DNA of 64,000 bases. It comes from Alphaproteobacteria bacterium (GTDB taxonomy: Bacteria; Pseudomonadota; Alphaproteobacteria; CALKHQ01). Of the stretch, positions 1 to 64,000 are shown piece by piece; positions within the stretch are counted from its first letter, which is position 1, and each line of letters starts with the position of its first letter. The position numbers and the translations under genes were made by a program. The stretch is taken from positions 384,001 through 448,000 of the forward strand of contig CBDDFZ010000001.1 of assembly GCA_965227515.1 (NCBI GenBank), written 5' to 3'. The notes under the pieces were generated by a model. The model ran no database searches. It saw only the letters and a list, made by a program, of their open reading frames with translations, and had not been told where the DNA came from.

Positions 1-1
1 G

Positions 2-739
2 GACGGCATCATCGAGCTGGCCGACGCGGTGATGGTGGCACGCGGCGACCTGGGCGTGGAGATGCCGCCCGAGGACGTGCCGGGCCTGCAGAAGCGCATC
101 GTGCGGCGCTGCCGCATCGCCGGCAAGCCGGTGATCGTCGCCACCCAGATGCTCGATTCGATGGTCGGGTCGCCGTCGCCGACTCGCGCCGAGGCGTCGG
201 ATGTCGCCACCGCCGTGTTCGACGGCACCGACGCCGTCATGCTGTCGGCCGAGACCGCCGCCGGCAAGCACCCGCTGGAAGCGGTGCTGATGATGAACCG
301 GATCATCCGCCGCACCGAGCGCGACGAGCTCTACCGGGTGATCATGCAGGCCGCCCATCCGGACCCGGAACGGACCACCGCCGACGCCATCACCGCCGCC
401 GCCGCCCAGATCGTCAACACGATCAAGGCGTCGTGCATCGTGACCTACACGTCGTCGGGCTCCACCACCCTGCGCGCCGCGCGCGAGCGCCCGGCAGTGC
501 CGATCCTGGGGCTGACCGCGAATCTGGGCACGGCGCGCCGGCTGGCACTCGCCTGGGGCGTGCACTGCGTGCACACCGAGGATGTCGAGTCGTTCTCGGA
601 CATGGTGGAGAAGGCAACCCAGATCGCGCGCCGCGACGAGTTCGCGGACCGGGGCGACCGGATGGTGATCACTGCCGGCGTGCCGTTCGGCACCCCTGGC
701 GCGACCAACGTGCTCAGGGTCGCCTGGATAGAGGACTGA
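2..739 (+). CDS. pyk: Pyruvate kinase, C-terminal part (5' end outside window)
   Basis: [40 protein letters not shown] motifs; C-terminal PK alpha/beta domain. Confidence 0.96.
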
Positions 740-915
740 AGAAATCCAGGTGTCGCCCTCGCCCTTGTGGCGAGGGCCCATGGATGTGCAGGGCTGGAGA
801 CAAAACTGAAGCGCTCGATCAACCGGGCGCATAGCGCGTCAGTCGACCGCCACCAACCCCTCACTCCGCCTCCAACCTATTGGAATACTGGGCGTAAATG
901 GATCTTCGGGACAAG

Positions 916-2195
916 TGTTCGGCCAGGGGAGATAGCTTACAGGCGTTCGGGGACATGGTTGACACTCTTATTGGTGTGGTTGGCTTCCGATTTTGGAGTC
1001 GGCCATGCCTTGGCAAGAGGTGTCGATCGTGGATCAACGGCGTGAGTTTGTGATGCTTGCCTCTCTGGATGGCGCGAACGTGAGCGCGTTGTGCGCGCGG
1101 TTCGGGATCAGCCGCCAGACCGGGCACAAATGGCTGCGTCGGGCGGGCTGTGCGGGGGAAGGGTTGGCGGATCGCTCGCGTCGGCCGCGCCACAGCCCGC
1201 GCCGCACGGAGGCGCGGATCGAGGCGGCCGTGCTGGCGGTGCGCGATGCGCATCCGGCCTGGGGCGCGCGCAAGATCGCCCGTTGCCTCGAACGCGACGG
1301 GATCGCCCCGCCTTCGGCATCGACCGTTCATGCGATCTTACAGCGCCACGAGCGGGTGCCGCCGCGACGCCAGACAAGCCACGCCTACACGCGCTTCGAG
1401 CGGCCGGCGCCGAACCAGTTGTGGCAGATGGACTTCAAGGGACGGGTGCAGGTCGACCGCGGCCTGTGGTGCCACCCGCTCACGGTGCTGGACGATCACT
1501 CGCGCTTCTCGTTGTGCCTGCACGCATGCGACAACGAGCGCACGGCCACGGTCAAGCAGCTGCTGGCGCGCACGTTCCGGCTCTACGGTCTGCCCGATGC
1601 GTTCTACCTCGACAACGGCTCGCCCTGGGGCGGCGGGGTGCCGGGGCAGTGGACCCCACTCAGGGTGTGGCTCTTGAAGCTCGGCGTCGAGGTCATCCAC
1701 GCCCGCCCATATCACCCGCAAGGACGCGGCAAGAACGAGCGCTTCCACCGCACCCTGGACGCCGAGGTGTTCGCGCTGCGACGCTTGCGCGATCTCGCCC
1801 AGGTGCAACAGGCCTTCGATGAATGGCGCCCGGTCTACAACTCCGAGCGGCCGCACCAGGCCTTGGACATGAACGTGCCGGCCAGTCGCTACCGGCCCTC
1901 GACACGACCCATGCCCGACACCCTGCCCGAGCCCGAATACGGACCCGACGACATCGTCCGCAAGGTCGGGGCAACCAAGTTCTACGTCAGCTTCAAGGGA
2001 AGGCTATGGCCCGTGCCACGCGCCTTCGCCGGCGAGCGTCTCGCCATCAGGCCGCGCGGCAACGACGGACGCTACAGCGTCTTCTTCGGCGCAACCCAGA
2101 TCGCTGACATCGACCTTACAATATGAGAAAAATCCAACCATCAATGTGTCAGCTATGTCTCCGAACAACTGTCAACCATGTCCCCGGGCCATACA
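916..2195 (+). mobile_element. IS481-family insertion sequence, copy 1 (1280 bp)
   Basis: TGT...ACA ends, imperfect terminal IRs with repeated GGGGACATGGTTGACA-like boxes, 5-bp direct repeat ACAAG (911-915, 2196-2200). Confidence 0.93.
1005..2126 (+). CDS. IS481-family DDE transposase
   Basis: MPWQEVS start, HTH, PNQLWQMDFKG, LDDHSRF, DNG, GKNERFHRTL integrase-core motifs. Confidence 0.93.
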   Translation: MPWQEVSIVDQRREFVMLASLDGANVSALCARFGISRQTGHKWLRRAGCAGEGLADRSRRPRHSPRRTEARIEAAVLAVRDAHPAWGARKIARCLERDGIAPPSASTVHAILQRHERVPPRRQTSHAYTRFERPAPNQLWQMDFKGRVQVDRGLWCHPLTVLDDHSRFSLCLHACDNERTATVKQLLARTFRLYGLPDAFYLDNGSPWGGGVPGQWTPLRVWLLKLGVEVIHARPYHPQGRGKNERFHRTLDAEVFALRRLRDLAQVQQAFDEWRPVYNSERPHQALDMNVPASRYRPSTRPMPDTLPEPEYGPDDIVRKVGATKFYVSFKGRLWPVPRAFAGERLAIRPRGNDGRYSVFFGATQIADIDLTI

Positions 2196-2281
2196 ACAAG
2201 CCCGAGGATGACGGTAATGGGTTGGTGAGACGTGTGAGTCCATAGGCCACACGGGCGAGGACGACGAGGAAGCTTCCGCCG

Positions 2282-2315
2282 AAATAGAAACGCCCCCAAC
2301 GCAAGCGTGGGGGCG
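2282..2315 (-). terminator. Probable intrinsic terminator of the small minus-strand gene
   Basis: CGCCCCCA...TGGGGGCG stem followed by TTTCTATTT on the minus strand. Confidence 0.55.
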
Positions 2316-2362
2316 CCAACCGAATCGGGAGGGTCGTACAGACCCTCCAGCCAGCGAGTTCG

Positions 2363-2647
2363 TCAGTCGGAGAAACCGACGGTCGAGCCGTCGATGTCGT
2401 CGTCAACCGGCTCCAGCATCTTGGCGGTCGACTGGTCCTTCGGCAGCTCGCCGCGCGACGTCACATAGGTGATATCGGTGGCGGTCATCGGGTCGTTGCC
2501 CATCGGCGCCATGCACTCAACGCACGGTCCGTCGCCGGGGGAGGCCAGGTCGGCCGGACGGGCGCCATCTTCGTCGGCAAACGCCGAGACCGAGGTGGCG
2601 ACGCCGACGACGACTGTCGCCAGGATGGAAGTTGCAAGTGTGCGCAT
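2363..2647 (-). CDS. Small secreted acidic hypothetical protein with CxxC
   Basis: Signal peptide MRTLATSILATVVVGVATSVSAFA; GGAG RBS-like sequence upstream; downstream terminator. Confidence 0.6.
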   Translation of the reverse strand: MRTLATSILATVVVGVATSVSAFADEDGARPADLASPGDGPCVECMAPMGNDPMTATDITYVTSRGELPKDQSTAKMLEPVDDDIDGSTVGFSD

Positions 2648-2807
2648 GTCCGCTCGCTCCTGATTGCTGAGGGCATTCAGCCTGAAGAATTGCTGGGACG
2701 CAATATGCGACGCGAAATCTGGCGAAAATTGGGGGGCGCTTTGTCGGTGCGGAGATTTTTTGTTTCCGCGCCGTTAACGCCGTTAGTTCGGCGGCAGTGG
2801 CGGCGGG

Positions 2808-4865
2808 TCAGATCGGCCTGGTCGCCTGCTCCAGCCACTGCTGCACCTCGTCGTCGACCAGCGGCGCCACCACTTGGCGCACCCGCGCGTGATAGGTGTT
2901 CAGCCAGTCGCGCTCCGCCGGGCTCAGCATATCGGCCACCACGCAAGTGAGGTCGATGGGCGCCAATGTCAAGGTCTCGAAGGCCAGCATCGGCCGCTCG
3001 GCAGCGTCGTCGCCATTCTCCACCACCGCCACCAGGTTCTCGATTCGGATGCCGTAGGCGCCCTCCTTGTAGTAGCCGGGCTCGTTGGAGATGATCATGC
3101 CCGGCTGCAGGGCGACCGCGTTCGGCATCTTCGAAATTCGCTGCGGGCCCTCGTGGACGCTCAGATAGCTGCCGACGCCGTGGCCGGTGCCATGGTCGTA
3201 GTCCAGCCCGGCCCGCCACAGCGGCATCCGCGCCAGGGTGTCGAGCTGGGAGCCGGTGGTGCCGACGGGAAACCGCGCCATGGCCAGGGCTATGTGGCCC
3301 TGCAGCACCCGGGTGAAGCGATCGCGCATCTCATCGCTCGGCGTGCCGATGGCCATGGTGCGGGTGATGTCGGTGGTGCCGTCCAGATACTGCGCGCCGC
3401 TGTCGACCAGCAGCAGCGAGCCCTGGTCAAGCGGGCGGTTGGTCGCCGGGGTCGAGCGGTAGTGGATCACGGCCCCGTTCGGCCCGGAGCCGGCGATGGT
3501 GTCGAAGCTGGGCTGCTGGATATAGGCCCCTTCGGCGCGGAAGGCCGCCAGGCGGTCGACCGCGCCAAGCTCGTCGATGCCGCCCTGGGCGCCCTCGCTG
3601 GCGATCCAGTGCAGGAAGCGGGTAACGGCCGCGCCGTCGCGGCGGTGGCTGGCGCGCATGCCGTCCAGCTCGACCTTGTTCTTGCAGGCTTTCGGCAGCA
3701 GGCACGGGTCCGCCGCGGCCACGATGCGGCCACCCTTCGCCTTCAGCCGCTCGAATACCCAGCCGGCGGCGGTCTGCGGATCGGCGCGGACCACCGCACC
3801 GGCCTCGGCCAGATCGTCCAGCGCCGGGGCCAACGCCGCGCGCGGTTGCAGCGCCACCGCATTGCCCAGGTGCGCGACCAGGTCCGGGCTCGCCTTGCGC
3901 TCGTCGGTGTAGAGCGCGATCGAGCCGTCGTCGCGCAGGATCGCGAACGACAACGGCAGCGGCGTGTTCGGCACGTCGGCACCGCGCACGTTCAACAGCC
4001 AGGCGATGGATGCCGGGTCGGTCAGCACCACGGCCTGCTGGCCGGCGGCGGCAAGCTGCTCTGCGATCTCCGTGCGCTTCTCCGCGCTCGAGCGGCCGGC
4101 GAACTGCAACGGGTGCGGCACGATCGGGCTGACCGGGGTCGCCGGCTGGTCGTCCCACACCGCATCCAGCGGGTTGTCGTCGACCAGCACCAACTCGGCG
4201 CCGGCCGCCTGGCAGGCCTTCTGCCAGCGCCCGATGGTCGCGCCGGTATGCAGCCAGGGGTCGAGGCCCAGGCGGTCGCCCGGCTTGAGCGCGCCGCGCA
4301 CCCAGTCCCACGGCGGTGTCTCGATCAGGTGTTGCGGGTCGTAGGCGCCCATGTCGACCTGCTTGCGAACCTGCAAGGTGTAGCGGCCGTCGACGAAGAT
4401 GCCGGCGCGGTCCGCCAGCACGACCGCGACGCCGGCCGAGCCCGAGAAGCCGGTCAGCCAGAGCAGGCGCTCCGCGTTCGCCGGCACGTACTCGCCCTGA
4501 TGCTCGTCGCTGCGCGGCACCACGAAGCCGGTCAGCCCGCGCCGGCCGAGTTCGGCGCGCAACGCCGCCAGCCGCGCCGCGTGGGCCGCCTGGTCGCCGC
4601 CAATGGCGTGCTCCACGGTGCCCGCGATCTGCGCCCGCATGCGCTCCAGTTCCGCCGAAAGCTCCGGCTGACGGTCGACATCCAGTCCGGCGTCGACCAG
4701 CCGCAGCCAGTCGTCGGTCGGCGGCGGCGGCGCGGCGGCGATGCCCTGCAACAGGTCCACCACCTCGTCCAACGGCCGCTGGATGCCGGCCTCCTTCAGC
4801 AGGCGGTCGAGCTGGGCGCGGTCGGGCGTCGACAATTGGCCGTCAGGCATCGCGGGCGTGTCCAT
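2808..4865 (-). CDS. Xaa-Pro aminopeptidase (aminopeptidase P, M24B) with N-terminal extension
   Basis: DEHQGEY, GFSGSAG, DGRY, DSGAQYLDGTTDITRT, HGTGHGVGSYLSVHEGP, EPGYY, GIRIEN; start codon uncertain. Confidence 0.93.
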   Translation of the reverse strand: MDTPAMPDGQLSTPDRAQLDRLLKEAGIQRPLDEVVDLLQGIAAAPPPPTDDWLRLVDAGLDVDRQPELSAELERMRAQIAGTVEHAIGGDQAAHAARLAALRAELGRRGLTGFVVPRSDEHQGEYVPANAERLLWLTGFSGSAGVAVVLADRAGIFVDGRYTLQVRKQVDMGAYDPQHLIETPPWDWVRGALKPGDRLGLDPWLHTGATIGRWQKACQAAGAELVLVDDNPLDAVWDDQPATPVSPIVPHPLQFAGRSSAEKRTEIAEQLAAAGQQAVVLTDPASIAWLLNVRGADVPNTPLPLSFAILRDDGSIALYTDERKASPDLVAHLGNAVALQPRAALAPALDDLAEAGAVVRADPQTAAGWVFERLKAKGGRIVAAADPCLLPKACKNKVELDGMRASHRRDGAAVTRFLHWIASEGAQGGIDELGAVDRLAAFRAEGAYIQQPSFDTIAGSGPNGAVIHYRSTPATNRPLDQGSLLLVDSGAQYLDGTTDITRTMAIGTPSDEMRDRFTRVLQGHIALAMARFPVGTTGSQLDTLARMPLWRAGLDYDHGTGHGVGSYLSVHEGPQRISKMPNAVALQPGMIISNEPGYYKEGAYGIRIENLVAVVENGDDAAERPMLAFETLTLAPIDLTCVVADMLSPAERDWLNTYHARVRQVVAPLVDDEVQQWLEQATRPI

Positions 4866-5778
4866 ATCCGTTGGGGGGGCGCATCGTACCATGCGGGCGG
4901 TGCATCACCAGAGTCACCCAGTCGTCGATGGTTTGGCGCCCCAGGGGATGTGGCATCGGCAGCAGGCCGTGACGGCGATAGGCCAACTGCACGCGCCGCG
5001 CCTGCCACGTCAGGAAGCCGGACAGGACCAGCGTGCCGCCCGGCGCCACGGCGGCGGAGATATCGCGCGCCATCTCGCGCAGGGGGCGGGCCAGAATGTT
5101 GGCGACGATCAGGTCCCATTGCCTGTCGCGGCCGAGCGGCCGCCGGGCCACCGAATGCCCGACGCGCAGCCGCAGCCACGGCGCCATGCCGTTGACCTGG
5201 GCGTTCTCGGCGGCCACCGCGACCGAGACCGGGTCGATATCGACGCCCCACACCGGCTGGCGCCACAGATGCACCATCGCCATCGCCAGCACCGCGGTGC
5301 CAGTGCCGAGGTCGAGCTGGCGAAGCGGACGCCGGCGTTTAGCCAGCCGCTCCAGCGCCAGCAGGCAGCCAAGCGTGGTCGGGTGCTCGCCGGTGCCGAA
5401 GGCGGCCCCCGCCTCCAGCCGGATCGCGCGGTCGCTGGCGCGCCTGAGCCCCCGGTCATGGGCCGGGTGGATGACGAAGCGGCCGATCCGGCGCGGCTTG
5501 AACGACTTCAGGTTCTCCGCCACCCAGTCGACATCGGGCAGGGTTTCGACATCGAGCGCGGGCGGGTCGTCGCCGGTGGAGGCCGCGGCCAGGGCCGTCA
5601 ACGCATGAACGTCGGCCACTGCCTCGGCCGGGATCGCGATGACCTCGACCCGCCACGGCCCGCCCGGCGACATCTCGAACGCGCTGACCGCGCCGCCCAG
5701 GTCTTCCAGGGCCTCCGACAACGCCGGCACCATCTCGGCCGGCGCGGTCATGCCGACGGCAACGCGGCGGTCTGGCAT
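4843..5778 (-). CDS. prmA: Ribosomal protein L11 methyltransferase
   Basis: AFGTGEHPTT, LDLGTGTAVLA, DIDP, DLIVANILA, LSG motifs; 3' part of the 4843-6615 ORF. Confidence 0.88.
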   Translation of the reverse strand: MPDRRVAVGMTAPAEMVPALSEALEDLGGAVSAFEMSPGGPWRVEVIAIPAEAVADVHALTALAAASTGDDPPALDVETLPDVDWVAENLKSFKPRRIGRFVIHPAHDRGLRRASDRAIRLEAGAAFGTGEHPTTLGCLLALERLAKRRRPLRQLDLGTGTAVLAMAMVHLWRQPVWGVDIDPVSVAVAAENAQVNGMAPWLRLRVGHSVARRPLGRDRQWDLIVANILARPLREMARDISAAVAPGGTLVLSGFLTWQARRVQLAYRRHGLLPMPHPLGRQTIDDWVTLVMHRPHGTMRPPNGYGHARDA

Positions 5779-5798
5779 CTCTGTGGTGTCCGGTGCGG

Positions 5799-8117
5799 TC
5801 AGGCGTGCGCGGCGGGGATGACGAAGCGGGCCAGCACCCGCTTGTCGCCGGCCTTCTCGAAGCTGACCGCCAGCTTGTCGCCCTCCACGGCGGTCACCAG
5901 GCCATAGCCGAACTTCTGGTGGAACACGCGCGCGCCCTCGGCAAAACCGGTGTCCGGCTCGGCGTCTTCGATCACTGTCGCCACGCCCTCGATCTCCGCC
6001 GGCGCAGCGCGCCGCGCCATGCCCGGGCGCTGGCGCATGTGGTCGTAACGCTGACCGGGCGCAGAGGTACGGCCACCGCGCCGCCAGATCGGGCCCCAGT
6101 CGGTCGTCCGCACCCCACCGGCGTCGAACGCCGCGTTGGCCTCGCCGAAACCGGGCACAGCGCCGACCGTCAGGCCGTCGGTGCCGATCTGGCGGGTGTG
6201 GTCGTCCGGCAGCTCGTCGATGAAGCGCGACGGCATCGCGCTCTGCCACAGATTGTTGATCCGCCTGCTGCCGGCATAGGACACGTACGCACGTACACGC
6301 GCACGGGTGAGGCCGACGTACGCCAGCCGGCGCTCTTCCTCCAGCGACTTCAGCCCGCCCTCGTCCAGCGCGCGCTGGTGCGGGAACAATCCTTCCTCCC
6401 AGCCCGGCAGGAACACCGTGTCGAACTCCAGCCCCTTGGCCGAGTGCAAGGTCATCAGGCTGACCATGTCGCCGCCGCTGGCCTCGCCCTGCTCCGCGAC
6501 CAGGCTGACATGCTCCAGGAAGCCCGCCAGCGTGTCGAACTCCTGCATCGCGACGATCAGTTCCTTCAGGTTGTCGAGCCGGCCCGGCGCGTCGGGCGCC
6601 CGGTCGGCCTGCCACATGGCGGTGTAGCCGGATTCGTCCAGCACCAGGGCAGCCAGTTCGTCATGGGCCATGGTCTCGGCCATGGCGCGCCAGCGGTCGA
6701 AGTCCTGCACCACGCCGGCGAACGCCTTGCGCGCCCGCGACGGCAGCTCGTCGGTCTCGACCAGGGCGCGGATGGTGGCCAGCAACGGCTGTTGCAGCTC
6801 GCGCGCGGTCTGGTGCATCTGCGCCAGGCTGGTCTTGCCGATGCCGCGCTTGGGCGTGTTGATGATGCGCTCCAGGGCCAGGTCGTCGTCGGGCTGGGCA
6901 ATCACCCGCAGGTAGGCGAGCGCATCGCGGATCTCCAGCCGCTCATAGAAGCGCGGCCCGCCGATCACGCGATAGGGCAGGCCCAGCGTCAGGAACCGTT
7001 CCTCGAACTCGCGGGTCTGGAAGCTGGCGCGGACCAGGATCGCGATCTCGTTCAGCGCATGGCCGTCGCGCTGCAGCCGCTCGATTTCCTCGCCGATGGT
7101 GCGCGCCTCGTCCGGCCCGTCCCAGGTGCCGCGCACGGTCACCTGCTCGCCGGTGTCCTGCTCGGTCCACAGGGTCTTGCCAAGCCGCCCCTCGTTGTTG
7201 GCGATCACGCCGGCCGCCGCCCCCAGAATGTGGCCGCCGGAACGGTAGTTCTGCTCCAGCCGGATCACCGTGGCGCCGGGGAAATCCTGCTCGAACTTCA
7301 GGATGTTGCCGACCTCGGCGCCGCGCCAGCCATAGATCGACTGGTCGTCGTCGCCGACGCAGCAGATGTTCTTGTGGCCCTGGGCCAGCATGCGCAGCCA
7401 CAGATACTGGCTGACGTTGGTGTCCTGATATTCGTCGACCAGCAGATAGCGGAACCGCTGCTGGTACTCGGCCGCCACGTCGGGGAAATTCTGGAACAGG
7501 GTCAGATTGTGCAGCAGCAGGTCGCCGAAGTCACAGGCGTTCAGGGTCTTCAACCGCTCCTGATAGGCGGCGTAGAGAGCGGTGATCTTGCCCTCGGCGA
7601 TATCGCCAGCCTCGGCCGCGCCGATCCGGTCCGGGGTCAGGCCGCGATCCTTCCAGCGCTGGATCACGCCGTTGATCAGCCGCGCCGGCCAGCGCTTGTC
7701 GTCGATATTCGCGGCCTGGATCAGTTGCTTCAGCAGCCGATGCTGGTCGTCCATATCCAGGATGGTGAAGGTCGGCGTGAGCCCGATCAGGTCGGCGTGG
7801 CGGCGCAGGATGCGCGCGCCCAGCGCGTGGAAGGTGCCGAGCCACCACCCCTCGACCGAGCGGCCGAGCATCGCGCCGACCCGGTCCTTCATCTCCCGCG
7901 CCGCCTTGTTGGTGAAGGTGACGGCCAGGATCTCACCCGGCCGCGCACTGCCGGTGGCCAGGATGTGGACCAGCCGGGTGGTCAGCACCCGGGTCTTGCC
8001 GGTGCCGGCCCCGGCCAGCACCAGCACCGGGCCGTCGACGGCGGCCACAGCGGAGCGCTGCATCTCGTTCAGGCCGGCGAAATAGGGCGGCTGCGGGGCT
8101 GTGAGTTCGGCTGACAT
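5799..8117 (-). CDS. uvrD: UvrD/PcrA-family ATP-dependent DNA helicase
   Basis: AGAGTGKT, TFTNKAA, VDEYQD, GDDDQSIY, LEQNYRS, TLHSAKGLEF, EERRLAYVGLTRA, C-terminal Tudor-like RVFHQKFGYG. Confidence 0.95.
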   Translation of the reverse strand: MSAELTAPQPPYFAGLNEMQRSAVAAVDGPVLVLAGAGTGKTRVLTTRLVHILATGSARPGEILAVTFTNKAAREMKDRVGAMLGRSVEGWWLGTFHALGARILRRHADLIGLTPTFTILDMDDQHRLLKQLIQAANIDDKRWPARLINGVIQRWKDRGLTPDRIGAAEAGDIAEGKITALYAAYQERLKTLNACDFGDLLLHNLTLFQNFPDVAAEYQQRFRYLLVDEYQDTNVSQYLWLRMLAQGHKNICCVGDDDQSIYGWRGAEVGNILKFEQDFPGATVIRLEQNYRSGGHILGAAAGVIANNEGRLGKTLWTEQDTGEQVTVRGTWDGPDEARTIGEEIERLQRDGHALNEIAILVRASFQTREFEERFLTLGLPYRVIGGPRFYERLEIRDALAYLRVIAQPDDDLALERIINTPKRGIGKTSLAQMHQTARELQQPLLATIRALVETDELPSRARKAFAGVVQDFDRWRAMAETMAHDELAALVLDESGYTAMWQADRAPDAPGRLDNLKELIVAMQEFDTLAGFLEHVSLVAEQGEASGGDMVSLMTLHSAKGLEFDTVFLPGWEEGLFPHQRALDEGGLKSLEEERRLAYVGLTRARVRAYVSYAGSRRINNLWQSAMPSRFIDELPDDHTRQIGTDGLTVGAVPGFGEANAAFDAGGVRTTDWGPIWRRGGRTSAPGQRYDHMRQRPGMARRAAPAEIEGVATVIEDAEPDTGFAEGARVFHQKFGYGLVTAVEGDKLAVSFEKAGDKRVLARFVIPAAHA

Positions 8118-8341
8118 CGGCTCCTCGGGAGTCTTGGAACAAACATGCGACTCCGCATCGGTGAGGGCAACACTACCGTGTTTCACCGCCGCACCACACC
8201 ACCTTGTCAGCCTTGACCGAGGCACAAGTAGATGGGCTAACGGCCCTTGTTTGGTGGCGTGCATGAGTGGTCGTCCCTCAAGATGTCGGTGTCATACACG
8301 GAGTCGGGTTTGCCGCTCCAAGACATCGAGGAGAGACGACC

Positions 8342-9385
8342 ATGAACTACTATGCCGGGATTGACGTTTCTTTGGAATGGTCATCGGTGTGCGTTGTTGA
8401 CGGCGCGGGCGGGATTGTCTGCGAGGCTCGTATTGCGAGCACGCCGGCGGGTTTGTTGTTGTGGTTTGGGTCTTTGGGGATTTCGGTTGAGCGGATTGGT
8501 CTTGAGGCGGGGCCGTTGTCGCAATGGCTTGTGCGGGGATGTAGCGAGGGCGGTCTTTCGGTTGAGTTGCTGGAGACGCGTCATGTTGCGCGAGCGCTTT
8601 CGACGATGCCGGTGAAGTCGGACCGCTCGGACGCACGCGGGATTGCTCAGCTGATGCGTGTGGGCTGGTTTCGTCCGGTTCACTGCAAGTCTTTGGCGGC
8701 CCAGGAGATGCGGGCCCTTTTGAAGGGTCGCGACCAGCTCCGCGCGAAGCTGCACGATCTTGAGATGCACCTTCGTGGTCAGCTGCGGAACTTCGGGCTG
8801 AAGGTAGGGCACACCACCAGGCGCAGCTTTTCGACACGTATTTCGGAGCTTGTGGCGGGGCATCCGGTACTGGAGGCGGTGGCGGGGGCGCTGCTGTCGG
8901 CACGCGATGGCCTGTTGCTATCGTTCACGGCGCTGGACCGGCAGGTCCGGGCGGCGGCGCAGGCCGACGATCGCGCTCGCCTGCTGATGACGGTGCCGGG
9001 CGTGGGGAGCATTGTCGGACTGACCTACTTGTCGGGAGTGGACGACCCCGGGCGGTTTGCCTCGTCGCGCCTGGTGGGTGCGCACTTCGGCCTGACGCCG
9101 ACCAAGCGCCAGTCGGGCGAGAGCGAGGTGATGGGGCGGATATCGAAGGTAGGGGACGCCGATGTGCGCTCGGCCCTCTATGAGGCGGCACACGTGGTTC
9201 TGACCCGGCCGATCGAGGGCGGCTGGCTGAAGAGCTGGGCGATGAAGCTGGCCAGGCGTGCGGGCATGAGGAAGGCGAAGGTCGCGCTGGCGCGCCGGCT
9301 CGCCGTGATCATGCACCGGATGTGGGTTGACGGCACACCGTTCAACCATGCCGGACCGGTGCGCCCGGCGATGGCGACAGCATGA
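8342..9385 (+). CDS. IS110-family DEDD transposase/recombinase
   Basis: YAGIDVS, GLEAG, KSDRSDA RuvC-like residues; C-terminal Transposase_20 region with GLTPTKRQSG; GGAG RBS before ATG 8342. Confidence 0.93.
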   Translation: MNYYAGIDVSLEWSSVCVVDGAGGIVCEARIASTPAGLLLWFGSLGISVERIGLEAGPLSQWLVRGCSEGGLSVELLETRHVARALSTMPVKSDRSDARGIAQLMRVGWFRPVHCKSLAAQEMRALLKGRDQLRAKLHDLEMHLRGQLRNFGLKVGHTTRRSFSTRISELVAGHPVLEAVAGALLSARDGLLLSFTALDRQVRAAAQADDRARLLMTVPGVGSIVGLTYLSGVDDPGRFASSRLVGAHFGLTPTKRQSGESEVMGRISKVGDADVRSALYEAAHVVLTRPIEGGWLKSWAMKLARRAGMRKAKVALARRLAVIMHRMWVDGTPFNHAGPVRPAMATA

Positions 9386-9469
9386 TGGCCGCGGCATAAG
9401 GAGAACCGACACACGAGCTTCGACGGGCACCGACACCGGCCCGTCGAGCGCCGTCCCGCGCCGGGACGA

Positions 9470-9605
9470 TGGATCAGGTCAGGCCGCCATCCGGGATGTC
9501 GCCTCGCATGAGAGCACGCTTCCGTAGATTGGACCGACCGATCCTCGCATATCCATCTTGGCGGCGGCCCTGCGCCGACCCCGTACAGAAGCATGACCCA
9601 GGCGC
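9470..9605 (+). ncRNA. Candidate seekRNA/bridge RNA of the IS110-family element (boundaries approximate)
   Basis: Segments matching target (CATCCGGG 9488-9495, CGTAG 9523-9527) and donor junction (CCATCTT 9553-9559, TACAGAAG 9584-9591), each pair flanking a small hairpin. Confidence 0.65.
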
Positions 9606-9649
9606 CGGGACGACGAAAAAGGGATTGACCAACAATGGCCCGTTACAGA

Positions 9650-9704
9650 AGCCTGGGTGAAACGAAGTGGAACCCGGGTTTCGCTACGCTCCACCCGGGC
9701 TACG
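9650..9704. repeat. GTAG-family REP doublet (first GTAG interrupted by the IS110 element)
   Basis: Empty site reconstructs as GTAGCCTGGGTGAAACGAAGTGGAACCCGGG-TTTCGCTACGCTCCACCCGGGCTAC. Confidence 0.8.
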
Positions 9705-9708
9705 TCAA

Positions 9709-10623
9709 TCAGCCCTGCAGCAGCCCGTTCGCCTTCAGGAACGCCGCGAGCTTGGCGTGCTGGGCGTCGGTCAGCGGCCAGCAGGCCGGCGGGCGGGTGG
9801 ACCCGCAATCATTGCCGATCAGCTTCAGCGCCGCCTTCACCCCTGGGACGTTGGCGCCGCCCATCTCCTCGGCGCGGATTTCCTCGAACGCCTTCATGCC
9901 GGCGATCAGCGCGCGCGCTTCGGCGTAGTCGCCCGCCTCCAGCGCGGTGTTGATGGCGACGCTGCGCGCCGGCCACACATTGATCAGCCCGGAGGTGAAG
10001 CCGCGCGCGCCGACGGCATAGAACGCCGGCGCCCAGACCTCGGCCAACCCACCGACCCAGACGATATCGGGGTCCCAGGCGGCGATCGCCTCGGCCAGCT
10101 TCAACGGGTTGGGGGTTGCCCACTTGACCCCGATCACGCCGTCGACCGCGCAAAGGTCGGCGATGGCGCGGGTGCCGATGGCGTCGTTGCGCAGGTAGAG
10201 CATGATCGGCAGGCCGCCGCCGGCATCCGCCACCCGCCGGGTGTAGTCGACCAGCCCGCGCGGCGACACGAACGGGTCCGGCGGCTGGTGGATCATCAGC
10301 GCGTCGGCACCGGCCTCGACCGAGGTGCGCGCGAGCCGGCAGGCATCGCCGATGCTGCGACCGACACCGGCGATCAGCGGTGCCCGGCCGGCCAGATGGG
10401 CCGCTGTCGCGCGCACCATCGCCTCCGCCTCGTCGGTGGTCAGGGAGTAGAACTCGCCGGTGTTGCCGTTGATCACCGGCAGGTGCACGCCGGCCGCCAA
10501 TGCGCGGTCCAGCACCGGTTCCTGCAAGGTCGGCGCGATCAGCCCGTCGCCATCGAATGGCGTCACCAGAATGCCGGACACACCGGTCAAAGCCGCGCGC
10601 AGGCGCGCCGTGTCTTCGCCCAC
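9709..10623 (-). CDS. Dihydrodipicolinate synthase (DapA/NAL) family aldolase/dehydratase
   Basis: VTPF, GNTGEFYSL, MLYLR, GVKWA Schiff-base Lys; GTG start after GGAGG. Confidence 0.85.
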   Translation of the reverse strand: MGEDTARLRAALTGVSGILVTPFDGDGLIAPTLQEPVLDRALAAGVHLPVINGNTGEFYSLTTDEAEAMVRATAAHLAGRAPLIAGVGRSIGDACRLARTSVEAGADALMIHQPPDPFVSPRGLVDYTRRVADAGGGLPIMLYLRNDAIGTRAIADLCAVDGVIGVKWATPNPLKLAEAIAAWDPDIVWVGGLAEVWAPAFYAVGARGFTSGLINVWPARSVAINTALEAGDYAEARALIAGMKAFEEIRAEEMGGANVPGVKAALKLIGNDCGSTRPPACWPLTDAQHAKLAAFLKANGLLQG

Positions 10624-10784
10624 CGAATTCCTCCCAGGTTTCTTGTTTGGCCGCGATTGGCCTTGCCGCCGACCCGGCCGCAGCGCCATAATCGGGCATC
10701 CGGAAAACAGGATCAATTGGGCGAATGCCCATCCGTCGCCGCTGCGCTGCGCGCGAGCGAACGCAACCGGGGGAGGACCGAGCC

Positions 10785-11693
10785 ATCAACACCGAACAAG
10801 CACTCCGCGAAGTCGGCATCACGGAACTGGAGCTTCGCCCGGAGGAAAAGAATTCGTTCGACGAGAACGGTTTCTTCGTCACCGAGGACGTGTTTACGCC
10901 CGAAGAGGTGGAGATCATGCGCAACGAGTTCGACCGGCTGATCGAACTCGAGGGCGATTTCGGCGGGCATGAGGTCCACATCGAACCGGGGGCGCCGAGG
11001 CTGGCCAACCTGTTCAACAAGTCGCCCGAATTCGACCGACTGCTGAAGTGCCGGCCGACGCTGGTGGCCGCGCACTACCTGCTGGGCGAAATCCACACCT
11101 ATTCGCTGAACGGCCGCAACCCGCTGAAGGGCCAGGGCCAGCAACCGCTGCACTCCGACGTCCCACGGCAGTACCCGGACGACTGGCGCGCCATCAACAC
11201 CATGGTGATGCTGGACGACATGACCGAGGACAACGGCCCGACCCGCGTGGTCCCCGGCTCGCACCTCTGGTCGCCGGTGAACGTGCCCGACGTCAATCTG
11301 CTGCCGGGCGAGACACCGGTGTTCGACCCGGCGTTCGCGGACAAGATCCCCGAGGATCCGCAGGCGCCATATCCGGGCGAAGCCTACCTTACCGGGAAGG
11401 CGGGCTCGGTCGGCGTCACCAATGGCTGCGTATGGCACGGCGGCACCGCCAACAGGTCCGGCAAGTCGCGCCGGGTGCTGCACCTGGCCTTCGGCCGCCG
11501 CGACATCACGCAACAGACCATCGAGCGCGACCACCTGACCGACAGCCTGGCCGCGCGCGCCTCCCCGGCGATGCGCTACCTGCTCGACATCGAGGGCGCG
11601 GAGGTGAAGGTGCACGGCTACCCGCCGCTGCCGACCAAGGCCGAATCCTGGTCCTATCTCAACCAGCAGGGCGAACGCGTGCTGCAGCGCTGA
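10785..11693 (+). CDS. Phytanoyl-CoA dioxygenase (PhyH) family Fe(II)/2OG enzyme
   Basis: ENGFFV, LHSD, NGPTRVVPGSH, WHGGTAN..SRR; best start is an ATC behind GGAGG (alternative ATG at 10725). Confidence 0.85.
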   Translation: MNTEQALREVGITELELRPEEKNSFDENGFFVTEDVFTPEEVEIMRNEFDRLIELEGDFGGHEVHIEPGAPRLANLFNKSPEFDRLLKCRPTLVAAHYLLGEIHTYSLNGRNPLKGQGQQPLHSDVPRQYPDDWRAINTMVMLDDMTEDNGPTRVVPGSHLWSPVNVPDVNLLPGETPVFDPAFADKIPEDPQAPYPGEAYLTGKAGSVGVTNGCVWHGGTANRSGKSRRVLHLAFGRRDITQQTIERDHLTDSLAARASPAMRYLLDIEGAEVKVHGYPPLPTKAESWSYLNQQGERVLQR

Positions 11694-11708
11694 GCGGGGC
11701 GCGGCGAC

Positions 11709-12785
11709 ATGCCTGATATCGACGCCGGCGGGCTGGAGCGCCTGGTCGCCGGCATCTTTGCCGGTGCCGGCTGCCCGGCGGCCGAAGCCGCCACCGTGGC
11801 CGGGCACCTGGTGCTCTCCAACCTGGTGGGGCACGACTCCCACGGCGTGATCCGGGTCGGGCCTTATCTGGAGTGGCTCGACAAGGGCATGGTGCGCGCC
11901 GGCCAGACCCCGACAGTGGCGTTCGACAGCGACGTCGCGGCGGTGGTGGACGGCAATCTCGGCTTCGGACAGGTGACCGGCGAGACGGCGGTCGACACCG
12001 GTGTCGGAAAGGCCCGCGCGCGCGGCATCAGCATCGTCGGCACCCGCAATGCCGGCCATCTCGGGCGCATCGGCCATTGGGCCGAGCGCGCGGCCGCCGC
12101 CGGCATCATCTCCATGCACTACGTCAACACCTCGGGCTTCGGCATCCTGGTCGCCCCGTTCGGCAGCACCGAGGTGCGCATGTCAGCCAACCCGATGGCG
12201 TTCGGCGCGCCGCGTACGGCAATGGGCAGCCAGGAGGCGGGCCCGCCCATCATCCTCGACATCTCCACCGCCGCCATCGCGGAGGGCAAGATCAAGGTCG
12301 CGCGCGCCGCCGGCACCGAATTGCCGCCGGGCACCGTGGTCGATGCCGATGGCAAGCCGACCCGCGACCCGAACGCGTTCTACGGTCCGCCGCGCGGCGC
12401 GATCCTGCCGTTCGGCGGCCACAAGGGTCACGGGCTTTCGATCATGATCGAGCTTCTGGCCGGCGCACTGACCGGCGGCGGCACCACCGACCCGGACGGC
12501 GCGACCGCCAACGCGCTGGTCAACAACATGCTGTCGGTGTTCATCGCGCCCGAGGTGATGGGCACCCAAGGCGTGCTGGCCGACGAGACCGAGAAACTGG
12601 TCGCCTGGGTGAAGAGCGCGAGCCCGGCGACGCCCGGCGGCGAGGTACTGATGCCGGGCGACATCGAGCGCGCGACCGCCGCCCGGCGCCGGGCCGAGGG
12701 CATCCCGCTGGCCGACGACACCGTCGCCGAACTGCGCGCCGCCGCCGAACGTTTCGGCGTTGATGCGACAGTGTTGGGTGGCTAG
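11709..12785 (+). CDS. Ldh_2 family (malate/L-lactate/ureidoglycolate dehydrogenase-like) oxidoreductase
   Basis: GHDSHG, DGNLGFGQ, GHLGRIG, NPMAFG, LDISTA, FGGHKG. Confidence 0.9.
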   Translation: MPDIDAGGLERLVAGIFAGAGCPAAEAATVAGHLVLSNLVGHDSHGVIRVGPYLEWLDKGMVRAGQTPTVAFDSDVAAVVDGNLGFGQVTGETAVDTGVGKARARGISIVGTRNAGHLGRIGHWAERAAAAGIISMHYVNTSGFGILVAPFGSTEVRMSANPMAFGAPRTAMGSQEAGPPIILDISTAAIAEGKIKVARAAGTELPPGTVVDADGKPTRDPNAFYGPPRGAILPFGGHKGHGLSIMIELLAGALTGGGTTDPDGATANALVNNMLSVFIAPEVMGTQGVLADETEKLVAWVKSASPATPGGEVLMPGDIERATAARRRAEGIPLADDTVAELRAAAERFGVDATVLGG

Positions 12786-12908
12786 CTAGAGCCGATAGAA
12801 GCGCCGGGCGGTATCGGCCAGCACGTGAGCGCGCCTGGCATACGTCAGCGCCGCCAGCAGCTCGTCGCTCACCGCGACACAGCAGTTGTAGTCGACGGCG
12901 AGCTTCCT
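12786..12908 (-). pseudogene. 3' remnant of an amidohydrolase_2 (lactonase-like) gene
   Basis: Minus-strand translation KLAVDYNCCVAVSDELLAALTYARRAHVLADTARRFYRL* resembles the family C-terminus; no start, abuts AT-rich DNA. Confidence 0.5.
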
Positions 12909-12929
12909 CTAATTGACTTAAAAAGAAAT

Positions 12930-13907
12930 CTAATCCCTTATTGCCTTAAAGGGTTTTTTGTCTAGGATAATTCTAACTTCGTTTAGATCATCTAATGCCT
13001 TTGGATCAAGAGCCAGAAGATGATATAGATCTTCAAATGCGCTGTGCCCACATTGGTCCTTGATTTTTTCCACAAATTTCTCCGACGAGGTTGTTTTTTC
13101 GATAAGATCAATTACGCGCTCCGCCGCTATTCCATATTTAACTTTCACATAGTCGACGAAATTGTTTTCGCGAAGATCATGTATCTTTCTGATATGCTGT
13201 AGTCTTTCTTCTTCTTGTTCTATTAGTTTCGTGGAATCCTGTGGCGATACGGCCCTCACAATTGTTTCAAGATATGATTTCAATGTTCCATTTATTGATT
13301 TGAGATCGTCAATTTGAGTAGCGAGGGCCTCCAACTGCACGCGATTCGATTCTCGACTCAAAAAATCTCTGAATAGCCCAGCCCACTGCTCCCTCAGCCA
13401 GCCTTCAATTTCCCTGACATTATCAAAAGGATGGACTGGATTATTGCGAGGCCGATTCAATATATCTTCAATTAGTCGAAAAATGTTAATTGAGTCCACG
13501 TGTGCATACTCAATACCTAAATTGTCTCTGTTTCGCAGAAATGTTCTGTATTCCGCATAAACATTTTGCTCAATTAGAATGTAAGTTGCCACATCTCTTT
13601 TTACCGCTTGGTCAAACTCCTTTTTTGTAATACTATCATAACGCTCAAAAAATGTGGGTTTTGGCTGAGGATCCTCCGAACTTGCAGCACTCCCATATCT
13701 ACCTCCAATAATCAATACATATATGTCTACATTATCTACTTCTCTATAGCAAGATTCATCGAGCGGCAAATCGGGAGAGTATGCAATGTCACCTTTTTCA
13801 GACAACACTGGCTCAAAGCCCAAAGATTCTATAAAGTTATCAAGTGAAGACCTAAGATACTTTAGATCATAGTAAGTTGAACTTATAAATACACGCGGCT
13901 TTGGCAT
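12930..13907 (-). CDS. DUF4062 domain protein, AT-rich, probably horizontally acquired
   Basis: [11 protein letters not shown]...[19 protein letters not shown]...SITKKE; abrupt drop in GC. Confidence 0.8.
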
Positions 13908-14073
13908 ATTCAGCCCCGATGACTTTAATCAAGCTTGTTTTCGAATTCTGGCCATCTGAATTCAAAGACATTTATCTAAGGGCAATAGATCAGCGTTGTC
14001 AAACTATTATTACAGAATTTGAACACGGAATAGACATTCGATTCTCGAGTTTGTGGGCGTCATCCTGTCGCAA

Positions 14074-14843
<770 letters not shown>

Positions 14844-14847
<4 letters not shown>

Positions 14848-16043
14848 CTGCTCCTCCGCTGGAATGCCATGTCAGCGACGACCGCCGAGACCAGGACGAC
14901 GGCGATCACCATCTTCTGCTTCGGCGAGTCGATGTTCAGCATCACCATCCCGCTCTCCAGGCTCTGGATGAACAGCGCGCCCAGCACCGCGCCGAAGATG
15001 GTGCCCACACCGCCGGCCAGCGACGTGCCGCCGACCACGGCCGCCGCGATCACCTGCAACTCGGTCATGGTGCCGGTGGCATTGGTGGCCGCGTTCAGGC
15101 GGGCGGTGATAACGATGGCGGCCAGTCCCGCCAGGAAGCCCATCAAGGTGAAGGTGTGGACCACGACACGGCGGGTGTTGATGCCGACCAGCTCGGCGGA
15201 ATCCGGGTTGCCGCCGATGGCGTAGATATAGCGGCCGAACTTGGTGCGCGCGGCCACGAACCCCATCGCCACCGCGACGCCGAGCAGGATCAGCACCGGC
15301 ACGGCGATGCCCATCGGCTCCTCCGACCCCGGCCGGTTGTAACTGTTCATGATCATAACGAAGCCCAGCACCACCACCGACCAGAACACGATCATCGCCG
15401 CTTCCATTTGCGGCGGGCGCACCGGGAAGCCGTAGCGCACGCGCTTGCGGCGGGTATTCAGCATGCCGAGCGAGATCGCGACCACGCCGACGACACCGAC
15501 GATCCAGCTCCAGGTCTCGCCGATGGTACCGAACAGGCCGCCGCCCAGGATCTGGAAGGTCTCGTCCAGCGGCGCGACGGTCACGCCCTGGGTCACCACA
15601 TAGGCGGCGTTGCGATAGAACATCAGCCCGGCCAGGGTGACGATCAGCGCCGGCACCCTGAGGTAGGCGACGATCAGGCCGTTGACCAGGCCCAGCAGGG
15701 CACCGCCGGCCAGCATCGCGACAACCGTGACCCACCAGGCATTGGGATCGTCCAGCCCCAGACCGCGGAGCTGGAGCACCGCGCCGCAGACACCGATGAA
15801 GCCGAGCAGCGACCCGACCGAGATGTCGATGTTGCGGGTCACGATCACCAGCACCATGCCGGTGGCCATGATGCCGACGGTGGCGAACTGAACCGACAGG
15901 TTGAAGAGGTTGCGCGCGGTCAGGAAGTTGAAGTCGGTGCCGATGTGGAGGCCGATCCACACCACCGTCATGATGACGATCAGCGCAAGCAGGCGCGGCG
16001 CGATGCCGGTGGCCAACGCGATCTGGCGCATCTGGTCACGCAT
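14844..16043 (-). CDS. Monosaccharide ABC transporter permease (XylH-like)
   Basis: [36 protein letters not shown]; many TM helices. Confidence 0.92.
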
Positions 16044-16068
16044 TGTGAGGCTTCACTCGCAAGCAAGC

Positions 16069-16099
16069 GGCAACCGCCGACACGCAGCCGGCGGTTGCC
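16069..16099. other. Intergenic stem-loop between binding-protein and permease genes
   Basis: GGCAACCGCCG...CGGCGGTTGCC; typical position for an mRNA-stabilising hairpin. Confidence 0.45.
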
Positions 16100-16136
16100 T
16101 CAGGTCAAGACGATGAACTGTCGGCTGCTGGCCCTG

Positions 16137-17177
16137 CTATTGGCACTGGGCCGGCGGGTTCTCGGTCACGCCCTGGCACAGGTCCTCGACGCTGATCCAT
16201 CCGGTATCGACGACGAGGTCCAGGTTGTCGCGGGTGATCGCGATCGGCTCCAGCAGGATCGCCTGCTGCGCCTGGCCAGACGGCGTCTCGTAGTCGACGG
16301 CGCCCTCGAGGTCGGCCATCGCGGTGCCCTCGCCCAGCGCGATGGCGGCTGCCGCGGCGGTCTGGCCCAGAGAGTACGAGTTCTTCCACACCGAGACCGT
16401 CTGGTCGCCGCGGGCGATGCGGTTCAGTGCCGCGATGTCGCCGTCCTGACCCGACAGCGCGATGCCGTGCATGCCCTGGCCGGCCAGCGCGGCGGCGGCA
16501 CCGCCGGCCATGCCGTCGTTCATCGACAGCACCGCATCGATCTCGTTATTGGTCATGGTCAGGATCTGCTCCATGGCCGTCTGCGCCACATCGGGCTTCC
16601 AGTTCTCGATGAATTGCTCGGCCACGACCTCGATGGCACCGCTGTCGATCAGCGGCTGGACGGCCTGCATCTGGCCTTCCTTGAACAGGTTCACGATCGA
16701 CATCGACGGATCGCCGTTGAGGATCGCCCAGTTGCCGGACGGCTGCGCCTGAACCAGCGCCTCGCCCATCAGGCGCCCGACCGCGATGTTGTCGAAGCTG
16801 ACGAAAAGGATGTCGGTCATGTCGACCGGCACGTCATAGGCGATGACAGGTATGCCGGCGGCTTGCGCCATCTGGATGGCCGGCACCACGGCGAAGCTGT
16901 CCTGCGCCAGTACGATCAGCACGTCCGCACCGCCGGTGATCAGGCCCTCGATATCGGTGATCTGCTTCTGCGGGTCGGCCTGGGCGTCAGCGCTTACATA
17001 TTCCCACCCGGTGCCTTCCAGCACATCCAGGATGCCGGCCTCGTCGATCCGCCAGCGTTCTTCCTGAAAATGGCGCCAGCTGACGCCAACGATCTGGTCC
17101 TGGGCGACGGCCGCCGTACTCGTTCCCACGACGGCGCCAGCCAGCGCCGCCACGACTGCACAACGATAGGCGTTCAT
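16137..17177 (-). CDS. Monosaccharide ABC transporter substrate-binding protein (XylF-like)
   Basis: Signal peptide; VGVSW..FQEERW..D, VIAYD, SGQDGD..ALNRI. Confidence 0.9.
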   Translation of the reverse strand: MNAYRCAVVAALAGAVVGTSTAAVAQDQIVGVSWRHFQEERWRIDEAGILDVLEGTGWEYVSADAQADPQKQITDIEGLITGGADVLIVLAQDSFAVVPAIQMAQAAGIPVIAYDVPVDMTDILFVSFDNIAVGRLMGEALVQAQPSGNWAILNGDPSMSIVNLFKEGQMQAVQPLIDSGAIEVVAEQFIENWKPDVAQTAMEQILTMTNNEIDAVLSMNDGMAGGAAAALAGQGMHGIALSGQDGDIAALNRIARGDQTVSVWKNSYSLGQTAAAAAIALGEGTAMADLEGAVDYETPSGQAQQAILLEPIAITRDNLDLVVDTGWISVEDLCQGVTENPPAQCQ

Positions 17178-17377
17178 GGGTCCAACTCCCTCCCGGTAAG
17201 TTTTTGCAGGACTTTTCTTGTGTCCTCGCCCCATGAGTATACGGCGATTCCAGGCCCACGCAATTGCCCACCTTGCGGCCCACCTGTGCTGTACCGCCTC
17301 GCCCAGCCGTAGACTCGACGTTTAGTTGCATTAGTTTAGGCGAAAACTTTCGCCCCGCCGCAGCCTGCCAGCAGGCG

Positions 17378-17749
17378 CTAACCCACGTCCTTCCACACGC
17401 CATTGGTGTCGCGGCAGGCGGTATCGGATTCACTGCGCGTACCGCTGTCCTCCACGAACGTCACTGTGTAGTCGCGGCAGAACAGGCCCGACTGGGTTTG
17501 GTAGGTGCGCACCGGCAACACAGTCCCCTGGTGCCCGGTTGCCGCATCCTGCCAAGATTCCGCCACCCCGCTCGGATTGCCCTCCAGCGCAATCTGGATC
17601 GCGGTGCGAACGACACCGCTGCGCGCGGGTCCGTTGCCGCTGCCGCCGCTATTCAGCGACAGGCACCCGCCCAACAGCATCGCCGTCAGGCAGGCGATTG
17701 TCGTACGCCGATACGCCGACGCGCGCACGGAAACGCTATTGCCAGCCAT
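17378..17749 (-). CDS. Lipoprotein with RT0821/Lpp0805 (17-kDa surface antigen-like) domain
   Basis: Lipobox LGGC; ALE..W..G.V.PVRTY....CRDY...ACR...GVW; start overlaps the Hint gene end. Confidence 0.75.
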   Translation of the reverse strand: MAGNSVSVRASAYRRTTIACLTAMLLGGCLSLNSGGSGNGPARSGVVRTAIQIALEGNPSGVAESWQDAATGHQGTVLPVRTYQTQSGLFCRDYTVTFVEDSGTRSESDTACRDTNGVWKDVG

Positions 17750-18752
17750 TTTCGATCAGCTCCTGCTCCTCGGACGCGGTCAAATCGTCCCCAACCTGAC
17801 GAAGGTCCTCCGGATCGGGCGCCTGCCCATCGAAATAATCGAAGGAACCGCCGCTTTGGCCGGATTGGCCGCTGAAACCGCTTTCACCCGAGCCGCCGCT
17901 GCCGCCTGAACTGCCGCTGCCGCCAGAGCCGCCGGACCCACCACTGCCGCCGGAGCCGCCAGACTCGCCGCCACCCGAGCCCGAACCGCCGGAATGGCCA
18001 TCGTCGTCATCATCGTCGTCGTCGTCATCGCCGCCGCCGGAGCCGGAGTTGCCGCCACCGCCGGGACCGGAATTGCTGCCGCCGCCGTCATCGTCGTCGT
18101 CGTCATCGCCACCCTTGTTGTGCACCAGGTAGCCGTCCGCGAAATACGTATGGTCGCCGGCCAGGAGCAGGTTGAAGACCTCCAGCTCGGGATCGGCGTC
18201 GTGCGCGTCGATGGACACCACCGTCTCGTGGTCCATTTCGACCACCGGTCGCGGCGCCAGGGCGGTCGCCCCTTCGCTAAGGCTCGCCATCTCCACCCGG
18301 CCGCGCGCCAGCCGGTCGCCGGGGGCCAGCGTTGACACCGCCATCGACGCAACCATGCCGGGGGCCTCGCGCCGCGTCGCCATGGCGTCGATCGCTTTCC
18401 AGCCGTTGGCGGTCATGAACGGGTGTTCGTCGGTCACGAACGGACGACCGCCGTTGAAGCCGTAAAGCTTGCGGCTGCCGAGCCGGGGCCGCTCGATGCC
18501 GATCACACGGTTGGCCCGGCCGCCGCGCCCCATTACCAGCATGCCGACGGCGACTTGCGCGATCGGCAGGCTGCGGCCGTTGGCCAGCAGTACCTCGGTC
18601 TCGCCAGTGAAGCACGACGACGCGTGGGCCGCGTTCAGAATGCCGTCGTCCGTGCCGGTGGGCAGGGTGACCGGCGCCGTGGCCATGGTCAGCGCCACCA
18701 GGCTTGTGGTCGCCAGCAGGCGTGCGTTACGGCGGAATGAGTTCCTTGGCAT
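17736..18752 (-). CDS. Secreted Hint-domain (self-cleaving) protein with Gly/Ser/Asp-rich tail
   Basis: Signal peptide ending AHA; Hint block A CFTGETEV, block B VTDEHPF, block F/G VFNL...HTYFADGYLVHN; GGAG RBS. Confidence 0.85.
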   Translation of the reverse strand: MPRNSFRRNARLLATTSLVALTMATAPVTLPTGTDDGILNAAHASSCFTGETEVLLANGRSLPIAQVAVGMLVMGRGGRANRVIGIERPRLGSRKLYGFNGGRPFVTDEHPFMTANGWKAIDAMATRREAPGMVASMAVSTLAPGDRLARGRVEMASLSEGATALAPRPVVEMDHETVVSIDAHDADPELEVFNLLLAGDHTYFADGYLVHNKGGDDDDDDDGGGSNSGPGGGGNSGSGGGDDDDDDDDDDGHSGGSGSGGGESGGSGGSGGSGGSGGSGSSGGSGGSGESGFSGQSGQSGGSFDYFDGQAPDPEDLRQVGDDLTASEEQELIENGWQ

Positions 18753-18802
18753 CTCCAACCTCCCGATCGTCAGCCATGCCGCGGTTATGCCCCGCGGGAA
18801 CA

Positions 18803-18891
18803 ATGCCGATAACGGCGCGACGCGGCTTTCCATCCGCACATGAAACAAGATTAATGTGGCGAAGGAATATGTGCCTGGGCCGTTATCGCAT
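18803..18891. promoter_or_regulatory. Pair of divergent matched motifs GGAA-N11-GCCGTTATCG(G)CAT, candidate ECF promoters
   Basis: Minus strand 18831-18803 and plus strand 18864-18891 share GGAA, identical spacing and an identical 10-mer. Confidence 0.55.
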
Positions 18892-18926
18892 GTGGACAGG
18901 GACAAACATGGCCGAGCCAGCCACGC

Positions 18927-19472
18927 ATGGATGAACTCAGCGGTCGACGCATGATCGAGATGCTGCCACGACTGCGGCGCTTCGCCTATGGCCTGTGCGG
19001 CGATCCGCATGACGCCGACGACCTGGTGCAGCACACATGCCAGCGGGCCATCGACCGGTTCGACAACTGGCGGCCCGGCACCAGCCTGGAAAACTGGATG
19101 TTCGCCATAGCGCGCAATGCCTACCTGGACCTGTACCGCAGCCGACAGGTGCGGGCCGACCATGCCGCCGCCGTGCGCGCCACGACGGACGGCAGCCTGG
19201 ATGGCGAAGGGCGCGCGGAGCATGGCGTGATGATCGGCGAGATTGTGCCGTTGCTTGGCCGGATGCCGGAGGATCAGCGCACTGCCCTGCTGCTGGCCCT
19301 GGTGGAGGGCCTGAGCTACCAGGAAATCGCCGATATCCAGCAGGTCCCGGTCGGCACCGTGACCAGCCGCATCGGCCGTGCCCGTCAGACCCTGCAGCAG
19401 GCCCTGTCCAGCGAGGCCGGTACGCCGCATCAGCGAGAAGGAGGTGAGTTCGATGTCGCACGCCGTCAGTGA
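18927..19472 (+). CDS. ECF RNA polymerase sigma factor
   Basis: LPRLRRFA, DADDLVQ, WMFAIARN, EGLSYQEIA...GTVTSRIGRAR. Confidence 0.93.
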   Translation: MDELSGRRMIEMLPRLRRFAYGLCGDPHDADDLVQHTCQRAIDRFDNWRPGTSLENWMFAIARNAYLDLYRSRQVRADHAAAVRATTDGSLDGEGRAEHGVMIGEIVPLLGRMPEDQRTALLLALVEGLSYQEIADIQQVPVGTVTSRIGRARQTLQQALSSEAGTPHQREGGEFDVARRQ

Positions 19473-20106
19473 CGCGACCCTGATCGCCTACCATCATAAC
19501 CGCCTGTCCGAGCGCGAGGCCAGGGACGTTGCGGCAACCCTGAAGGCGGATCGCGAGGCCGCGGTGCGCCATGCCGCGCTGGTGACCGAGATCTCCCTGC
19601 TTGGCGTCGCGGTCGGCCGCATCGACCGCCTGCCCGCGCCGCCCGAGGCCGAGGACATGATCAGAGCGGCCACCACAAGCGGACCGCGCCGGTCCAACCG
19701 TGGCGCGGCCTGGCTCAGCCGCGGCGCTGCGTTCCAGGCGCTGGCGGCGTCGCTGTTGCTCGCCATCGGTGTTGCCGCCGGCTTCGCGGTGGCCGAATGG
19801 CGCCACGCCCGCGATGCCGAGAGCCAACGTATCGCCGCCCAAGACCTGGAGCAGGCCCGCGCCCACAGCCGGCAGACCGCGCTGAACATGCTGGCCAGCG
19901 GCAACTCCTACCTGCTCGCCGCCGACGACCGGAGCTGGACGGTCGAGGTGATGCCGGTGCGTACGTTCCAGAACGCAAACGGCGCGTTCTGCCGCGAATA
20001 TCGGGAGACCTGGCAGCTCGGCGCCACGGTAGGTGAGAGCTACCGCATCGCCTGCCGCGACGAGGTCGGCAACTGGCAAGCGGTTGCAACGCTGCAAACG
20101 AGCTGA
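19453..20106 (+). CDS. Membrane anti-sigma factor with periplasmic RT0821-like domain
   Basis: N-terminal SDATLIAY...L anti-sigma-like helix, one TM (ALAASLLLAIGVAAG), C-terminal PVRTF...CREY...ACR...GNW; overlaps sigma stop. Confidence 0.8.
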   Translation: MSHAVSDATLIAYHHNRLSEREARDVAATLKADREAAVRHAALVTEISLLGVAVGRIDRLPAPPEAEDMIRAATTSGPRRSNRGAAWLSRGAAFQALAASLLLAIGVAAGFAVAEWRHARDAESQRIAAQDLEQARAHSRQTALNMLASGNSYLLAADDRSWTVEVMPVRTFQNANGAFCREYRETWQLGATVGESYRIACRDEVGNWQAVATLQTS

Positions 20107-20119
20107 TGGCCGAGGGGCG

Positions 20120-21058
20120 GTGCACGTGATCAACGGCAAGGCGCTCGCGGACCAGCGCACGGCGGAAGGCGCCGATCCGCCCGTTATCGACATGCGCGAC
20201 AAAGGCATCGGTGATCTGGTGGTCACCTGCTGGCTCGCCCACAGTGCGGCCGCTGTCGGCCGCGAGCTGCGCATCAACCCGCGTGGACTGGACACGGTGT
20301 GCCATCTGCTCAGTGTCACCGCACCGGTGCTGACCACGGCGGACGCCGACAACTGGGCCAAGACCGACGGCATCGGTCACCGCTTCGAGTACGCGCAGGT
20401 GGCGCAGGGCCGCCCGATGACCCGCTTCGGCGCCTGGGCGCAGTCGCTCGGCCTGCCGGGCCTGCAGCCGGTACGACCGCGCTACAGCGAGGCCACCGAC
20501 GAGGCCGACTGGGCGGAGGAGGCATGGGCGGCCTCGGCCGAGCCGGGCCAGTTGCGGGTCGCCATGTTCCCGGAGGTGGCGTGGCTGATACGGCGCTGGC
20601 CGCCGGCCTATTTCATCGACCTCGCCGACATGCTGAAGGCCAAGGGCGCGGCGATTGTGATGGTCGGGGCAACCAAGGACATGGTCAGCCAGATGGGCAG
20701 CCGCTGGTATGCCGCCTTCCCGCTGCCCCGGACGGCCGCGTTGATGGCCCGCGCCGATATCGTGATCGGCAACGATTCCGGGCCGGCCCATCTGGCCGGC
20801 ACCATCGGCACGCCGACCTTCGTTGCCGCCGGCCCCACCGACGGCGACCTGGTGTTCGCCCATGACGACAATGTGCGCTGCGTCGGCCTGCCGCCGGGAA
20901 GGCTCGCCTGCCACCCCTGCCACTACGCGGTCGCGCGCGGCTATCGCGACGCCTGCAAGGTCGGCGGCTGCCAGGCGCTGATGACGCTGACCCCCGACGC
21001 GGTGTTCGACTGGCTATGGCCGCAAGTGAAGTCTGCGTCGGTACGCAAGGACAGGTGA
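20120..21058 (+). CDS. Glycosyltransferase family 9 (heptosyltransferase-like)
   Basis: GIGDLV, RRWP...F, IGNDSGPAHLA, GPT, Cys cluster CHPC..C..C; GTG start inferred. Confidence 0.82.
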   Translation: MHVINGKALADQRTAEGADPPVIDMRDKGIGDLVVTCWLAHSAAAVGRELRINPRGLDTVCHLLSVTAPVLTTADADNWAKTDGIGHRFEYAQVAQGRPMTRFGAWAQSLGLPGLQPVRPRYSEATDEADWAEEAWAASAEPGQLRVAMFPEVAWLIRRWPPAYFIDLADMLKAKGAAIVMVGATKDMVSQMGSRWYAAFPLPRTAALMARADIVIGNDSGPAHLAGTIGTPTFVAAGPTDGDLVFAHDDNVRCVGLPPGRLACHPCHYAVARGYRDACKVGGCQALMTLTPDAVFDWLWPQVKSASVRKDR

Positions 21059-21146
21059 TCCGCGCCGTCGTACTAAACTCTGGCAGCACGGTATCCGACG
21101 TCTACATGGACAACAGCTGTTGTATAGTGGCGTCAGCAACACCCTA

Positions 21147-22194
21147 GAGCGGGATCGTTTTATGCGGAAGCGTATCCTGCATTGACGATGTAGTTGTTGC
21201 ATTCGTGTGGCTGGAACGCGTCGAGTAGTTTTCCGATACGCCGCCATGTGTCGTCGATGGTGCGCTCTGCGGCGCGCCTGAGCAGGTGCTTGAGCTTGGC
21301 GAACACCTGCTCGATGGGATTGAGGTCGGGGCTGTAGGGCGGCAGGAAGAGCAGCCTTGCGCCGGCTTGGCGCAGGGCGGCCCGTACGGCCTTGCCCTTG
21401 TGGCTGCCCAGGTTGTCCATGATGACGATGTCGCCGGGTTTGAGCGTCGGCACCAGGATTTGCTCGACATAGGCGAGGAAGGCCTGACCGTTAATCGGGC
21501 CGTCGAAGACGCACGGTGCGGTGAGCTGGTCGCAGCGCAGAGCAGCGAGGAAGGTCAGGGTGCGCCAGCGGCCGTGCGGTGCCTTGCCGACGAGGCGCCG
21601 GCCGCGCCGGCTCCAGCCCCGCAACGGCGCCATGTTGGTCTTGGCCCAGGTCTCGTCAATGAAGACCAGGCGGGCGGGATCAAGTTTCGCCTGATGACGC
21701 TTCCAGCGCGCGCGGCGCCGCGCCACGTCGGGACGATCCTGCTCGCTGGCGAACGCGGTTTTTTTTGAAGCTCAATCCCTCGGCATGCACAAAGCGCCAG
21801 ATCGCGCCGTAGCTCACCCGGATGCCGCGATCGGCCAACTCGCGCTGCAAGGAGCGCAAGGGAAGGTGCGGCTCGGCAGCCAAACGAGCCTGCACGAAGT
21901 CGCGATGCGGCGCCAATATGATCCGCTTGTGGCCACCGACCTTGCCCGGCGCAACGCTCCCGGTGCGCCGATATCGCTGCGACCACTTCACAACCGCAGA
22001 CACGCTCACATCGAACGCGGATGCCACAGAGCGAACCGTCTCACCGGCCATCACCCGGGCAACAGCACGCTCACGAAGATCATTCGAATAGGGTCGACCC
22101 ATCGCGCCAGCCTCCTCTCAAGACCAACACGTTGAATCAGATTGCCACCCGAGTCGGGAATCCCCTTTCGATTCTTCCAAAAAAGACCCCGCTC
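21147..22194 (-). mobile_element. IS630-family insertion sequence
   Basis: TA duplication (21145-46, 22195-96) in CTAG context; TIRs GAGCGGGATCGTTTT / GAGCGGGGTCTTTTT. Confidence 0.9.
21160..22102 (-). CDS. IS630 transposase encoded as two ORFs joined by -1 slippage at an A8 run (21759-21766)
   Basis: OrfA MGRPYSNDLRER (HTH); OrfB FIDET, MDNL..HK, LPPYSPDLNPIE. Confidence 0.88.
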
Positions 22195-22266
22195 TAGCAT
22201 GACGACCGCTAAGCAGCTCACGCCGCGCAAAAATAATTTGCGTATGGCGTTACGAGAAGACCTAGA

Positions 22267-23568
22267 TCAAGTACTCGTCGATAGCCTGTTGGCAATGGGG
22301 TGATCGGGTTGAAGAGAGACATTATCTTGTTCAGCCTTCAGCCGAACGAAACCTCTAATTACCTTCTCGGTATACTCATACCAACCTTGGCGTGTCCCGG
22401 TTAATATCGACCCATGGGCTGGCTGTTTCAGTCTATTAATTCTTTGATTGAATTGTGTACGACTCAGGGCCGGACCAGAACATTCTTTCATTATTCTATT
22501 GTATGAGCCAAAAATATCTGTGCTACGTCGTTTCAATTCATGACCGTCCGCTGCTGCCCAAAGTATATATTTGTAGTCATCGCTGTATTTTTGCGTTGCA
22601 GTCTCATACGGGCCTTTTAGCCGCATTTCCATCGCGTCAGCAGCATCCGCCATAGCTTGTTCAAAAAGAGGAGCGGTAACCTTACCTCCGTTTTCTGCAT
22701 GAAAGACTCTCCAAAATAGTTTCTCCGAAATAAAATGAACGTAATGAGGAAAGCCATCGCTAATACGAGCTATTCTTATTATCGTAGTTTCATCGATTTC
22801 TATCTCAAGTTTATTTGCCGCAAATTTTACTATTTCAAACCTCGCCTCCCACGGCAATTGCCCGAGATTAACCGTATGAAAATATCTATCGGCGCTGCCA
22901 TGAGCAGCCATAATAGCATCTACGCTTTCACCTAAACCACAAAAAATAAATTTAGATGAAATGTGCTTGTCTGATATCTGTTTTATAAAATTGGTAAACA
23001 GTTCTTGTTCTCCCCTATTTACAATTTGATCAAACTCATCGATTATCACTACAGGCTGATCAGCATACGTTTCGGATAGAAATTTCATCAATCGAACGGC
23101 TTCATTTACTGAACTTGGCTCATTTATTTGACCTTCATGCATTGTCTTGCTACTACCCAAGGTAATGCCAAATTTCGCAAACTCTACCTTCTGCTGCTTT
23201 ATATTCGCAATGACAAGAGGGCTTTTTGCTGCTGCCTCGTCAAAAATGTCACGAACTACGCTGCCAAAACTACTTTGTGTATCGCATCCAATAACAATTG
23301 GATCTGCACTTGCCCCAGCGGCGATACCAAAAGCAGCTGTTTGAGCAAGAGAAGACTTACCCACACCTCTCAATCCGTGTATTAATACATGTCGACCTTG
23401 TTGATATAATGCTTGCTTGATACCTGCTAATTGTTCAGCACGACCTCGGAGGAATTCTTCTGATTGCAATGGCTGAGCGGGCGACAATACTTTCGCCAAA
23501 GCCATACCGAACTGATGCTCTTGCTGAGTTGATACGGGGCCCAAGCCTGGAAGGATTTTGTTTGCCAT
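22267..23568 (-). CDS. AAA+/P-loop ATPase (Orc1/Cdc6- or STAND-like), AT-rich
   Basis: F.GR, Walker A GLRGVGKSS, Walker B IIDEFD, SDGFPHY helix motif; low GC. Confidence 0.8.
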   Translation of the reverse strand: MANKILPGLGPVSTQQEHQFGMALAKVLSPAQPLQSEEFLRGRAEQLAGIKQALYQQGRHVLIHGLRGVGKSSLAQTAAFGIAAGASADPIVIGCDTQSSFGSVVRDIFDEAAAKSPLVIANIKQQKVEFAKFGITLGSSKTMHEGQINEPSSVNEAVRLMKFLSETYADQPVVIIDEFDQIVNRGEQELFTNFIKQISDKHISSKFIFCGLGESVDAIMAAHGSADRYFHTVNLGQLPWEARFEIVKFAANKLEIEIDETTIIRIARISDGFPHYVHFISEKLFWRVFHAENGGKVTAPLFEQAMADAADAMEMRLKGPYETATQKYSDDYKYILWAAADGHELKRRSTDIFGSYNRIMKECSGPALSRTQFNQRINRLKQPAHGSILTGTRQGWYEYTEKVIRGFVRLKAEQDNVSLQPDHPIANRLSTST

Positions 23569-23641
23569 AGGTACAATTATACCCGGACATTAAACATAGT
23601 CACACCCTCTTACCCGAGGGCATAAAACAATGTGTGGAGAA

Positions 23642-23716
23642 TGGTGCCGCCGGGGTGAATTGAACACCCGACCCCACCCTTACCAAGGGTGTGCTCTACC
23701 CCTGAGCTACGGCGGC
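23642..23716 (-). tRNA. tRNA-Thr(GGT)
   Basis: GCCGCCGTAGCTCAG...CACCC-TTGGTAA-GGGTG...GTTCAATTC...GGCGGCACCA; encoded CCA. Confidence 0.96.
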
Positions 23717-23796
23717 ACTGAGCGCGGTAACGCGGTCGGCGCCTATATGGCACGCGACCTTGACCATGGCAAGCATGGCTCGCCCTTCTCCACACC

Positions 23797-23888
23797 CGTC
23801 ATGGCCGGGCTTGTCCCGGCCATCCACGAGAATGGCCGCTTGAGCGGCCAACTAGACGTGGATGCCCGCAACAAGTGCGGGCATGACG
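23797..23888. repeat. Intact REP-like palindrome doublet (CGTCAT...ATGACG type)
   Basis: CGTCATGGCCGGG-CTTGT-CCCGGCCATCCACG ... CGTGGATGCCCGCA-ACAAG-TGCGGGCATGACG. Confidence 0.85.
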
Positions 23889-23926
23889 AGAATGAGAAAC
23901 GATTGCCTGCGTATGCCACGCAATGG

Positions 23927-25651
23927 TTAAGCAGCGATCAATTCGAACTTGTCGACATCGACCAGCCCGCGGTCGGTGATCTTCAGGTGCGGGATCACCG
24001 CCAGCGGCAGGAACGCCATCTGCAGGAACGGCTCGCCAAGCGGACAGCCGAGGTCGCGCACCGCCATGCGCAGCGCCTTGAGCTGGGCGCGGACCTCCTC
24101 GTGCGGCCGGTTCGACATCAGGCCGGCGACCGGGAACGGCACCTCCGCCGCCACCTGCGTGCCGTCGACCGCGACGAAGCCGCCCTCGATCTCGATCAGC
24201 CGGTTGACCGCCAGCGCCATCTCCCGGGGATCGGCGCCGACGACGATGACGTTGTGGCTGTCGTGGCCGACGGAGGAGGCGAGCGCGCCGCGCTTCAGCC
24301 CCATGCCCTGCACGAAGCCGCGGCCGATGTTGCGGTTCTTGCCGTGGCGGGCCAGCACGCAGACATGGGCGATGTCGCGCGCCGGGTCGGCCCGCCGCAC
24401 GCCGCCGAACGCCGCCAGCTCCAGCATGCGGTGCTCGGTCACCACCTGGCCCTCGACGATGCCGATCACCGGCGTGGTGCCGCCGGCGCCCGGTGTCTCG
24501 AACACCTCCGGCGTCACCGGGTCGAGCTGGATCGAGCGGCGGCCGACCTCCGGGATCGGCGGGCGGGCCGCGAAGGTCTCGTCGTCGACCAGGCGGCCGC
24601 CACGGATCACCTGGCCGACCGCGCAAGCCTCCAGATCGTCCAGCAGCACCAGGTCGGCGCGATAGCCGGGGGCGACGATGCCCCGGTCGGTCAGCCCGAA
24701 CGCGCGCGCCGCCGACCATGTCGCCGCCCGGTACACCGCACCGACATCGGCGCCGTACGCAATCGCCGAGCGGATCAGATGGTCGATATGCCCCTCCTCG
24801 CCAATGTCGAGCGGGTTGCGGTCGTCGGTGCAGAACGACAGGAACGGCGCGGTCACCGGGTCGATCAGCGGGGTCAGCGTCACCACGTCCTTGCAGGCGG
24901 ACCCGTCGCGGATCAGCACCTGCATGCCCTTGCGCAGCTTCTCGCGCGCCTCGTCCAGGCTGACGCTCTCGTGGCAATTGTGGATGCCGCAGGCGGCATA
25001 GGCGTTGAGCTCGCGCCCGCTGACCAATGGCGCGTGGCCGTCGATATGGCCGCCGCTGAACGCCGAAAGCTTCTCCAGCACGCCCTCGTCCTTGGCGAAG
25101 ATGCCGGGGAAGTTCATGAACTCCGCCAACCCGATCACCTGCGGATGGTCGCGATGGGGCAGCAGGTCGGCGGCGGTGAGGGTGGCGCCGGCGGTTTCCA
25201 GGTGGGTCGCCGGCACGCAGCTCGAGAGCTGCACCCGCAGGTCGACGGCGAGGCCCAGGCTGGCGTCGAGGAAGTACTCCAGGCCGGCGCTGCCCAGCAC
25301 ATTGGAGATCTCGTGCGGGTCGCACACCGCGGTCGTGGTGCCCTTCGGCAGCACGCAGCGGTCGAACTCGCCCGGCGTGATGCAGCAGGACTCGACGTGC
25401 ACGTGGGTGTCGATGAAACCCGGCGCCACCACCTTGCCGCGGCCGTCGATCTCCCGCGCGCCGCGATAGTCCTCATAGGTGCCGACGATGGTGTCGCCGC
25501 AGATCGCGATATCGCCCTCGGCCAGCTCGCCGGTGGCGACGTTGAGGAAGCGCGTGTTGCGGATGACCAGATCGGCCTCGCCCCGGCCCAGCGCCTGGTC
25601 GATGCGGCGGGCGAGATCTTCTGGCGTCAGGTGCTTGGGGCGGATGGTCAT
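23927..25651 (-). CDS. ade: Adenine deaminase
   Basis: PGFIDTHVHVESC, DPHEISNV, EFMNFPG, DGHAP, CTDDR, VGHDSHN, LAVIPHLKITDRG. Confidence 0.94.
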   Translation of the reverse strand: MTIRPKHLTPEDLARRIDQALGRGEADLVIRNTRFLNVATGELAEGDIAICGDTIVGTYEDYRGAREIDGRGKVVAPGFIDTHVHVESCCITPGEFDRCVLPKGTTTAVCDPHEISNVLGSAGLEYFLDASLGLAVDLRVQLSSCVPATHLETAGATLTAADLLPHRDHPQVIGLAEFMNFPGIFAKDEGVLEKLSAFSGGHIDGHAPLVSGRELNAYAACGIHNCHESVSLDEAREKLRKGMQVLIRDGSACKDVVTLTPLIDPVTAPFLSFCTDDRNPLDIGEEGHIDHLIRSAIAYGADVGAVYRAATWSAARAFGLTDRGIVAPGYRADLVLLDDLEACAVGQVIRGGRLVDDETFAARPPIPEVGRRSIQLDPVTPEVFETPGAGGTTPVIGIVEGQVVTEHRMLELAAFGGVRRADPARDIAHVCVLARHGKNRNIGRGFVQGMGLKRGALASSVGHDSHNVIVVGADPREMALAVNRLIEIEGGFVAVDGTQVAAEVPFPVAGLMSNRPHEEVRAQLKALRMAVRDLGCPLGEPFLQMAFLPLAVIPHLKITDRGLVDVDKFELIAA

Positions 25652-25673
25652 GGGTTGTCTATCGTTCAAGTCG

Positions 25674-25750
25674 GCACCGGCCCTCTCCCCCTCCCGGCCA
25701 CCCAGCAGGATACTATCGTTGGGCGGCCGGGAGGGGGAGAGGGCTGGCGC
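25674..25750. repeat. Dispersed ~80-bp GC-rich palindromic repeat, copy 1
   Basis: GCACCGGCCCTCTCCCCC..GGATACT..GGGGGAGAGGGCTGGCGC. Confidence 0.8.
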
Positions 25751-25860
25751 AGAATTCAGCGTTAGCTGCTGTCAGCCAGTGTGACTCACCTGCACGGGAT
25801 GTGCCAATTCACGTCTGTCGGACGCTAGCCGGAAACACCAATCGTCATGCGCGGACTTGA

Positions 25861-27140
25861 TGTATGGCCCGGGGACATGGTTGACAGTTGTTCGGAGACA
25901 TAGCTGACACATTGATGGTTGGATTTTTCTCATATTGTAAGGTCGATGTCAGCGATCTGGGTTGCGCCGAAGAAGACGCTGTAGCGTCCGTCGTTGCCGC
26001 GCGGCCTGATGGCGAGACGCTCGCCGGCGAAGGCGCGTGGCACGGGCCATAGCCTTCCCTTGAAGCTGACGTAGAACTTGGTTGCCCCGACCTTGCGGAC
26101 GATGTCGTCGGGTCCGTATTCGGGCTCGGGCAGGGTGTCGGGCATGGGTCGTGTCGAGGGCCGGTAGCGACTGGCCGGCACGTTCATGTCCAAGGCCTGG
26201 TGCGGCCGCTCGGAGTTGTAGACCGGGCGCCATTCATCGAAGGCCTGTTGCACCTGGGCGAGATCGCGCAAGCGTCGCAGCGCGAACACCTCGGCGTCCA
26301 GGGTGCGGTGGAAGCGCTCGTTCTTGCCGCGTCCTTGCGGGTGATATGGGCGGGCGTGGATGACCTCGACGCCGAGCTTCAAGAGCCACACCCTGAGTGG
26401 GGTCCACTGCCCCGGCACCCCGCCGCCCCAGGGCGAGCCGTTGTCGAGGTAGAACGCATCGGGCAGACCGTAGAGCCGGAACGTGCGCGCCAGCAGCTGC
26501 TTGACCGTGGCCGTGCGCTCGTTGTCGCATGCGTGCAGGCACAACGAGAAGCGCGAGTGATCGTCCAGCACCGTGAGCGGGTGGCACCACAGGCCGCGGT
26601 CGACCTGCACCCGTCCCTTGAAGTCCATCTGCCACAACTGGTTCGGCGCCGGCCGCTCGAAGCGCGTGTAGGCGTGGCTTGTCTGGCGTCGCGGCGGCAC
26701 CCGCTCGTGGCGCTGTAAGATCGCATGAACGGTCGATGCCGAAGGCGGGGCGATCCCGTCGCGTTCGAGGCAACGGGCGATCTTGCGCGCGCCCCAGGCC
26801 GGATGCGCATCGCGCACCGCCAGCACGGCCGCCTCGATCCGCGCCTCCGTGCGGCGCGGGCTGTGGCGCGGCCGACGCGAGCGATCCGCCAACCCTTCCC
26901 CCGCACAGCCCGCCCGACGCAGCCATTTGTGCCCGGTCTGGCGGCTGATCCCGAACCGCGCGCACAACGCGCTCACGTTCGCGCCATCCAGAGAGGCAAG
27001 CATCACAAACTCACGCCGTTGATCCACGATCGACACCTCTTGCCAAGGCATGGCCGACTCCAAAATCGGAAGCCAACCACACCAATAAGAGTGTCAACCA
27101 TGTCCCCGAACGCCTGTAAGCTATCTCCCCGGGCCGAACA
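25861..27140 (-). mobile_element. IS481-family insertion sequence, copy 2 (1280 bp, inverted relative to copy 1)
   Basis: Identical transposase protein; 5-bp direct repeat CTTGA (25856-25860, 27141-27145). Confidence 0.93.
25930..27051 (-). CDS. IS481-family DDE transposase
   Basis: Protein identical to 1005-2126. Confidence 0.93.
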   Translation of the reverse strand: MPWQEVSIVDQRREFVMLASLDGANVSALCARFGISRQTGHKWLRRAGCAGEGLADRSRRPRHSPRRTEARIEAAVLAVRDAHPAWGARKIARCLERDGIAPPSASTVHAILQRHERVPPRRQTSHAYTRFERPAPNQLWQMDFKGRVQVDRGLWCHPLTVLDDHSRFSLCLHACDNERTATVKQLLARTFRLYGLPDAFYLDNGSPWGGGVPGQWTPLRVWLLKLGVEVIHARPYHPQGRGKNERFHRTLDAEVFALRRLRDLAQVQQAFDEWRPVYNSERPHQALDMNVPASRYRPSTRPMPDTLPEPEYGPDDIVRKVGATKFYVSFKGRLWPVPRAFAGERLAIRPRGNDGRYSVFFGATQIADIDLTI

Positions 27141-27250
27141 CTTGATCCGCGCATCCACGAATTAAATGCTTCACCGGTGTCGGATATCCAATCTGCAAAA
27201 AAAGACGTGAATGCCCGCAACAAGTGCGGGCATGACGAATTCGATTGCTT

Positions 27251-27742
27251 CTAAGCCGCCTTGTCGGACTTGGCGGCCTGCCAGCGGTCCAGGATATCGC
27301 GCGCGCCGTTGGTGGCCGGGTCCATCGCCTCGTCGTGGTTCGGGCGCTTGGCGGTCAATTCGATGACATAGCCATTGGGGTCGCGGAAATAGATCGAATC
27401 GATGAACGCGTGGTCGGAGATGCCCCGCGTCTCGATGCCGGCGGCCTTGCCCTTGGCCATCATCGGCTCCAGCACGTCGGGCTGCACCTCCAGTGCGATA
27501 TGCAGGTCGAAGTCGCGCTGGTCCTCGAACTCGAACGGCTCGTCCGGCGCCTCGAAGAAGGCCAGGTAGGACCCGTCGTCCATCTCGTAGAAGGTGTGCA
27601 GCACGTTGGCGTCGCGGCCGGTCTTGGTGGTGTTGATCTCCAGGCTGCCGGCCAGCGGCAGGCCCAGGAAGTCCTCGTAGAACCGGCGCGTTTCCTCGCT
27701 GTCGCGGCAGCGGTAGGCGTTGTGGTGCAGCCCCTTGATCAT
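27251..27742 (-). CDS. VOC/glyoxalase family protein
   Basis: GLHHNAY, FYEDFLGL, LAFFE, HIAL, SIYFRDPNGYVIEL. Confidence 0.88.
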   Translation of the reverse strand: MIKGLHHNAYRCRDSEETRRFYEDFLGLPLAGSLEINTTKTGRDANVLHTFYEMDDGSYLAFFEAPDEPFEFEDQRDFDLHIALEVQPDVLEPMMAKGKAAGIETRGISDHAFIDSIYFRDPNGYVIELTAKRPNHDEAMDPATNGARDILDRWQAAKSDKAA

Positions 27743-27915
27743 CGTCGTCTCCCGCAGGTGCAGTCGTAGGTTGGCATTCATGTGGGCCGAAACGCAGCCG
27801 TTGGCAAGGTTGGACGGTGACTGGCCCACGGACACACTGGATTGTCATCCTCGACCGCGGCGCAGCCGCGTGTCGGGGATCCATGGCGGGTCTCGCTGCC
27901 GGGTCAAGCAAATCG

Positions 27916-27992
27916 GCACCGGCCCTCTCCCCCACCCGGCCACCCAACCAGGATACTGTCGTGGGCGGCCGGGTGGGGGAGAGGGCTGGCGC
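27916..27992. repeat. Dispersed ~80-bp palindromic repeat, copy 2
   Basis: Same consensus as 25674-25750. Confidence 0.8.
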
Positions 27993-28018
27993 AGACTTCA
28001 GCGCAAGCTGATCCCGAT

Positions 28019-29200
28019 CTAAGGAAACCCCGTCGACCCATCCGGGCGCGGCAGCAGCTTGCGCTCCCAATGCACATAGCGGTCGGTGGCGAGGTAGTCC
28101 TCGTCGATCTCCACCCCCCATCCCGGCCGGTCGGGGCGTAGCTCCAGATAGCCGTCCTTCGGCAGGTAGGGATCGTGGACATAGGCGGCGCGCTCCGGGT
28201 CCGCGGTCATACCGTCGCTGTCGTAGGCCGCCCCCATCGGCAGCCGGTATTCCAGGATCTTGAAGTTCGCCACCGACGCGCAGAAATGCACGTTCACCGC
28301 GGTCGCCAGCGGGCCCATCGGGTTGTGCGGCGCGACCGGCACATAGTGCGCCTCGGCAATCGCCGCGATCTTGCGCATCTCCAGCAGCCCGCCAACGACG
28401 CACACGTCGGGCTGGATGATGTCGGCGCCGGCCACCTGCAGCAGGCGCAGGAACTCGTACTTGGAATAGTAGCTCTCGCCGGTGGCCAGCGGACAGCGGA
28501 GCTGCGCCTTCAGCCGGCCCCACGCCTCGATGTTCTCCATCCGCATCGGCTCCTCGTAGAACAGCGGATGAAACTCGGCGAGCGCATTGCCGAACTGGGC
28601 GGCCTGCCACGGCTCCCACAGCCGGGCGTGGGCGTCGAACGCCAGCTCGATGTCGTCCGGCAGTTCTGCGCGCAAGGTGCCGACCCAAGCGGCGGTGCTG
28701 TGCAGCACCTCGCCCCAGGGGCGGGCGTGGATGTCGACGCGATAAGGGCTGAGCTTGAAGGCGGTGAAGCCGAAGCCCTCGCGCATACGCAGGCAATGGT
28801 CGACCAGCGCTACCGGGTCGGGCGCGGCATAGATGCCCTGGTAGACGCGCACCCGGTCGCGCGCATGCCCGCCCAGCAGCATGTAGACCGGCACGCCGAG
28901 CGCCTTGGCCGAGATGTCCCACAGGCACTGATCGATCGCGGAGATCGCCGCCAGCCCCAGCGCGCCCGGCGGGAACCGGTGCAGCTGCAGCAGCTTGAGG
29001 GTGATGTACTCGACCCGCCGCGGATCGTCGCCGGCGATCTGGCCGGCCAGGTATTCCAGCAGCGGCGGCAGCGCCCGGTCCGGCCCGTGGTTATAGCACT
29101 CGCCCCAGCCGGTGATGCCCTCGTCCGTGTCGATGGCGACGATCACGCGCGGCCGGTCGCGGTCCCGCGACATGAACGAGCGCAGACCGGTGATGCGCAT
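28019..29200 (-). CDS. Mandelate racemase/enolase superfamily acid-sugar dehydratase (DgoD-like)
   Basis: TDEGITGWGE, AIDQCLWDI, FDAH, YEEP, ATGE, QPD, APHNPMGP. Confidence 0.88.
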   Translation of the reverse strand: MRITGLRSFMSRDRDRPRVIVAIDTDEGITGWGECYNHGPDRALPPLLEYLAGQIAGDDPRRVEYITLKLLQLHRFPPGALGLAAISAIDQCLWDISAKALGVPVYMLLGGHARDRVRVYQGIYAAPDPVALVDHCLRMREGFGFTAFKLSPYRVDIHARPWGEVLHSTAAWVGTLRAELPDDIELAFDAHARLWEPWQAAQFGNALAEFHPLFYEEPMRMENIEAWGRLKAQLRCPLATGESYYSKYEFLRLLQVAGADIIQPDVCVVGGLLEMRKIAAIAEAHYVPVAPHNPMGPLATAVNVHFCASVANFKILEYRLPMGAAYDSDGMTADPERAAYVHDPYLPKDGYLELRPDRPGWGVEIDEDYLATDRYVHWERKLLPRPDGSTGFP

Positions 29201-29205
29201 GTCCG

Positions 29206-30087
29206 CTATCCGGCGAAGCGGGCCTGCGGCACGCCCTGGACGCCAAGCCCGGTGATCGCGAACAGGCTGCCGGCCTGGGGCTGGTCGGCCACGCGCTCCG
29301 GCGTCAGGCCGACGCCGATGGTGGTGACGTAGAGCACGTCCAGGTTCGGGCCGCCGAACATCGGCTTGGAGGGGCGCTCCACCGGCATGTCGACGATGCG
29401 GTCGATCTTGCCGGCGGGGGTGATGCGCACCACCTGCCAGCCGTTGACCCCGGCCATCCAGTAGCAGCCATCGGCATCCACCGTGCCGCCATCGGGCCGT
29501 CCGGCGACCTGGGTGGCGTCGAAGAAATCGCGCCGGTTGGTCGGCGTGCCGTCGTCGATGTCGTAGTCGCAGGCCCAGATGGTCTGCACCGCCGGGTTGC
29601 TGTCGGAGAAATACATGGTCCGCCCGTCGGGCGAGAAGGCGAGGCCGTTGGTGGTGAATATCTCGCCCAGCCACGGCGTCACCGACAAGTCGGGATCGAG
29701 CCGGTAGAAGCGGCCCTGGCGTGCGGGTTCGCCGCCGTCCTTCATGGTGCCGGCCCAGAACCGGCCTTGGCAGTCGGTGGAGCCGTCGTTGAAGCGGTTT
29801 TCCGGCCGGTCGGTTTCCGGGTCGGTGATCGGCGTCTTGCTGCCGGCGGTCATGTCGACGGCGTAGAACCCGGTCTTGGTCGCGACCACGAGCCCGCCCG
29901 ACTGGCGCACCGCCAGGCAGCCGACCGGCTCGCCCAGGTCCATGCCGTCGTTCCGGCCGCTCGAAGGGTCGTAGCGGTGGACCAGGCCGCCGACGATGTC
30001 GACCCAGTAGAGCGCCTGCTCCTCCACGTCCCAGACCGCGCCCTCGCCGAGCTGCGAGCGGCTGTCGACCACGCATTCGATGTTCAC
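29206..30087 (-). CDS. SMP-30/gluconolactonase family sugar lactonase
   Basis: LGEGAVWD, RFNDG, NGLAFSPDG, PDGGTVD, FGGPNLD. Confidence 0.92.
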   Translation of the reverse strand: MNIECVVDSRSQLGEGAVWDVEEQALYWVDIVGGLVHRYDPSSGRNDGMDLGEPVGCLAVRQSGGLVVATKTGFYAVDMTAGSKTPITDPETDRPENRFNDGSTDCQGRFWAGTMKDGGEPARQGRFYRLDPDLSVTPWLGEIFTTNGLAFSPDGRTMYFSDSNPAVQTIWACDYDIDDGTPTNRRDFFDATQVAGRPDGGTVDADGCYWMAGVNGWQVVRITPAGKIDRIVDMPVERPSKPMFGGPNLDVLYVTTIGVGLTPERVADQPQAGSLFAITGLGVQGVPQARFAG

Positions 30088-30251
30088 TGTTGCATCCTCC
30101 CTTCCCGGCTCCCCTTCCCGGTTGCCGGCACACTACAACAATCGGTGGCGGCTGGGGCCACATCCATCAACGGCCGCGACAAGTCTGCACCGGCCGGGTT
30201 AGGTATTGCCCCCGGCAACACCAGCGATCCGGAACCGAGGGGAGAGACACG

Positions 30252-31061
30252 ATGAAATACGGCCGCATATTGATGACCGGGGCCGCCGGCGGCATCGGGC
30301 GCGCGATCCGCGCGAAGATCGGCCATCTGGCCGACACGATCCGCCTGTCCGACATCGTCGACATCGCCGACCCGGGCGCCAACGAGGAGGCGGTGACCTG
30401 CGACCTGGCCGACTTCGCCGCCGTGCGCGATCTGGTCGAGGGGTGCCAGGGCATCATCCACCTGGGCGGCATCTCGGTCGAGCGCCCGTTCAGCGAGATC
30501 GTCCAGGGCAACCTGATCGGCGTCTACAACCTCTACGAGGCGGCGCGCCAGGCCGGCACCCGGCGCATCTTCTTCGCCAGCTCCAACCACGCCATCGGCT
30601 TCCACGACCGCGAGGACCAGCTCGACGCCAAGTCGCTGACCAAGCCCGACGGCATCTATGGCGTCTCCAAGGTTTATGGCGAGGCGATCGCCAGCATGTA
30701 CTTCGACAAGTTCGGCATCGAGACCGCACGGGTGCGCATCGGCTCATGCTTCCCGAAGCCGACCGACCACCGCCAGCTCGCCACCTGGCTGAGCTATGAC
30801 GACCTGGTGCGCCTGCTGGAGTGCATGTTCCGGGTCACCCGGCTGGGCTGCCCCGTCATCTATGGCGCGTCCAATAACGCCGAGCAGTGGTGGGACAACA
30901 GCCATGTCGGCTATCTGGGCTGGCAACCCCAGGACAGCGCGGAGGATTTTCGCGCCGAAGTCGACGCGGCGGTCGAAAATCCTGCCTTCGACGCGCCCGA
31001 CGTGCTCTATCATGGCGGCGGCTTCACCGCCCAAGAAAAGCACTTTCCGCCGCAAGGCTGA
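30252..31061 (+). CDS. Uronate dehydrogenase-like NAD-dependent epimerase/dehydrogenase
   Basis: TGAAGGIG, ASSNHAIG, PDGIYGVSK, RIGSCF, WLSYDD. Confidence 0.82.
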   Translation: MKYGRILMTGAAGGIGRAIRAKIGHLADTIRLSDIVDIADPGANEEAVTCDLADFAAVRDLVEGCQGIIHLGGISVERPFSEIVQGNLIGVYNLYEAARQAGTRRIFFASSNHAIGFHDREDQLDAKSLTKPDGIYGVSKVYGEAIASMYFDKFGIETARVRIGSCFPKPTDHRQLATWLSYDDLVRLLECMFRVTRLGCPVIYGASNNAEQWWDNSHVGYLGWQPQDSAEDFRAEVDAAVENPAFDAPDVLYHGGGFTAQEKHFPPQG

Positions 31062-31130
31062 TTCCACAGGGCTGACCTCCCGCACAAGAACACAACATCC
31101 GGAAACGCCTGAAACCTCGAGGTAGCCGAC

Positions 31131-31829
31131 ATGCTGACCGAACCGCCACGCCTGACCATCCGCCGCACCATCGACCGCCCGCCGGCGGACCTGCTGGCCT
31201 GTTTCGCCGACGCCCCCACCGGCTGGCTGACCGACGCCCAAAACGGGCGCGGGTCGTTGGACGCCGCGATCAAGCCGATCGCGCCCGACGTTGAAGGCAT
31301 GGCGCGTTTTGCCGGCCCGGCGATCACCTGCTGGTGCGGGCCCAACGACAATCTGGCGCTGATGTCGGCGCTGTCGATGGTGGAGCCGGGCGACGTGCTG
31401 ATCGCCGCGTCCGAGGGCTTCAACAACTCCGGCATGCTGGGCGACCTGTTGGCCGGCATGGCGAAGAACAAGGGGGCCGCCGCCATCATCACCGACGGCA
31501 TGGCCCGCGACTGGGAGGGGCTGGTCGGGGTCGGCCTGCCGATCTACAGCCGCGGCATCACGCCGAACTCCTGCGTACGCAGCGGCCCGGGCAAGATCGG
31601 CTTCCCGATCGATGTCGGTGGCCGGTCGGTCTCGTCCGGCGACCTGCTGGTCGGCGACCGCGACGGGGTGGTGGTGGTGCCGCGCAGCGAAATGGAGACA
31701 GTGGCCGCCAAGCTGGAGCAGGTGAGCGCTGCGGAGCGCGCGGCGGAAGCCGCGGTCAAGGGCGGCCGCACCGGGCTCGACGAGATCGCCGAGCTCTTGG
31801 CCTCCGACCGCGTGCAGTACGTGGATTAG
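31131..31829 (+). CDS. RraA/HMG-aldolase family protein
   Basis: FAGPAIT, DNLA, PGDVL, DGMARD, GDLLVGDRDGVVVVP. Confidence 0.85.
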   Translation: MLTEPPRLTIRRTIDRPPADLLACFADAPTGWLTDAQNGRGSLDAAIKPIAPDVEGMARFAGPAITCWCGPNDNLALMSALSMVEPGDVLIAASEGFNNSGMLGDLLAGMAKNKGAAAIITDGMARDWEGLVGVGLPIYSRGITPNSCVRSGPGKIGFPIDVGGRSVSSGDLLVGDRDGVVVVPRSEMETVAAKLEQVSAAERAAEAAVKGGRTGLDEIAELLASDRVQYVD

Positions 31830-31858
31830 GGGGCTTTTGCCGCGCTGACGCGCAAACG

Positions 31859-31920
31859 GCGCCGGCCCACTCCCCCACCCGACCGCCCGATGATACTGTC
31901 GGCAGGCGCCCGGGTGGGGA
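31859..31920. repeat. Dispersed palindromic repeat, degenerate copy 3
   Basis: GCGCCGGCCCACTCCCCCACCCG..GATACTGTC..CGGGTGGGGA. Confidence 0.6.
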
Positions 31921-31959
31921 CGCAACCCAGCACCATCAGGACTTCCGATCAGGCAAGTT

Positions 31960-32736
31960 ATGCACCCACACCATCCCTTCTGGGTCGGCACCGGCTGGAA
32001 GATGAACAAGACCCTGGCCGAGGCGGAGGCCTATGCCGACGCCTTGCGCCAGGCGTTTGCCGCCGCGCCGCCAACCGTGAACGTGTTCGTCGTGCCGCCG
32101 TTCACGGTACTGCGCCAGGTCAAGCAGCGGCTGGCCGGCGCGCCGGTACTGGTCGGCGCCCAGAACATGCACTGGGACGATACAGGCGCCTGGACAGGCG
32201 AGATCTCGGCGCCGATGCTGACCGACTGCGGCGCCGATCTGGTCGAACTGGGCCATTCCGAGCGGCGCACCCATTTCAACGAGACCGACGCAGCGGTCGG
32301 CGGCAAGGTCGCCGCCGCGCGCCGCCACGGGCTGATCGCCCTGGTCTGCATCGGCGAGACGCGCGACGAGCGCGAGGCCGGCGCGGCCGACGAGGTGCTC
32401 GCGCGCCAGACCCGAGCGGCGCTGGCCCATGTGCCGGGCGCGAACCCGGCCGAGGTGGTCTTCGCCTACGAGCCGGTATGGGCCATCGGCAGCGGCGGCG
32501 AACCCGCCACCCCCGACTACGCCGAAGCGCGCCACCGCGCCATCAAGGCGGCCGCCGCCGAGACCATGGCGGCGACACCGCAGGTGCTCTATGGCGGCAG
32601 CGTCAACGCGGACAATTGCGCCGGCTTCGCTGCCCAACCGTCCATCGACGGGCTGTTCATCGGCCGCGCGGCATGGGATGTTGCCGGCCTCATCGACATT
32701 ATCGGCCGGGCCACCGCGGCGCGCGCCGCCGCATGA
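31960..32736 (+). CDS. Triosephosphate isomerase paralog (TpiB/EryH-type, probably tetrose-phosphate isomerase)
   Basis: FWVGTGWKMNKT in place of GNWKMN; GHSERR, AYEPVWAIG, GLFIGRAAW. Confidence 0.8.
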   Translation: MHPHHPFWVGTGWKMNKTLAEAEAYADALRQAFAAAPPTVNVFVVPPFTVLRQVKQRLAGAPVLVGAQNMHWDDTGAWTGEISAPMLTDCGADLVELGHSERRTHFNETDAAVGGKVAAARRHGLIALVCIGETRDEREAGAADEVLARQTRAALAHVPGANPAEVVFAYEPVWAIGSGGEPATPDYAEARHRAIKAAAAETMAATPQVLYGGSVNADNCAGFAAQPSIDGLFIGRAAWDVAGLIDIIGRATAARAAA

Positions 32737-32833
32737 CCGAACGCCAGGGGATCAGGTTCGCCGTCATGACCAAGCAGAGCAACATCGACGCCGGCTGCAA
32801 TCGAATTCCGGCGGGCGGCTGACTGGCGCAGCC

Positions 32834-33418
32834 ATGCAGGACCGGGGGGCAAATGGCGCCGGCACGCCGCCGGCGGGCGCATTTCAAGTGCGGAATGCCG
32901 AGATTGCCGACATGGCGGCGGTGCGCGAGATCTATCGCCAGGAGGTCGAGAAGGGCCTGGCGACGTTCGAGGAATCGACCCCCAGCGTGGCGGAACTGGA
33001 GCAACGCCGGCAGGCGATCCTGGCCATCGGCCTGCCATACCTGGTCGCGGACGCCGGCGGCACGGTATTGGGCTACAGCTACGCATCGAACTTCCGGCCG
33101 CGGGTGGCCTACCGCGCGACGGTCGAGAACTCGGTCTATGTCGGCCGCGAGGCGCGCCGCCGCGGCGTCGCCCGGGCCTTGCTGACCGAGCTGATCGCGC
33201 GCTGCGAAACGGCCGGCAAGCGGCAGATGATTGCGGTCATCGGCGATTCGGCCAACACCGCGTCCATCGAACTGCATCGCCAGCTCGGGTTCCGCATGGT
33301 GGGCACCCTGGAGTCGGCCGGGCTGAAGTTCGGCCGCTGGGTCGATGTCGTGATCATGCAGCGCGCGCTGGATCGCAGCACCGAACCGCCGACCCGCTAC
33401 ATTCCCAGCACGCCATGA
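32834..33418 (+). CDS. GNAT N-acetyltransferase (phosphinothricin acetyltransferase/YncA-like)
   Basis: ATFEE, YRATVENSVYV, NTASIELH, KFGRWVD. Confidence 0.88.
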   Translation: MQDRGANGAGTPPAGAFQVRNAEIADMAAVREIYRQEVEKGLATFEESTPSVAELEQRRQAILAIGLPYLVADAGGTVLGYSYASNFRPRVAYRATVENSVYVGREARRRGVARALLTELIARCETAGKRQMIAVIGDSANTASIELHRQLGFRMVGTLESAGLKFGRWVDVVIMQRALDRSTEPPTRYIPSTP

Positions 33419-33573
33419 ACTTTGCGGTCCCGGGATCGGTCCCTGCGCCGTCTCGTCACGCGCTGTGGGGGTGACCGCCGACCGGCGCCGAATTATTCTG
33501 CGCCAGCGCAAGTGGAACAATCAGCATCGTCGCCTTGCCGTGGCGACGACTGCACAATGGACGGAGAACCCCC

Positions 33574-33861
33574 ATGGCCAGCACGACACTGCATGCACCG
33601 CGCGAGCGGCTGAGCAAGGACGCCATTCACCTGCACCACGCCATCGTCTCGCTGATGGAAGAGCTGGAGGCGGTCGACTGGTACCGCCAGCGCGCCGACG
33701 ATTGCGAGGATGAGGCCCTGAAGGCGATCCTGCTGCACAACATGCGCGAGGAGATGGAGCACGCGGCCATGGTGCTGGAGTGGATTCGGCGGAACAACAA
33801 GGACTTCGAGGAGCAACTGAAGGACTTCTTGTTCACCGACAAGGAAATTGCCCACCACTGA
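33574..33861 (+). CDS. Encapsulin-associated-type ferritin-like protein (EncFtn family)
   Basis: SLMEELEAVDWYRQR...ILLHN.REE.EHA.M.LEWIRR. Confidence 0.85.
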   Translation: MASTTLHAPRERLSKDAIHLHHAIVSLMEELEAVDWYRQRADDCEDEALKAILLHNMREEMEHAAMVLEWIRRNNKDFEEQLKDFLFTDKEIAHH

Positions 33862-33953
33862 GCTTGATCAGGCACCGCCCGATCGCAGCCCAAACATGCA
33901 GACGGCGGGGCACATGGCCCCGCCGTCGCCAACCAACAAGAACTGCCCGGAAA

Positions 33954-34469
33954 TCAGGCGGCGGCTGAGATCGCCGTCCCGTCCCGTTCGACGCCCAGGG
34001 CCGCCCGCAGCCGGGTTCGCGCCCGCGACAGGCGCGAGCGGATCGTGCCCACCGCCACGTCCAGGATGCCGGCGGCCTCCTGGTAGTCGTGGCCCTCCGC
34101 ACCGACCAGAAGCAGAATGCGGCGATCCTGCTCCGACAGGTTCGACATCGCGCGCCACACGTCGTTCATCTCGACATGCGCGGTCTGGCCCGCCGGTGAC
34201 GGAAACAGGTCTTCGCAGGCCGTGGCATCCATGCTGCCGACCCACTTGCTGCGGCGGCGCAATTCGTTGATGTGCGCGTTGCGAAGAATGGTGAACATCC
34301 AGGCGCGCAGGTTCGTGCCCGGCTGGAACTGGTGCAGGCGGCGCAACGCCCGCTCCAGGCTGTGCTGTACCAGATCGTCCGCGCGATCCTCATCTCGGGT
34401 TAGTTTCCGTGCGAACGCGCGAAGTTGCGGGATAAGAGACTCCATCTCGCGAGGCAATTCACTGGACAT
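33954..34469 (-). CDS. ECF sigma factor, EcfG/SigT-like
   Basis: IPQLRAFARKL, ADDLVQ, FQPGTNLRAWMFTILRN, GTIRSRLSRAR. Confidence 0.88.
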   Translation of the reverse strand: MSSELPREMESLIPQLRAFARKLTRDEDRADDLVQHSLERALRRLHQFQPGTNLRAWMFTILRNAHINELRRRSKWVGSMDATACEDLFPSPAGQTAHVEMNDVWRAMSNLSEQDRRILLLVGAEGHDYQEAAGILDVAVGTIRSRLSRARTRLRAALGVERDGTAISAAA

Positions 34470-34771
34470 GTCCCAAACTCCTGCTTGGTAAAACCCCAAT
34501 ATGTTCGGTGCAGACTAGTGCCAGCAAACTAGCGTGCAACGACTTTCGTATGTGGTGGATACTCCTGTGGATGCAAATGTGACGATTGATTTGTTACCTC
34601 TATTTAATACGACTATGTCAATTACTCCACATACGTCAGTGACGTCAGTTACATAATCCAGGCCGCACGTGGCAGCGTGGCTAACTTAGGTGAACGAGCC
34701 CGGGTCCGCCGCGTGCTATAGAACGTGCAATCGGCCCCGATACGGGCCGCGAAACCCAAGCGGAGGCTTGA

Positions 34772-34990
34772 ATGGGCCAGAAACAGGCGCCCAAGCGCAG
34801 CGAGAAGCTGCAGCTGATGTTGGATCAGGAAGAACTGGCCGCGATCGAGGATTGGCGGTTCCGTAACCGCATGCCCAGCCGCGCCGCCGCGATCCGGGAA
34901 CTGCTCCGCCGCGGGCTGAACAGCGGCGACGACGCCGACGACATGGTCGTCAACGGGTCGACCACGGAATACCGCGTCGTGGCCGACTAA
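34772..34990 (+). CDS. Small ribbon-helix-helix-like protein
   Basis: LQLML..EELAAIEDWRF.NRMPSRAAAIRELLRRGL; GGAGG RBS. Confidence 0.75.
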   Translation: MGQKQAPKRSEKLQLMLDQEELAAIEDWRFRNRMPSRAAAIRELLRRGLNSGDDADDMVVNGSTTEYRVVAD

Positions 34991-35002
34991 GGCGTGCCTC
35001 GC

Positions 35003-36364
35003 CTACGTTAAATCGGCCCCGTCGGCCCGGCGCGCCGCGACGATCTCCGCGATCTGCGCCGAAGCTTCGTCCAGATCGGTCTTGTCGGCCTCGATCCGTT
35101 GCCGCTCGCGGGCGAAATCCACGGCCCGCTGGCGCATCTTGTCGATGTCATCCAGATACGCCGGCTCGCAATCAGCCGCCAGGTCCCTCAGTGCGCCCAT
35201 CAGCACCTGGGTGACCTCGGCGAACCCGGCCCCGTCGCGCGCAATCGGGCGAAACGCCCGGTGCAGCATGCTGGCGAAGTTGGGCTTCGGCATGGTGACC
35301 CGCCCCTCCGCCCGGCTGGACGCCGGATAGCGGTCCGGCGGCACCTTCGCGGCGCAGTGCAGCAACGCACTCAGATAGCCAACCGTGGTAATCGCGGTCT
35401 GCGGGTCGTTGATGCCGGGCGACAGCGCGCGCACCGCCACCTCCGACAGCAGCTCGAACCCCAGCATCGGGTCGGCCTCGTGGCTGCGCTCGAACCCCAC
35501 CACCACCGTATCGCGCAGGCAGGCGACCAGCCGCTCGTCGCTCTCGTCCAGGCCCTGGACCCGCAACAGAGGGCGGTGCTGGTGCACGAAGCTGCCCTCC
35601 TTGATCTCAAGCCGGATGCGCAGGTCGTGCTCGGCCGCCAGGTCATCGAGGGCGGCAAAATCGATCAGCTGCACATAGCCCGTCTCCGGCTTCGCGATGG
35701 CGCTCGAACCGGCGGTGTCAAACGGCAGCGGGACCGGCTGATCGGCCTGTGTCGGCGAAGCCAGGAACGCCTCCAGCACCGTCTCCGCCTGCCGGTGCAC
35801 GCGCGCCACGACCCGGGTCAGCTTCAGGGCGTTGGCGACGTGGTCGATCCACTTGATGAAATAGCGGATCACCGCGGCCACCAGCGCCAGCGTGATGACA
35901 AAGGTGATCGACAGCCCGGCCTCGGCAATGTCGTTCAGCCCCATCAGCAGCAAGGCGGTGAGGGAGAACACGAACGTGGCCAGGAAGGTCGAGAACGCGT
36001 TCTGCGTCACCCGGTCGGCCAGCAGTTCCGGCACCGTGCGCGGGCTGGCCTGGCCGGAGCTTTGGCTCAGCACCAGCATCAGCACCGACAGGGTGACGGT
36101 GGTGACCGTCAGCATGGCGCCGGCCAGCAGGCGCAGCAGCTCGGCGACCGTCGCGCGGTCGAGCTCCGGAATCCACGGCAAGGCGCCGCGCGGCACGTAG
36201 TTGTCCACGAACGCCACCGCGACCGCGACGATCACCGCCAGAAGGCACGTGGCGGTCGGCCGGAACCATAGCGCGGAACGTATGCCTTGCAGCTTCTTGC
36301 GCAACGCCGAGAACATGAGCACCCGATCCGAGTAGTCGATGACCTTGCCGGCAGCATGCCGCAT
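35003..36364 (-). CDS. DUF2254-type membrane protein
   Basis: SALWF.P, QASPR, GYVQ.ID, EVAVRALSPGINDPQTA; start uncertain. Confidence 0.78.
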   Translation of the reverse strand: MRHAAGKVIDYSDRVLMFSALRKKLQGIRSALWFRPTATCLLAVIVAVAVAFVDNYVPRGALPWIPELDRATVAELLRLLAGAMLTVTTVTLSVLMLVLSQSSGQASPRTVPELLADRVTQNAFSTFLATFVFSLTALLLMGLNDIAEAGLSITFVITLALVAAVIRYFIKWIDHVANALKLTRVVARVHRQAETVLEAFLASPTQADQPVPLPFDTAGSSAIAKPETGYVQLIDFAALDDLAAEHDLRIRLEIKEGSFVHQHRPLLRVQGLDESDERLVACLRDTVVVGFERSHEADPMLGFELLSEVAVRALSPGINDPQTAITTVGYLSALLHCAAKVPPDRYPASSRAEGRVTMPKPNFASMLHRAFRPIARDGAGFAEVTQVLMGALRDLAADCEPAYLDDIDKMRQRAVDFARERQRIEADKTDLDEASAQIAEIVAARRADGADLT

Positions 36365-36383
36365 GACCGGCGCCGTGGCACCC

Positions 36384-36431
36384 CCCCCAGGACGTCTCCC
36401 CCAGGACGCCTCCCCCAGGACGCCTCCCCAG
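36384..36431. repeat. 14-bp tandem repeat (CCCCCAGGACGYCT x3 plus partial)
   Basis: Read directly from sequence. Confidence 0.85.
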
Positions 36432-36495
36432 CATCCAACCCGACAACAGCGCGGCGCGGATAAGGTTGCCGCTGGAGCCTTATCCGCTCAGGCGC

Positions 36496-36521
36496 GGAAC
36501 CCGATCCACCCCCGAAGCGTT
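36496..36521 (+). promoter_or_regulatory. EcfG-type promoter upstream of csbD-like gene
   Basis: GGAAC-N17-CGTT. Confidence 0.7.
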
Positions 36522-36611
36522 GAGCAGACAATCGCGACCGCATGGCTTCGACCGGCGGCGCGGGTTCCGCTTCAAGGCGCCAGCAGCGCCGATATCCAAG
36601 AGGAGAGAGAC

Positions 36612-36803
36612 ATGAATTCCGAACAACTGAAGGGCAACTGGAACATCCTGAAGGGCAAGGTCCGCCAGAAATGGGGCGACCTGACCGACGACGATCTCGA
36701 CCAGATCGAGGGCCGGCAGGAGGAATTGATCGGCCGGATCCAGAAGGCCTATGGCATTTCCAAGGAGGAAGCGAAGCGTCAGGTCGACGACTGGGCCGCG
36801 TAG
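36612..36803 (+). CDS. CsbD family stress protein
   Basis: LKGNWNILKGKVRQKWGDLTDDDL..IEG. Confidence 0.92.
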   Translation: MNSEQLKGNWNILKGKVRQKWGDLTDDDLDQIEGRQEELIGRIQKAYGISKEEAKRQVDDWAA

Positions 36804-36940
36804 CCGGTCAGGTCGCGCATGCCGGCGGGCTGCCAAGGCAGGCAGAGTGACCAGGTAGTGACGGACCGGCGTCGGCGCGTATCGGCGCCGGTCCAGCCTG
36901 CCCCGCATCCGAACCAAGACGCCAAGAAAGGATCGAAGCC

Positions 36941-37117
36941 ATGTTGATGTGGGCACTGGGATTTCTGGTTCTGGCGGTCGTGGCCGCCGTGTTCGGCTTC
37001 GGCGGCGTCGCGGAAGCCGCTGTCGATATCGCGCAGATCCTGTTTTTCGTCTTCCTCGTCCTGCTCGTGATCTCGCTCGTGCTGCACTTCACGCGCGGCG
37101 GGCGCCGACGCATATAG
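36941..37117 (+). CDS. DUF1328 small membrane protein (not in ORF track)
   Basis: [46 protein letters not shown]. Confidence 0.88.
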
Positions 37118-37217
37118 CCGGGCAGCCGCACCGCCGAAGGATCACCCGCCAAAACGCGTTCCGCCGTTGTTATAATTGCTCTAAGTTGGGGCGGAGGCAG
37201 GGTCCCGGCGGCAAGAT

Positions 37218-37988
37218 ATGGCAACAGACGCGTTCCTGGAGGACATCAAACAGGTGACAGTCCACCTGATCAGGAAGCTTGCGCCGGTCTTCAGGTTCGA
37301 CGACGAGCTTGAAACGGCGATCAGGCTGTTGTCGCACAACGAGGTCGTCTTCGGACGGCATGACGAGATCATCGCCGAGGGCGATCCGTACGAGTACGTC
37401 TACCTGCTGCATAGCGGCTGGGTGGTCCGCTCCAAGATCCTGGAAACCGGGCAGCGGCAGATCGTCAACTTCGCGCTGCCGGGCGATTTCCTGTGCTTCA
37501 ACGCCGCCTTCTTCCTGAACGCGGACTACCATTTGACCGCGCAGACCGAGGTGCATGCCGCGGTCATCCCGATCCACGGGTTCTCGGACATGCTGGCAAC
37601 CCATTCGCGGCTGTCGCTGATCCTGTCATGGACCAACGCGCGCGAGGAATCCCTGCTGTCGGAGCGGCTGGTGTCACTCGGCCGGCGCAGTGCCAAGGAG
37701 CGCATGGCCCACTTGTTCTGCGAGCTGTGGCGCCGGTTGGAACTGCTGGATCTGACCGACGGCAACCGGTTTCCGTTGCCGATCACCCAGGAGGACCTGG
37801 GCGACACGCTGGGCCTGAGCGCCGTTCACGTCAACCGCACGCTGCGCAAGCTGCGCGACGAGCAACTGATCGCGCCGACCCCGCACCACATCCGCATACT
37901 GGACAAAGCGGGGCTGGAGCGCGCCGCCGGCTTCGATGAAGGCTACCTGCACTTCTCGGAGATGCACCAGGTGGCCTGGAACGATTAG
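37218..37988 (+). CDS. Crp/Fnr family transcriptional regulator
   Basis: GQRQIVNFALPGDF, LGRRSAKERMAH, TQEDLGDTLGLSAVHVNRTL. Confidence 0.92.
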   Translation: MATDAFLEDIKQVTVHLIRKLAPVFRFDDELETAIRLLSHNEVVFGRHDEIIAEGDPYEYVYLLHSGWVVRSKILETGQRQIVNFALPGDFLCFNAAFFLNADYHLTAQTEVHAAVIPIHGFSDMLATHSRLSLILSWTNAREESLLSERLVSLGRRSAKERMAHLFCELWRRLELLDLTDGNRFPLPITQEDLGDTLGLSAVHVNRTLRKLRDEQLIAPTPHHIRILDKAGLERAAGFDEGYLHFSEMHQVAWND

Positions 37989-38007
37989 AGCACGATCATT
38001 CCAGTCG

Positions 38008-38117
38008 GCACCGGCCCTCTCCCATTTCCATGCGGTCGCGCATCCGCGCTCCCTTTTGGCACCCGGCCACCCCGCAGGATACTCTCGAGGGTGGCCGGGT
38101 GGGGAGAGGGCTGGTGC
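38008..38117. repeat. Dispersed palindromic repeat, copy 4 with internal insertion
   Basis: GCACCGGCCCTCTCCC...CCCGGCCACCC..GGATACT..GGGTGGCCGGGTGGGGAGAGGGCTGGTGC. Confidence 0.75.
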
Positions 38118-38164
38118 AGATTCAGCGCAAGCTGATCGTATCGTTCGCCACCACCCCAACCGGG

Positions 38165-38305
38165 TCAGGTGGATTCGTCACCGTCCACGGCGTCCACGGT
38201 CTCTTCGACGTCATCGCCAACGCCGCGGATCGTGTTCTCACACGCAGCGGCGCCCAAGAGCAACGAGCAGGCGAGCAGCGCGAAAATCGGGCGCAGATAG
38301 GTCAT
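38165..38305 (-). CDS. Entericidin EcnA/B-like small lipoprotein
   Basis: MTYLRPIFALLACSLLLGAAACENTIRGVGDDVEE. Confidence 0.75.
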   Translation of the reverse strand: MTYLRPIFALLACSLLLGAAACENTIRGVGDDVEETVDAVDGDEST

Positions 38306-38369
38306 GGTTCTTCCTCTCTCGTGCCGCCGACAAAGCGACAGGTTGGTGGAAGAGCGCCGGAATGGCGCG

Positions 38370-38504
38370 TCAGATGCTGTCGTCCACGGCATCCACCGTT
38401 TCTTCCACGTCGTCACCGATCCCGCGGATGGTGTTGTCGCAAGCAGCAGCACCCAGCAGCAAAGCGCAGGCAAGAAGCGCAAGGAACGGACGCAACAGGG
38501 ACAT
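38370..38504 (-). CDS. Entericidin EcnA/B-like small lipoprotein (tandem paralog, not in ORF track)
   Basis: MSLLRPFLALLACALLLGAAACDNTIRGIGDDVEETVDAVDDSI; AGGAG RBS. Confidence 0.75.
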   Translation of the reverse strand: MSLLRPFLALLACALLLGAAACDNTIRGIGDDVEETVDAVDDSI

Positions 38505-38607
38505 GACAGTCTCCTTTCACCGGTTGGTGCCGAGGCCGGCACCCTGGGGGTCATCGCGCGACCGCTTACAACCCGCCTGCCCGCGGACACGGCGGTTCAG
38601 CGGTGTA

Positions 38608-38632
38608 AACGCCACAAACTACAATAGGTTCC
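38608..38632 (-). promoter_or_regulatory. EcfG-type promoter upstream of entericidin-like pair
   Basis: GGAAC-N16-CGTT on minus strand. Confidence 0.7.
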
Positions 38633-38678
38633 GGCGCCCGTCGAACGATGCCGGTCGGATGGGAGGGGGCATTGCGCC

Positions 38679-39812
38679 TCAGCCTTCGGAGGGCTTGATG
38701 CGCGCGTCCAGGCGCTCGCCCGAGTCCGCATCGAACAGGAAGCTCAGGTTCGGATCGATCCGCACATCGACATCACTGTCGAAGCCGACCTCGAATTCCT
38801 TCGGCATCTTCACGGCCACCGTGTCCTCGCCCACGCTCACCGTGACCAGCGTGACATCGCCGGTCAATTCCGCCGCATAGACCCGGGCGCCGAACGTGCC
38901 GTCGCCCTGGCCGACGATCTCGGAGTCCTCGGGCCGGAACCCGAGCACGGTCTTGCCGGCGTTGTTCGCACCGGCCCCTTCCACCGGCAGGCGCATGCCC
39001 GGCGCCTCGAACACGCCATTGCTCAGCGCGCCATGGACGAAATTCATCGGCGGCGAGCCCATGAACCCGGCCACGAACAGGTTCGCGGGGTTGTTGTAGA
39101 CCTCGCGCGGGGTGCCAAGCTGCTGCAGCACGCCGAAGTTCATGATGGCGACCCGGTGGGCCAGGGTCATCGCCTCGATCTGGTCGTGGGTCACATAGAC
39201 CGTGGTGGTGCCCAGCTCGTGCTGCATGTGCTTCAGCTCGGCCCGCATGAACCCGCGCAGCTTGGCGTCCAGGTTGGACAGCGGCTCGTCCATCAGGAAG
39301 ATCGACGGCCGGCGCACGATGGCCCGGGCCAGCGCCACCCGCTGCCGCTGGCCGCCGGAGAGCTGGCGCGGATAGCGGTCGAGCAGCGTTTCCATGTGGA
39401 CCTGGGCCGCCGCGTCGCGGACCTGGCTGTCGCGCTCGCTGGGCGGCACCCCTCGCACCTTCAGCGGGAAGCCGATGTTCTCTGCCACCGTCTTGTGCGG
39501 ATAAAGGGCATAGGACTGGAACACCATCGCGATGTCGCGGTACTTCGGCAGCACGCTGGTCACTTCGGTATCGCCGATGTGGATGGTGCCCGAATTGGCC
39601 TGTTCCAGGCCCGCCACCATGCGCAGCGCCGTGGTCTTGCCGCAGCCGGACGGCCCCAGCAGCACCAGGAACTCGCCGGGCTCCACCTCGATGTTGAGGT
39701 CCTTGACCACGTGCACCGAACCGAACCACTTGTTCAGGCCGGTGATCGCAAGCCGCTTGGCCTGCTTGCCCTCCTGCTGCGTCGCGGGCGCCATCGTTTC
39801 CACTGCACTCAT
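38679..39812 (-). CDS. Carbohydrate ABC transporter ATP-binding protein (MalK/UgpC-like)
   Basis: GPSGCGKT, FQSYALYPH, LSGGQRQR, DEPLSNLDAKLR. Confidence 0.94.
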   Translation of the reverse strand: MSAVETMAPATQQEGKQAKRLAITGLNKWFGSVHVVKDLNIEVEPGEFLVLLGPSGCGKTTALRMVAGLEQANSGTIHIGDTEVTSVLPKYRDIAMVFQSYALYPHKTVAENIGFPLKVRGVPPSERDSQVRDAAAQVHMETLLDRYPRQLSGGQRQRVALARAIVRRPSIFLMDEPLSNLDAKLRGFMRAELKHMQHELGTTTVYVTHDQIEAMTLAHRVAIMNFGVLQQLGTPREVYNNPANLFVAGFMGSPPMNFVHGALSNGVFEAPGMRLPVEGAGANNAGKTVLGFRPEDSEIVGQGDGTFGARVYAAELTGDVTLVTVSVGEDTVAVKMPKEFEVGFDSDVDVRIDPNLSFLFDADSGERLDARIKPSEG

Positions 39813-40882
39813 CCTTTAACCGCCCCCAGCAACACACCTTTCGAGATGAAGCGCTGCAAGACCAGCGCCAACAGAACCACCGGAATGATCATCACGATGA
39901 TCACCACCGACATCGACCACCACAGGATGCCGCGCTCGCCCGCATTCATCGCCGCGACCAGGATCGGCATGGTCTGCGCGTCGGACGTCGACAGGAACAG
40001 CGCCAGCAAATACTCGTTCCAGGCCAGGATCAGCACCAGAAGAGTGGTGGCGGCCAGGCCCGGCCGCGACAGCGGCAGCACCACCTCCCAGAACGTGCGA
40101 ATGCGTGACGCGCCATCCAGTTGCGCGCTTTCCTCCAGGTCGATCGGGATCGAGTTGAAGAAATCGTACATCAGCCAGACCACGATCGGCAGGTTGACCA
40201 CGGCGTAGGCCAGGATCAGCGCTAGGTGGGTGTCCAGCAGATGGACCTGCTGGAACATGATGTAGATCGGCACGATCACCACGATCGGCGCCAGAATGCG
40301 CTGCGAGATGATCCAGAACAGGATGTCGCCATTGCTGACCGAGCGCTTGAAATAGCGCCCCAGCGCGCGGGCCAGGAACAGGAACAGCGCCACCGCGACC
40401 GACATGGACAGCAGCCAGTCGAGACCCAGATACCCCATCGCCAGGAAGGCCAGCACCATCGACAGCACGAACAGCATGATGACGCCGAACTTCGGCTTGT
40501 ACTGGATGCGCGCCAACGCGTAAGCGGCCATCGAGCCCACGATCATGGCCAGCACCGTCGACAGCGGCGCGATGATCAGCGAGTTGAGGTAGGCCGCGAT
40601 GGTGTCTTCCCAGTCGAAGACGAACAGCTCCTCCCAGGCGTGCAGGCTGGGCTGGAAGTCGATGAAGGGGATGTAGTACGGCCCGTCGTTCACCGTGATC
40701 GGTTCCTTGAACGACGTGATGAACACCCAATAGATCGGGAACAGGACGAAGATCGTCCACGCGATCAGCAGCGAATAGACGACGATCTTGGAGCCGACCG
40801 CGGACTGGCCGATACCGGGCGGCTCGAACAGCCGCTTGTACAGGCTGCGGTGCTGGCCGGCCTGGATGTCCTGCGCACTCAT
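39809..40882 (-). CDS. Carbohydrate ABC transporter permease
   Basis: EAA-like loop EESAQLDGAS, WNEYL. Confidence 0.9.
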   Translation of the reverse strand: MSAQDIQAGQHRSLYKRLFEPPGIGQSAVGSKIVVYSLLIAWTIFVLFPIYWVFITSFKEPITVNDGPYYIPFIDFQPSLHAWEELFVFDWEDTIAAYLNSLIIAPLSTVLAMIVGSMAAYALARIQYKPKFGVIMLFVLSMVLAFLAMGYLGLDWLLSMSVAVALFLFLARALGRYFKRSVSNGDILFWIISQRILAPIVVIVPIYIMFQQVHLLDTHLALILAYAVVNLPIVVWLMYDFFNSIPIDLEESAQLDGASRIRTFWEVVLPLSRPGLAATTLLVLILAWNEYLLALFLSTSDAQTMPILVAAMNAGERGILWWSMSVVIIVMIIPVVLLALVLQRFISKGVLLGAVKG

Positions 40883-42465
40883 GCGGTTTTCCTGACCCGT
40901 CTGAGGACGACCAAGTTGAAGAACGACACGCACACCACGACTGTGATGAACAACAGCAGGTAGGCGATGGACGATGACTTGCCGAGGTCGTTCTCGCGCC
41001 AGGCGAAGAACGCGCTCAGCGTCATCGACTCAGTGGCCGTGCCCGGCCCGCCGGAGGTCATGATGTTGGGCAGGTCGACTATTTTGAACGCCTCGATCAT
41101 GCGGATCAGCAGCACGGTCGCGGCGACCGGCAGCACCTGCGGCCACGTGATCTCGCGGAAGATCTGCCAGCGGCTGGCGCCGTCGACCTCGCCCGCTTCG
41201 ACCATGTCGCGGGGTATGTTCTCCAGCGCGGCCAGCATGACCACGAAGATGAACGGGATCCACTGCCAGCTATCGCCGATGATGATGAACATGCGCGCGG
41301 TCCACGCGTCGCTGGCCCAGGCGAAGTCGCCGAGCCCGACCCACTGCCACACCGGCGCCAGCGGCCCCTTGGTGGTGTCGGCCATCATGCGGAACGAGTA
41401 GCCGACACCGATGGGCGTGATCATCAGGGGGATGAAGAACACCACGCGGAAGAACGTGCGGCCCCGTATCTGTTGCGAGCACAGGAACGCGAGCCCCAGC
41501 CCGATGAAGAACTGAATGCCGCAGCCGACGAAGACATAGAACAGGGTCTGGCTGATGGTGCCGATGGTCTCGCCCGCCAGCAGCGTCATCGAGAGCATGA
41601 TGATGATGCCGTAACCGATGACGGCGGTGATCATGCGGCCGATGAAGCCGAGCAACCAGAACTCGCGCCGGCAGTAGTTGACCATCCACCAGATGATCAG
41701 GATGCCGCAGATGATGATGACGGCCCACCCCAGCACGCCCGGCCATGTCAGCTTGCCGAGCACATAAGTCTGCTGCGACCCGAAGAACTGCTTGCCGAAA
41801 TTGTCGAACCAGACCAGGCGGATCCGGTCGAGGCCGGTGAGCTTGAGCCGCGACAGCGAGATGATCAGGGACGCGACCAGCGGGAAGATCGAGAACAACA
41901 GGATCAGAACCACCGCCGGCGTGATGAACAGCTTGCGCGACTGGCTGTCCAGCCACTCGCTGAACCGGACCATCAGCCGCGGCCCTTCGGCCGGGTCCTC
42001 GCCATGCGCGTTCGGCCCGATGGTGCCGCGCAGGAAACCGAGTTCGGCGACGAACCATGCCAGCACCGCGCCGCCCAGGACGACGAAGGCGAGGCTGAAC
42101 GGGCCGGGACTCCACAGGATGGTGTCCTCGTCCGCCCCCTCCGGTCCGATCTGCCAATTGATCGTCGGGTTTTCGGTCAGGATCAGGCAGCGCAGCAGGA
42201 TCAGCAGGCCGACCGGGATCAGCGCGTAATTGCCTGACTTGTCGCGGTCCTGGAAACGTTTGACCGCGATACACAGCAGGAACAGCAGCAGGATGACGTC
42301 GACCAGGGTCGACGCGAAGCGGCCGCCGACGGTCAGCAGCAAGCCGACGTCGAAGCTGCGCCACAGCAGCAACTGCGTGAACAGCGTCAGCAACAGCAGA
42401 TAGCCGACCGCGATCCACCACCCGTGTCGGGGCAGGCGCCCCTGCAATGATAGGAAGTACTTCAT
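40879..42465 (-). CDS. Carbohydrate ABC permease with N-terminal DUF805-like domain
   Basis: N-term GR..R..WW, KRFQDRDKSG, GPNAHGEDP; C-term WQWIPF, EAGEVDGAS, GGPG. Confidence 0.85.
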   Translation of the reverse strand: MKYFLSLQGRLPRHGWWIAVGYLLLLTLFTQLLLWRSFDVGLLLTVGGRFASTLVDVILLLFLLCIAVKRFQDRDKSGNYALIPVGLLILLRCLILTENPTINWQIGPEGADEDTILWSPGPFSLAFVVLGGAVLAWFVAELGFLRGTIGPNAHGEDPAEGPRLMVRFSEWLDSQSRKLFITPAVVLILLFSIFPLVASLIISLSRLKLTGLDRIRLVWFDNFGKQFFGSQQTYVLGKLTWPGVLGWAVIIICGILIIWWMVNYCRREFWLLGFIGRMITAVIGYGIIIMLSMTLLAGETIGTISQTLFYVFVGCGIQFFIGLGLAFLCSQQIRGRTFFRVVFFIPLMITPIGVGYSFRMMADTTKGPLAPVWQWVGLGDFAWASDAWTARMFIIIGDSWQWIPFIFVVMLAALENIPRDMVEAGEVDGASRWQIFREITWPQVLPVAATVLLIRMIEAFKIVDLPNIMTSGGPGTATESMTLSAFFAWRENDLGKSSSIAYLLLFITVVVCVSFFNLVVLRRVRKTA

Positions 42466-42744
42466 CCTGAAGGTCTTGCGGCCTTGGGCTTGGAGACGTG
42501 ACGACGGCGGGTCACGGCAATGTTCGCTTCATCGCGACGCGCGGGCCCGTCAGGCCCCCGCCAGCGCACGGCGTCCGCCGGGGCGCCCGCAACGGCGGCA
42601 CCTGCAGCGACGGCACCCGAAGCGACGAAAATGTAATTGGAAACGTGTGGCGAGATGGCCGGCGAGCGGACGGCAGCGGCCAAAGGGCTCCACCGTCCGC
42701 TCGTCGACAACATCATATCTCAGCCAACCTGGCTGGCCACCAAC

Positions 42745-44253
42745 CTAGTTGGTGATGCCAAGCGACAGCCGATAGATTTCGAGCTGCTCGTCGCGGCCGA
42801 AATCTTCGGTGATCTCATCCCAACCTTCCTCGATGTTGGCCACCGCTTCTTCGGCGGTGATCTCGTCGGCGAGGAAACGGGCCAGCTCGCGATCCAGCAC
42901 CACGCCGGTGTAGGACTGCGCACCCGGGATGCGGATGTCGGAGGCCATGTTCGGGTGGTTCAGGCTCGCCAGAATGGCGCCGAGGTAGTTCTCGGCCGCT
43001 TCCTGGCTGAAGCCGGCATCGACCCACGGCTGCACGTTCTCAAGCTGGGACACCCGGTACGGGTTGTAGCCGGTCCAGCCCTGGGTGACGTCGTAGTTCG
43101 ACTGAGCCGCCTGGTTCATATACGACAGGAAGTCATAGGCTGCCTGCTTGGTCAGGTCGTCGGCCGCGGCGTTGATGCCACCGGACCAGCCACCGAACGC
43201 GGCGAACGGCGAGTAGTTGATGCCGTCCTCGGCGTACGGGCAGATTTCCGGCGTGCAGTCGACCAGCTCGCCGCTCTCACGGTCCAGCACGCGGCTGGTG
43301 CCCGGCATGATGATCGCGCCCATCTTGTCGCGAATCGCTTCCGCGTTCGGATCGATGGACAGCGGGCCGATGTCGCCCCAGTCGATGGCCAGCGCGCAAC
43401 GGCCGGTGGTGACCAGCGCACGGGTGTCGCCGATGTCGTGGTTCAGCTCATCCGGCGGGCCGTACTCGCCGGTCGCCTTGTAGATGCGGAACGCCTCGGC
43501 CCACGCCTCGTTGTTGACGATCGGGTCCATGGTCTCGGTGTCGAAGTAGATGCCCTGGCCGGTGCCCTGGGTCTGCACGAAACCGGCGGCAATCGACATC
43601 ACCGCAAAATAGGACTGCGCGTTGCGCTTCTTGAAGATGCACGAACCGTAGTCGGGCTCGCCGTCACCGTTCATGTCCATGCCGTGTGCCGCGGCGGCGA
43701 CGGCCATGTACTCGTCCCAGTTCCGGGGCGGCTCCATGCCGAGCTCGTCAAGCACATCGGTGCGGTAGTACAGCATCTGGAAGTCGCCATCGATGGTGAC
43801 CTGATAGAAGCTGCCGCCGATGTTCATGGAATAGTCGCGGAAATACGGCGCGATGTCGTCAAGGTCGATCAGGTCGTCCTCGGCGATGTAGGGGTCCATG
43901 TTCTCCAGCAGGCCGGCATTCACCAGCTCCACGCCCCAGCCGGCCTGGTAGACACCGATGTTGATCGAGTTGGTGCCGGTCTCCCAGTCGGTCAGCAGCT
44001 TCTGGAACAGCTCCGCGAACGGCACTTCGTTGACGTTCACCTCGGCGCCGGTCATCTCGGTGAATTCCTCGCCGCGCTCAACCATGCGCTGTGCGATCAC
44101 CGGGCCCGGGCGGGTCAGGATTTCCAGCGTAACGCCCTCATAGGGCTTCTCTTGCGCGTTCGCCGCGCCGGCCAGCGTCATCACCAGCCCGACAGCGGTG
44201 AGGCAGCCAGCCCCCACACGCCACCTGTTGACGGTCTTCGCCCTCACGTCCAT
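42745..44253 (-). CDS. Carbohydrate ABC transporter substrate-binding protein
   Basis: Signal peptide; YYRTD, PP.NWDE, GGWS, AYDFL. Confidence 0.88.
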   Translation of the reverse strand: MDVRAKTVNRWRVGAGCLTAVGLVMTLAGAANAQEKPYEGVTLEILTRPGPVIAQRMVERGEEFTEMTGAEVNVNEVPFAELFQKLLTDWETGTNSINIGVYQAGWGVELVNAGLLENMDPYIAEDDLIDLDDIAPYFRDYSMNIGGSFYQVTIDGDFQMLYYRTDVLDELGMEPPRNWDEYMAVAAAAHGMDMNGDGEPDYGSCIFKKRNAQSYFAVMSIAAGFVQTQGTGQGIYFDTETMDPIVNNEAWAEAFRIYKATGEYGPPDELNHDIGDTRALVTTGRCALAIDWGDIGPLSIDPNAEAIRDKMGAIIMPGTSRVLDRESGELVDCTPEICPYAEDGINYSPFAAFGGWSGGINAAADDLTKQAAYDFLSYMNQAAQSNYDVTQGWTGYNPYRVSQLENVQPWVDAGFSQEAAENYLGAILASLNHPNMASDIRIPGAQSYTGVVLDRELARFLADEITAEEAVANIEEGWDEITEDFGRDEQLEIYRLSLGITN

Positions 44254-44475
44254 TGGGTTTCCTCCTCTTGGTACCCGATTTCTTGTTCAGATTGCCGGAA
44301 GTCCCCGCGTCGCCCGCACGTCGGTCGTCGCATTCCCCCAGAACCTTTTCCTACGCTAGTTCGAAACGGCAGATAAGACAATCGGCAGCGTCGGTTCAAG
44401 CGCCATGGGTACCGCAGCCGCCGCGAAAACGTTTAACTAACTGGTTATGGCATTGCGCCTTGTGACACGCCGTGG

Positions 44476-45681
44476 CTAGACGCCGTCGAGATCGAGCGTG
44501 CAGTCCTGCCAGGTGCCGCCCTCGGCGTTCGACTTCGCCGCCGCGGCCACGAACTTGATGCCCCGCGCCCCATCCTCCACCGTGGGAAACTCCACCAGGC
44601 CGGCCGGCAGGTCCAGACCGTCGCGCCGCGCCTCGATGGCGACCCCGAGCTCGGTGTACAGGTTGGCCCAGGCCTCGAACCAGCCTTCGGCATAGCCGCG
44701 CGGCAGGGTGACGTAGCGCTCCATTTCCGCCGCCATGCCGCCGCCATTGCCGCGGGTGATCAGCCGGGTGGCCTCGCCAAGCGGGGTGTGCGCCAGCTGC
44801 TCGGAGCGGTGCTGCATCCACTCCAGGCTGCCGTCGTCGCCATAGACGCGCAGTTGCAGGCCGCCACGGGTGCCCGCCGCGACCTGCGTCACCATCAGCG
44901 TGCCGGGCACGTCGCCGGCGAAACGCACGTTCATGAACGCGGTGTCGTCCATCGGTTTCGGCCGGCTGCAGACGTGGAACTCGGCGCGCAGCTTCTCCAT
45001 CTCCAGCCCGCTGACGAAGGTCGACAGATGCCAGGCATGGGTGCCGATGTCGGCGGCGGTGCTGGCCATGCCCGATTGCTCCGGCTTGGTCCGCCAGGCG
45101 AACTGCTTGCCTTCCTCCGCGCCCGGCATCGCCAGGAACTCGTCGAAATACTCGACGTGGATCTGGCGCAGCCGCCCGACCGCGCCGTCGGCCACCATGC
45201 GGCGCATCTGGCGCACCATGGCGTTGGCGGCGAAGGCGTGGGTCACGCCGAAGACGACGCCGGCCTTGCGGGCCCGGGCGACCAGGTCGACCGCGTCCTC
45301 CAGGGTGGTGGTCAGCGGCTTGTCGCAGATCACGTCGATGCCGGCGTCCAAGAACGCGCAACAGATCTCATAGTGGCTGTCGTTGGGGGTGACGATGCAC
45401 ACGGCGTCGATGCCGTCCTCGCGCGCCGCCTCCTTCGCCGCCATGTCGCGATAGTCGGTGTAGGTGCGGTCCTCGGGCAGGAACCATTCCTTGGCCGATG
45501 CGATCGCCACTTCGGGGCGGCGCGACAGCACGCCGGCGGCGATCTCCCACCGGCCGCTGATGCGCGCCGCCGTGGCCTGGATGATGCCGATGAACGCCCC
45601 CTGGCCGCCGCCGACCATGCCGAGCCTCAGGCGCCGCCCCGGTTTCGGAAACCCGCCCTCGAGCGCAAACATATCGGCCAT
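44476..45681 (-). CDS. Gfo/Idh/MocA family oxidoreductase
   Basis: GMVGGGQGAFIG, VTPNDSH, CDKP, ADIGTH. Confidence 0.9.
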   Translation of the reverse strand: MADMFALEGGFPKPGRRLRLGMVGGGQGAFIGIIQATAARISGRWEIAAGVLSRRPEVAIASAKEWFLPEDRTYTDYRDMAAKEAAREDGIDAVCIVTPNDSHYEICCAFLDAGIDVICDKPLTTTLEDAVDLVARARKAGVVFGVTHAFAANAMVRQMRRMVADGAVGRLRQIHVEYFDEFLAMPGAEEGKQFAWRTKPEQSGMASTAADIGTHAWHLSTFVSGLEMEKLRAEFHVCSRPKPMDDTAFMNVRFAGDVPGTLMVTQVAAGTRGGLQLRVYGDDGSLEWMQHRSEQLAHTPLGEATRLITRGNGGGMAAEMERYVTLPRGYAEGWFEAWANLYTELGVAIEARRDGLDLPAGLVEFPTVEDGARGIKFVAAAAKSNAEGGTWQDCTLDLDGV

Positions 45682-45807
45682 CGCCGTCCTCCCCCTTTTT
45701 CACGCGCGCGGCGTAGACCAAGTCCAACTACCGCTCAACACTAGTCGACGCCCTCGGCCTTGTGCCGAGTGCATCAAGGTTTTGGGTCGCGCAAACACCC
45801 TCTGTCG

Positions 45808-46692
45808 TCAACGCCACCAGTGGTTGGACCCGACGTCCTTGCGTGCCGACTGCAGCCGGCTGGGATCGACGATGCCGTCGTCCTCGATATCCAGCAGATA
45901 GCGGTGGGCCGGGCTCATGCGGTCATAGAGCGCGGGCGTCAGATGGGCGCGCTGCACCAGTTGCTGCGGCAGGTCGCGCCGGGTGTAGGTCAGGTGCAGC
46001 ACCCGCCGGCGCTTGCCGCTGGTGTTCAGGGTGCCGGCGTGCCACAGGCTGGAATTGATGATCGCCACGCTGCCGCGCGGTGCCGTCAGCTTCACCTCGC
46101 CGGGATAGGGTGCCGACAGGTCGTCGGGCACCCGGGCCGCGTCCTCGGGCGACAGCGGCCCCGGTTCCCAGTCGCCCTGGTTGACGTAGGGCACATTGAT
46201 CGGCGCCCAGAGATGCGAGCCCGGCACCACCCGCGGCGGCCCGTTGTCGGCCACGATGTCGTCGAAGGCGACGATGGCGTTGGTCACCCACCAGTCGCGC
46301 GGGTGCAGCTTCGGGCAGTCGACGTGCAGGTCCTGGTGGCCGCCGCCTTTCAGCGGCTCGCGCAGATTGGCGCCATGCACCTTGAAGTCGCCGAGCAGAT
46401 AGTGGGTCGCCGCCAGCAGCGGCGCGATCTCCAGGCAAGCGTCGAACGCGTCGGACTTATTGAAGATGTCGGAGACCCGGCGCGCCGTGGGCTCGACATG
46501 GACCTCATGCCCGCCCTCGTCGCCCTCCACCGCCGACAGCCGGTCGAACGCCTCGCCCATCGCCGCGCACTGCGCCGCATCGAACACGCCCTCGCGCACG
46601 AAAAAGCCGTCCGTGTCCAACTTCGCCCGTTCGGCGGCGATCATGGCATCGTCGTCCACGCCCAAGGCTTGAAGTGCTGATGTCGTGTCCAT
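45808..46692 (-). CDS. PhyH family dioxygenase (paralog of 10785-11693)
   Basis: GGHEVHVEP, LHVD, NGPPRVVPGSH, WHAGTLN..RRVL. Confidence 0.87.
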   Translation of the reverse strand: MDTTSALQALGVDDDAMIAAERAKLDTDGFFVREGVFDAAQCAAMGEAFDRLSAVEGDEGGHEVHVEPTARRVSDIFNKSDAFDACLEIAPLLAATHYLLGDFKVHGANLREPLKGGGHQDLHVDCPKLHPRDWWVTNAIVAFDDIVADNGPPRVVPGSHLWAPINVPYVNQGDWEPGPLSPEDAARVPDDLSAPYPGEVKLTAPRGSVAIINSSLWHAGTLNTSGKRRRVLHLTYTRRDLPQQLVQRAHLTPALYDRMSPAHRYLLDIEDDGIVDPSRLQSARKDVGSNHWWR

Positions 46693-46719
46693 GTGGTGGG
46701 CTCCTTCCAATACCGGCCT

Positions 46720-47943
46720 CTATGCCAATGGCCCGTCGCCCGTGGTGCGCCGGGGCGCCAGCGCCAGCCGCCCCATCACCGTATAGCGGGTGGCGCCGCT
46801 GCACGCCGGAATGTTGTTGGCGACACGGTTCTTAGCCGCGAACGCCAGCGTAGCGAATTTGATCGCCTCCTTGAACTGCGCCGGGATGCCGAATTCGTCG
46901 GTGGTGGTGAGCCTGACCCTGTCCGGCAGCTTGCCGGCGATGAAGCCCATCAGCGCCTTGTTGCGGCTGCCGCCGCCGCTGGCCGCCACCAGGTCGATGC
47001 CGCCCAAGTCCGGGATGTAGTCGCGCAGCGCAATCGCGATCGATTCCGCAGTGAAGGCGCAGAACGTCGCCATCACGTCCTCGTCGGGCAGGTGCGCATA
47101 CTTTTCGATCATGCCGTCGCAATAGGCGGCCCCAAAGTCGAGCTTCCAGGCGCTGCGCGGCGGCGGGCGCTTGAAATAGGGATGGCTCAAGAGGTCGGCC
47201 ATCATCTCCGGGTTGACGGTGCCGGACGCGGCAATCGAGCCGTCCGGATCGTAGGCCTTGCCGAACACCCGCCGTGCGGTGTGGTCCAGCATCACGCAAC
47301 CGGGGCCGGTGTCGAACGCCATCATCTTGCGGCGGTCCGGATTGGCGAGCTGGAAATTGGCGATGCCGCCGATGTTGAGCGTCAGCATCGGGCGCTCGTT
47401 GCGGAACGCCACATAGTCCAGATACTGCATCAGCGGGGCGCCGGTGCCGCCGAAGGCATGATCGGCGGCGCGGAAGTGCGAGACCACGTCGATGTCGGTG
47501 TTGCATGCGACGACCGAGGAGTCGCCGATCTGCAGCCCGCAGGCATAGGGGCCATCCAGCCAGCGGCCGACCAGGTCGTCACCGTTCGGATCGACCTCGT
47601 CCAAGCGGGCATGGTCCGGCGGCTCCTGGTAGATGGTCTGTCCGTCATAGCCGATGACGAACACGTCCTCCGGCCTGGTGCCGGTCTGGCGCAGCAGGGT
47701 GCGCGCGGCCTCCGCATAGCAGGCGCCGGCAATGTAGTTCAGCCGGGTCAGGTCGAAGATCGACAGCTCGTTGACGAACGCCTTCTGGACCAGGGCCTCG
47801 ACCTTCTCAGGCCATGAATGCGTATAGCCCTCGACGAATCGCGGCCGCGTCGGATGCCCATCGTCGGCAAGGTCGGTCTCGGCCAGCACGGCATCGATGC
47901 CGTCGAACGACGAGCCGCTGTTCAGGCCCAGGATCAGCGCCAT
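46720..47943 (-). CDS. AnmK/levoglucosan kinase family anhydro-sugar kinase
   Basis: GLNSGSSFDGID, FRAADHAFGGTGAPL, LNIGGIAN, FDTGPG, GGG.RN, KEAI.FA. Confidence 0.85.
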   Translation of the reverse strand: MALILGLNSGSSFDGIDAVLAETDLADDGHPTRPRFVEGYTHSWPEKVEALVQKAFVNELSIFDLTRLNYIAGACYAEAARTLLRQTGTRPEDVFVIGYDGQTIYQEPPDHARLDEVDPNGDDLVGRWLDGPYACGLQIGDSSVVACNTDIDVVSHFRAADHAFGGTGAPLMQYLDYVAFRNERPMLTLNIGGIANFQLANPDRRKMMAFDTGPGCVMLDHTARRVFGKAYDPDGSIAASGTVNPEMMADLLSHPYFKRPPPRSAWKLDFGAAYCDGMIEKYAHLPDEDVMATFCAFTAESIAIALRDYIPDLGGIDLVAASGGGSRNKALMGFIAGKLPDRVRLTTTDEFGIPAQFKEAIKFATLAFAAKNRVANNIPACSGATRYTVMGRLALAPRRTTGDGPLA

Positions 47944-48075
47944 GGCATTCCTCCCAACATGTTGTTTTCCCGATCTAGACGGGCAGCGCCCCGACAAGTC
48001 AATATGACTGCCGCATTGCATCAACGCATCGCGCCGTCATGGCGCGGCGCACGACCATTCGACCGAGGGCGCACA

Positions 48076-48798
48076 TTGTCATCCAACGTACCGGCGTCAT
48101 CCAACGTACCGGCGTCATCCAACGTACCGGCACTGGCGGTTGTTTTCGATTGCGACGGCGTGCTGGTGGACAGCGAGGCGCTGGCCTATCGCGTCGCCGG
48201 CGATGTGCTGGCCCGCCACGGCGTGGACATCGAAACAGACGTCCTGATGAGCCGGTTTCTCGGCCAGCCGCTCACCACCATGACCGCGGTGTTGTCGGAT
48301 GAGCATGGCGTCGACCTGTCGACCGGCTTCGAGCCCGATATGCGCGCCCAGATGCTGGTGGCGATGGAAACCGTCGATCCGATCCCGGGGATCGACGACC
48401 TGCTCGCCGGCCTGGGCGTGCCCCGCTGCGTCGCCTCCAGCAGCGAGATCGTGCGGGTGGAGACCGCGCTGACGTCGACCGGATTGATCCGCCATTTCAA
48501 CGGCCACCTCTACACCGCCGAGATGGTGGCGCGTCCGAAGCCGGCGCCCGACCTGTTCCTGCATGGGGCGGCCCGGCTCGACACGCCGCCCGAGCGTTGC
48601 GTCGTGGTGGAAGACAGCACCTCCGGCGTCAAGGCGGCGATCGACGCCGGGATGACGCCCATCGGCTTCGCCGGCGGCAGCCATGCCATCGGCGACGGGT
48701 TTCGCGATCGCCTGCGCGCCGCCGGCGCGGTGGAGATCGCCGAGGACACCGACGAGCTCGCCGCCGCATTGCACGCCCGGCTGGCCGGCCGCGCCTGA
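48076..48798 (+). CDS. HAD-IA family phosphatase
   Basis: FDCDGVLVDSE, VASSS, KPAPDLF, VEDS..GV; TTG start inferred. Confidence 0.88.
   Translation: MSSNVPASSNVPASSNVPALAVVFDCDGVLVDSEALAYRVAGDVLARHGVDIETDVLMSRFLGQPLTTMTAVLSDEHGVDLSTGFEPDMRAQMLVAMETVDPIPGIDDLLAGLGVPRCVASSSEIVRVETALTSTGLIRHFNGHLYTAEMVARPKPAPDLFLHGAARLDTPPERCVVVEDSTSGVKAAIDAGMTPIGFAGGSHAIGDGFRDRLRAAGAVEIAEDTDELAAALHARLAGRA
48078..48131 (+). repeat. 18-bp perfect tandem repeat x3 (GTCATCCAACGTACCGGC)
   Basis: Read directly; encodes SSNVPA x3. Confidence 0.9.
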
Positions 48799-48829
48799 AA
48801 CCCCCGGCTGTGCGGCGGGCGCGAGTGGC

Positions 48830-49861
48830 TTACATCCAGCGCGCGATCATGCGGTGCTGCACATTGGCCAAGGCGGCGGTGCGGTAATAGGCCAGCAGTT
48901 CCCGCAGCGGGTCGGCCATGCGGTCGACGCCCGATATGAACGCCACCACCACGCCGATGGTGGTCTCGCCCTGCAGCGCCAGATAACCGCCGACCAGCAG
49001 CACGCCCAGCGGCGCGAAGGCCGACAGCACGTTGCTGAGACCCTTCATCATGAACTTCAGCACGAATGTGCGCATGCGGTTGGCATAGATGCGCCGCAGC
49101 TTGCCATCCAAGTCCTTCTGTTCGGACCTGTCGTCGCCGTCCCCGCCTGCGTTGTCCCTGCCCGCGTCGTCCATCTCGGCCACCATGTCGCCGAGCTCGC
49201 GCATCAGCGCCACCCGCCGCTCCACCAGGCGGTTGATGTAGTGCTGCACCACCGGCACCAGGATCGCCTGCGGCACGATCAGCACCAGGCTGACCAGCGC
49301 GACCACCGGCTCCACCACCACCATGTACCCGCCGATGGCCAGCAGGATGCCGACATTGACGGTCGGCTGCGACAGGCCCTCGCCAACGAAACCGCCCAGC
49401 TTGTCGATCTCCGGGCCGATCACCGAGACCGCCTCGCCGCTGTGGCGGTCGCCGTCGTCCTTCTTGTCCGCGCCGTCGGCGGCGTCCTCACTCGCCTGCG
49501 ATGCCCGCCGCCGGTAGATGCGCGACAGGGTGATGCGGTTGAACCTGATGGCGCTCTCGCTCAGCCAGCCCTGGTACATGCGCAGCACGAACTTCAGGCC
49601 GGCATGGACAAGGATCACACCGGCATAGACGGCGCCCAGAATCAGGATCGCCTCCATGTCGAATTCCTGGCCGATGCCGTTGATGATGCGCCGCTGCAGT
49701 TCCAGCGGCACCATGCTGAGCGCGGCCACCACCAGGGCCAGGCCGCAAATCGCATACTGATGGCGGCCGCTCATCCGCCAGACATAGCCGAGCAGGGTCG
49801 CCGAGGGCTTGCCGTCGCCGCCTTCGTCGATCTGTCGTGGGGGGATCGATAAGCCGAGCAT
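48830..49861 (-). CDS. ABC exporter transmembrane-domain-only protein
   Basis: PLELQRRIIN, GGFVGE, GVVVAFISG..R..DP.REL; no ATPase domain. Confidence 0.72.
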   Translation of the reverse strand: MLGLSIPPRQIDEGGDGKPSATLLGYVWRMSGRHQYAICGLALVVAALSMVPLELQRRIINGIGQEFDMEAILILGAVYAGVILVHAGLKFVLRMYQGWLSESAIRFNRITLSRIYRRRASQASEDAADGADKKDDGDRHSGEAVSVIGPEIDKLGGFVGEGLSQPTVNVGILLAIGGYMVVVEPVVALVSLVLIVPQAILVPVVQHYINRLVERRVALMRELGDMVAEMDDAGRDNAGGDGDDRSEQKDLDGKLRRIYANRMRTFVLKFMMKGLSNVLSAFAPLGVLLVGGYLALQGETTIGVVVAFISGVDRMADPLRELLAYYRTAALANVQHRMIARWM

Positions 49862-49901
49862 TGCGCCCGCGCGCCAGTGGCTCAGGCGGCGCGGCCCATG
49901 G

Positions 49902-51302
49902 TCACGCCGGCAGCATGACCATGGACGGGTCGCGCAGGTAGGGCGGCACCCAGCCCAGGATGTCGCTGGTCGGCAGCACCTCCTCGGCAAGCCGGATGCC
50001 CAGTGTGTCGACCGCGAAGGCGCGGCGGGCCTGCATGCGCTGCCAGGCGGCCGGATGGGCGTTTGCCAGTTCCTGCCGCAGGGCGGCATCGGCCAGCACC
50101 ACGCCATCCTCCGCATTGGCGCCGAAATGGCCGCCGGACGTGACGGGAATGATATCCATCTGCAGGGCCATGCCGGACTTCAGCGCGATCTGGCTGTCGG
50201 CGAAGAAGGGGGAGGACAGCCATTCGTCAACATGGGTCAGGTGGCCGGGATTCAGGGCATAACGCTCGATGGCGCCGCCGAGTTCCGCCTCCACCGCCGC
50301 AACGATGTCGCCACAGCGCGCGCCGATCCGCAGGCTCTCGTACCAGGTGACCATCGCCGCGCAGTACGGCGTCAGCACGACATCGAGCCAGTCGCGGTCG
50401 TGGCTGGGCAGGCCGGACGCATCGAATGCCACATATCCGGCGCGCACCGAGTTGGCGCCCCATCCGCCCATGGTCATGAACAGCGGGTCGCCGGCCGCGA
50501 TCTTGCGCCCGCTGGGACTGGCGAGCCCCAATGCGGTGCGCTCGCCCGACGCGACGATGGGGTGATAGTTCAGCGGCTGGCCGATCCAGCCCATATGGCC
50601 GGCCAGCGCGTGCTCGCTGACCCCGGGCTCGATGGCGCGGATCGCCCGCAGCACGCCCTGTGACGCATGGGTGGCGGCGAACTCGAACGCGGCGATCTGT
50701 GCCGCGTCGTTCAGCGTGCGCAGCCCGCCATCGGCCGACATCAGCAGGCCGGTGGCGTTGACCACGCGGTCGCGCCCGCCCGCCAGATCGGCCAGCGCAT
50801 CGACGATGAACGCCGGCACCTCGCTCTCATGCTCCGGGTCGGCGCTGTCGGCGTCTGAGAAGGTCTTCCAGCCGGCCAGACCGACCCGGCCCGCGCCGGC
50901 AATGCCGCACTCCGCCAGCACATCGCGCACCGAGCGGCGCTCGCTGCGGTCCTGGTCGATCAGGCTGAAGCTCTGGCACAGCCGCACGTCCAGTTTCAGC
51001 GGGCTGACCCGGGCATAACTGCCGCCCTCGTTGCCGACCAGCAAGATCGGATCGCTGGCTTCGTCCCCGGACAACACCAGCAACCCTTCTTCGAACCGCG
51101 GGTCATAGCCGCTGAGATAGACCAGATTGCCGACATGCTCGCGGTCGCCATAGACCACCAGCGCGTCCATGCCGGCCTCCGCCGCGCGGCGTCGCGCCGC
51201 GGCGATGCGTTGCCCATAGACGTCACCGGGAATCTCGGGGCAGGCGGCTGGCGCCGTCAGCTGCGGCGGCTCCGCCAGTCCAAGTTTGAACGACCGTGCC
51301 AT
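49902..51302 (-). CDS. M24 peptidase/creatinase-like protein
   Basis: VVYGDREH..N..YL.GYDPRFEE, NPGHL, QMDIIP, NAEDG. Confidence 0.72.
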   Translation of the reverse strand: MARSFKLGLAEPPQLTAPAACPEIPGDVYGQRIAAARRRAAEAGMDALVVYGDREHVGNLVYLSGYDPRFEEGLLVLSGDEASDPILLVGNEGGSYARVSPLKLDVRLCQSFSLIDQDRSERRSVRDVLAECGIAGAGRVGLAGWKTFSDADSADPEHESEVPAFIVDALADLAGGRDRVVNATGLLMSADGGLRTLNDAAQIAAFEFAATHASQGVLRAIRAIEPGVSEHALAGHMGWIGQPLNYHPIVASGERTALGLASPSGRKIAAGDPLFMTMGGWGANSVRAGYVAFDASGLPSHDRDWLDVVLTPYCAAMVTWYESLRIGARCGDIVAAVEAELGGAIERYALNPGHLTHVDEWLSSPFFADSQIALKSGMALQMDIIPVTSGGHFGANAEDGVVLADAALRQELANAHPAAWQRMQARRAFAVDTLGIRLAEEVLPTSDILGWVPPYLRDPSMVMLPA

Positions 51303-51326
51303 ATCACGTCCCCTGTCGTGGAAGTC

Positions 51327-51403
51327 GGCTCCAGCCCGCACCCCCTCTCGGCCACCCAGCAGGATACTCTCGTTGGGCGGCCGGGAAGGGGGAGGGCCGG
51401 TGC
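51327..51403. repeat. Dispersed palindromic repeat, copy 5
   Basis: CGGCCACCCAGCAGGATACTCTCGTTGGGCGGCCGGG..GAGGGCCGGTGC. Confidence 0.75.
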
Positions 51404-51430
51404 TGATTTCAGTGTCAGTTGACCCAGGCC

Positions 51431-52594
51431 TTATCCCACCTCTACCCAGCGCTTCTCCGCCGTCGACTTCAGGCAGGCATCAACCAGCCGCATCAACCGC
51501 TCGCCATCGCGGAAGGTCGGCCATCCCGGCGTGCCGGTGGCCACCGCGTTCACCACTTCGCTGACCTCGATCGCCTTGAACTCGTTGTAGCCGACCGCGA
51601 AATTGGCCACCGGGTTGAAGGCGGCATACGCCTCCTGCTCCGGTCCGGCGTCGATCTCGCGCCAGCCCTGCTGGCCGGCCGGGTCGTCGGTGGCGTAGTA
51701 GCGGATGCGGTTCACCTCGTCGTAGTTGAAGCTGAGCGACCCCTTGGTGCCATAGATATCGTAGGTCTGCAGGAACCGCCGCCCAGTAGCGACCCGGCTG
51801 ACGTCGATGACGCCGCGTCCGCCGCCGGGCAGCCGGCACATCAGGTTGACGTAGTCGGGGTTGGTGACCGGGCGCATCTCGGCATCTTCGGGCATGGCGG
51901 CCGCCACCCCGTAACCGAACCCCTCCTGATAGGGCCTGGCCGCCGTCACCACATCGGCATCGGCGATCAGCGCGGACGGGCTGCCGATCAGGTAGTCGAC
52001 CAGGCTGAACACGTGGGTCGCGATGTCGCCCACCGTGCCTGTCGGCGCCAGGTCGCCGTCGCACCGCCACATGAGGGGGGCCGCCGGGTCGGCCAGCACA
52101 TCGACGTGCATGGAGGCGCGGAACAGCTGCACGTCGCCGATCTTGCCGTCGCGCAGCAGGTTGCGCGCCGTCGTGTGCGCCGGGTTCTTCGGGAAGTTGT
52201 GCCCGATGTGGGTGACAACGCCCTTGGCCGCGGCCAGGTCGGCCAGTTCCTTGGCCTCGGCCGCGGTGTCGGTGAACGGCTTCTCGCAATAGACGTTCTT
52301 GCCGGCCTCCAGCGCCGCCTTGGCAACCTCGTAGTGCAGGTAGTCCGGCAGGCAAATGTCGATCAGGTCGATGGACGGATCGTCGATCGCCGCCCGCCAG
52401 TCGGTGCCGGTCGGCGGATCGCCGACCAGCTTCGCCATCGCGGCGACGCCCTCCGCGTTCTCGTCGACCAAGAGCGCGATCTCCGCCGCCCCGCGCCGCC
52501 CGCCGAACAACAGGGCTGTGTTGCGATAGCCGAGCGAGTGGACCTTGCCCATCCACCCGCAGGCGCCCAGAACGGCAACGCGAACCGTTTTCAT
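51431..52594 (-). CDS. Gfo/Idh/MocA oxidoreductase (levoglucosan-dehydrogenase-like branch)
   Basis: GWMGKVHSL, CEKP, ADP..PL.WR, GDIATH, GY.E.K.IE. Confidence 0.85.
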   Translation of the reverse strand: MKTVRVAVLGACGWMGKVHSLGYRNTALLFGGRRGAAEIALLVDENAEGVAAMAKLVGDPPTGTDWRAAIDDPSIDLIDICLPDYLHYEVAKAALEAGKNVYCEKPFTDTAAEAKELADLAAAKGVVTHIGHNFPKNPAHTTARNLLRDGKIGDVQLFRASMHVDVLADPAAPLMWRCDGDLAPTGTVGDIATHVFSLVDYLIGSPSALIADADVVTAARPYQEGFGYGVAAAMPEDAEMRPVTNPDYVNLMCRLPGGGRGVIDVSRVATGRRFLQTYDIYGTKGSLSFNYDEVNRIRYYATDDPAGQQGWREIDAGPEQEAYAAFNPVANFAVGYNEFKAIEVSEVVNAVATGTPGWPTFRDGERLMRLVDACLKSTAEKRWVEVG

Positions 52595-52599
52595 GCCAC

Positions 52600-53574
52600 T
52601 CAGCCCGGCACGTAGTCGCGGGTGGCCTCCGGATCGCCGGTCTCGTACGGCACCGCCAGCAACTCGGCCCATGCCTCGTCGGAGATCGGGTGGTTGGCCC
52701 AATCCAGCGTCTGCTGCACCCGCTCGGCCTTGGAGATGCCGGCGATGGTGGACGTTATCAGCGGATCGCGCAGCGAGAATTGCAGTGCGGCCGCACCGGT
52801 CGGGATGTTGTGGCGGGCGCAGATCGCCTCGATCCGGCGCACCGGCGCCAACATCGCCTCGTCGGCCGGCTGGTAGCAGTAGAGCGGCGCGTTGTCGGAG
52901 CCCTTGGCCAGCACGCCGCTGGCATAGGGCGCGGCATTGAGCACGGCGATACCGCGCTCTTTGGCGAGCTCGAACATCGGCGCGGCGTTGCGGTTCACCA
53001 GCGTGTAGCGGTTGTGGCTGATCAGCGCGTCGAAGTCCCAGTCGCGCAGGATGGGCATCATCACGTCGACCTTGCCGGCAGCAAGGCCCACGCAGCGCGC
53101 CAGCCCCTCTTCCTTCATCTTCATCAGCTCGGCCAGCGACCCGTTCGGGCCGGTCACCTCGTTGATATCGGGCACATATTCCGGGTCGTGCAGGTGGAGG
53201 ATGTCGATCTTGTCGACATTCAGCATCTTCAGGCTGGTTTCAAGCGACCGGCGCGCCTGGGCGGCATCGAACCGGTTGGTCTCCATGTCGCGGTCGAGCT
53301 TGCTGGAGATGACGAACCCGTCCGGCACGCCGCCGCGCGCCTTGATCACTTCGCCGATCCGCTCTTCGCTGTTGGAGTAGTTGCGCGCCGTGTCCAGGAA
53401 GTTGACCGGGCCGGCGAAGATCGCCTCGACCGCCTTGTGGGCGCGGTCCAGGTCGACGGAATAGCCATAGGTGTTCGGCATGTCGCCGATCGCCGAAGTG
53501 CCGAAGCAGATGGTGGTAACGCTCGGCCCATTGGGGCCGATGGTCTTGGTCTCGACGGCCGCGTTGTCCGGCAT
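52600..53574 (-). CDS. Aldo/keto reductase (aldose dehydrogenase-like)
   Basis: FLDTARNY..SEERIG, SSK, HLHDP, AALQFSLR. Confidence 0.88.
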   Translation of the reverse strand: MPDNAAVETKTIGPNGPSVTTICFGTSAIGDMPNTYGYSVDLDRAHKAVEAIFAGPVNFLDTARNYSNSEERIGEVIKARGGVPDGFVISSKLDRDMETNRFDAAQARRSLETSLKMLNVDKIDILHLHDPEYVPDINEVTGPNGSLAELMKMKEEGLARCVGLAAGKVDVMMPILRDWDFDALISHNRYTLVNRNAAPMFELAKERGIAVLNAAPYASGVLAKGSDNAPLYCYQPADEAMLAPVRRIEAICARHNIPTGAAALQFSLRDPLITSTIAGISKAERVQQTLDWANHPISDEAWAELLAVPYETGDPEATRDYVPG

Positions 53575-53775
53575 CGGGTCCTCCCGTGTTGTCGTTTTTC
53601 GTTTGGCTGGGCACGCCAGAGCATTTGTAGCGCCCCTCAATGTGCAATGTGGCGCGGACAAGCGGGTGAAGGCAAGCCGCGTCATCGGTTCCCAATGCGC
53701 CATTTGACAGCGACGCGCGGGCACTGTCAGGTGGCGCGGCTTTCCTTCAACCGCAGCCTGGACCAACAACCGACC

Positions 53776-54195
53776 ATGCTATCCAACGTGCACCACATCG
53801 AGGTCGAGTGGGGCGACTGCGATGCCGCCGGCATCGTCTTCTACCCGCGCTACTTCGAGTACTTCGACGCCTGCACCAACCGGTTGTTCGAGGCCGCGCT
53901 GGGGACGAAGAAACGGCAGTGGACGGCGCACTACGGCATCGTCGGCATCCCGATGGTCGACACCCGGGCGCGCTACCACAGCCCGTCGCGCTATGGCGAT
54001 GTGCTGGAGTTCACGACCACAGTCACCGCCCTCGGCGGCGCCAGCTTCGAGATCGCGCACCGGGTCACCAACGCCGGCACGGTGGGCGTTGAGGGGGTCG
54101 AGAAGCGGGTCTGGGCCGGCCGCCACGCCGACGACCCGTCACGCCTGACCGGCCACCGCATCCCCGACGAGGTGCGGGAGAGGTTGGGTGGTTGA
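53776..54195 (+). CDS. 4-hydroxybenzoyl-CoA thioesterase family protein
   Basis: WGDCDAAGIVFYPRYF. Confidence 0.88.
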   Translation: MLSNVHHIEVEWGDCDAAGIVFYPRYFEYFDACTNRLFEAALGTKKRQWTAHYGIVGIPMVDTRARYHSPSRYGDVLEFTTTVTALGGASFEIAHRVTNAGTVGVEGVEKRVWAGRHADDPSRLTGHRIPDEVRERLGG

Positions 54196-54235
54196 GAAGT
54201 TACGGCACCGGTCGGCAGCAGATCCTGCACACCAC

Positions 54236-54338
54236 CGTCATTGCGAGCCGCCAGCAGGCGGCGCGGCAATCCAGCGATTGCTGATACTACGGTAGCGTAA
54301 CTCTGGATTGCCGCGTCGCTCCGCTCCTCGCAATGACG
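54236..54338. repeat. Palindromic intergenic repeat (GTCATTGCGAG...CTCGCAATGAC type)
   Basis: Terminal inverted repeat CGTCATTGCGAG / CTCGCAATGACG with internal GCAATCCAG / CTGGATTGC; between convergent genes. Confidence 0.8.
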
Positions 54339-54353
54339 CGCGTGGGTCGTCCC

Positions 54354-56000
54354 CTAGAACAAGTTCTCCTTGGTCGTGATCGGGCACCAGCGCGCGATGC
54401 GCAGGAACGGCACCAGCACCGCCAGCGCCTCCTTGGTGCCGATACGCTCCAGCGCCTCCACCGCATAGCCGACCGTGTAGCGATTGCCGTCGGTCAGCGC
54501 CTGCCTAAGCGCCGGAATCGCCGGCGCGGCTTGCGGGCCGAGGCGGGCGAGGGCGAGCGCCGCGTTGAAGCGCACCTCGTCGTCGTCGTCGAACAGGCCG
54601 TCGGCCAGGGTCAGCGCGGCCGCGTCGGTGCCGTGCTTCAGGCCCAGCGCCTCGACCGCGTTTAAGCGCACCGCCGGGTCCTCGTGACGGCAACCGTCGA
54701 TCAGCGCGCTCATCACGGCATCGTCGTCGCAGTCGAGCTCGCCGAGCGCGAAGCACGCGTACTTGGTCACACGGGGCTGACCGTCGGCGGCCAGGTCCAG
54801 CAGGGCCTTGCGCGCCTTCTTGCCCATCGCCAGCAGGCCGTGGGCGGCGTTGCGCGCGACCATCTCCAGCTCGCTCTTCTGGCCCTCGTCGATGAAGCAG
54901 CGCGCATCGTCGACGTTCTCGCCGTCATTGCCCCGCATGGCCTCGACCAGCGGTGCGATGGCCGGCTCGCCCAGCGCCGCCAGCGCGTAGGCGGCGTTCA
55001 GACCGACGACCTCGCTGTCGTCGCCGAGCAGCGCGATCAGGTCCGGGATCGCGGCCTCGCCAGCGCTACCCAGGGCCGCCACGTCGCACACCGCCTTGGC
55101 GCGCTCGTGGTTGTCGGTCGCCTGCAGCCCCGCCGTCGCCGCCGCCACGTCGGCATCGCCGCCGGGCTCGGCCGGGGCCAGATCGCGATGGCCGAGCCAG
55201 TGCCAGTGCGCCCGCCACACCGGCGTCATCGGATAGGCCGGCACCTGCGCAGGGTCCTGCCATTCGTCCTGCGCGCTGTCCCAGGTGACGCCCGTCGGGC
55301 GCTGCATGCGGATGAACTCGAACTTCACCATGAACCGCTTCAGGTTGGTGAGGTTCTTCATCTTCCGGTGCCAGATGTCGTAATGGATCATCATGCAGGT
55401 ACCGGTCTTGCCGGACGCGCACGATCCGATCTGGTCGATATCCTCCAGCCGCTGGGCAATGCACTGGCTGCCGGGAATGACGCCGGTGGGGCCGATCTCC
55501 GGATAGATGTCCTGCGGGTAGTACATGATCATCACCCACCACGGATGATGATTGTGCACCTTGCGCTTGTAGCCCCAGTAGCTGTCGTGGTGCCAAACCT
55601 GCGGGTCGGTCCCGGGCGGGTTGTCGTGCAGCACCCGGTGCGGGTGCATCAGGTAGTTGTCGCCCAGCACGCTGGTCAGCGCGCCCTTGACCACCGGGTC
55701 GTCGAACACGAGCTGCAGCTCGGGCACCACCGGCAGCAGGTTGTTGCCGGGATTGTCGTCGTTGTCGGCGCCGACGATCTTGTCGAAACGCTGGAACAGG
55801 TCCTGGTGGAACTCGACCGGCAGATCGGGGTTCAGCAACAGGTAGCCGTTGGCCAGGAACTGGCGCATCTGCTCGTCGTTCAGCAGCCGAGGCTCGGTCT
55901 GGGCGAGCAGGTCCGGGCGCTGGTTCTGGGTCGACACGCCGTCGCCGTAGTCGAACAGGCGTTGGTATTTCCACTGCTGTGAGCCGGCTTGCCCCTGCAT
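54354..56000 (-). CDS. PhyH-type dioxygenase fused to HEAT/PBS-lyase-like repeats
   Basis: NGYL, WHHD, GPT.VIPGS, DIWHR; repeated VR.NA..ALG units in the C-terminal half. Confidence 0.82.
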   Translation of the reverse strand: MQGQAGSQQWKYQRLFDYGDGVSTQNQRPDLLAQTEPRLLNDEQMRQFLANGYLLLNPDLPVEFHQDLFQRFDKIVGADNDDNPGNNLLPVVPELQLVFDDPVVKGALTSVLGDNYLMHPHRVLHDNPPGTDPQVWHHDSYWGYKRKVHNHHPWWVMIMYYPQDIYPEIGPTGVIPGSQCIAQRLEDIDQIGSCASGKTGTCMMIHYDIWHRKMKNLTNLKRFMVKFEFIRMQRPTGVTWDSAQDEWQDPAQVPAYPMTPVWRAHWHWLGHRDLAPAEPGGDADVAAATAGLQATDNHERAKAVCDVAALGSAGEAAIPDLIALLGDDSEVVGLNAAYALAALGEPAIAPLVEAMRGNDGENVDDARCFIDEGQKSELEMVARNAAHGLLAMGKKARKALLDLAADGQPRVTKYACFALGELDCDDDAVMSALIDGCRHEDPAVRLNAVEALGLKHGTDAAALTLADGLFDDDDEVRFNAALALARLGPQAAPAIPALRQALTDGNRYTVGYAVEALERIGTKEALAVLVPFLRIARWCPITTKENLF

Positions 56001-56095
56001 GGCGTGTTTCCTTCCCTAGGCGATATTGTTGGATTGATGGTGATTATAGCCAAAGGTCGGAGGAATACGAACAAGCAAGGGCCATGCAGCGACGG

Positions 56096-57007
56096 TCACG
56101 ACCCGCGTGCACCTGCCTGGTCGATAATCTGCGGTGCGAACCGCTCGCTGAACCCGCACAGGAAACCGAGCACGACGATCTTCATCAAGTCGACGCTGTG
56201 GGTGTCGGCCTCTGCCGCATCGTCGGAACCGGTCTGTCCCACAGCGAAGTCGAGGCCCTCGATGCTGACGATGCCCGCCGAGAGCACCGCGTATACCGCA
56301 ATCGAGAAAATCAGCGCGACCAGCACCTTGAAGAAGCTGCGCCGGCTGACGGCACCGGGATCGTAGCCCGTTTCCGGCAGATTCGGGATCGACATCGCCT
56401 GCGAGGCGACAGCGCCTAACAGGGCCGCGAACAGCAGGACCGCAAGCTGGTCGAGGTCGAACACGAGCCAGGCAGCGTTCGGGAAGAAGACCTGTGCGCC
56501 TACAAGATACAGCAGGCCCAACACGACAATGGGCCCAAGCGCAAGCAGCAGGCCCGCCACCGCGGCCATGCCGGTGCGGCCATGGCCCCAACGGTAGACC
56601 AGCCGCATCGACCAGCTCCTGTGCCAGTTGTACTGCAGCTCGGCGTTGTCGGTCAGCTTCTCGGCCACGCCGATATTCGGTGACGATCCGACCAGCGCGT
56701 TTGTGCCGTCAGCAACAAAGCTGGCGGTAAGCCCGCGGTGCTTGTGCGGCAATTCCTCGCAACGGCGCGCGACGACCAGAAGCCGATGTATGACCGCCTT
56801 CAACGGGTCCGTCAGCCCGGCTTGGCCGGTCAGCGACCGCAGATTTGCTATGGCGGAGTCGAGATCGTCGACCGTCGGCGCCGGGCCGCCCGTCACGCCG
56901 TTGAGGGGCGGCGTATCGGGTGCCGCGATTTCATCGGGGGCATCGGCCTCGTCAGGAACGTTCGCTTCGTCAGCGACGTTGGCGGGATTCAACACAGCAT
57001 CGGACAT
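56096..57007 (-). CDS. Hypothetical membrane protein with C-terminal GFSER motif
   Basis: About four TM helices ending GFLCGFSERFAP. Confidence 0.6.
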   Translation of the reverse strand: MSDAVLNPANVADEANVPDEADAPDEIAAPDTPPLNGVTGGPAPTVDDLDSAIANLRSLTGQAGLTDPLKAVIHRLLVVARRCEELPHKHRGLTASFVADGTNALVGSSPNIGVAEKLTDNAELQYNWHRSWSMRLVYRWGHGRTGMAAVAGLLLALGPIVVLGLLYLVGAQVFFPNAAWLVFDLDQLAVLLFAALLGAVASQAMSIPNLPETGYDPGAVSRRSFFKVLVALIFSIAVYAVLSAGIVSIEGLDFAVGQTGSDDAAEADTHSVDLMKIVVLGFLCGFSERFAPQIIDQAGARGS

Positions 57008-57195
57008 AGAAATTCTCCGTAATACAATTCTCCAAAATCCAACGAACGCGGCGCCAAATACCCGCCGCGCGTTCCGGGCTGCCGTTATTGCGGCAATCCA
57101 GTGAACCAAATACAAGGTTATCGAACTTCTGAGGGCGGCGCAATTGGCAGGCTCGGCTGCACTTGCACGTCCATCGCACAAGCGCGGAACTCGCC

Positions 57196-58008
57196 ATGGA
57201 CGACCATTTCGAGACCAACCTGAAGCGGTGGGACGAAGCGGTCGACGTCCATGTCAACTCGGCCACCGAGGTCTATCGCCTGGCCGACTTTCGTGCCGGC
57301 GCCGATACCCTGGGCCCGATCGAAAGCAGCGAGATCGGCGATGTGGCCGGCAAGTCGGTGCTGCACCTGCAGTGCCATTTCGGGCTCGACACGCTGAACC
57401 TCGCGCGGCGCGGCGCGACGGTGACCGGGCTCGATTTCTCGCCGAAAGCGGTCGCCGCCGCCCGTGCCCTGGCCGCGGAGGCGGGGTTGGAAGCGGCTTT
57501 CGTGGAAGGTAACGTCTATGACGCGCCTGACCTGATCGAGGGCCGTTTCGACATCGTCTATGTGACCTGGGGCACCATCGTCTGGCTGCCCGACATCGTG
57601 CGCTGGGCCGACGTGGTGGCCCATTTCCTCAAGCCCGGCGGCTTCCTGTATTTCCTGGACGGCCATCCGACGGCACTGATGTTCGAGCAGGAAGGCGACA
57701 GGCTGGAACTGCGCTACCCGTATTTCGAAACCGGGAACCCGATGACCTTCGACAGTGCGGGCACGTACACCGGCGACGACTATGCGTTCAGGAACACCCG
57801 GACGTTCGAGTGGCCGCATGCGTTGTCGGAGATCGTCAATGCACTGCTCGGCGCGGGGCTGCGGCTGGACATGCTGAACGAGCACCAGCGGCTGGCGTGG
57901 AAACTGTTCGCGATGATGGAGACCCAGGACGACGGCATGGAGGCGATGCCGGCCGGGGCGCTGCAACTGCCGCTGGCATTCTCACTGAAGGCGTCGAAGC
58001 CCGGGTAG
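57196..58008 (+). CDS. Class I SAM-dependent methyltransferase
   Basis: LHLQCHFGLDT, GLDFS, FDIVY, LKPGG. Confidence 0.9.
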   Translation: MDDHFETNLKRWDEAVDVHVNSATEVYRLADFRAGADTLGPIESSEIGDVAGKSVLHLQCHFGLDTLNLARRGATVTGLDFSPKAVAAARALAAEAGLEAAFVEGNVYDAPDLIEGRFDIVYVTWGTIVWLPDIVRWADVVAHFLKPGGFLYFLDGHPTALMFEQEGDRLELRYPYFETGNPMTFDSAGTYTGDDYAFRNTRTFEWPHALSEIVNALLGAGLRLDMLNEHQRLAWKLFAMMETQDDGMEAMPAGALQLPLAFSLKASKPG

Positions 58009-58045
58009 GGCACGAACAATCAGGTCTGTGCCAGCTGATCCGCGA

Positions 58046-58525
58046 CTACGCGATGTACGCGTACAAATCGCTTGCCGTGGCGGGAACGATGATCGGCTCG
58101 TCGAGGTAAAAGCCCATCAGGATCTTGTCGGCGGTGGTGTGGTTCGAGCCCAGGGGCAGCAGCAGCCGCTCGAACATCGCCTCGTCGCGCGGGTTGGACC
58201 CATAGCGCGCGGTGCGGTGCACCGGCTCGCCGGTGTCCGCGCAGAGCTCGAAGTCAGTCAAGCTCAGCCGGGCGCTCATCGGATCTTCGGCATCCGGCAA
58301 ATAGGTGCCGGTCAGGTCGTGCCCCTGATACTCCACCAGCTTGGTGCCGACCAGCCGATGGCGGAACCGGCACGGCGCGCGCTCGACGTCGAAAATGGAG
58401 ATGTTGCGCAGCCAGGGCTTGATGTCCTCGGGGTCGAGGTCAGACCGTGCCGGCATTGGTTGGCCGTTGCACAACGATTGCCATACCGACAAAAGACCGG
58501 CCAGTTCGGGGCGCATGTGGTTCAT
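58046..58525 (-). CDS. Stand-alone PAS-like (PAS_5/DUF1457-type) protein
   Basis: W......MPARSDLDP, FRHRLVGT, G.DLTG, ERLLLPL. Confidence 0.78.
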   Translation of the reverse strand: MNHMRPELAGLLSVWQSLCNGQPMPARSDLDPEDIKPWLRNISIFDVERAPCRFRHRLVGTKLVEYQGHDLTGTYLPDAEDPMSARLSLTDFELCADTGEPVHRTARYGSNPRDEAMFERLLLPLGSNHTTADKILMGFYLDEPIIVPATASDLYAYIA

Positions 58526-58677
58526 GCCACGACGGTAGGTTCGGAATGGTTAACCGTTCCTTACCGCGTTGGCCCGGAAAAGTATTTATTGCCCGGAAAC
58601 GGTCCACAATCGTCAAGAAAACCGTTCGGGCGTGCCGCGACACCACATCGGCCGGCGATTTCGCTTGCCCCGCCGGC

Positions 58678-59964
58678 CTATTCAGCCGCGACACGTTCGA
58701 CGGCAGCGACCGCCGGCGCCAGCTTGTGGAAGGCGCCGCCCTTCATGATGCCGTCCAGCCGGTCGGCGTCCTGCAGGATGGCGATATCGGCCAGCGGATC
58801 GCCATCGACCAGCAGAAGGTCGGCATAACAGCCGGCGCGCACCTCGCCCAGTTCGCCGGCCATGCCCATCAGCGCGCCACCGTCCCGGGTTGCGGCACAG
58901 ATCGCCTCCATCGGGCTGTAGCCGAACAGCTCGACGAAGTGCACGAGGTCGCGCGCATTCGTGCCTTGCGGGTTGCAGAACAGGCCATAGTCGCCGCCGG
59001 GCAGCACCTTGATGCCGCGCTTGCGCATCTCCTGCCCGTTGGCGACGATGGTCGCCAGTTCCTCTTCCAGCCGCGCGCGGGTCACCGCGTCGTGGTGCAC
59101 GCCATAGCGGTCGGCCTCGTGCAGCAGCGTGTAGGGGAACCCGGGCGTGGGCGCCACGAACACGCTGTCACGCACGCTCTCCAACATGTCGATCGCCTCT
59201 TCGTCGGCGAGTGCGGCGTGGTAGACCACTTTGACGCCGTGGCGCACGCACATCTTCACCGACCCTGCGCTGGTCGCATGCGCGGCCACACACCGGCCCC
59301 GTGCCCGCGCCTCCTCCATCACCGCGGCCAGTTCGGCGTCGCTGATGACGGTGGCGTCGGTGCCGGCCCCCCAGTCATAGAAACCACGGTCGCCTGACAC
59401 GTTGATCTTGAAGGTGTCGACCCCGTCGCGCGCGGCATGGCGGCAGGCGGTGCGGAAGGCGTCGGCGCCGTTGGCGGTGATCGAGAAGCGGATGGTCGCG
59501 GGCAAGGTCAGCTCGACCGTGTCCAGGTCGCCCAGATTGCCCGACGGCGTGATCTCCTGGGTGGCGGCGCGCAGGCGCGGCCCCGGTATGCGCCCGGCGT
59601 TGATGGCGTCGCGAACCGCGACGTCCAGCCTGGGCTTGGCGGCCGCCGCGCTGAAACAGCTCGTGAAGCCCTGGTCCAGCAACAGGCGGGCATTCTCGAT
59701 GGTGGCGATCAGGTGCTCTTCCACCGGCAGGCGCACCGATTCGAACAGGTCCTGGAAGTTCAGGAAGCTGAGGTGGGCGTGGGCTTCCACCAGGCCCGGC
59801 ATCAGGGTCCGGCCACGCCCGTCGATCACCTCCGCGCCGCCACGCGGCAGGGTCTGCGGCGCCCGTGCGACCGCCGAGATGCGCTCGCCGTCCACCAGGA
59901 CTTCGCCATCGAAGGCGTCCGCGCCGGAGCCGTCGATGATGCGCACATCGGTGAAAAGATACAT
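58678..59964 (-). CDS. Metal-dependent amidohydrolase (Xaa-Pro dipeptidase-like subfamily)
   Basis: MPGLVEAHAH, AAHA, GGDYG, ADLLLVDGDPL. Confidence 0.88.
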   Translation of the reverse strand: MYLFTDVRIIDGSGADAFDGEVLVDGERISAVARAPQTLPRGGAEVIDGRGRTLMPGLVEAHAHLSFLNFQDLFESVRLPVEEHLIATIENARLLLDQGFTSCFSAAAAKPRLDVAVRDAINAGRIPGPRLRAATQEITPSGNLGDLDTVELTLPATIRFSITANGADAFRTACRHAARDGVDTFKINVSGDRGFYDWGAGTDATVISDAELAAVMEEARARGRCVAAHATSAGSVKMCVRHGVKVVYHAALADEEAIDMLESVRDSVFVAPTPGFPYTLLHEADRYGVHHDAVTRARLEEELATIVANGQEMRKRGIKVLPGGDYGLFCNPQGTNARDLVHFVELFGYSPMEAICAATRDGGALMGMAGELGEVRAGCYADLLLVDGDPLADIAILQDADRLDGIMKGGAFHKLAPAVAAVERVAAE

Positions 59965-60030
59965 CGTTCCCTCCCGGATGCGCTCGTGCCCGCCGCGATT
60001 TGGCGGGCGGCCGCGCGCAGTTTTCGGGGA

Positions 60031-60876
60031 TTATTGCACTATGCCCTCGCACGCGGCCAGTGCCGTGCGGGTCAGCGTGACGGGCGCCGGCGCCAGATAG
60101 GCCCGCTGGGGGTGATCCTCAACCGGCAATATCGTCACCTCGCCGGACTCCGACACGTCCGGCCAATGGGTCGCGCCGCTTTCGCCTTCCAGCACCGGGC
60201 CATCAGCCAGCGCCGCCTCGTCCAGGCCTTCGAAACGCATCACCACGGCATAGCCGGCATCCAGCAGCGCCCCGATATCGGCGTCGGTGTACTCGCCGGC
60301 GGCCGGCCCCCAGTATGCGCGCCAGTCGTCGGCATCCTTGAAGGTCAAGGTCAGGGTCAATGCGCCGCCTTCCAGCGCGCCGAACAATCTGTGGCCGCGG
60401 GCCAGGTACGCCGCGACCGTGCCGGCCTGGCCGGTCAGCAGCAACGGCTCGCCGGTGGGGCCGATCCAGCAGGACGCGAAGTCGAAGTCCCCGAAACCGC
60501 TGTCGTCGGGCGCAGGCGGCACGACGATCATCTGCGGCCGCTCCGCGTCGCCGTCGGACTCCATATCGCCCGGCACGTCGTCCGTCGGGCGGTCCACCCC
60601 CTGAATCACCTCGACCAGGGGTACATCAGCGTCCGCCGAGGGCGATTCGGGCTCGGTCGGCTCCGTATCGGCAGGCGGCGGCGCCGGCACGATGACCTCG
60701 ACGCGCACGCCCTCGGCCAACAACCGGACGTCCTCCGCGATCGCCGACGTGGCAAGCACCATGCCCGCCACCACGCCGGCCACAACGGCAAGCGTCGGTT
60801 TCCACGCAGGAAGAAGAGGCGGCGAGACACACGGCCAGCCAGCCCGTTCGGCCCGAAGCGTGTCCCTGCTTGCCAT
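60031..60876 (-). CDS. Hypothetical exported protein
   Basis: Hydrophobic signal ending AIA, acidic Pro-rich region; start uncertain. Confidence 0.5.
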   Translation of the reverse strand: MASRDTLRAERAGWPCVSPPLLPAWKPTLAVVAGVVAGMVLATSAIAEDVRLLAEGVRVEVIVPAPPPADTEPTEPESPSADADVPLVEVIQGVDRPTDDVPGDMESDGDAERPQMIVVPPAPDDSGFGDFDFASCWIGPTGEPLLLTGQAGTVAAYLARGHRLFGALEGGALTLTLTFKDADDWRAYWGPAAGEYTDADIGALLDAGYAVVMRFEGLDEAALADGPVLEGESGATHWPDVSESGEVTILPVEDHPQRAYLAPAPVTLTRTALAACEGIVQ

Positions 60877-60902
60877 GGTCGTTGCCGCCCGCGCCGGTTG
60901 CG

Positions 60903-61673
60903 TCAGATCACGCTGAAGCCGGCGTCGATCCGGATGGTGGCCCCGTTGATGAGGTCGGACGCCGGCGACGACAGGTAGAGCACAAGGTCGGCCACCTCGA
61001 CAGGCTCTCCGAACCGGCCGAGCGGGGTGCGGTCCAGCATCGGCTGGCCCTTGGCCGGGTCGCCCCAGACCTCGCGCCCCAGCTTGGTCATGATGATGGT
61101 GGGGCACACGGCGTTCACCTGGATGTTGTGCTTGGCCCACTCGCAGGTCATGTCGCGGGTCAGCGCATTCAGCCCGGCCTTTGAGGCCGAATAGGCCGCG
61201 TGACCGTCGATGGCGATGACGCTGGCCTGGGAGGAGATGTTGACGATCTTGCCGGCCTTCTGCGCGATCATCTGCGGGGCCAGCGCCTGGGCGAGCAGGA
61301 ATGGCGCGCGCAGGTTGATCGCCATCGTCTGGTCCCACACATCCACCCGCGCCTCGAGCAACGGCTCGATGATGGCGATCCCGGCGTTGTTGACCAGAAT
61401 ATCGACCGTGCCGAACGCCTGCAGCGCCGCCGCGGCCGCCGCCTGCGGTCCTTCCACCGTCGACAGGTCGGCGCTGATGGTATGGCAGGCGCGCCCCATG
61501 TCGCGCACCTTGGCGGCGACGCTCTGCAGCCCCGCCTCGTCCATGTCCACCGCGGCGATGTCGGCGCCGGCGTCGGCCAAATTGCAGGCGATCTCCTCGC
61601 CAATTCCCTTCGATGCGCCCGTCACCAGGGCACGCTTACCGGTCAGCGCAAAACGCTCCATCCAGCGAGACAC
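60903..61673 (-). CDS. SDR oxidoreductase (polyol dehydrogenase-like)
   Basis: TGASKGIG, NNAG, YSASK. Confidence 0.9.
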   Translation of the reverse strand: MSRWMERFALTGKRALVTGASKGIGEEIACNLADAGADIAAVDMDEAGLQSVAAKVRDMGRACHTISADLSTVEGPQAAAAAALQAFGTVDILVNNAGIAIIEPLLEARVDVWDQTMAINLRAPFLLAQALAPQMIAQKAGKIVNISSQASVIAIDGHAAYSASKAGLNALTRDMTCEWAKHNIQVNAVCPTIIMTKLGREVWGDPAKGQPMLDRTPLGRFGEPVEVADLVLYLSSPASDLINGATIRIDAGFSVI

Positions 61674-61833
61674 TCGATTCCTCCCAAATTCTTATTTTGA
61701 TGCAACCTGCATCAACGGCGCCGCTTGCCGTGACTAAAAAATTTTGCAAGGACTGGACAAGTTTTCAACCGCCATGTCGAATGGGGGCCCGAACTCAGCG
61801 GCAGCAAGACCGCATCGACGAGGAAACGCCAGC

Positions 61834-62751
61834 TTGACCACTTCGGTGGCCGACCGCCCCAGGCCCATAGGCCTGCTGAATTTGCCACGATGGATGACGT
61901 CCGATCATCCATTGCCGTGGCTCGCACCGCTGTTCGCCATGATCCTGGCCTTCGGTATCTTCCCGCTTGGCTACGCGGTCTGGCTGTCGCTTCACGTGAA
62001 GAACCCCTACACCCGCGAGAACGAGTTCGCCTGGTTCGAGCAATGGGGCAAGGCGTTCGGCGACAGCGAGATGTGGAACGCGTTGATGATCACGTCGATC
62101 TACACCGTGGTCTGCCTGTTGTTTCAGTTGCTTCTTGGCTTTGCGATCGCGCTGTTGCTGGACAGCGACCGCAAGGGTTATGGCGTGATGCGCGCGCTGA
62201 TGACGTTGCCGTTGGTGGTGCCGCCTGCGGTCACCGGCATGATGTTCCTGCTGATGGAGGACGCGCAGTTCGGTGTGCTGGCCTATTACCTGGAGGCCAT
62301 CGGGCTCGCCGACCCGGAAAACCCGATCCTGGCCAACATCTACACGGCCCTGCCCGGCGTCATGCTGGCGGATATCTGGCAGTGGACGCCGTTCATGGTG
62401 CTGATCATCCTGGCCGGGCTGCGCGCCCTGCCGAAGGAGCCGTATGAGGCGGCCTCCATCGACGGTGCCAGCTACCTGCAGTCGCTGTGGTATCTGACAC
62501 TGCCGATGCTGGGCCGCGTCATCGCGGTCGCCGTTCTGATCCGCACCATCGATCTGTTCCGCGTGTACGACTACGTGTACGTCATGACCGCCGGCGGACC
62601 TGGCAACGCGACCAGGACGTTGAGCGAGTATGCCGGGCGCGAATTCACCACCGCCAACTTCAACTACGCATCCACCATCAGCCTGCTGATGCTGATTCTG
62701 CTGAACATCATCTGCTTCACGTTCATCAAGTTCTCGCGGGTGAGGTTCTGA
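61834..62751 (+). CDS. Carbohydrate ABC transporter permease
   Basis: DIWQWTPF, EAASIDGAS, GGPG; TTG start inferred. Confidence 0.9.
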   Translation: MTTSVADRPRPIGLLNLPRWMTSDHPLPWLAPLFAMILAFGIFPLGYAVWLSLHVKNPYTRENEFAWFEQWGKAFGDSEMWNALMITSIYTVVCLLFQLLLGFAIALLLDSDRKGYGVMRALMTLPLVVPPAVTGMMFLLMEDAQFGVLAYYLEAIGLADPENPILANIYTALPGVMLADIWQWTPFMVLIILAGLRALPKEPYEAASIDGASYLQSLWYLTLPMLGRVIAVAVLIRTIDLFRVYDYVYVMTAGGPGNATRTLSEYAGREFTTANFNYASTISLLMLILLNIICFTFIKFSRVRF

Positions 62752-63629
62752 TGCCGGAAAAGCGGATCATAACGGTGCGCGATGTCGTCGCCTGGCTGGT
62801 GGTGCTGATTTTCATGTTCCCGCTGGCCTGGTGGATCCTCGCCTCGTTCAAGCCCTACACCGACATTTTCACCACCGAGCCGGTCTATTTCAGCTTCGAA
62901 GCCACGCTGGAGAACTACCGGATCGCGCTGCTTGGCGAATCGCGCATCGACTTGAGCGAGGGCATCGGCGGCCAAACCGGCGGTGCGTCGAGCTACTACT
63001 CCATTCCCACCATCCTGGATTCGATAATCATTGCCGTGGGATCGACCATCCTGGTGGTTTTCCTGGCGACGCTGGCCGGCTATGCGCTGTCTCGGTTCCC
63101 GATGCGCGCCAAGCAGCACGTCGTTTTCTTCGTGCTTGCCCAACGCATGATGCCGCCGATCGCGGTCGCCATTCCCCTGTTTTTTATCTTCCGCGACCTG
63201 GGCCTGCGCGACACCCACATCGGGCTGATCTTCGCGCACACGCTGATCAACCTGCCGCTGGCGACGTTGCTGCTGAAGAGCTTCTTCGACGACGTGCCGC
63301 GCGATCTGGACGAAAGCGCCATGATCGATGGCGCGACCCGCACGCACGTGTTTTTCCGCATCATCATGCCGCTGGTGCGCGGCGGCATCGCGGCCACCGC
63401 GGTGCTCTGCTTCATCTTCTCGTGGACCGAGTTCCTGATCAGCCTGCAACTCACCACCAGCATCCGCACCATTCCGGTCAAGATCAGCACGTTCGTCACC
63501 TCCACCGGCACCGAGTGGGGCCTGATCACCGCGCTGGGCAGTGCCGCCCTGGTGCCCAGCCTCATCTTCATTCTCCTGGTTCAGCGCCACCTGGTCCGTG
63601 GCCTGACGCTGGGCTCGCTGAAAGACTGA
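62751..63629 (+). CDS. Carbohydrate ABC transporter permease
   Basis: DESAMIDGA, FSWTEF; TGATG coupling to the upstream gene. Confidence 0.9.
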   Translation: MPEKRIITVRDVVAWLVVLIFMFPLAWWILASFKPYTDIFTTEPVYFSFEATLENYRIALLGESRIDLSEGIGGQTGGASSYYSIPTILDSIIIAVGSTILVVFLATLAGYALSRFPMRAKQHVVFFVLAQRMMPPIAVAIPLFFIFRDLGLRDTHIGLIFAHTLINLPLATLLLKSFFDDVPRDLDESAMIDGATRTHVFFRIIMPLVRGGIAATAVLCFIFSWTEFLISLQLTTSIRTIPVKISTFVTSTGTEWGLITALGSAALVPSLIFILLVQRHLVRGLTLGSLKD

Positions 63630-63684
63630 CGGCGAGCTCGCGCACATGAAGAACAGCGACCAGCCAACTTGAGGGAGGAAGCAC

Positions 63685-64000
63685 ATGAGCTTCAAAGAGT
63701 TCGATCGGAAGACATACATCGCCGACATGGCGGGCAAGTACGCCCGGCGGGAGATTTCGAAGCGTACGTTCCTGAAGAAGATGGCCACGGCGGGCGTCGG
63801 TTTCTCCGCCTTCGCTTCGACCTTCATGGGCGGCGGACGGCCGTTTGGCGGATTGACCAATCTGGGCACCGAGATGGCTGCTGCCCAAACGCCGGACGAC
63901 GTCAACGCCTGGCTGCGCGATGTCGGCCAGCAGTTCGCCGGCACCACCATCCGCTACACCTCCGAAGCGACGCCACCGACCAACGTGGCCAGCGAGATCA
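63685..64000 (+). CDS. Probable Tat-exported ABC substrate-binding protein (3' end outside window)
   Basis: GGAGG RBS; ISKRTFLKK Tat-like motif plus hydrophobic stretch; follows two permeases. Confidence 0.7.
   Translation, partial: MSFKEFDRKTYIADMAGKYARREISKRTFLKKMATAGVGFSAFASTFMGGGRPFGGLTNLGTEMAAAQTPDDVNAWLRDVGQQFAGTTIRYTSEATPPTNVASEI

What the first reader, a model, noticed from the sequence alone, without database searches (positions are those of the whole stretch)
8228..9704. IS1111-type element in a REP GTAG motif with a readable four-guide seekRNA/bridge RNA
Seen: removing 8232-9651 restores GTAG-CCTGGGTG..., the first arm of a REP doublet, with an AG core at both junctions. The 3' non-coding region carries four segments in order. 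CATCCGGG (9488-9495) pairs with the target right flank CCTGGGTG using two wobbles. CGTAG (9523-9527) matches the target left side plus core. CCATCTT (9553-9559) is the reverse complement of circle-junction AAGATGG. TACAGAAG (9584-9591) is identical to the element right end 9644-9651. Each pair brackets a small hairpin. Known: IS110/IS1111 recombinases are RNA-guided, and IS1111-type elements have subterminal IRs and a downstream NCR. Inference: a programmable recombinase with an AG core aimed at CGTAG^CCCGGATG-type alphaproteobacterial REPs.
Basis: partly seen in the sequence, partly recalled or inferred. Interest (0 to 1): 0.78.

Follow-up and report, generated by a model that had tools for sequence, protein, structure and literature searches.

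The report
REP-targeting IS1111 element with bridge RNA
This is one of about twenty active copies of a known kind of jumping gene that uses its own small guide RNA to land at one exact spot in a repeated palindrome, so it is a clean natural example rather than a new mechanism.

Summary
Window 8232-9651 is a 1420-bp IS110-family element of the IS1111 group. It is one of 20 full copies plus 1 deleted copy in this genome. All 21 sit at nGTAG|CC[C/T]GG[A/G]TG, with AG at both junctions.

- **Right-target guide (9488-9495):** it covaries with the target inside the genome. Thirteen copies carry CATCCGGG, and 9 of them sit in the perfect complement CCCGGATG. Seven copies carry CATCCAGG, and all 7 sit in CCTGG sites (Fisher p 0.0005).
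- **Relatives:** the same positions match each element's own flanks in 27 of 31 right flanks, far above non-cognate pairings.
- **Left-donor segment:** its last 7 nt equal the element's last 7 nt in 59 of 59 loci, with three variants.
- **Right-donor segment:** support is weaker.
- **RNA fold:** a closing stem, a target arm and a donor hairpin keep 28 of 35 pairs through compensatory changes.

No RNA data were available, so transcription is inferred from characterised relatives. Bridge/seekRNAs of IS1111 elements, and their targeting of REPs, were published in 2024. This is a new member of a known kind, of modest interest.

The parts
8228..8231 (+). GTAG head of the REP (left half of the target). 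The AG at 8230-8231 is one copy of the core dinucleotide.
   Evidence: all 21 copies are preceded by GTAG. The base before it is C in 16 of 21.
8232..9651 (+). IS1111-group insertion sequence, 1420 bp. The boundaries are ambiguous by the 2-nt AG core.
   Evidence: 20 full-length matches at 89-100% identity, plus one deleted copy; identical ends in all copies.
8232..8237 (+). Left terminal extension ATGGGC, the right half of the donor site in the circle.
8238..8255 (+). Left subterminal inverted repeat TAACGGCCCTTGTTTGGT.
   Evidence: 17 of 19 aligned positions match the reverse complement of 9628-9645.
8342..9385 (+). Transposase/recombinase gene, 347 aa. It has a DEDD RuvC-like N-terminal domain and a Transposase_20 C-terminal domain. 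Ser258 lies in GLTPTKRQSG.
   Evidence: PF01548 E 9.5e-13; PF02371 E 2.3e-20. (C-terminus aligns to IS621 and ISCro4 chains); all 20 full copies have open frames.
9449..9465 (+). 5' strand of the closing stem P1 of the bridge/seekRNA.
   Evidence: duplex with 9597-9615, z -3.6. helices 1-2: 10 of 11 pairs have compensatory changes.
9471..9485 (+). 5' strand of the basal stem of the target-binding arm.
   Evidence: helices 3-4: 9 of 12 pairs have compensatory changes.
9487..9495 (+). Right-target guide (C)CATCCGGG, complementary to the top strand of CCCGGATG(G). G9493 is A in subfamily B.
9501..9515 (+). Distal hairpin of the target-binding arm.
   Evidence: (helix 5).
9523..9527 (+). Left-target guide CGTAG, identical to the target top strand including core AG 9526-9527, so it would pair with the bottom strand.
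9528..9529 (+). AT directly after the guide's core, equal to the first two bases of the element's left end (a handshake-like position).
   Evidence: equal in 65 of 65 loci (AT 62, CT 3). This is one covariation event only.
9531..9544 (+). 3' strand of the basal stem of the target-binding arm.
9553..9559 (+). Candidate right-donor guide CCATCTT, complementary to the last 3 nt of the right end plus the first 4 nt of the left end.
   Evidence: 5-9 nt of complementarity in every relative, with little covariation.
9560..9580 (+). Hairpin between the two donor segments.
   Evidence: helix 6: 6 of 8 pairs have compensatory changes.
9584..9591 (+). Left-donor guide TACAGAAG, identical to the element's last 8 nt.
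   Evidence: the last 7 nt are identical to the right end in 59 of 59 loci, in three variants.
9597..9615 (+). 3' strand of closing stem P1.
9625..9630 (+). TTGACC, a -35-like hexamer. It lies 17 nt from GAAG (9648-9651), which would join AT of the left end in a circle. This is a candidate junction promoter (inference).
   Evidence: TTGAC at this exact spacing in 43 of 59 loci, and shifted by one base in 13 more.
9628..9645 (+). Right subterminal inverted repeat.
9646..9651 (+). Right terminal extension CAGAAG, ending in the second copy of the AG core.
9652..9704 (+). Rest of the interrupted REP doublet. CCTGGGTG at 9652-9659 is the right half of the target.

Best explanation
Window 8232-9651 is an intact, probably active copy of an IS1111-group (IS110-family) insertion sequence. 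Its 3' non-coding region, about 9449-9617, encodes a structured bridge/seekRNA that works with the DEDD/serine recombinase.

The RNA folds into three parts:
- a long closing stem;
- a target-binding arm, whose internal loop carries a 5' segment complementary to the top strand right of the insertion point ((C)CATCCGGG) and a 3' segment identical to the top strand left of it plus the core (CGT-AG);
- a donor region, where CCATCTT and TACAGAAG flank a hairpin and match the joined ends of the circular form.

The element therefore inserts, in one orientation, between GTAG and CCCGGATG at the head of REP palindromes, and exchanges strands at an AG core.

Shown here: the anatomy, the target specificity, guide/target and guide/end covariation, and the conserved RNA fold.

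Inferred from published relatives: that the region acts as RNA bound to the transposase, that a circle forms, and that a junction promoter drives expression.
For: Family: Pfam PF01548 + PF02371. The C-terminus aligns to the IS621 and ISCro4 recombinases, with Ser258 at the catalytic-serine motif. Subterminal inverted repeats start at nt 7. The NCR lies downstream of tnp.

Activity: 20 full copies at 89-100% identity, all with open frames.

Specificity: 21 of 21 copies sit at GTAG|CCYGGRTG in one orientation.

Covariation within the genome:
- Copies 1-13 have G at 9493; their targets have C at position 3 in 11 of 13, and 9 are the perfect complement CCCGGATG.
- Copies 14-20 have A at 9493; their targets have T at position 3 in 7 of 7. 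Fisher p = 0.00046.
- Against site availability (27 of 135 sites are CCCGGATG), 9 of 13 gives p = 1.7e-4.

Covariation in relatives (transposase 41-69% identical):
- The right-target segment forms at least 7 contiguous Watson-Crick pairs with its own flank in 27 of 31 unique element/flank pairs. The mean is 8.3, against 3.96 in 844 non-cognate pairings.
- The left-target segment matches 3.67 of the 6 nt upstream of the core, against 1.80 (39 pairs against 1460).

Donor side: the last 7 nt of the left-donor segment equal the element's last 7 nt in 59 of 59 loci, as ACAGAAG, AGAGAAG or AGCGAAG. The ends were located from the inverted repeats, not from the guide.

RNA fold: a covariance model finds one hit per element, always downstream of tnp, with 86 hits in 100 sources. 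Cells are 91.4% paired and 28 of 35 pairs have compensatory changes. Slid controls give 34-50% paired and 10-14 such pairs.

Selection: in the most diverged copy, tnp is 88.0% identical but the RNA region is 98.3% identical.

Literature: IS1111 transposases co-purify with an RNA from the 3' NCR, in which the top-strand match lies 5' of the bottom-strand match (PMC11187229, sections 8-9). Bridge RNAs were predicted in the right end of 93% of IS1111 elements, with donor-binding nucleotides often in a multiloop (PMC11208160, passages).
Against: No direct evidence here that the region is transcribed or bound by the protein.

Four of 31 relatives' right flanks do not match their guide (L025, L032, L076, L081). 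Several left flanks match by only 0-2 nt from the core (for example L025, L039, L111). Some of these may be chimeric metagenome contigs, but that was not shown.

The left-target guide of this element is short: GT plus the core is invariant, and the preceding C matches in 16 of 21 copies.

The right-donor segment shows little covariation. In three loci whose left end starts CTGGGG it still reads as if the end were ATGGGG.

For ISEc11 the published short 82-nt seekRNA, said to contain the target-recognition regions, was sufficient for transposition, and the role of the long form is called unresolved (PMC11187229, sections 10 and 14). The donor guides may therefore be dispensable.

Relatives are kin, so the p-values across them are overstated. 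The pair counts were made on an alignment fitted to the model.
Confidence: 0.85

Rival explanations
1. Only the target-binding half is a guide, as in the short seekRNA. The element's ends are recognised by the protein through the subterminal inverted repeats. CCATCTT and TACAGAAG are conserved for another reason, such as RNA structure, protein binding or processing signals.
For: In ISEc11 the 82-nt seekRNA, which holds the target-recognition regions, moved a mini-IS more efficiently than the long form, and the role of the long RNA is stated as unknown (PMC11187229, sections 10 and 14). The right-donor segment barely covaries with the left end, and three CTGGGG-ended loci mismatch it.
Against: The left-donor segment tracks the right end through three sequence variants in 59 of 59 loci. 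In L144 the right-donor segment pairs with 9 contiguous nt across the joined ends. Durrant et al. report donor-complementary nucleotides in a multiloop of IS1111 bridge RNAs (PMC11208160, passage). The whole 170-nt region, not only its 5' half, is conserved at 98% in the diverged copy.
Confidence: 0.2
2. The guide-like segments act as DNA rather than RNA. Single-stranded element DNA would pair with the REP hairpin, as the subterminal guide sequences of IS200/IS605 elements do.
For: The target is a hairpin-forming REP whose GTAG head is also associated with a Y1 (RAYT-like) transposase in this genome. No RNA evidence was obtained here.
Against: The protein is a DEDD/serine recombinase, not a Y1 HUH enzyme. 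[quoted passage not shown] The stems keep pairing through G-U intermediates (for example GU 17 and GU 13 at two pairs), which fits RNA rather than DNA.
Confidence: 0.05
3. The transposase protein alone recognises the REP structure, and the NCR matches are incidental REP-like fragments.
For: CATCCGGG resembles the REP's own 3' arm, (A)ATCCGGG (flanks). Singly, two of the four matches are common in shuffles.
Against: Relatives aimed at unrelated sequences (CCCGCATG, GGCGGATT, GGCGCAAT, CGGACAT, CAACCAA, AAGGTTTG and others) carry the matching complement at the same RNA position. A single-base guide difference tracks target choice within one genome.
Confidence: 0.03

Closest known systems
ISPa11 (IS1111 group, Pseudomonas aeruginosa), with ISEc11, ISKpn4 and ISPst6: the seekRNA elements of Siddiquee et al. 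2024
   Same: - DEDD transposase of about 340 aa, subterminal inverted repeats and a long 3' NCR.
- An RNA from the NCR carries a top-strand match 5' of a bottom-strand match.
- ISPa11 inserts at a fixed position in a REP.
- Natural retargeting between relatives is reported (ISEc11/ISXne4).

Source: PMC11187229, sections 6, 8, 9 and 10.
   Different: - The target sequence and host lineage differ.
- Sequence relatedness to these named elements was not measured, because no sequence of them was at hand.
- RNA binding is shown for them and is inferred here.
- Here two co-resident subfamilies differ by one guide base and use different REP variants.
IS621 bridge RNA/recombinase (IS110 group; Durrant et al. 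2024, Hiraizumi et al. 2024)
   Same: - Two-loop logic, with target guides and donor guides around a 2-nt core.
- The serine motif of the C-terminal domain aligns.
- The AG core on the tnp strand reads CT on the other strand, the core named for IS621 (passages).
- A 2-nt position next to the core in the target loop matches the donor, like the published handshake guides.
   Different: - The RNA lies in the right end, downstream of tnp, not in the left end.
- The order and strand assignment of the target matches is reversed.
- The donor segments lie in a multiloop closed by a long stem, not in a simple internal loop.
- The inverted repeats are long.
- Only the C-terminal 130 aa align by sequence (E 7e-11).
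IS1111-group bridge RNA predictions (ISCARN28, ISAzs32, ISPa11) in Durrant et al. 2024, Fig. 6 and Extended Data Fig. 10c
   Same: Right-end location, donor-binding nucleotides in a multiloop, and 8-14 nt base-pairing patterns (PMC11208160, passages).
   Different: The figures and supplementary tables were not visible to me. I cannot say whether this scaffold or this element is among those already modelled.
ISPpu9 / ISPpu10 of Pseudomonas putida KT2440
   Same: IS110-family elements inserted in REP sequences. ISPpu9 has a small-RNA gene downstream of tnp, and ISPpu10 circles form a hybrid promoter (PMC12288879, abstract only).
   Different: [quoted passage not shown] Here no solo copy of the RNA region exists: 21 matches, all inside the known copies.

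Membership tests
IS110 family, IS1111 group | N-terminal DEDD (RuvC-like) transposase domain | tested here: met
   PF01548, E 9.5e-13, residues 5-150.
IS110 family, IS1111 group | C-terminal Transposase_20 domain with the GL-P----S(t)G motif | tested here: met
   PF02371, E 2.3e-20. GLTPTKRQSG is in the translation. It aligns with GLTPRRYESG of the IS621 chain. The motif definition comes from PMC11187229, section 6.
IS110 family, IS1111 group | Transposase length 330-350 aa | tested here: met
   347 aa from the ATG at 8342.
IS110 family, IS1111 group | Subterminal inverted repeats (7-17 bp) with short terminal extensions | tested here: met
   17 of 19 aligned positions, starting at nt 7 from each end. 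The same arrangement is seen in relatives.
IS110 family, IS1111 group | The longer non-coding region lies downstream of tnp | tested here: met
   266 nt (9386-9651) against 110 nt (8232-8341).
IS110 family, IS1111 group | Site- and orientation-specific insertion with a shared core dinucleotide and no long duplication | tested here: met
   21 of 21 copies at GTAG|CCYGGRTG, with AG at both junctions.
IS110 family, IS1111 group | Circular intermediate with a junction promoter | not testable with these tools
   Only an in-silico hint: TTGAC lies 17 nt from GAAG|AT in 43 of 59 loci.
bridge RNA / seekRNA | Two target-matching segments, one per strand, meeting at the insertion point, with the top-strand match on the 5' side in IS1111 elements | tested here: met
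   9487-9495 and 9523-9527. The same order is seen in all scaffold matches.
bridge RNA / seekRNA | Guides covary with targets | tested here: met
   Within the genome (Fisher p 0.00046). Across relatives, 27 of 31 right flanks and 39 left flanks score above non-cognate pairings.
bridge RNA / seekRNA | Donor guide matching the element's right end | tested here: met
   59 of 59 loci, three variants.
bridge RNA / seekRNA | Donor guide matching the element's left end | tested here: inconclusive
   5-9 nt of complementarity everywhere, but the left end is nearly invariant, and three CTGGGG ends are not tracked.
bridge RNA / seekRNA | Conserved secondary structure that places the guides in loops | tested here: met
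   91.4% of cells paired, 28 of 35 pairs compensatory, slid controls 34-50%.
bridge RNA / seekRNA | The RNA is transcribed and bound by the transposase | not testable with these tools
REP (RAYT-associated repetitive extragenic palindrome) | Many copies of a short palindrome with a GTAG head, and a Y1 transposase gene flanked by inverted copies | tested here: met
   114 free and 21 occupied GTAG+CCYGGRTG sites. A Y1_Tnp match (PF01797, 23.9 bits, just over the cut-off) is flanked by inverted GTAG-headed repeats in L154. That a GTAG head is typical of REPs is recalled, not taken from a call.

The most novel reading that the evidence does not exclude
This IS lineage may be a specialised parasite of RAYT-type REP heads. 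In this genome it appears to have split into two co-resident subfamilies that divide the REP population by a single guide nucleotide (G9493 against A).

In addition, the two nucleotides after the core in the target loop (AU here, CU in a clade whose left end starts CT) may act as an IS621-like handshake guide. That would mean IS1111 elements use the same strand-exchange trick despite the mirrored order of their guides, and that the long, donor-binding form of the RNA is functional rather than a processing precursor.
Probability: 0.35. Interest if true: 0.5.

Novelty: new member of a known kind. Interest (0 to 1): 0.3.

Why it matters
RNA-guided IS110/IS1111 recombinases are being developed as programmable DNA-insertion tools.

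This genome offers a natural, internally controlled example. About 20 intact copies fall into two subfamilies that differ by one guide base, and there are 135 candidate sites in four sequence variants. Guide/target rules, including tolerance of rG·dT and rU·dG wobbles, can be read straight from the occupancy.

The relatives collected here cover about 30 distinct guide/flank pairs and three right-end variants. They bear on a question the seekRNA paper leaves unresolved: whether IS1111 elements use donor guides at all.

None of this changes the known mechanism.

Tried and rejected
- **Rfam 15:** no match at E up to 1 in 8000-10000.
- **Single-sequence MFE of 9440-9651:** z -0.89, uninformative in this G+C-rich sequence.
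- **RNAalifold on MAFFT alignments:** only partial structures. One search proposed a CGGG/CCCG pairing with no compensatory change, which I dropped in favour of stem P1. One search recovered P1 and the donor hairpin but paired guide nucleotides in the target arm.
- **Order-level genome search:** only 3 other genomes are held, and none matched this protein at E 1e-60.
- **RNA evidence:** no RNA holder was listed.
- **Laying contigs of 4 runs:** no joint from 9651 to 8232. One X3 contig (depth 5.3, side 31) joins 9703 back to 8224. That is REP next to REP head, not the circle junction, so I draw nothing from it. The parts without cover are not interpreted.
- **Sigma-70 consensus scan of 8100-9800:** 0 promoter-like sites.
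- **Donor-side handshake:** I tested whether the base after the left-donor guide matches the first flank base. It does in 20 of 20 own copies and 27 of 39 external loci, but in 0 of 10 loci carrying the CGAG guide extension (the T-arm-like clade plus two others). Not supported as a general rule.
- **tRNA targets for the sister clade:** its guides match GGTTCGA(G/A)TCC-like sequence, but aragorn found 0 tRNA genes in 8 of 8 computationally rejoined sites. Unresolved.
- **L036:** it has the segments in a different order by eye and was left out of the regex tables.
- **Rows dropped:**
  - The scaffold regex matched 86 of 130 loci (20 of 21 own, 66 of 109 external).
  - Of the 66 external loci, 45 had a usable left flank and 38 a right flank. 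After removing identical guide/flank pairs, 39 and 31 were scored.
  - The model search used 100 of my sources; L142-L152 were not given to it.
- **Supplementary files of the papers and the figures:** not seen. Durrant et al.'s Supplementary Table 5 and Extended Data Fig. 10c, and the seekRNA paper's supplementary figures, may already cover this scaffold.
- **In-print check:** I did not search the literature for this particular element, which has no name I know. My two searches were for seekRNA+IS1111 and bridge RNA+IS1111+donor-binding loop.
Full report
**1. What is there**

- GTAG at 8228-8231;
- the element from ATGGGC (8232) to TACAGAAG (9644-9651);
- the flank CCTGGGTG from 9652;
- CATCCGGG at 9488-9495, CGTAG at 9523-9527, CCATCTT at 9553-9559 and TACAGAAG at 9584-9591.

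The one long forward ORF (8342-9385, 347 aa from the ATG that follows a GGAGAG ribosome-binding site) carries Pfam DEDD_Tnp_IS110 and Transposase_20. Its C-terminal 130 residues align with the solved IS621 and ISCro4 recombinases. Ser258, in GLTPTKRQSG, lies opposite the serine of GLTPRRYESG. The structural paper names that serine (S241) as the nucleophile (passages).

**2. Boundaries and copies**

The 1420-bp stretch matches end to end at 20 places in the 5.5-Mb genome, at 89-100% identity. One further copy has an internal deletion, keeping query positions 1-717 and 1299-1420. All 20 full copies have open transposase frames.

In all 21 copies the left flank ends in GTAG and the right flank starts CC[C/T]GG[A/G]TG. 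The element is always in the same orientation, and AG is present at both junctions. The base before GTAG is C in 16 of 21. The next base out shows no preference for the RNA's C (4 of 21, counted).

The ends carry subterminal inverted repeats that start at nt 7 from each end, with 17 of 19 aligned positions matching. The longer non-coding region is downstream of tnp. These are the published IS1111-group features (PMC11187229, section 6).

**3. The target is a real REP**

GTAG+CCYGGRTG occurs uninterrupted 114 times in the genome:

| Variant | Free sites |
|---|---|
| CCCGGGTG | 60 |
| CCTGGGTG | 33 |
| CCCGGATG | 18 |
| CCTGGATG | 3 |

A Y1_Tnp (RAYT-like) gene is flanked by two such repeats in inverted orientation. 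The match is just above Pfam's cut-off.

**4. Chance**

In 200,000 shuffles of the NCR, the first two segments are common singly: 30% for a wobble-tolerant partner of this copy's flank, and 22% for CGTAG. The last two are rare (0.4% and 0.2%). All four in order never occurred. The strength comes from what follows.

**5. Covariation inside the genome**

Aligning the 3' regions of all copies splits them into two subfamilies.

| Subfamily | Copies | Guide | CCCGGATG | CCCGGGTG | CCTGGGTG | CCTGGATG |
|---|---|---|---|---|---|---|
| A | 1-13 | CATCCGGG | 9 (perfect complement) | 2 | 2 | 0 |
| B | 14-20 | CATCCAGG | 0 | 0 | 6 | 1 (perfect complement) |

The window copy is one of the two subfamily-A copies in CCTGGGTG.

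Guide position 6 (G or A) pairs with target position 3 (C or T). The counts are 11:2 against 0:7 (Fisher p 0.00046). Against availability, where CCCGGATG is 27 of 135 sites, 9 of 13 has p 1.7e-4. T at position 3 in 7 of 7 has p 5e-4.

The off-consensus insertions all need only rU·dG or rG·dT wobbles.

**6. Covariation in relatives**

Scans of genome and metagenome contigs gave 109 loci whose transposases are 41-69% identical to this one. A scaffold pattern found the same series of conserved anchors and variable segments in 66 of them. The ends were located from the inverted repeats with a fixed 6-nt offset, independently of the guides.

- **Right-target segment.** It forms at least 7 contiguous Watson-Crick pairs with its own flank (core included) in 27 of 31 unique element/flank pairs. 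The mean is 8.3, against 3.96 in 844 non-cognate pairings. Only 48 of the 844 reach 7.
- **Examples.** CATGCGGG with CCCGCATG; AATCCGCC with GGCGGATT; ATTGCGCC with GGCGCAAT; AGGTCGGG with CCCGACCT; and, within one clade, ATGTCCG/CGGACAT, TTGTCCG/CGGACAA, ACTTCCG/CGGAAGT and TTGGTTG/CAACCAA.
- **Left-target segment.** It matches 3.67 of the 6 bases upstream of the core, against 1.80. A contiguous run of at least 3 from the core occurs in 23 of 39 cognate pairs, against 59 of 1460 non-cognate.
- **Misses.** L025, L032, L076 and L081 miss on the right. L076 sits in a site that fits the guide of a sister element, which may be a chimeric contig; this was not shown. Several loci miss on the left.
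- **Independence.** The loci are kin, so the p-values are overstated. The many independent base changes are the real evidence.

**7. Donor side**

The last 7 nt of the fourth segment equal the last 7 nt of the element in 59 of 59 loci with a defined right end.

| Variant | Loci |
|---|---|
| ACAGAAG | 30 |
| AGAGAAG | 27 |
| AGCGAAG | 2 |

The third segment is complementary to 5-9 nt across the joined ends in every locus: 7 nt here, and 9 in L144. The left end is nearly invariant, however, and in the three loci that start CTGGGG the segment does not follow. Its status as a guide is therefore probable but not shown.

The two bases after the core in the target loop equal the first two bases of the left end in 65 of 65 loci (AT 62, CT 3). 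This resembles the handshake guides described for IS621, but it rests on one covariation event. The mirror position after the fourth segment matches the flank in only 27 of 39 external loci.

**8. RNA structure**

Duplex predictions in 17 representatives show two stems:
- a long closing stem, here 9449-9465 with 9597-9615;
- the basal stem of the target arm, here 9471-9485 with 9531-9544.

Both have z of -2.0 or lower in 17 of 17, and the sequences differ between clades.

A covariance model built from 14 near relatives with my hand-drawn structure found 86 hits in 100 sources. All were on the transposase strand and downstream of tnp, and the window had a single hit at 9450-9617.

On that alignment 91.4% of cells pair and 28 of 35 pairs show changes on both sides. 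With the partners slid by 1-3 columns, 34-50% pair and 10-14 pairs show such changes. No shuffle out of 500 reached the observed values. The alignment is fitted to the model, which favours the structure. The slid controls argue the signal is real.

The guides lie in the internal loop of the target arm, and on either side of a hairpin in the junction region. This fits the published remark that IS1111 donor-binding nucleotides often sit in a multiloop.

In the most diverged copy, tnp is 88.0% identical, the spacer after the stop codon 77%, and the RNA region 98.3%.

**9. Expression (inferred)**

No sigma-70-like promoter was found inside the element. A TTGAC hexamer lies 17 nt from the terminal GAAG in 43 of 59 loci, and one base off in 13 more. 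Joining the ends would therefore place GAAG+AT as a weak -10 element. Junction promoters are described for this family. This is inference only.

**10. Comparison and verdict**

Everything tested fits an IS1111-group element with a bridge/seekRNA. Such RNAs were demonstrated for ISEc11, ISPa11 (a REP-targeting element) and ISKpn4, and predicted for 93% of IS1111 entries.

The element is therefore a new member of a known kind.

What this case adds is a tidy natural experiment, with two co-resident guide variants and four REP variants, and comparative support for donor guides in the IS1111 group.

I saw these papers as follows:
- PMC11187229: outline and sections 6, 8, 9, 10, 13 and 14.
- PMC11208160 and PMC11208158: searched passages only.
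- PMC12288879: abstract and outline.
- Other titles: only as search listings.
- No figures or supplements were seen.

Noticed in passing
L154 (G000:C1:1602408-1605746), Y1_Tnp match at locus 1501-1839: A RAYT-like Y1 transposase gene (PF01797, 23.9 bits) is flanked by two GTAG-headed REPs in inverted orientation, at locus positions 1379 (+) and 2022 (-). This is a REPtron-like arrangement. The IS targets the same GTAG head.
   Followed up: partly
L028, L099-L105, L115, L145 (relatives): A sister clade has right-target guides complementary to GA(C/T)TCGAAC, which is the reverse of a tRNA T-arm-like GGTTCGA(G/A)TC. Its left flanks share a motif ...ACTGCNTGGCTGGG.... Aragorn found no tRNA gene in 8 of 8 rejoined sites, so the nature of this target is unresolved.
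   Followed up: partly
L030-L033, L038, L040, L106-L139 (relatives): A large clade keeps a nearly constant right-target guide for CGGACAT, one arm of another palindromic repeat (ATGTCCGCTT...AAGCGGACAT). Its left-target guide is highly variable and follows the variable loop of that repeat.
   Followed up: partly
G000:C1:998357-999181 (copy 21; L021/L022): This internally deleted copy keeps element positions 1-717 and 1299-1420. It has lost the 3' part of tnp and the whole target-binding arm, but keeps the donor segments and both ends. It sits in a normal TCGTAG|CCTGGGTG site.
   Followed up: no
L023, about 2758-2790: The last ~35 nt of the element (inverted repeat and terminal extension) are absent. 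The RNA region runs directly into CCTGATTA, which resembles the right flank predicted from that element's own guide (CCTGATCT).
   Followed up: no
L075, both junctions: The element carries guides for CCGTAG|CCCGGATGG, the same REP type as in the window. However, 4 extra bases (CTAG) on the left and 3 (AAG) on the right lie between the element ends and those target halves.
   Followed up: no
L091, 1359-1532 and 2013-2193: There are two hits of the bridge-RNA model in one 2.3-kb locus (67 and 60 bits). This may be two adjacent or nested elements.
   Followed up: no
window 9386-9440: The spacer between the tnp stop codon and the conserved RNA is the least conserved part of the element (75-77% identity between subfamilies) and carries insertion/deletion differences between them, including a 9-nt one. 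This marks about 9441 as the 5' limit of the constrained region.
   Followed up: yes
window 5799-8264 (- strand): The longest ORF on the minus strand (821 aa) reads from inside the IS left end. Its real start is presumably further in, so the IS lies close upstream of that gene's start. The gene was not analysed.
   Followed up: no

What the first reader, a model, noticed from the sequence alone, without database searches (positions are those of the whole stretch)
17378..21058. Candidate new signalling system: ECF sigma/anti-sigma divergent from a secreted self-cleaving Hint protein and a lipoprotein that shares the anti-sigma's sensor domain
Seen: the left operon encodes a signal peptide + Hint domain + acidic Gly/Ser tail protein, overlapping by 14 nt a lipoprotein (LGGC). 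The right operon encodes an ECF sigma, an overlapping 1-TM anti-sigma and a GT9. The anti-sigma's periplasmic C-terminus (QTALN..PVRTFQNANGAFCREY..ACRDEVGNW) is clearly homologous to the lipoprotein body (QIALE..PVRTYQTQSGLFCRDY..ACRDTNGVW). Known: Hint domains autoprocess, and ECF anti-sigmas sense through periplasmic domains. Inference: an autoproteolytically released periplasmic peptide and a paralogous lipoprotein partner or decoy control anti-sigma activity in a feedback loop. I do not know of this four-gene architecture being characterised.
Basis: partly seen in the sequence, partly recalled or inferred. Interest (0 to 1): 0.88.

Follow-up and report, generated by a model that had tools for sequence, protein, structure and literature searches.

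The report
Sigma-factor switch with self-made ligand

Summary
All five genes, the 14-nt overlap and the homology between the lipoprotein and the anti-sigma C-terminus (BLASTP E 3e-10) are real.

The module recurs. 11 of 53 loci found through the Hint domain carry the ECF sigma/anti-sigma pair. 9 of 20 loci found through the anti-sigma carry the secreted-tail gene.

The interpretation needs revising in four ways:
- **Core of the module.** It is sigma, an anti-sigma with a PF16998-type sensor, a secreted Gly-rich acidic protein ending in L-S/T-P-x-E-E-A-x-x-I-x-x-G-W, and a PF16998 periplasmic or lipoprotein paralogue.
- **Hint domain.** It looks like a type-A bacterial intein-like domain and sits exactly between signal peptide and tail. 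It is optional: 6 of the 9 tail genes lack it.
- **GT9 gene.** It is not conserved (0 of 53 loci).
- **Feedback.** One ECF-type promoter motif precedes both operons, which supports a feedback loop.

A complex model supports tail binding to the lipoprotein (ipSAE 0.82, best control 0.16). A related anti-sigma subfamily carries the same motif fused to its own C-terminus (8 of 11). The direction of control and the physiological signal remain unknown. I found no description in print.

The parts
17378..17749 (-). PF16998 ('17 kDa antigen 2') lipoprotein, 123 aa. Paralogue of the anti-sigma sensor domain and predicted receptor of the tail motif.
   Evidence: Pfam 34.7 bits against cut-off 26.6. Lipobox LGGC read from the sequence. 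AF2 model with a helix at 45-57 plus five strands, pLDDT above 90 over residues 50-120. Complex model.
17736..18752 (-). Secreted precursor, 338 aa: signal peptide, Hint (type-A BIL-like) domain, polyacidic Gly/Ser tail, C-terminal GW motif.
   Evidence: Translation. SD GGAGG before ATG 18752. Orthologues at 49-55% identity.
18615..18752 (-). Signal peptide region (residues 1-46). It has RR at 7-8, a hydrophobic core, and A-H-A at 42-44 just before S-S-Cys47.
   Evidence: Read from the sequence. The N-terminal region is conserved in Hint-bearing and Hint-less relatives. No signal-peptide predictor was run.
18117..18614 (-). Hint domain, Cys47 to Asn212. No homing endonuclease is present, and the +1 residue is Lys.
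   Evidence: Pfam Hom_end_hint 31.7 bits against cut-off 32.1. C47, T107, H110, D200, H201, H211, N212 and K213 are invariant in 6 sequences. The A1 profile hits solved inteins, best E 2e-7.
17739..18116 (-). Disordered Gly/Ser/Asp tail (residues 213-338), net charge -28.
   Evidence: Composition. No Pfam family on the last 54 residues.
17739..17783 (-). Conserved C-terminal motif L-T-A-S-E-E-Q-E-L-I-E-N-G-W-Q (residues 324-338). Predicted ligand of the PF16998 domain.
   Evidence: L, E, I, G and W are invariant in 11 tails. These residues lie in the modelled interface. A narrow pattern for the motif hits only 2 places in the six-frame genome, each directly upstream of a PF16998 gene.
18808..18835 (-). 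ECF-type promoter motif (GGATGGAA, 14 nt, GTTATC) facing the Hint-lipoprotein operon.
   Evidence: A weight matrix trained only on 12 sites from other genomes ranks it 2nd in the 5.5-Mb genome, at 22.9 bits. Sequence read.
18860..18887 (+). Matching ECF-type promoter motif facing the sigma/anti-sigma operon. The two sites are back to back.
   Evidence: Same matrix: 16.8 bits, rank 20 of 72 positions at 13 bits or more. Sequence read.
18927..19472 (+). ECF (group 4) sigma factor, 181 aa.
   Evidence: Sigma70_r2 E 1.7e-16, Sigma70_r4_2 E 1e-16. TIGR02937 83 bits against cut-off 42.9.
19453..20106 (+). Single-pass anti-sigma factor, 217 aa. N-terminal anti-sigma domain, hydrophobic span at about residues 91-114 (19723-19794), periplasmic PF16998-like sensor at about residues 138-212 (19864-20088).
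   Evidence: Overlaps sigma by 20 nt. Profile of 12 orthologues. Among those orthologues zf-HC2 is found in 6 of 12 and PF16998 in 10 of 12. BLASTP to the lipoprotein E 3e-10.
20033..21058 (+). GT9 glycosyltransferase. The probable start is Met54 at 20192, by my reading. It is adjacent but not part of the conserved module.
   Evidence: PF01075 47.1 bits. tblastn found it in 0 of the 53 Hint loci and 0 of the 20 anti-sigma loci.

Best explanation
The four genes form one conserved ECF sigma signalling module. Its logic is a periplasmic ligand-receptor-paralogue circuit, not Hint chemistry.

Inferred from shared promoters: the sigma factor drives its own operon and the divergent operon. The divergent operon encodes a secreted, disordered, polyacidic Gly-rich protein and a PF16998 lipoprotein.

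Modelled, not measured: the last ~20 residues of the secreted protein (L-S/T-P-x-E-E-A-x-x-I-x-x-G-W, close to the free C-terminus) form a helix that docks on the PF16998 domain of the lipoprotein.

Inferred from homology and natural fusions: the anti-sigma's periplasmic sensor is a paralogue of that domain and reads the same tail. Sigma activity would then depend on how much free tail is available, and the lipoprotein would compete for it or anchor it.

Inferred for the Hint domain: in this genome the precursor carries a type-A BIL-like Hint domain exactly between the signal-peptide cleavage site and the tail. Asn212 cyclisation, or BIL-type splicing, would remove it and leave the same mature product that Hint-less relatives make directly.

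Unknown: whether tail binding switches sigma on or off, and what external cue acts on the system. A cue acting on the acidic, sometimes His-rich tract, such as cations, is a guess.
For: Co-occurrence, starting from the Hint domain. A profile scan of one genome per species gave 53 loci. 11 have sigma plus anti-sigma next to the Hint gene. 8 of those 11 also have the PF16998 gene after it, and in the other 3 the contig ends there. They span Alpha- and Gammaproteobacteria.

Co-occurrence, starting from the anti-sigma. In 401 alphaproteobacterial genomes, 20 besides G000 had full-length hits among the rows listed. Of those 20 loci, 19 have sigma adjacent, 9 have a tail or Hint gene, and 11 have a second PF16998 gene.

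The motif. L, E, I, G and W are invariant in 11 tails. In the own genome a narrow pattern hits only 2 six-frame places, both just upstream of PF16998 genes. The second is an unlinked pair at C1:2993196-2994647.

Binding model, lipoprotein residues 40-123 with the 40-residue tail. ipSAE was 0.82 in all 3 runs, and the best of 3 controls scored 0.16. That mark was reached by 58 of 80 solved complexes and 2 of 110 mismatched pairs. Runs agree in at least 74% of contacts and partner pLDDT is at least 73. The interface uses all five invariant tail residues, and E56, T82, G88, C91, C112, R113 and G117 of the domain. No solved relative of the domain was found that could explain the score as memory.

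Link to the anti-sigma. 12 of the 20 modelled interface positions are identical in the window's anti-sigma sensor. A related anti-sigma subfamily carries the motif fused to its own C-terminus: 8 of 11 homologues, and three genome copies at 100, 77 and 33% identity.

Promoters. The same motif, GGA-T/A-G-R-A-A, 14 nt, G-T-T-R-T-C, precedes both operons in most loci. A matrix trained on 12 sites from other genomes ranks the window's Hint-side site 2nd genome-wide. It also finds correctly oriented sites in 9 of the 20 independent anti-sigma loci and in L001 and L008.

Hint as an optional self-removing insert. 6 of the 9 tail genes lack it. The N-terminal leader is conserved with and without it. 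The catalytic residues are invariant and the +1 residue is Lys, as described for type-A BILs in passages of PMC4031507.
Against: - No complex was modelled for the anti-sigma sensor with the tail, because the cap is one job.
- The window's anti-sigma is a divergent member. It has Asn for the near-invariant Glu and Leu for the near-invariant Trp of the domain helix region. Only 1 of 5 helix interface positions is identical to the lipoprotein. It gets no Pfam hit and sits on a long branch of 2.45 in the tree.
- 11 of 20 anti-sigma loci have no tail gene nearby, so this anti-sigma family can work without a linked ligand gene.
- In G001 the Hint-lipoprotein pair and the sigma/anti-sigma pair lie on different contigs.
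- The promoter matrix finds no site at 15 bits or more in L011, L021, L096, L097, L098, L103, L107, L108, L110 or L111. In the own genome its top hit lies before an unrelated small gene pair.
- The complex tool used my own shallow alignments of 11 rows, so its calibration holds only roughly.
- There are no expression data.
- The AF2 model of the fused anti-sigma gives only pLDDT values, not contacts.
Confidence: 0.55

Rival explanations
1. Output-and-anchor reading. The polyacidic secreted proteins are what the sigma factor is for, for example a periplasmic or surface polyanion that buffers or binds cations. The lipoprotein only anchors them through the GW helix. The anti-sigma sensor either measures the finished product as negative feedback or senses something else entirely.
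For: The promoter motif also precedes further secreted acidic Gly-rich genes that lack the GW motif: L099 at 28.0 bits, L101 at 23.1 and L093 at 18.7, plus an extra gene in L010 and L012. Tails carry net charges of -13 to -59 in most cases, and some are His-rich. A PiuC-like hydroxylase gene follows the lipoprotein gene in 5 loci. An unlinked GW-protein plus lipoprotein pair exists in the own genome without any sigma gene nearby.
Against: It does not explain why the anti-sigma keeps a paralogue of the tail-binding domain. It also does not explain why a whole anti-sigma subfamily fuses the motif to itself. It overlaps with the main reading in its product-sensing form.
Confidence: 0.25
2. Hint autoproteolysis is the regulated step: a conditional self-cleavage releases the peptide signal, as in Hedgehog-type ligand maturation.
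For: The catalytic residues Cys1, T-x-x-H, H-N and the +1 Lys are invariant in 6 sequences. The Hint-bearing form is kept in at least 14 loci of two classes. 9 of 10 Hint-type precursors have a twin-arginine leader, compatible with export after folding.
Against: 6 of 9 tail genes in the anti-sigma-centred sample have no Hint domain yet keep leader, tail, motif, lipoprotein gene and promoter. In L094 the Hint ORF and the GW ORF are separate. The same Hint subtype at 35-42% identity sits in unrelated surface proteins of Saccharibacteria and other lineages, with no sigma gene nearby. That pattern fits a mobile insert.
Confidence: 0.12
3. Unrelated neighbours, or a Hint-toxin plus immunity cassette that merely lies beside an ECF pair.
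For: The gene order of a Hint domain, a C-terminal piece and a small downstream binding protein resembles polymorphic toxin loci (recalled knowledge). The A1 profile also hits Hint domains of ADP-ribosyltransferase-named chains in the PDB.
Against: The C-terminal piece is low-complexity Gly/Ser/Asp with a 15-residue motif and no toxin domain. The linkage to sigma and anti-sigma recurs in 11 of 53 and 9 of 20 loci, with shared promoters.
Confidence: 0.02

Closest known systems
RpoE-RseA-RseB/DegS of E. coli and AlgU-MucA-MucB/AlgW with MucE (recalled knowledge, not read here)
   Same: An ECF sigma is held by a single-pass anti-sigma. A periplasmic C-terminal peptide with an aromatic residue next to the free carboxyl end acts as the signal. 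An accessory periplasmic protein modulates the anti-sigma. The sigma operon is autoregulated.
   Different: Here the predicted peptide receptor is the anti-sigma's own PF16998-type domain and a paralogous lipoprotein, not a PDZ protease. The ligand is a dedicated, co-regulated secreted protein rather than misfolded porins. No protease gene is linked.
Type-A bacterial intein-like (BIL) domains (Amitai 2003 and Dassa 2004, as summarised in passages of PMC4031507)
   Same: Hint domain with Cys1, block-B T-x-x-H, C-terminal His-Asn, no +1 nucleophile and no endonuclease. It occurs in secreted proteins, and cleavage products are expected to dominate.
   Different: Here it sits directly after a signal peptide and before a ligand-bearing tail of an ECF-controlled operon. 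It is dispensable in orthologous systems.
Hedgehog autoprocessing
   Same: A Hint domain inside the precursor of a secreted signalling ligand.
   Different: Hedgehog releases the N-terminal domain with lipid attached. Here the C-terminal tail would be released, no adduct is indicated, and the Hint domain is optional.
PF16998 / '17 kDa surface antigen' lipoproteins of Alphaproteobacteria
   Same: The lipoprotein passes the Pfam cut-off. The domain hit 189 of 401 sampled genomes with my profile at E 1e-15 or better.
   Different: No function or structure is on record for the family in what I searched. Only a subfamily is paired with GW-motif proteins: 0 of 15 standalone loci have the motif.
Polymorphic toxin loci with a Hint domain and a downstream immunity gene (recalled)
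   Same: The order Hint, C-terminal cargo, small binding protein.
   Different: The cargo is a disordered acidic tail with a short motif, not a toxin.

Membership tests
ECF (group 4) sigma-70 factors | Only regions sigma-2 and sigma-4, about 180-200 aa | tested here: met
   Sigma70_r2 60.2 bits and Sigma70_r4_2 60.7 bits, 181 aa. TIGR02937 83 bits against cut-off 42.9.
ECF (group 4) sigma-70 factors | Co-transcribed anti-sigma and an autoregulated promoter | tested here: inconclusive
   There is a 20-nt overlap with the anti-sigma gene. A conserved promoter-like motif lies upstream at 16.8 bits. No transcript data exist.
Class I anti-sigma factors (zf-HC2-type N-terminal domain plus one membrane span) | N-terminal anti-sigma domain | tested here: inconclusive
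   The window protein has no Pfam hit and only NF052375 at 27.3 bits against cut-off 100. 6 of 12 aligned orthologues hit zf-HC2.
Class I anti-sigma factors (zf-HC2-type N-terminal domain plus one membrane span) | Single transmembrane helix between the cytoplasmic and periplasmic parts | tested here: inconclusive
   A hydrophobic stretch at residues about 91-114 was read from the sequence. No membrane-topology predictor was run.
PF16998 (17kDa_Anti_2) | Score over the Pfam gathering cut-off of 26.6 bits | tested here: met
   The lipoprotein scores 34.7 bits.
PF16998 (17kDa_Anti_2), for the anti-sigma sensor domain | Score over the Pfam gathering cut-off | tested here: not met
   15.2 bits, E 0.019, for the C-terminal 87 residues. 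Homology is nevertheless shown by BLASTP E 3e-10 to the lipoprotein and by 10 of 12 orthologues matching PF16998. It is a divergent relative, not a Pfam-threshold member.
Hint superfamily / type-A BIL | Sequence match to Hint or intein models | tested here: inconclusive
   Pfam Hom_end_hint scores 31.7 against cut-off 32.1, Vint 21.6 against 27, and Hint_2 17.8 against 28.4. The six-sequence profile hits solved inteins at E 2e-7.
Hint superfamily / type-A BIL | Cys1, block-B T-x-x-H, C-terminal His-Asn | tested here: met
   C47, T107, H110, H211 and N212 are invariant in 6 sequences.
Hint superfamily / type-A BIL | No nucleophile at +1 and no homing endonuclease | tested here: met
   +1 is an invariant Lys213. 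The domain is 166 residues.
Hint superfamily / type-A BIL | Autocleavage or splicing activity | not testable with these tools
   This needs expression of the precursor and mass analysis.
Bacterial lipoproteins | Lipobox with an invariant Cys after a signal peptide | tested here: inconclusive
   L-G-G-C at residues 26-29, read by eye. By my reading relatives have a lipobox-like Cys and 7 have a plain signal peptide. No predictor was run.
GT9 heptosyltransferase-like | Pfam PF01075 over the cut-off | tested here: met
   47.1 bits against cut-off 22. All NCBIfam heptosyltransferase equivalogs score far below their cut-offs.

The most novel reading that the evidence does not exclude
A bacterial counterpart of autoprocessed ligand signalling. 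The polyacidic precursor stays tethered by its leader until a condition-gated BIL reaction frees the tail, for example one gated by redox state at Cys47 or by metal. The acidic tract acts as the true sensor of envelope cations and controls exposure of the GW helix. Free GW helix is then partitioned between the anti-sigma sensor and the lipoprotein decoy, giving an autocrine, thresholded ECF switch. In the fused subfamily the same helix acts as a built-in autoinhibitor. The linked PiuC-like hydroxylase might modify the tail before export.
Probability: 0.15. Interest if true: 0.9.

Novelty: new variant of a known kind. Interest (0 to 1): 0.72.

Why it matters
ECF sigma factors are one of the largest bacterial signalling families, yet for most groups the sensed signal and the role of conserved neighbour genes are unknown. 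This module gives a concrete, testable mechanism for one group:
- a self-encoded peptide ligand,
- a sensor domain with no known function (PF16998, common in Alphaproteobacteria),
- a paralogous decoy or anchor,
- natural variants that act as built-in controls, namely with Hint, without Hint, and with the ligand fused to the sensor.

It would give the '17 kDa antigen' domain its first proposed biochemical role, as a receptor for a C-terminal helix. It would also show a bacterial intein-like domain sitting inside the precursor of a signalling ligand.

Tried and rejected
**Searches that led nowhere**
- The search for related loci with the anti-sigma alignments A2 and A3 failed because no stretch was conserved enough. 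I used the genome search instead.
- The search for homologous proteins with the lipoprotein gave only 2 proteins, so it was of little use.
- The ESM Atlas search with the second GW protein gave only unnamed clusters.

**Structure comparison**
- Foldseek against the PDB gave no match at E 0.001 or better.
- VIA-align wide gave a best Z of 6.2, to a pseudopilin, which is below the level that means more than a common arrangement. No fold assignment is made.
- A PDB sequence search with the lipoprotein gave nothing below E 0.45.

**Expression**
- No RNA holder was listed among the 20 runs returned.

**Regulon in the own genome**
- Apart from the two sites in the window, the best matrix hits fall inside genes or before an unrelated small gene pair at C1:2400757-2401216. 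No further target is claimed in this genome.

**Tree of the PF16998 domains**
- The tree is poorly resolved: 21 of 39 inner branches are open. It shows only that anti-sigma and periplasmic copies cluster by type, needing 4 changes against about 14 for shuffled labels, with 0 of 500 shuffles as low.
- I dropped two spurious rows, relabelled two rows by hand, and four module proteins were missed by my pattern.

**Literature**
- 'Hint domain' + 'anti-sigma' + 'ECF' gave 1 unrelated paper.
- '17kDa_Anti_2' gave 0 papers.
- PF16998, IPR032635 and COG4520 gave 0 papers.
- 'anti-sigma' + '17 kDa' + 'surface antigen' + 'ECF' gave 2 papers. I read passages only. Both merely list '17 kDa surface antigen' genes in stress transcriptomes.
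- The main text of the ECF re-classification paper (PMC7826278) has none of the terms Hint, intein, surface antigen, 17 kDa, COG4520 or heptosyltransferase.

**Readings rejected**
- Toxin-immunity cassette: the tail has no toxin domain.
- GT9 as part of the system: it is found in no other locus.

Full report
**What is in the window**

On the minus strand there are two genes:
- A 338-aa precursor at 17736-18752. The true start is the ATG at 18752, behind GGAGG.
- A 123-aa lipoprotein at 17378-17749, which overlaps the precursor by 14 nt. It has the lipobox L-G-G-C and hits PF16998 at 34.7 bits against a cut-off of 26.6.

The precursor reads as a signal peptide (RR at 7-8, A-H-A at 42-44), then a Hint domain from Cys47 to His211-Asn212, then a 126-residue Gly/Ser/Asp tail with net charge -28.

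On the plus strand there are three genes:
- An ECF sigma factor at 18927-19472.
- A single-pass anti-sigma at 19453-20106, overlapping sigma by 20 nt.
- A GT9 glycosyltransferase at 20033-21058.

The anti-sigma C-terminus and the lipoprotein body are homologous: 40% identity over 47 residues, BLASTP E 3e-10.

**Is the arrangement conserved? Starting from the Hint domain**

A single-protein scan found 4 relatives. A scan with a six-sequence profile found 53 loci in the one-genome-per-species collection. I ran tblastn with the window's proteins over all loci then held, followed by ORF inspection. This gave:
- 11 of the 53 loci (L001, L010-L018, L021) have an ECF sigma and an anti-sigma of the same type next to the Hint gene.
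- 8 of these 11 also have a PF16998 gene right after the Hint gene. In the other three the contig ends there.
- The 11 come from Alphaproteobacteria and Gammaproteobacteria. The alphaproteobacterial records are titled Rhodospirillales, Kiloniellaceae, Pelagibius, Hyphomicrobiales and an unclassified Alphaproteobacteria MAG. The gammaproteobacterial ones are Motiliproteus, Amphritea, Halopseudomonas and one unclassified MAG.
- In 42 loci none of the three was found. There the same Hint subtype, at 27-45% identity over the full-length matches, sits in other proteins of Saccharibacteria and other candidate-phyla bacteria, Bdellovibrio relatives and others.
- The GT9 gene was found in none of the 53.

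A close relative, G001, has the Hint-lipoprotein pair but no sigma gene within 7 kb. Its sigma/anti-sigma pair of this family lies on another contig.

**Starting from the anti-sigma**

A profile of 12 anti-sigmas finds 294 cluster representatives at E 1e-30 or better among 1.84 billion proteins. Nearly all of the best 150 are full length, at about 200-240 aa.

In 401 alphaproteobacterial genomes, 189 have a hit at E 1e-15 or better. Most of these are to the C-terminal domain alone. Among the rows listed, 20 genomes besides G000 have a full-length hit, and 138 further matches were not listed.

I fetched those 20 loci and examined them:
- 19 of 20 have the sigma gene adjacent.
- 9 of 20 have a tail or Hint gene adjacent.
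  - Three carry a Hint domain: L064, L094 and L098.
  - Six have none: L093, L095, L099, L101, L103 and L104.
- 11 of 20 have a second PF16998 gene. In L096, L097 and L100 it forms the C-terminal domain of a protein of about 300 aa.
- Seven loci (L105-L111) show only sigma and anti-sigma, or in L108 the anti-sigma alone. L102 is the G001 case described above.

In five of the six Hint-less proteins the same kind of leader runs straight into an acidic Gly-rich tract and the same C-terminal motif. L103 is a longer form with the motif internal.

The core of the module is therefore sigma, anti-sigma, tail protein and PF16998 paralogue. The Hint domain is an optional insert at the junction between the signal-peptide cleavage site and the tail.

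**The motif**

Eleven tails align to L-S/T-P-x-E-E-A-x-x-I-x-x-G-W, followed by one residue and the stop in 10 of the 11. L, E, I, G and W are invariant.

In the six-frame translation of the 5.5-Mb own genome a narrow pattern for the motif hits two places only:
- the window's precursor;
- a 306-aa secreted Gly/Asn-rich protein at C1:2993727-2994647, which lies immediately upstream of another PF16998 lipoprotein gene.

A looser pattern hits five places, including these two. The motif is specific to a subfamily: 0 of 15 standalone PF16998-type loci (L078-L092, flanks of 1.5 kb) have it.

**Does the tail bind the domain?**

One complex job was allowed. I gave it the lipoprotein (residues 40-123, 11-row alignment) and the last 40 residues of the precursor (11-row alignment).
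- ipSAE was 0.82 in all three runs. The best of three controls scored 0.16.
- In the tool's calibration this mark was reached by 58 of 80 solved complexes and 2 of 110 mismatched pairs. Those counts hold only roughly with my own alignments.
- The runs agree in at least 74% of contacts, and partner pLDDT is at least 73.

The interface covers tail residues 14-39, including all five invariant ones. On the lipoprotein it covers residues 56-60, 81-91, 112-113, 117 and 122, which include the invariant E56, T82, G88, C91, C112, R113 and G117.

The domain model has one helix packed on a five-stranded sheet, with pLDDT above 90. It has no clear solved relative: Foldseek finds nothing at E 0.001 or better, and the best VIA Z is 6.2. 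The PDB sequence search finds nothing either. The pass is therefore unlikely to come from memory of a solved complex. It remains a model, not a measurement.

**Link to the anti-sigma**

This step is inferred. Three observations bear on it.
1. Of the 20 interface positions, 12 are identical in the window's anti-sigma sensor. That covers the R-T-F/Y-Q strand, C-R, G and V, but only 1 of 5 helix positions.
2. One of the 20 anti-sigmas, in L109, carries the motif on its own C-terminus, about 35 residues after the sensor domain.
   - A 77%-identical relative and a 33%-identical one from another family keep it.
   - Among 11 homologues from the large protein collection, 8 end with a recognisable G/R-W motif.
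   - Such natural fusions argue that sensor domain and motif work together.
3. An AF2 model of the L109 periplasmic part gives pLDDT 84-85 to the fused C-terminal helices, although no other row of the alignment has them. That is compatible with docking, but no contacts are reported.

Against this, the window's own anti-sigma is a divergent member. It has Asn for the near-invariant Glu, Leu for the near-invariant Trp, no Pfam hit and a long branch.

**Regulation**

The intergenic regions show one motif in front of both operons: GGA-T/A-G-R-A-A, 14 nt, G-T-T-R-T-C.

I trained a weight matrix only on 12 sites from seven other loci. Results:
- It ranks the window's Hint-side site (18808-18835, minus strand) 2nd among all positions of the own genome, at 22.9 bits.
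- It ranks the sigma-side site (18860-18887, plus strand) 20th of 72 positions at 13 bits or more.
- In the independent anti-sigma-centred loci it finds correctly oriented sites at 15 bits or more before the sigma gene, the tail gene, or both, in L064, L093, L094, L095, L099, L100, L101, L104 and L105.
- It also finds such sites in L001 and before the unlinked Hint gene of G001 (L008).
- It finds none in L011, L021, L096, L097, L098, L103, L107, L108, L110 and L111.
- It marks further genes for secreted acidic Gly-rich proteins without the GW motif in L093, L099 and L101.

I infer that the sigma factor drives its own operon, the tail-lipoprotein operon and further polyacidic secreted proteins. 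No transcript data could be found.

**The Hint domain**

- Cys47, Thr107-x-x-His110, Asp200-His201, His211-Asn212 and Lys213 are invariant in six sequences.
- The profile hits solved inteins, with PI-SceI at E 2e-7.
- Single Pfam models fall just under their cut-offs.
- The features match what passages of PMC4031507 give for type-A BIL domains: a C-terminal His-Asn, no +1 nucleophile, and cleavage dominating over splicing.

Either reaction would remove the domain and leave a product like that of the Hint-less genes. I therefore read it as a self-removing, probably mobile insert. A gating role is possible but not needed.

**Comparison and novelty**

- The module works like other ECF systems in which a periplasmic C-terminal peptide and an accessory protein control a single-pass anti-sigma, such as RpoE/RseA/RseB/DegS and MucE/AlgW (recalled).
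- It differs in three ways. The receptor is the anti-sigma's own domain. A paralogue of that domain is co-expressed. The ligand is a dedicated product of the regulon.
- I found nothing in print on this arrangement or on the PF16998 domain's function. The supplementary tables of the ECF classification paper were closed and may list the group.
- I rate it a new variant of a known kind.

**Confidence by step**

| Step | Confidence |
|---|---|
| Conserved, functionally linked module | about 0.9 |
| Tail binds the lipoprotein domain | about 0.65 |
| Tail is read by the anti-sigma and controls sigma | about 0.5 |
| Hint cleavage is itself regulatory | about 0.1-0.2 |

Noticed in passing
window 21160-23716: Right after the GT9 gene lies an IS630-family transposase split into two overlapping ORFs (21680-22102 with HTH domains, 21160-21726 with DDE_3). 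Next comes a low-GC stretch (40-51% against about 68%) with a 433-aa AAA/STAND-like ATPase gene (22267-23568). A tRNA-Thr(GGT) gene sits at 23642-23716. This looks like a small integrated island at a tRNA gene.
   Followed up: partly
G000 C1:2993196-2994647 (outside the window; L059): A second, unlinked pair in the same genome. A 306-aa secreted Gly/Asn-rich protein has an internal copy of the GW motif and sits directly upstream of a 124-aa PF16998 lipoprotein. No sigma gene is nearby. L103 has the same long type next to a sigma/anti-sigma pair.
   Followed up: partly
L001 7348-8238, L008 6282-6965, L099 10371-11042, L101 6137-6808, L104 9487-10158: A PiuC/YbiX-like (PKHD-type) hydroxylase-looking gene follows the PF16998 gene in five module loci. 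I named it by eye from the translations and ran no family scan. It is not in the window, where a sugar-binding protein gene follows.
   Followed up: no
L010 5144-5988, L012 1450-2332, L093 5097-5561, L099 10975-11580, L101 5495-6040: These are extra genes for leader plus acidic Gly/Asp/Glu-rich proteins with neither Hint domain nor GW motif. In L093, L099 and L101 they are preceded by the same promoter motif at 18.7-28.0 bits.
   Followed up: partly
L025 5650-7848 (Mucilaginibacter angelicae record): Five tandem copies of this Hint subtype lie head to tail in one frame region, at 36-41% identity to the window's domain.
   Followed up: no
L094 1393-2493: In this locus the Hint ORF (181 aa, no leader, ends H-N-N) and the GW-tail ORF (128 aa, with its own twin-arginine leader) are separate genes about 170 nt apart. 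This is either a real split or an assembly artefact.
   Followed up: no
L016 5369-5802 and 5995-7326: In the Amphritea MAG locus the sigma gene matches in two frames, suggesting a frameshift. The Hint protein's tail has a different repeat and no GW motif.
   Followed up: no
G000 C1:2400757-2401253: The best genome-wide hit of the promoter matrix (23.0 bits), with a second hit on the other strand (20.4 bits), lies before a small two-gene pair that looks like an antitoxin/ParE-type toxin pair by eye. It is probably a chance match.
   Followed up: partly
PMC3238334, Table 2 (passage): Two genes annotated '17 kDa surface antigen' in Sphingomonas wittichii rose 17-fold and 9.3-fold after sodium chloride but not PEG8000, together with ECF sigma genes. 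Whether they are PF16998 members was not checked.
   Followed up: no

Follow-up and report, generated by a model that had tools for sequence, protein, structure and literature searches.

Four genes lie together in the window (the whole 64,000-nucleotide stretch of DNA analysed here): on the reverse strand, genes for a Hint protein (P0001) and a lipoprotein (P0002), and on the forward strand, genes for an ECF sigma factor (P0003) and an anti-sigma factor (P0004). Their features are as follows.

17378..17749, reverse strand: lipoprotein P0002, lipobox LGGC (by eye), 17kDa_Anti_2 domain (PF16998)
17736..18752, reverse strand: P0001 gene, signal-Hint-acidic tail protein of 338 aa (ORF translation, 46 homologues, alignment A1)
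17739..17786, reverse strand: conserved C-terminal motif DLTASEEQELIENGWQ (alignment A2; modelled helix 326-334)
17787..18113, reverse strand: polyanionic Gly/Ser/Asp linker, aa 214-322 (TRF, composition, pLDDT <50)
18114..18116, reverse strand: Lys213, the +1 residue, invariant with this Hint subfamily (80/81 copies)
18117..18614, reverse strand: Hint (BIL-like) domain, Cys47 to Asn212, 166 aa (profile, AlphaFold2 pLDDT >90, Foldseek)
18621..18752, reverse strand: putative P0001 signal peptide, aa 1-44, ending AHA (modelled helix 6-24; AxA by eye)
18807..18831, reverse strand: ECF-type promoter-like motif GGAA-N13-CGTTATCG facing the Hint gene (motif scan)
18864..18888, forward strand: ECF-type promoter-like motif GGAA-N13-CGTTATCG facing the sigma gene (motif scan)
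18927..19472, forward strand: ECF sigma factor P0003 (Sigma70_r2 and r4_2, E 1e-16; TIGR02937 83 bits vs a cut-off of 42.9)
19453..20106, forward strand: anti-sigma factor P0004, one hydrophobic span by eye (weak match to NF052375)

The P0001 start at 18752 is consistent with the starts of 20 aligned homologues, and the first 14 nt of P0002 overlap the end of the Hint gene. An AlphaFold2 model of P0001 contains a helix at residues 6-24, a confident domain at ~45-215 (10-residue block means mostly 92-98), a stretch modelled as disordered from 218 to 318 (pLDDT <50) and a short helix at 326-334 (block mean 81). In the translation, residues S45-S46 separate NAAHA, which ends at position 44, from C47, and we infer that signal peptidase would cut P0001 after AHA44. 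Across the Hint family alignment an AxA motif is seen by eye 1-5 residues ahead of Cys1; its distance from the hydrophobic core is long in P0001, ~14 residues.

The tail, K213-Q338, is 126 aa long, starts K213-GGDDDDDDD, consists of 88% D/E/G/S/N and carries a net charge of -21 outside its last 25 residues. Its linker is encoded by short tandem DNA repeats (TRF periods 9, 18, 24 and 27), and tail length is hypervariable among homologues, at 53-376 aa. The C-terminal motif has the family consensus G-x-D-L-S-x-x-E-E-x-x-x-I-x-x-G-W-x, and a six-frame hmmsearch of the organism's own genome finds a single copy, in the P0001 gene. No Pfam model matches P0001 outside the Hint region, and the view taken in a preliminary description of this DNA, that the tail is not a toxin domain, agrees with its low complexity and modelled disorder.

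The Hint domain and its +1 lysine

A Hint domain had been described directly behind the signal peptide, and we read the same arrangement in the P0001 translation, with C47-FTGETEV as block A, T107-D-E-H110 as block B, and YLVH211-N212 followed by Lys. We find that C47, T107, H110, H211, N212 and K213 vary little or not at all in the family alignment A1; this layout is beyond chance, because the family sequences agree fully in the Cys, TxxH and HN-K columns wherever they cover them. The anticipated match to a Hint HMM fails for the single Pfam Hint models, every one of which scores P0001 just under its gathering cut-off (Hom_end_hint, 31.7 vs 32.1 bits; Vint, 21.6 vs 27; Hint_2, 17.8 vs 28.4), and holds for the family profile and the fold; many P0001 homologues do pass the Pfam Hint cut-offs. 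Against solved structures the family profile matches PI-SceI (E 2.9e-10) and Tetrahymena BIL2 (E 1.9e-8); its match to the C. thermocellum BIL (2LWY) is weak (E 0.014), and by fold this structure is matched at E 1.7e-5. Foldseek with the P0001 model returns 56 PDB matches at E<=0.001, those listed being inteins, BIL and Hedgehog domains, with the best E, 2.9e-8, for Tetrahymena BIL2 and TMt of 0.72-0.80 to BIL2 and mini-inteins. Our Hint assignment thus rests on the family profile and the fold, and not on single Pfam models. The same subfamily also occurs in several other protein architectures, and giant Bacteroidota proteins hold it mid-chain.

By its sequence features the P0001 domain looks like a type-A BIL, with a His-Asn end and no +1 nucleophile: Lys213 stands where a canonical (class 1) intein has Cys, Ser or Thr. 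Canonical inteins sit at conserved positions of conserved host proteins, which usually deal with nucleic acids, and many also carry a homing endonuclease; the 166-aa Hint contains no endonuclease insert, and its host is a small secreted low-complexity protein. Type-A BILs are described at review level as having a His-Asn end without a +1 nucleophile and as giving mainly cleavage products, and also as able to ligate by aminolysis. The earlier expectation that this Hint would cleave rather than splice appears to agree with that published behaviour, and +1 is Lys in 80 of the 81 family Hint copies, the sole exception being a regex mis-hit. Some family proteins even stop exactly at HNK. Were C-terminal cleavage its sole task, the strict conservation of Cys1 and block B would be unexpected with an N-extein just 2-5 residues long, and the invariant +1 Lys hints at chemistry beyond simple cleavage.

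One form that such chemistry could take is an attack of the +1 Lys on the Cys47 thioester, either by its epsilon-amine or by its alpha-amine after Asn cyclisation, so that the tail would become joined to the N-extein or to a different acyl group, perhaps by an isopeptide bond. The near-universal Lys, present in HNK-stop proteins and missing from homologues without a Hint, would fit this scheme, as would the strictly conserved Cys1 and block B, the aminolysis open to type-A BILs, and the fact that BIL2, for which Lys isopeptide splicing is reported, is both the best structural match and a strong profile match. The nucleophilic Lys of BIL2, however, sits in a ubiquitin-like domain and is not shown as +1, ligation would change little on an N-extein of just 2-5 residues after signal-peptide removal, and the Hint-less homologues work without such a modification; we regard Lys-mediated ligation as rather improbable.

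Homologues with and without the Hint

A search with the C-terminal motif had been suggested as a way to find homologues with and without the Hint, and both kinds exist. An exhaustive profile search of 1.84e9 representatives gives 78 matches, 11 with a Hint Pfam match and 67 with none; by eye, ~35 of these 67 have a Met start and a signal-like N-terminus. A word-indexed search had returned 77 matches, each of them a Hint protein (by Pfam for 75, by eye for 2), and this suggested that a Hint always accompanies the motif. That view is refuted by the exhaustive search, and the all-Hint result is an artefact, since the word-indexed search scored only the 7999 candidates with the most shared words.

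Hint-less genes in G176, G043, G346 and G095 lie inside the same sigma/anti-sigma/lipoprotein module. In the Hint-less G346 protein, A1 profile positions 9-47 and then 211-324 fall on consecutive residues, so this protein is without exactly the segment from Cys1 to Asn-Lys; the Lys of the +1 position is likewise missing from Hint-less homologues, in which AxA lies directly ahead of the tail. Five of 13 metagenome loci show the tandem order Hint form, Hint-less form, lipoprotein, the Hint form being cut by the contig end in one of the five. The preliminary description had offered two readings of the Hint, as a pro-domain or as an insert into a signal-plus-tail protein, and Hint-less forms that are without exactly Cys1 to Asn-Lys fit both.

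These homologues also bear on whether the N-terminal segment might instead be an uncleaved membrane anchor, from which water or a periplasmic nucleophile would release the protein in Hedgehog style, perhaps in a thiol- or redox-responsive manner. The invariant Cys1 and TxxH are compatible with an anchor, the stretch from hydrophobic core to Cys1 is long and moderately conserved, and a Cys-Cys junction seen by eye in ~10 family members suggests redox sensitivity. We nevertheless consider an anchor unlikely: nearly all members have a well-conserved AxA at 1-5 residues ahead of Cys1, its only use in the Hint-less forms would be as a signal-peptidase site, and the invariant His-Asn is not needed for N-terminal release alone.

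Decayed Hints are seen by eye in the relatives P0136, P0157, P0158, P0198 and P0202, with changes such as HD for HN and internal deletions. Such copies could mean that the Hint is no longer catalytic and serves the functional full-length protein as a binding or scaffold domain. All catalytic positions, however, are intact and invariant in P0001 and its clade, and the decayed copies have lost catalytic positions, as expected if selection maintains catalysis, and we give a non-catalytic Hint a low likelihood.

The ECF sigma module and a proposed function

P0002 matches PF16998 at 34.7 bits (cut-off 26.6), and its model has a pLDDT of 95.9. The periplasmic C-terminal domain of P0004-type proteins is homologous to the lipoprotein (hhalign of A3 vs A4, probability 99.9%, E 3.4e-35); the W-x-N-P-x-S-G consensus loop is missing from P0004, the window's anti-sigma copy, in which we see no zinc-finger Cys/His motif by eye. 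Solved structures contain no sequence relative of P0002 (best E 0.45), Foldseek with the 17-kDa-like domain model gives no match at E<=0.001, and the best VIA-align Z for this domain, 6.1, is within background.

Sorting 75 genome loci by protein architecture gives 53 of the signal-Hint-tail type and 22 others. A sigma factor is found in 46 of the 53 and in 0 of the 22, and a 17-kDa-like domain in 48 of the 53 vs 0 of the 22; the sigma gene is divergent and upstream at 43 of the 46 signal-Hint-tail loci that have one, and 7 of the 53 have none within 4 kb. Strains of Oceanibacterium, Pelagibius and Zavarzinia are among the culturable bacteria with this module. In Aeromonas the motif-bearing locus has an adjacent lipoprotein, and two complete motif-less loci lack one. 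The 17-kDa-like domain is not specific to the module, as the source genome holds ~10 copies.

The promoter-like motif GGAA-N13-CGTTATCG matches twice in the 64-kb window, against a chance expectation of 0.01, and both matches lie in the 174-bp spacer, one per strand. It is a shorter-spaced variant of the motif of related loci, where GGAA(G/T)AA..GTGTT occurs in both directions; GGGAA..TGTT is present in 15 of 40 related-locus spacers and in at most 6 in 20 shuffles. A sigma-70 promoter and terminator scan of 17000-20300 found nothing. Since the same motif faces the sigma gene and the Hint gene, the latter is probably transcribed by the neighbouring ECF sigma factor.

This setting also bears on the idea that P0001 is a small protein akin to polymorphic toxins, whose pretoxin-type Hint would free a C-terminal effector against competitors. 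Distant homologues with PF07591 (PT-HINT) and the mid-chain Hints of the giant Bacteroidota proteins speak for it. Set against them are a tail whose conserved part is a 16-residue helix and which has no folded domain, a downstream gene whose product is paralogous to the anti-sigma sensor domain and is not of immunity type, and the regulatory context at 46/53 loci; a toxin seems to us highly improbable.

We favor, as the probable function, an optional pro-domain role for the Hint: it would remove itself from the ECF sigma module's secreted output protein, with docking of the tail as the last step. P0001 would be exported via Sec and cut by signal peptidase after AHA44, and the Hint would then fold in the periplasm and remove itself in the manner of a type-A BIL. 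To judge from the invariant residues, Asn212 cyclisation, assisted by His211, would break the Asn212-Lys213 bond, and Cys47 with T107/H110 could form a thioester to the 2-residue N-extein, to be resolved by hydrolysis or by transfer to the new amino group. The product would be the 126-aa polyanionic disordered tail ending in the conserved short helix. Because Hint-less homologues would make essentially the same tail directly by signal-peptide cleavage, the Hint with its Lys can be viewed as an optional, precisely bounded pro-domain cassette, and the tail end as the conserved functional part. The tail helix would most likely dock on the 17-kDa-antigen-like domain that the co-transcribed lipoprotein and the anti-sigma factor, in its periplasmic portion, both carry, and so feed back on the sigma factor; this docking, suggested by co-occurrence, is the weakest step of the proposal.

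A bolder and rather doubtful extension makes the module a periplasmic autocrine peptide circuit of Gram-negatives. The ECF sigma factor would induce the secreted pro-protein, and Hint autoprocessing, perhaps through nucleophilic attack by the invariant +1 Lys in the way reported for BUBL BIL2, would gate release of the acidic tail. The C-terminal helix of the tail would be the ligand of the 17-kDa-like sensor domain of the anti-sigma factor, with the paralogous lipoprotein as co-receptor or decoy, and Hint-bearing and Hint-less paralogues in one operon could be slow-release and fast-release versions of the signal.

About twenty years after BIL domains became known, the reviews, as far as seen here, give them no role in the cell other than making proteins more variable. 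The present family is a natural test case for such a role, with a defined cargo (the conserved tail end) and a regulatory neighbourhood. Versions of one gene with the Hint and without it, neighbours at some loci, make it possible to test directly what the pro-domain contributes to a secreted protein: timing, a sensor of redox state or nucleophiles, or nothing at all. A peptide that may serve as ligand of an ECF anti-sigma factor is a further lead from the module, and the invariant +1 Lys, together with the likeness to a Lys-isopeptide domain, could reveal further bacterial Hint chemistry.

Relation to known systems

Among ECF groups, the candidate for this sigma factor is ECF26. In the portions of Casas-Pastor et al. 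(2021) that treat it, ECF26 is proteobacterial and has an autoregulatory promoter of GGAATAAA (-35) and GTT (-10), an anti-sigma factor at +1 with one membrane span, and a subgroup-specific conserved secreted protein at -1; the context of ECF26s12 lists a 17-kDa surface antigen, the single 17-kDa mention in the part of the supplement consulted. The promoter motif of the related loci appears to match GGAATAAA/GTT, the window copy being a shorter-spaced variant, and P0004 is unlike the ECF26 anti-sigma factor in having, by eye, no zinc-finger Cys/His motif. The main text of that reclassification contains none of the terms Hint, intein and 17 kDa, and Hint and intein are absent from the same part of its supplement, although later ECF groups may mention such a context. 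Our literature search found no paper joining an ECF sigma factor with a Hint domain or bacterial intein-like domains, and none on 17kDa_Anti_2/PF16998.

The pretoxin Hint (PF07591), thought to release a C-terminal module, is of the same superfamily, and distant P0001 homologues that carry PF07591 also end HN-K; P0001 differs in being a small protein with no toxin domain, no immunity gene and a regulatory neighbourhood. The Hedgehog C-terminal autoprocessing domain (1AT0, matched at E 2.2e-5) is likewise a Hint in a secreted signalling protein, but it frees the N-terminal part and adds cholesterol to it, whereas P0001 has its conserved cargo at the C-terminus, a terminal Asn and no sterol-recognition region. 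BIL2 of Tetrahymena thermophila BUBL1 (PDB 6TMM, 6Y75; Foldseek E 2.9e-8, TMt 0.72-0.77) shares an intein-like Cys1 and a terminal Asn with P0001, and its authors, in the part of their account seen here, report splicing via an isopeptide bond to a Lys epsilon-amine. It is eukaryotic, cytoplasmic and flanked by ubiquitin-like domains, a cargo that P0001 lacks, and sequence identity is 16-20%.

The closest parallels by features are with type-A BIL domains (Amitai et al. 2003 and Dassa et al. 2004, as summarised in reviews): the Hint fold, an N-terminal Cys, a C-terminal His-Asn with no Cys/Ser/Thr at +1, residence in variable, secreted bacterial proteins, and C-terminal cleavage at Asn as the expected main reaction. 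P0001 departs from them in the position of its domain immediately after the signal peptide, which leaves an N-extein of 2-5 residues; in the invariant Lys and then the disordered acidic tail at the other end of the domain; and in a gene that is part of an ECF sigma module and also exists in Hint-less versions. New here are the conserved four-gene module, the Hint-less homologues within it and a +1 Lys that travels with the Hint.

Layout and fold of the Hint protein

ORF translation of 17736-18752 on the minus strand gives a protein of 338 residues, and the preliminary description had its layout right at its coordinates. A basic, then hydrophobic N-terminus runs up to AHA44 and is followed by Ser45-Ser46, block A (Cys47-Phe-Thr-Gly-Glu-Thr), block B (Thr107-Asp-Glu-His110) and a C-terminal Hint end of Tyr-Leu-Val-His211-Asn212, with Lys213 at the +1 position, that is, directly after the Asn. 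The tail, encoded by short tandem DNA repeats, comprises 126 residues, 88% of which are Asp, Glu, Gly, Ser or Asn; its net charge is -21 with the last 25 residues excluded, and it ends in DLTASEEQELIENGWQ. The signal peptide, like the lipobox, membrane span and several classifications reported here, was read by eye.

With the single sequence, every Pfam match belongs to the Hint clan yet falls just under threshold (Hom_end_hint, 31.7 vs 32.1 bits; Vint, Hint_2 and Hint are weaker), and NCBIfam returns weak intein N-terminal and C-terminal matches. A database search with residues 1-215 finds 46 homologues; in an alignment of 21 family sequences (A1), T107, E109, H110, H211, N212 and K213 are invariant and C47 is kept wherever its column is covered. 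The A1 profile matches PI-SceI (E 2.9e-10), the Tetrahymena bacterial intein-like (BIL) domain BIL2 (1.9e-8) and the C. thermocellum BIL (0.014). AlphaFold2 run on A1 predicts, with high confidence, a domain spanning roughly 45-215 (means over 10-residue blocks mostly 92-98), and also a helix at 6-24, a disordered tail at 218-318 and a helix at 326-334 (block mean 81). A Foldseek search of the PDB yields 56 matches at E<=0.001, with BIL2 at the top (6TMM/6Y75; E 2.9e-8, TMt 0.72-0.77); the gp41-1, DnaB and RecA mini-inteins come next, then the C. thermocellum BIL (2LWY, 1.7e-5) and Hedgehog (1AT0, 2.2e-5). Profile and fold agree, bearing out the proposed Hint domain despite the sub-threshold Pfam models, and the domain has a Hint fold with complete catalytic positions for both junctions. 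A weak second Hint-like match lies on the small second contig of the window's own genome (G000:C2:14575-14841, minus strand; E 0.0035, 36% identity over residues 31-121).

The Hint subfamily and its gene module

Scanning a single genome for each species yielded 75 loci, which we split by our own reading of protein architecture. Signal-Hint-acidic tail ("tail-type") proteins of Alpha- and Gammaproteobacteria account for 53, with tails across the family of 53-376 aa (median 145); in the other 22, the same Hint is internal or terminal in proteins of Rhodobiaceae, Kaistiaceae, Chloroflexota, Actinomycetota and Saccharibacteria and in giant Bacteroidota proteins, the last carrying two tandem Hints of this subfamily. 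Lys directly follows His-Asn in 80 of 81 Hint copies, the lone exception being a regex mis-hit. Tail-type Hints cluster in a quick tree of the 81 domains, with 4 label changes vs a shuffle mean of 21 (0/500 shuffles as low). Computation shows at the protein level a Hint fold with intact catalytic residues, an invariant +1 Lys and a disordered acidic tail whose terminal helix is conserved.

Seven proteins (L062, L063, L067, L073, L077, L087, L096) have 90-330 aa of N-terminal sequence and a Hint of the same subfamily at the extreme C-terminus, terminating exactly at His-Asn-Lys-stop, such that the "C-extein" is a single Lys; these ends recall the C-terminal Lys of Braun lipoprotein. Tandem Hints are linked by K-G-S-(G)-S-S-C or K-G-G-C (P0178, P0025, P0043, L081, L089), and P0178 places two consecutive Hints between a signal peptide and a motif-bearing tail.

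The window gene is embedded in the following region.

Genes of the module and its flanks
14074-17234, minus strand: sugar ABC transporter genes (binding protein Peripla_BP_4, E 1.6e-53; permease and ATPase by eye)
17378-17749, start overlapping the Hint gene stop by 14 nt: lipoprotein (PF16998 17kDa_Anti_2, 34.7 vs 26.6 bits)
17736-18752, minus strand: signal-Hint-tail protein
18927-19472, divergent, 174 bp upstream of the Hint gene: ECF sigma (TIGR02937, 83 bits)
19453-20106, beside the ECF sigma gene, divergent from the Hint gene: anti-sigma
20033-21058, adjoining the transposase: family-9 glycosyltransferase
21160-22102, minus strand: IS630-type transposase split over two overlapping frames (HTH, 21680-22102; DDE_3, 21160-21726)
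22267-23568, minus strand, directly past the transposase: 433-aa AAA/STAND-like ATPase (AAA, AAA_16 and weak nSTAND1 matches)

The sugar ABC transporter genes border the module but have no apparent relation to it; the two-frame transposase layout is compatible with a programmed frameshift as well as with a broken copy.

Searches of the 75 loci by tblastn with the four window proteins find the sigma factor in 46/53 tail-type loci vs 0/22 others (divergent-upstream in 43 of the 46) and the 17-kDa-like domain of the lipoprotein in 48/53 vs 0/22. In 40 loci the anti-sigma gene carries this domain, and in 33 it lies downstream on the same strand. By an hhalign comparison of their alignments (A3 vs A4; probability 99.9%, E 3.4e-35), the anti-sigma's periplasmic C-terminal domain and the lipoprotein are homologues. 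The layout recurs in 4/6 genomes of a separate class-level sample, the window's own included. Three Aeromonas loci, L066, L078, L083 and L100 depart from this arrangement. The 17-kDa-like domain is modelled as a helix plus antiparallel sheet (pLDDT 95.9), with no clear relative among solved structures. About 10 copies occur in the window's own genome (G000), where some eight proteins besides those of the module have the domain, e.g., on contig C1 at 2993199-2993726, 1227084-1227488, 3212485-3213021, 1947599-1948039, 982763-983143, 1323443-1323907 and 971189-971845.

The spacers between the sigma and Hint genes carry a bipartite GGGAA..TGTT motif in 15/40 cases vs at most 6 in 20 shuffles, and about half of the loci have GGAA(G/T)AA-N-GTGTT both ways, each gene faced by one copy. 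GGAA-N13-CGTTATCG matches exactly twice in the 64 kb (0.01 expected by chance), both times in the sigma-Hint spacer on opposite strands, 55 nt upstream of the Hint gene and 39 nt upstream of the sigma gene. GGAATAA..GTGTT is also found in the L116-L118 spacers, with a GGAATAA..ACGTT variant in L120. For group ECF26, the supplement of PMC7826278 describes a promoter with GGAATAAA at -35 and GTT at -10 and reports autoregulation, with the anti-sigma gene sitting at +1 and a secreted protein, conserved and subgroup-specific, at -1. The spacer motif resembles this promoter. Since the motif faces both genes, the adjacent sigma probably controls the Hint operon directly.

Tail proteins with and without the Hint domain

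By regex, the C-terminal motif ends 39 of 52 complete proteins script-classed as N-terminal-type (four of which really have other architectures), and two more by eye. The last 40 residues of 36 sequences were aligned (A2). A word-indexed search with A2 recovers Hint proteins only, among 7999 candidates scored; HMMER run exhaustively over 1.84 billion representatives gives 78 matches at E<=0.001, 11 with a Hint-clan Pfam match and 67 with none. The motif homologues that the preliminary description had asked for thus exist in both forms. Among the 67, 11 are <=70 aa and probably fragments, five hold decayed Hint remnants by eye (e.g., HD for HN, internal deletions), and about 35 start with Met and a signal-like segment that leads directly to a linker rich in Gly, Ser and Asp and then to the motif.

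The motif is present in 13 of 401 class genomes; in the window's own, the Hint gene is its only copy (E 2e-10; next best 0.2). Four genomes (G176, G043, G346, G095) have a Hint-less motif gene in the same module, with divergent sigma and an anti-sigma bearing the 17-kDa-like domain. The downstream lipoprotein is present in three, the exception being G095, which has an extra 17-kDa-like gene on the opposite strand past the anti-sigma gene. In G043 and G346 the protein runs signal...AYA, Asp or Ser, GGEGGEGG...acidic tail...ISKGWE. On the G346 protein, A1 profile positions 9-47 and 211-324 fall on consecutive residues; because 48 is Cys1, 209 the Asn and 210 the Lys, exactly Cys1 through Asn-Lys is absent. 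G043 and G346 also encode a signal-plus-acidic-tail paralogue without the terminal motif.

A metagenome scan with the Hint-less proteins yields 13 loci, all with the 17-kDa-like domain. Five (L121-L124, L128) run Hint-tail gene, Hint-less tail gene, lipoprotein (the L124 Hint-tail gene is cut at the contig end); sigma and anti-sigma are also present in L121 and L128 and a partial sigma in L122, and L131 has two tail genes, neither with a Hint. Tandem tail-motif genes, with a Hint in both or in just one of the two, occur in L121-L124, L128, L035, L036, L039, L042, L048 and L051. A second conserved element, (R)RxALARLGLxxxxAYxxPxxLTLSxxxA, resembles a twin-arginine signal peptide (P0129, P0131, P0132, P0135, P0139, P0155, L116); some Hint-less tail proteins have it at the N-terminus and others internally, after the usual LLASTS-type signal.

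A quick tree of 50 sigma factors intersperses the four Hint-less modules with Hint-bearing ones; it has three changes, at least two forced by well-supported branches (G176 is sister to L030/L032, SH-aLRT 99); sampling is skewed to Hint-bearing loci, so gain and loss of the Hint look alike in this tree. Computation shows at the locus level a conserved module of four genes with promoter motifs in common, and Hint-less equivalents without exactly the Hint and its Lys.

Proposed processing and relation to known systems

The protein would be exported by Sec and cut by signal peptidase at the conserved AxA, with transcription dependent on the sigma. Cyclisation of Asn212 would then cut before Lys213 in the fashion of type-A BIL domains (a His-Asn end without a +1 nucleophile), whose main products, according to a review, are cleavage products. 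The mature tail would equal that of the Hint-less forms, and the Hint would accordingly be a removable pro-domain. Simple C-terminal cleavage leaves unexplained both the strict conservation of Cys1 and block B despite an N-extein of 2-5 residues and the constant company of Lys and Hint. Among solved structures the nearest relative is BIL2, from the BUBL1 locus of Tetrahymena, which according to its authors forms an isopeptide bond to a Lys epsilon-amine; together these points make Lys-dependent ligation a live rival to cleavage.

The terminal helix may dock on the 17-kDa-like domains, as their co-occurrence suggests, a small Aeromonas contrast included: motif-bearing L100 has an adjacent lipoprotein, and the complete, motif-less L080 and L084 do not. 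The 17-kDa-like domain is absent from 2/4 Aeromonas genomes, one of which is the genome of L082, a locus where the contig end truncates the protein.

Family members are named in databases only "hypothetical protein", "Hint domain-containing protein" or "Hint domain-containing homing endonuclease", and atlas clusters are unnamed. The literature covered, including part of the ECF supplement, neither links Hint/BIL domains to ECF sigma modules nor describes the tail motif, though an earlier mention elsewhere is possible. A canonical intein is ruled out, as there is no +1 nucleophile, conserved host protein or endonuclease, and Hedgehog-like polarity is ruled out by the C-terminal cargo. No toxin or immunity gene is present at the locus, which rules out a pretoxin Hint protein, and the tail is modelled as disordered, in keeping with the initial view that it is not a toxin. 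By its defining features the domain fits the type-A BIL domains, and we predict that it works as they do.
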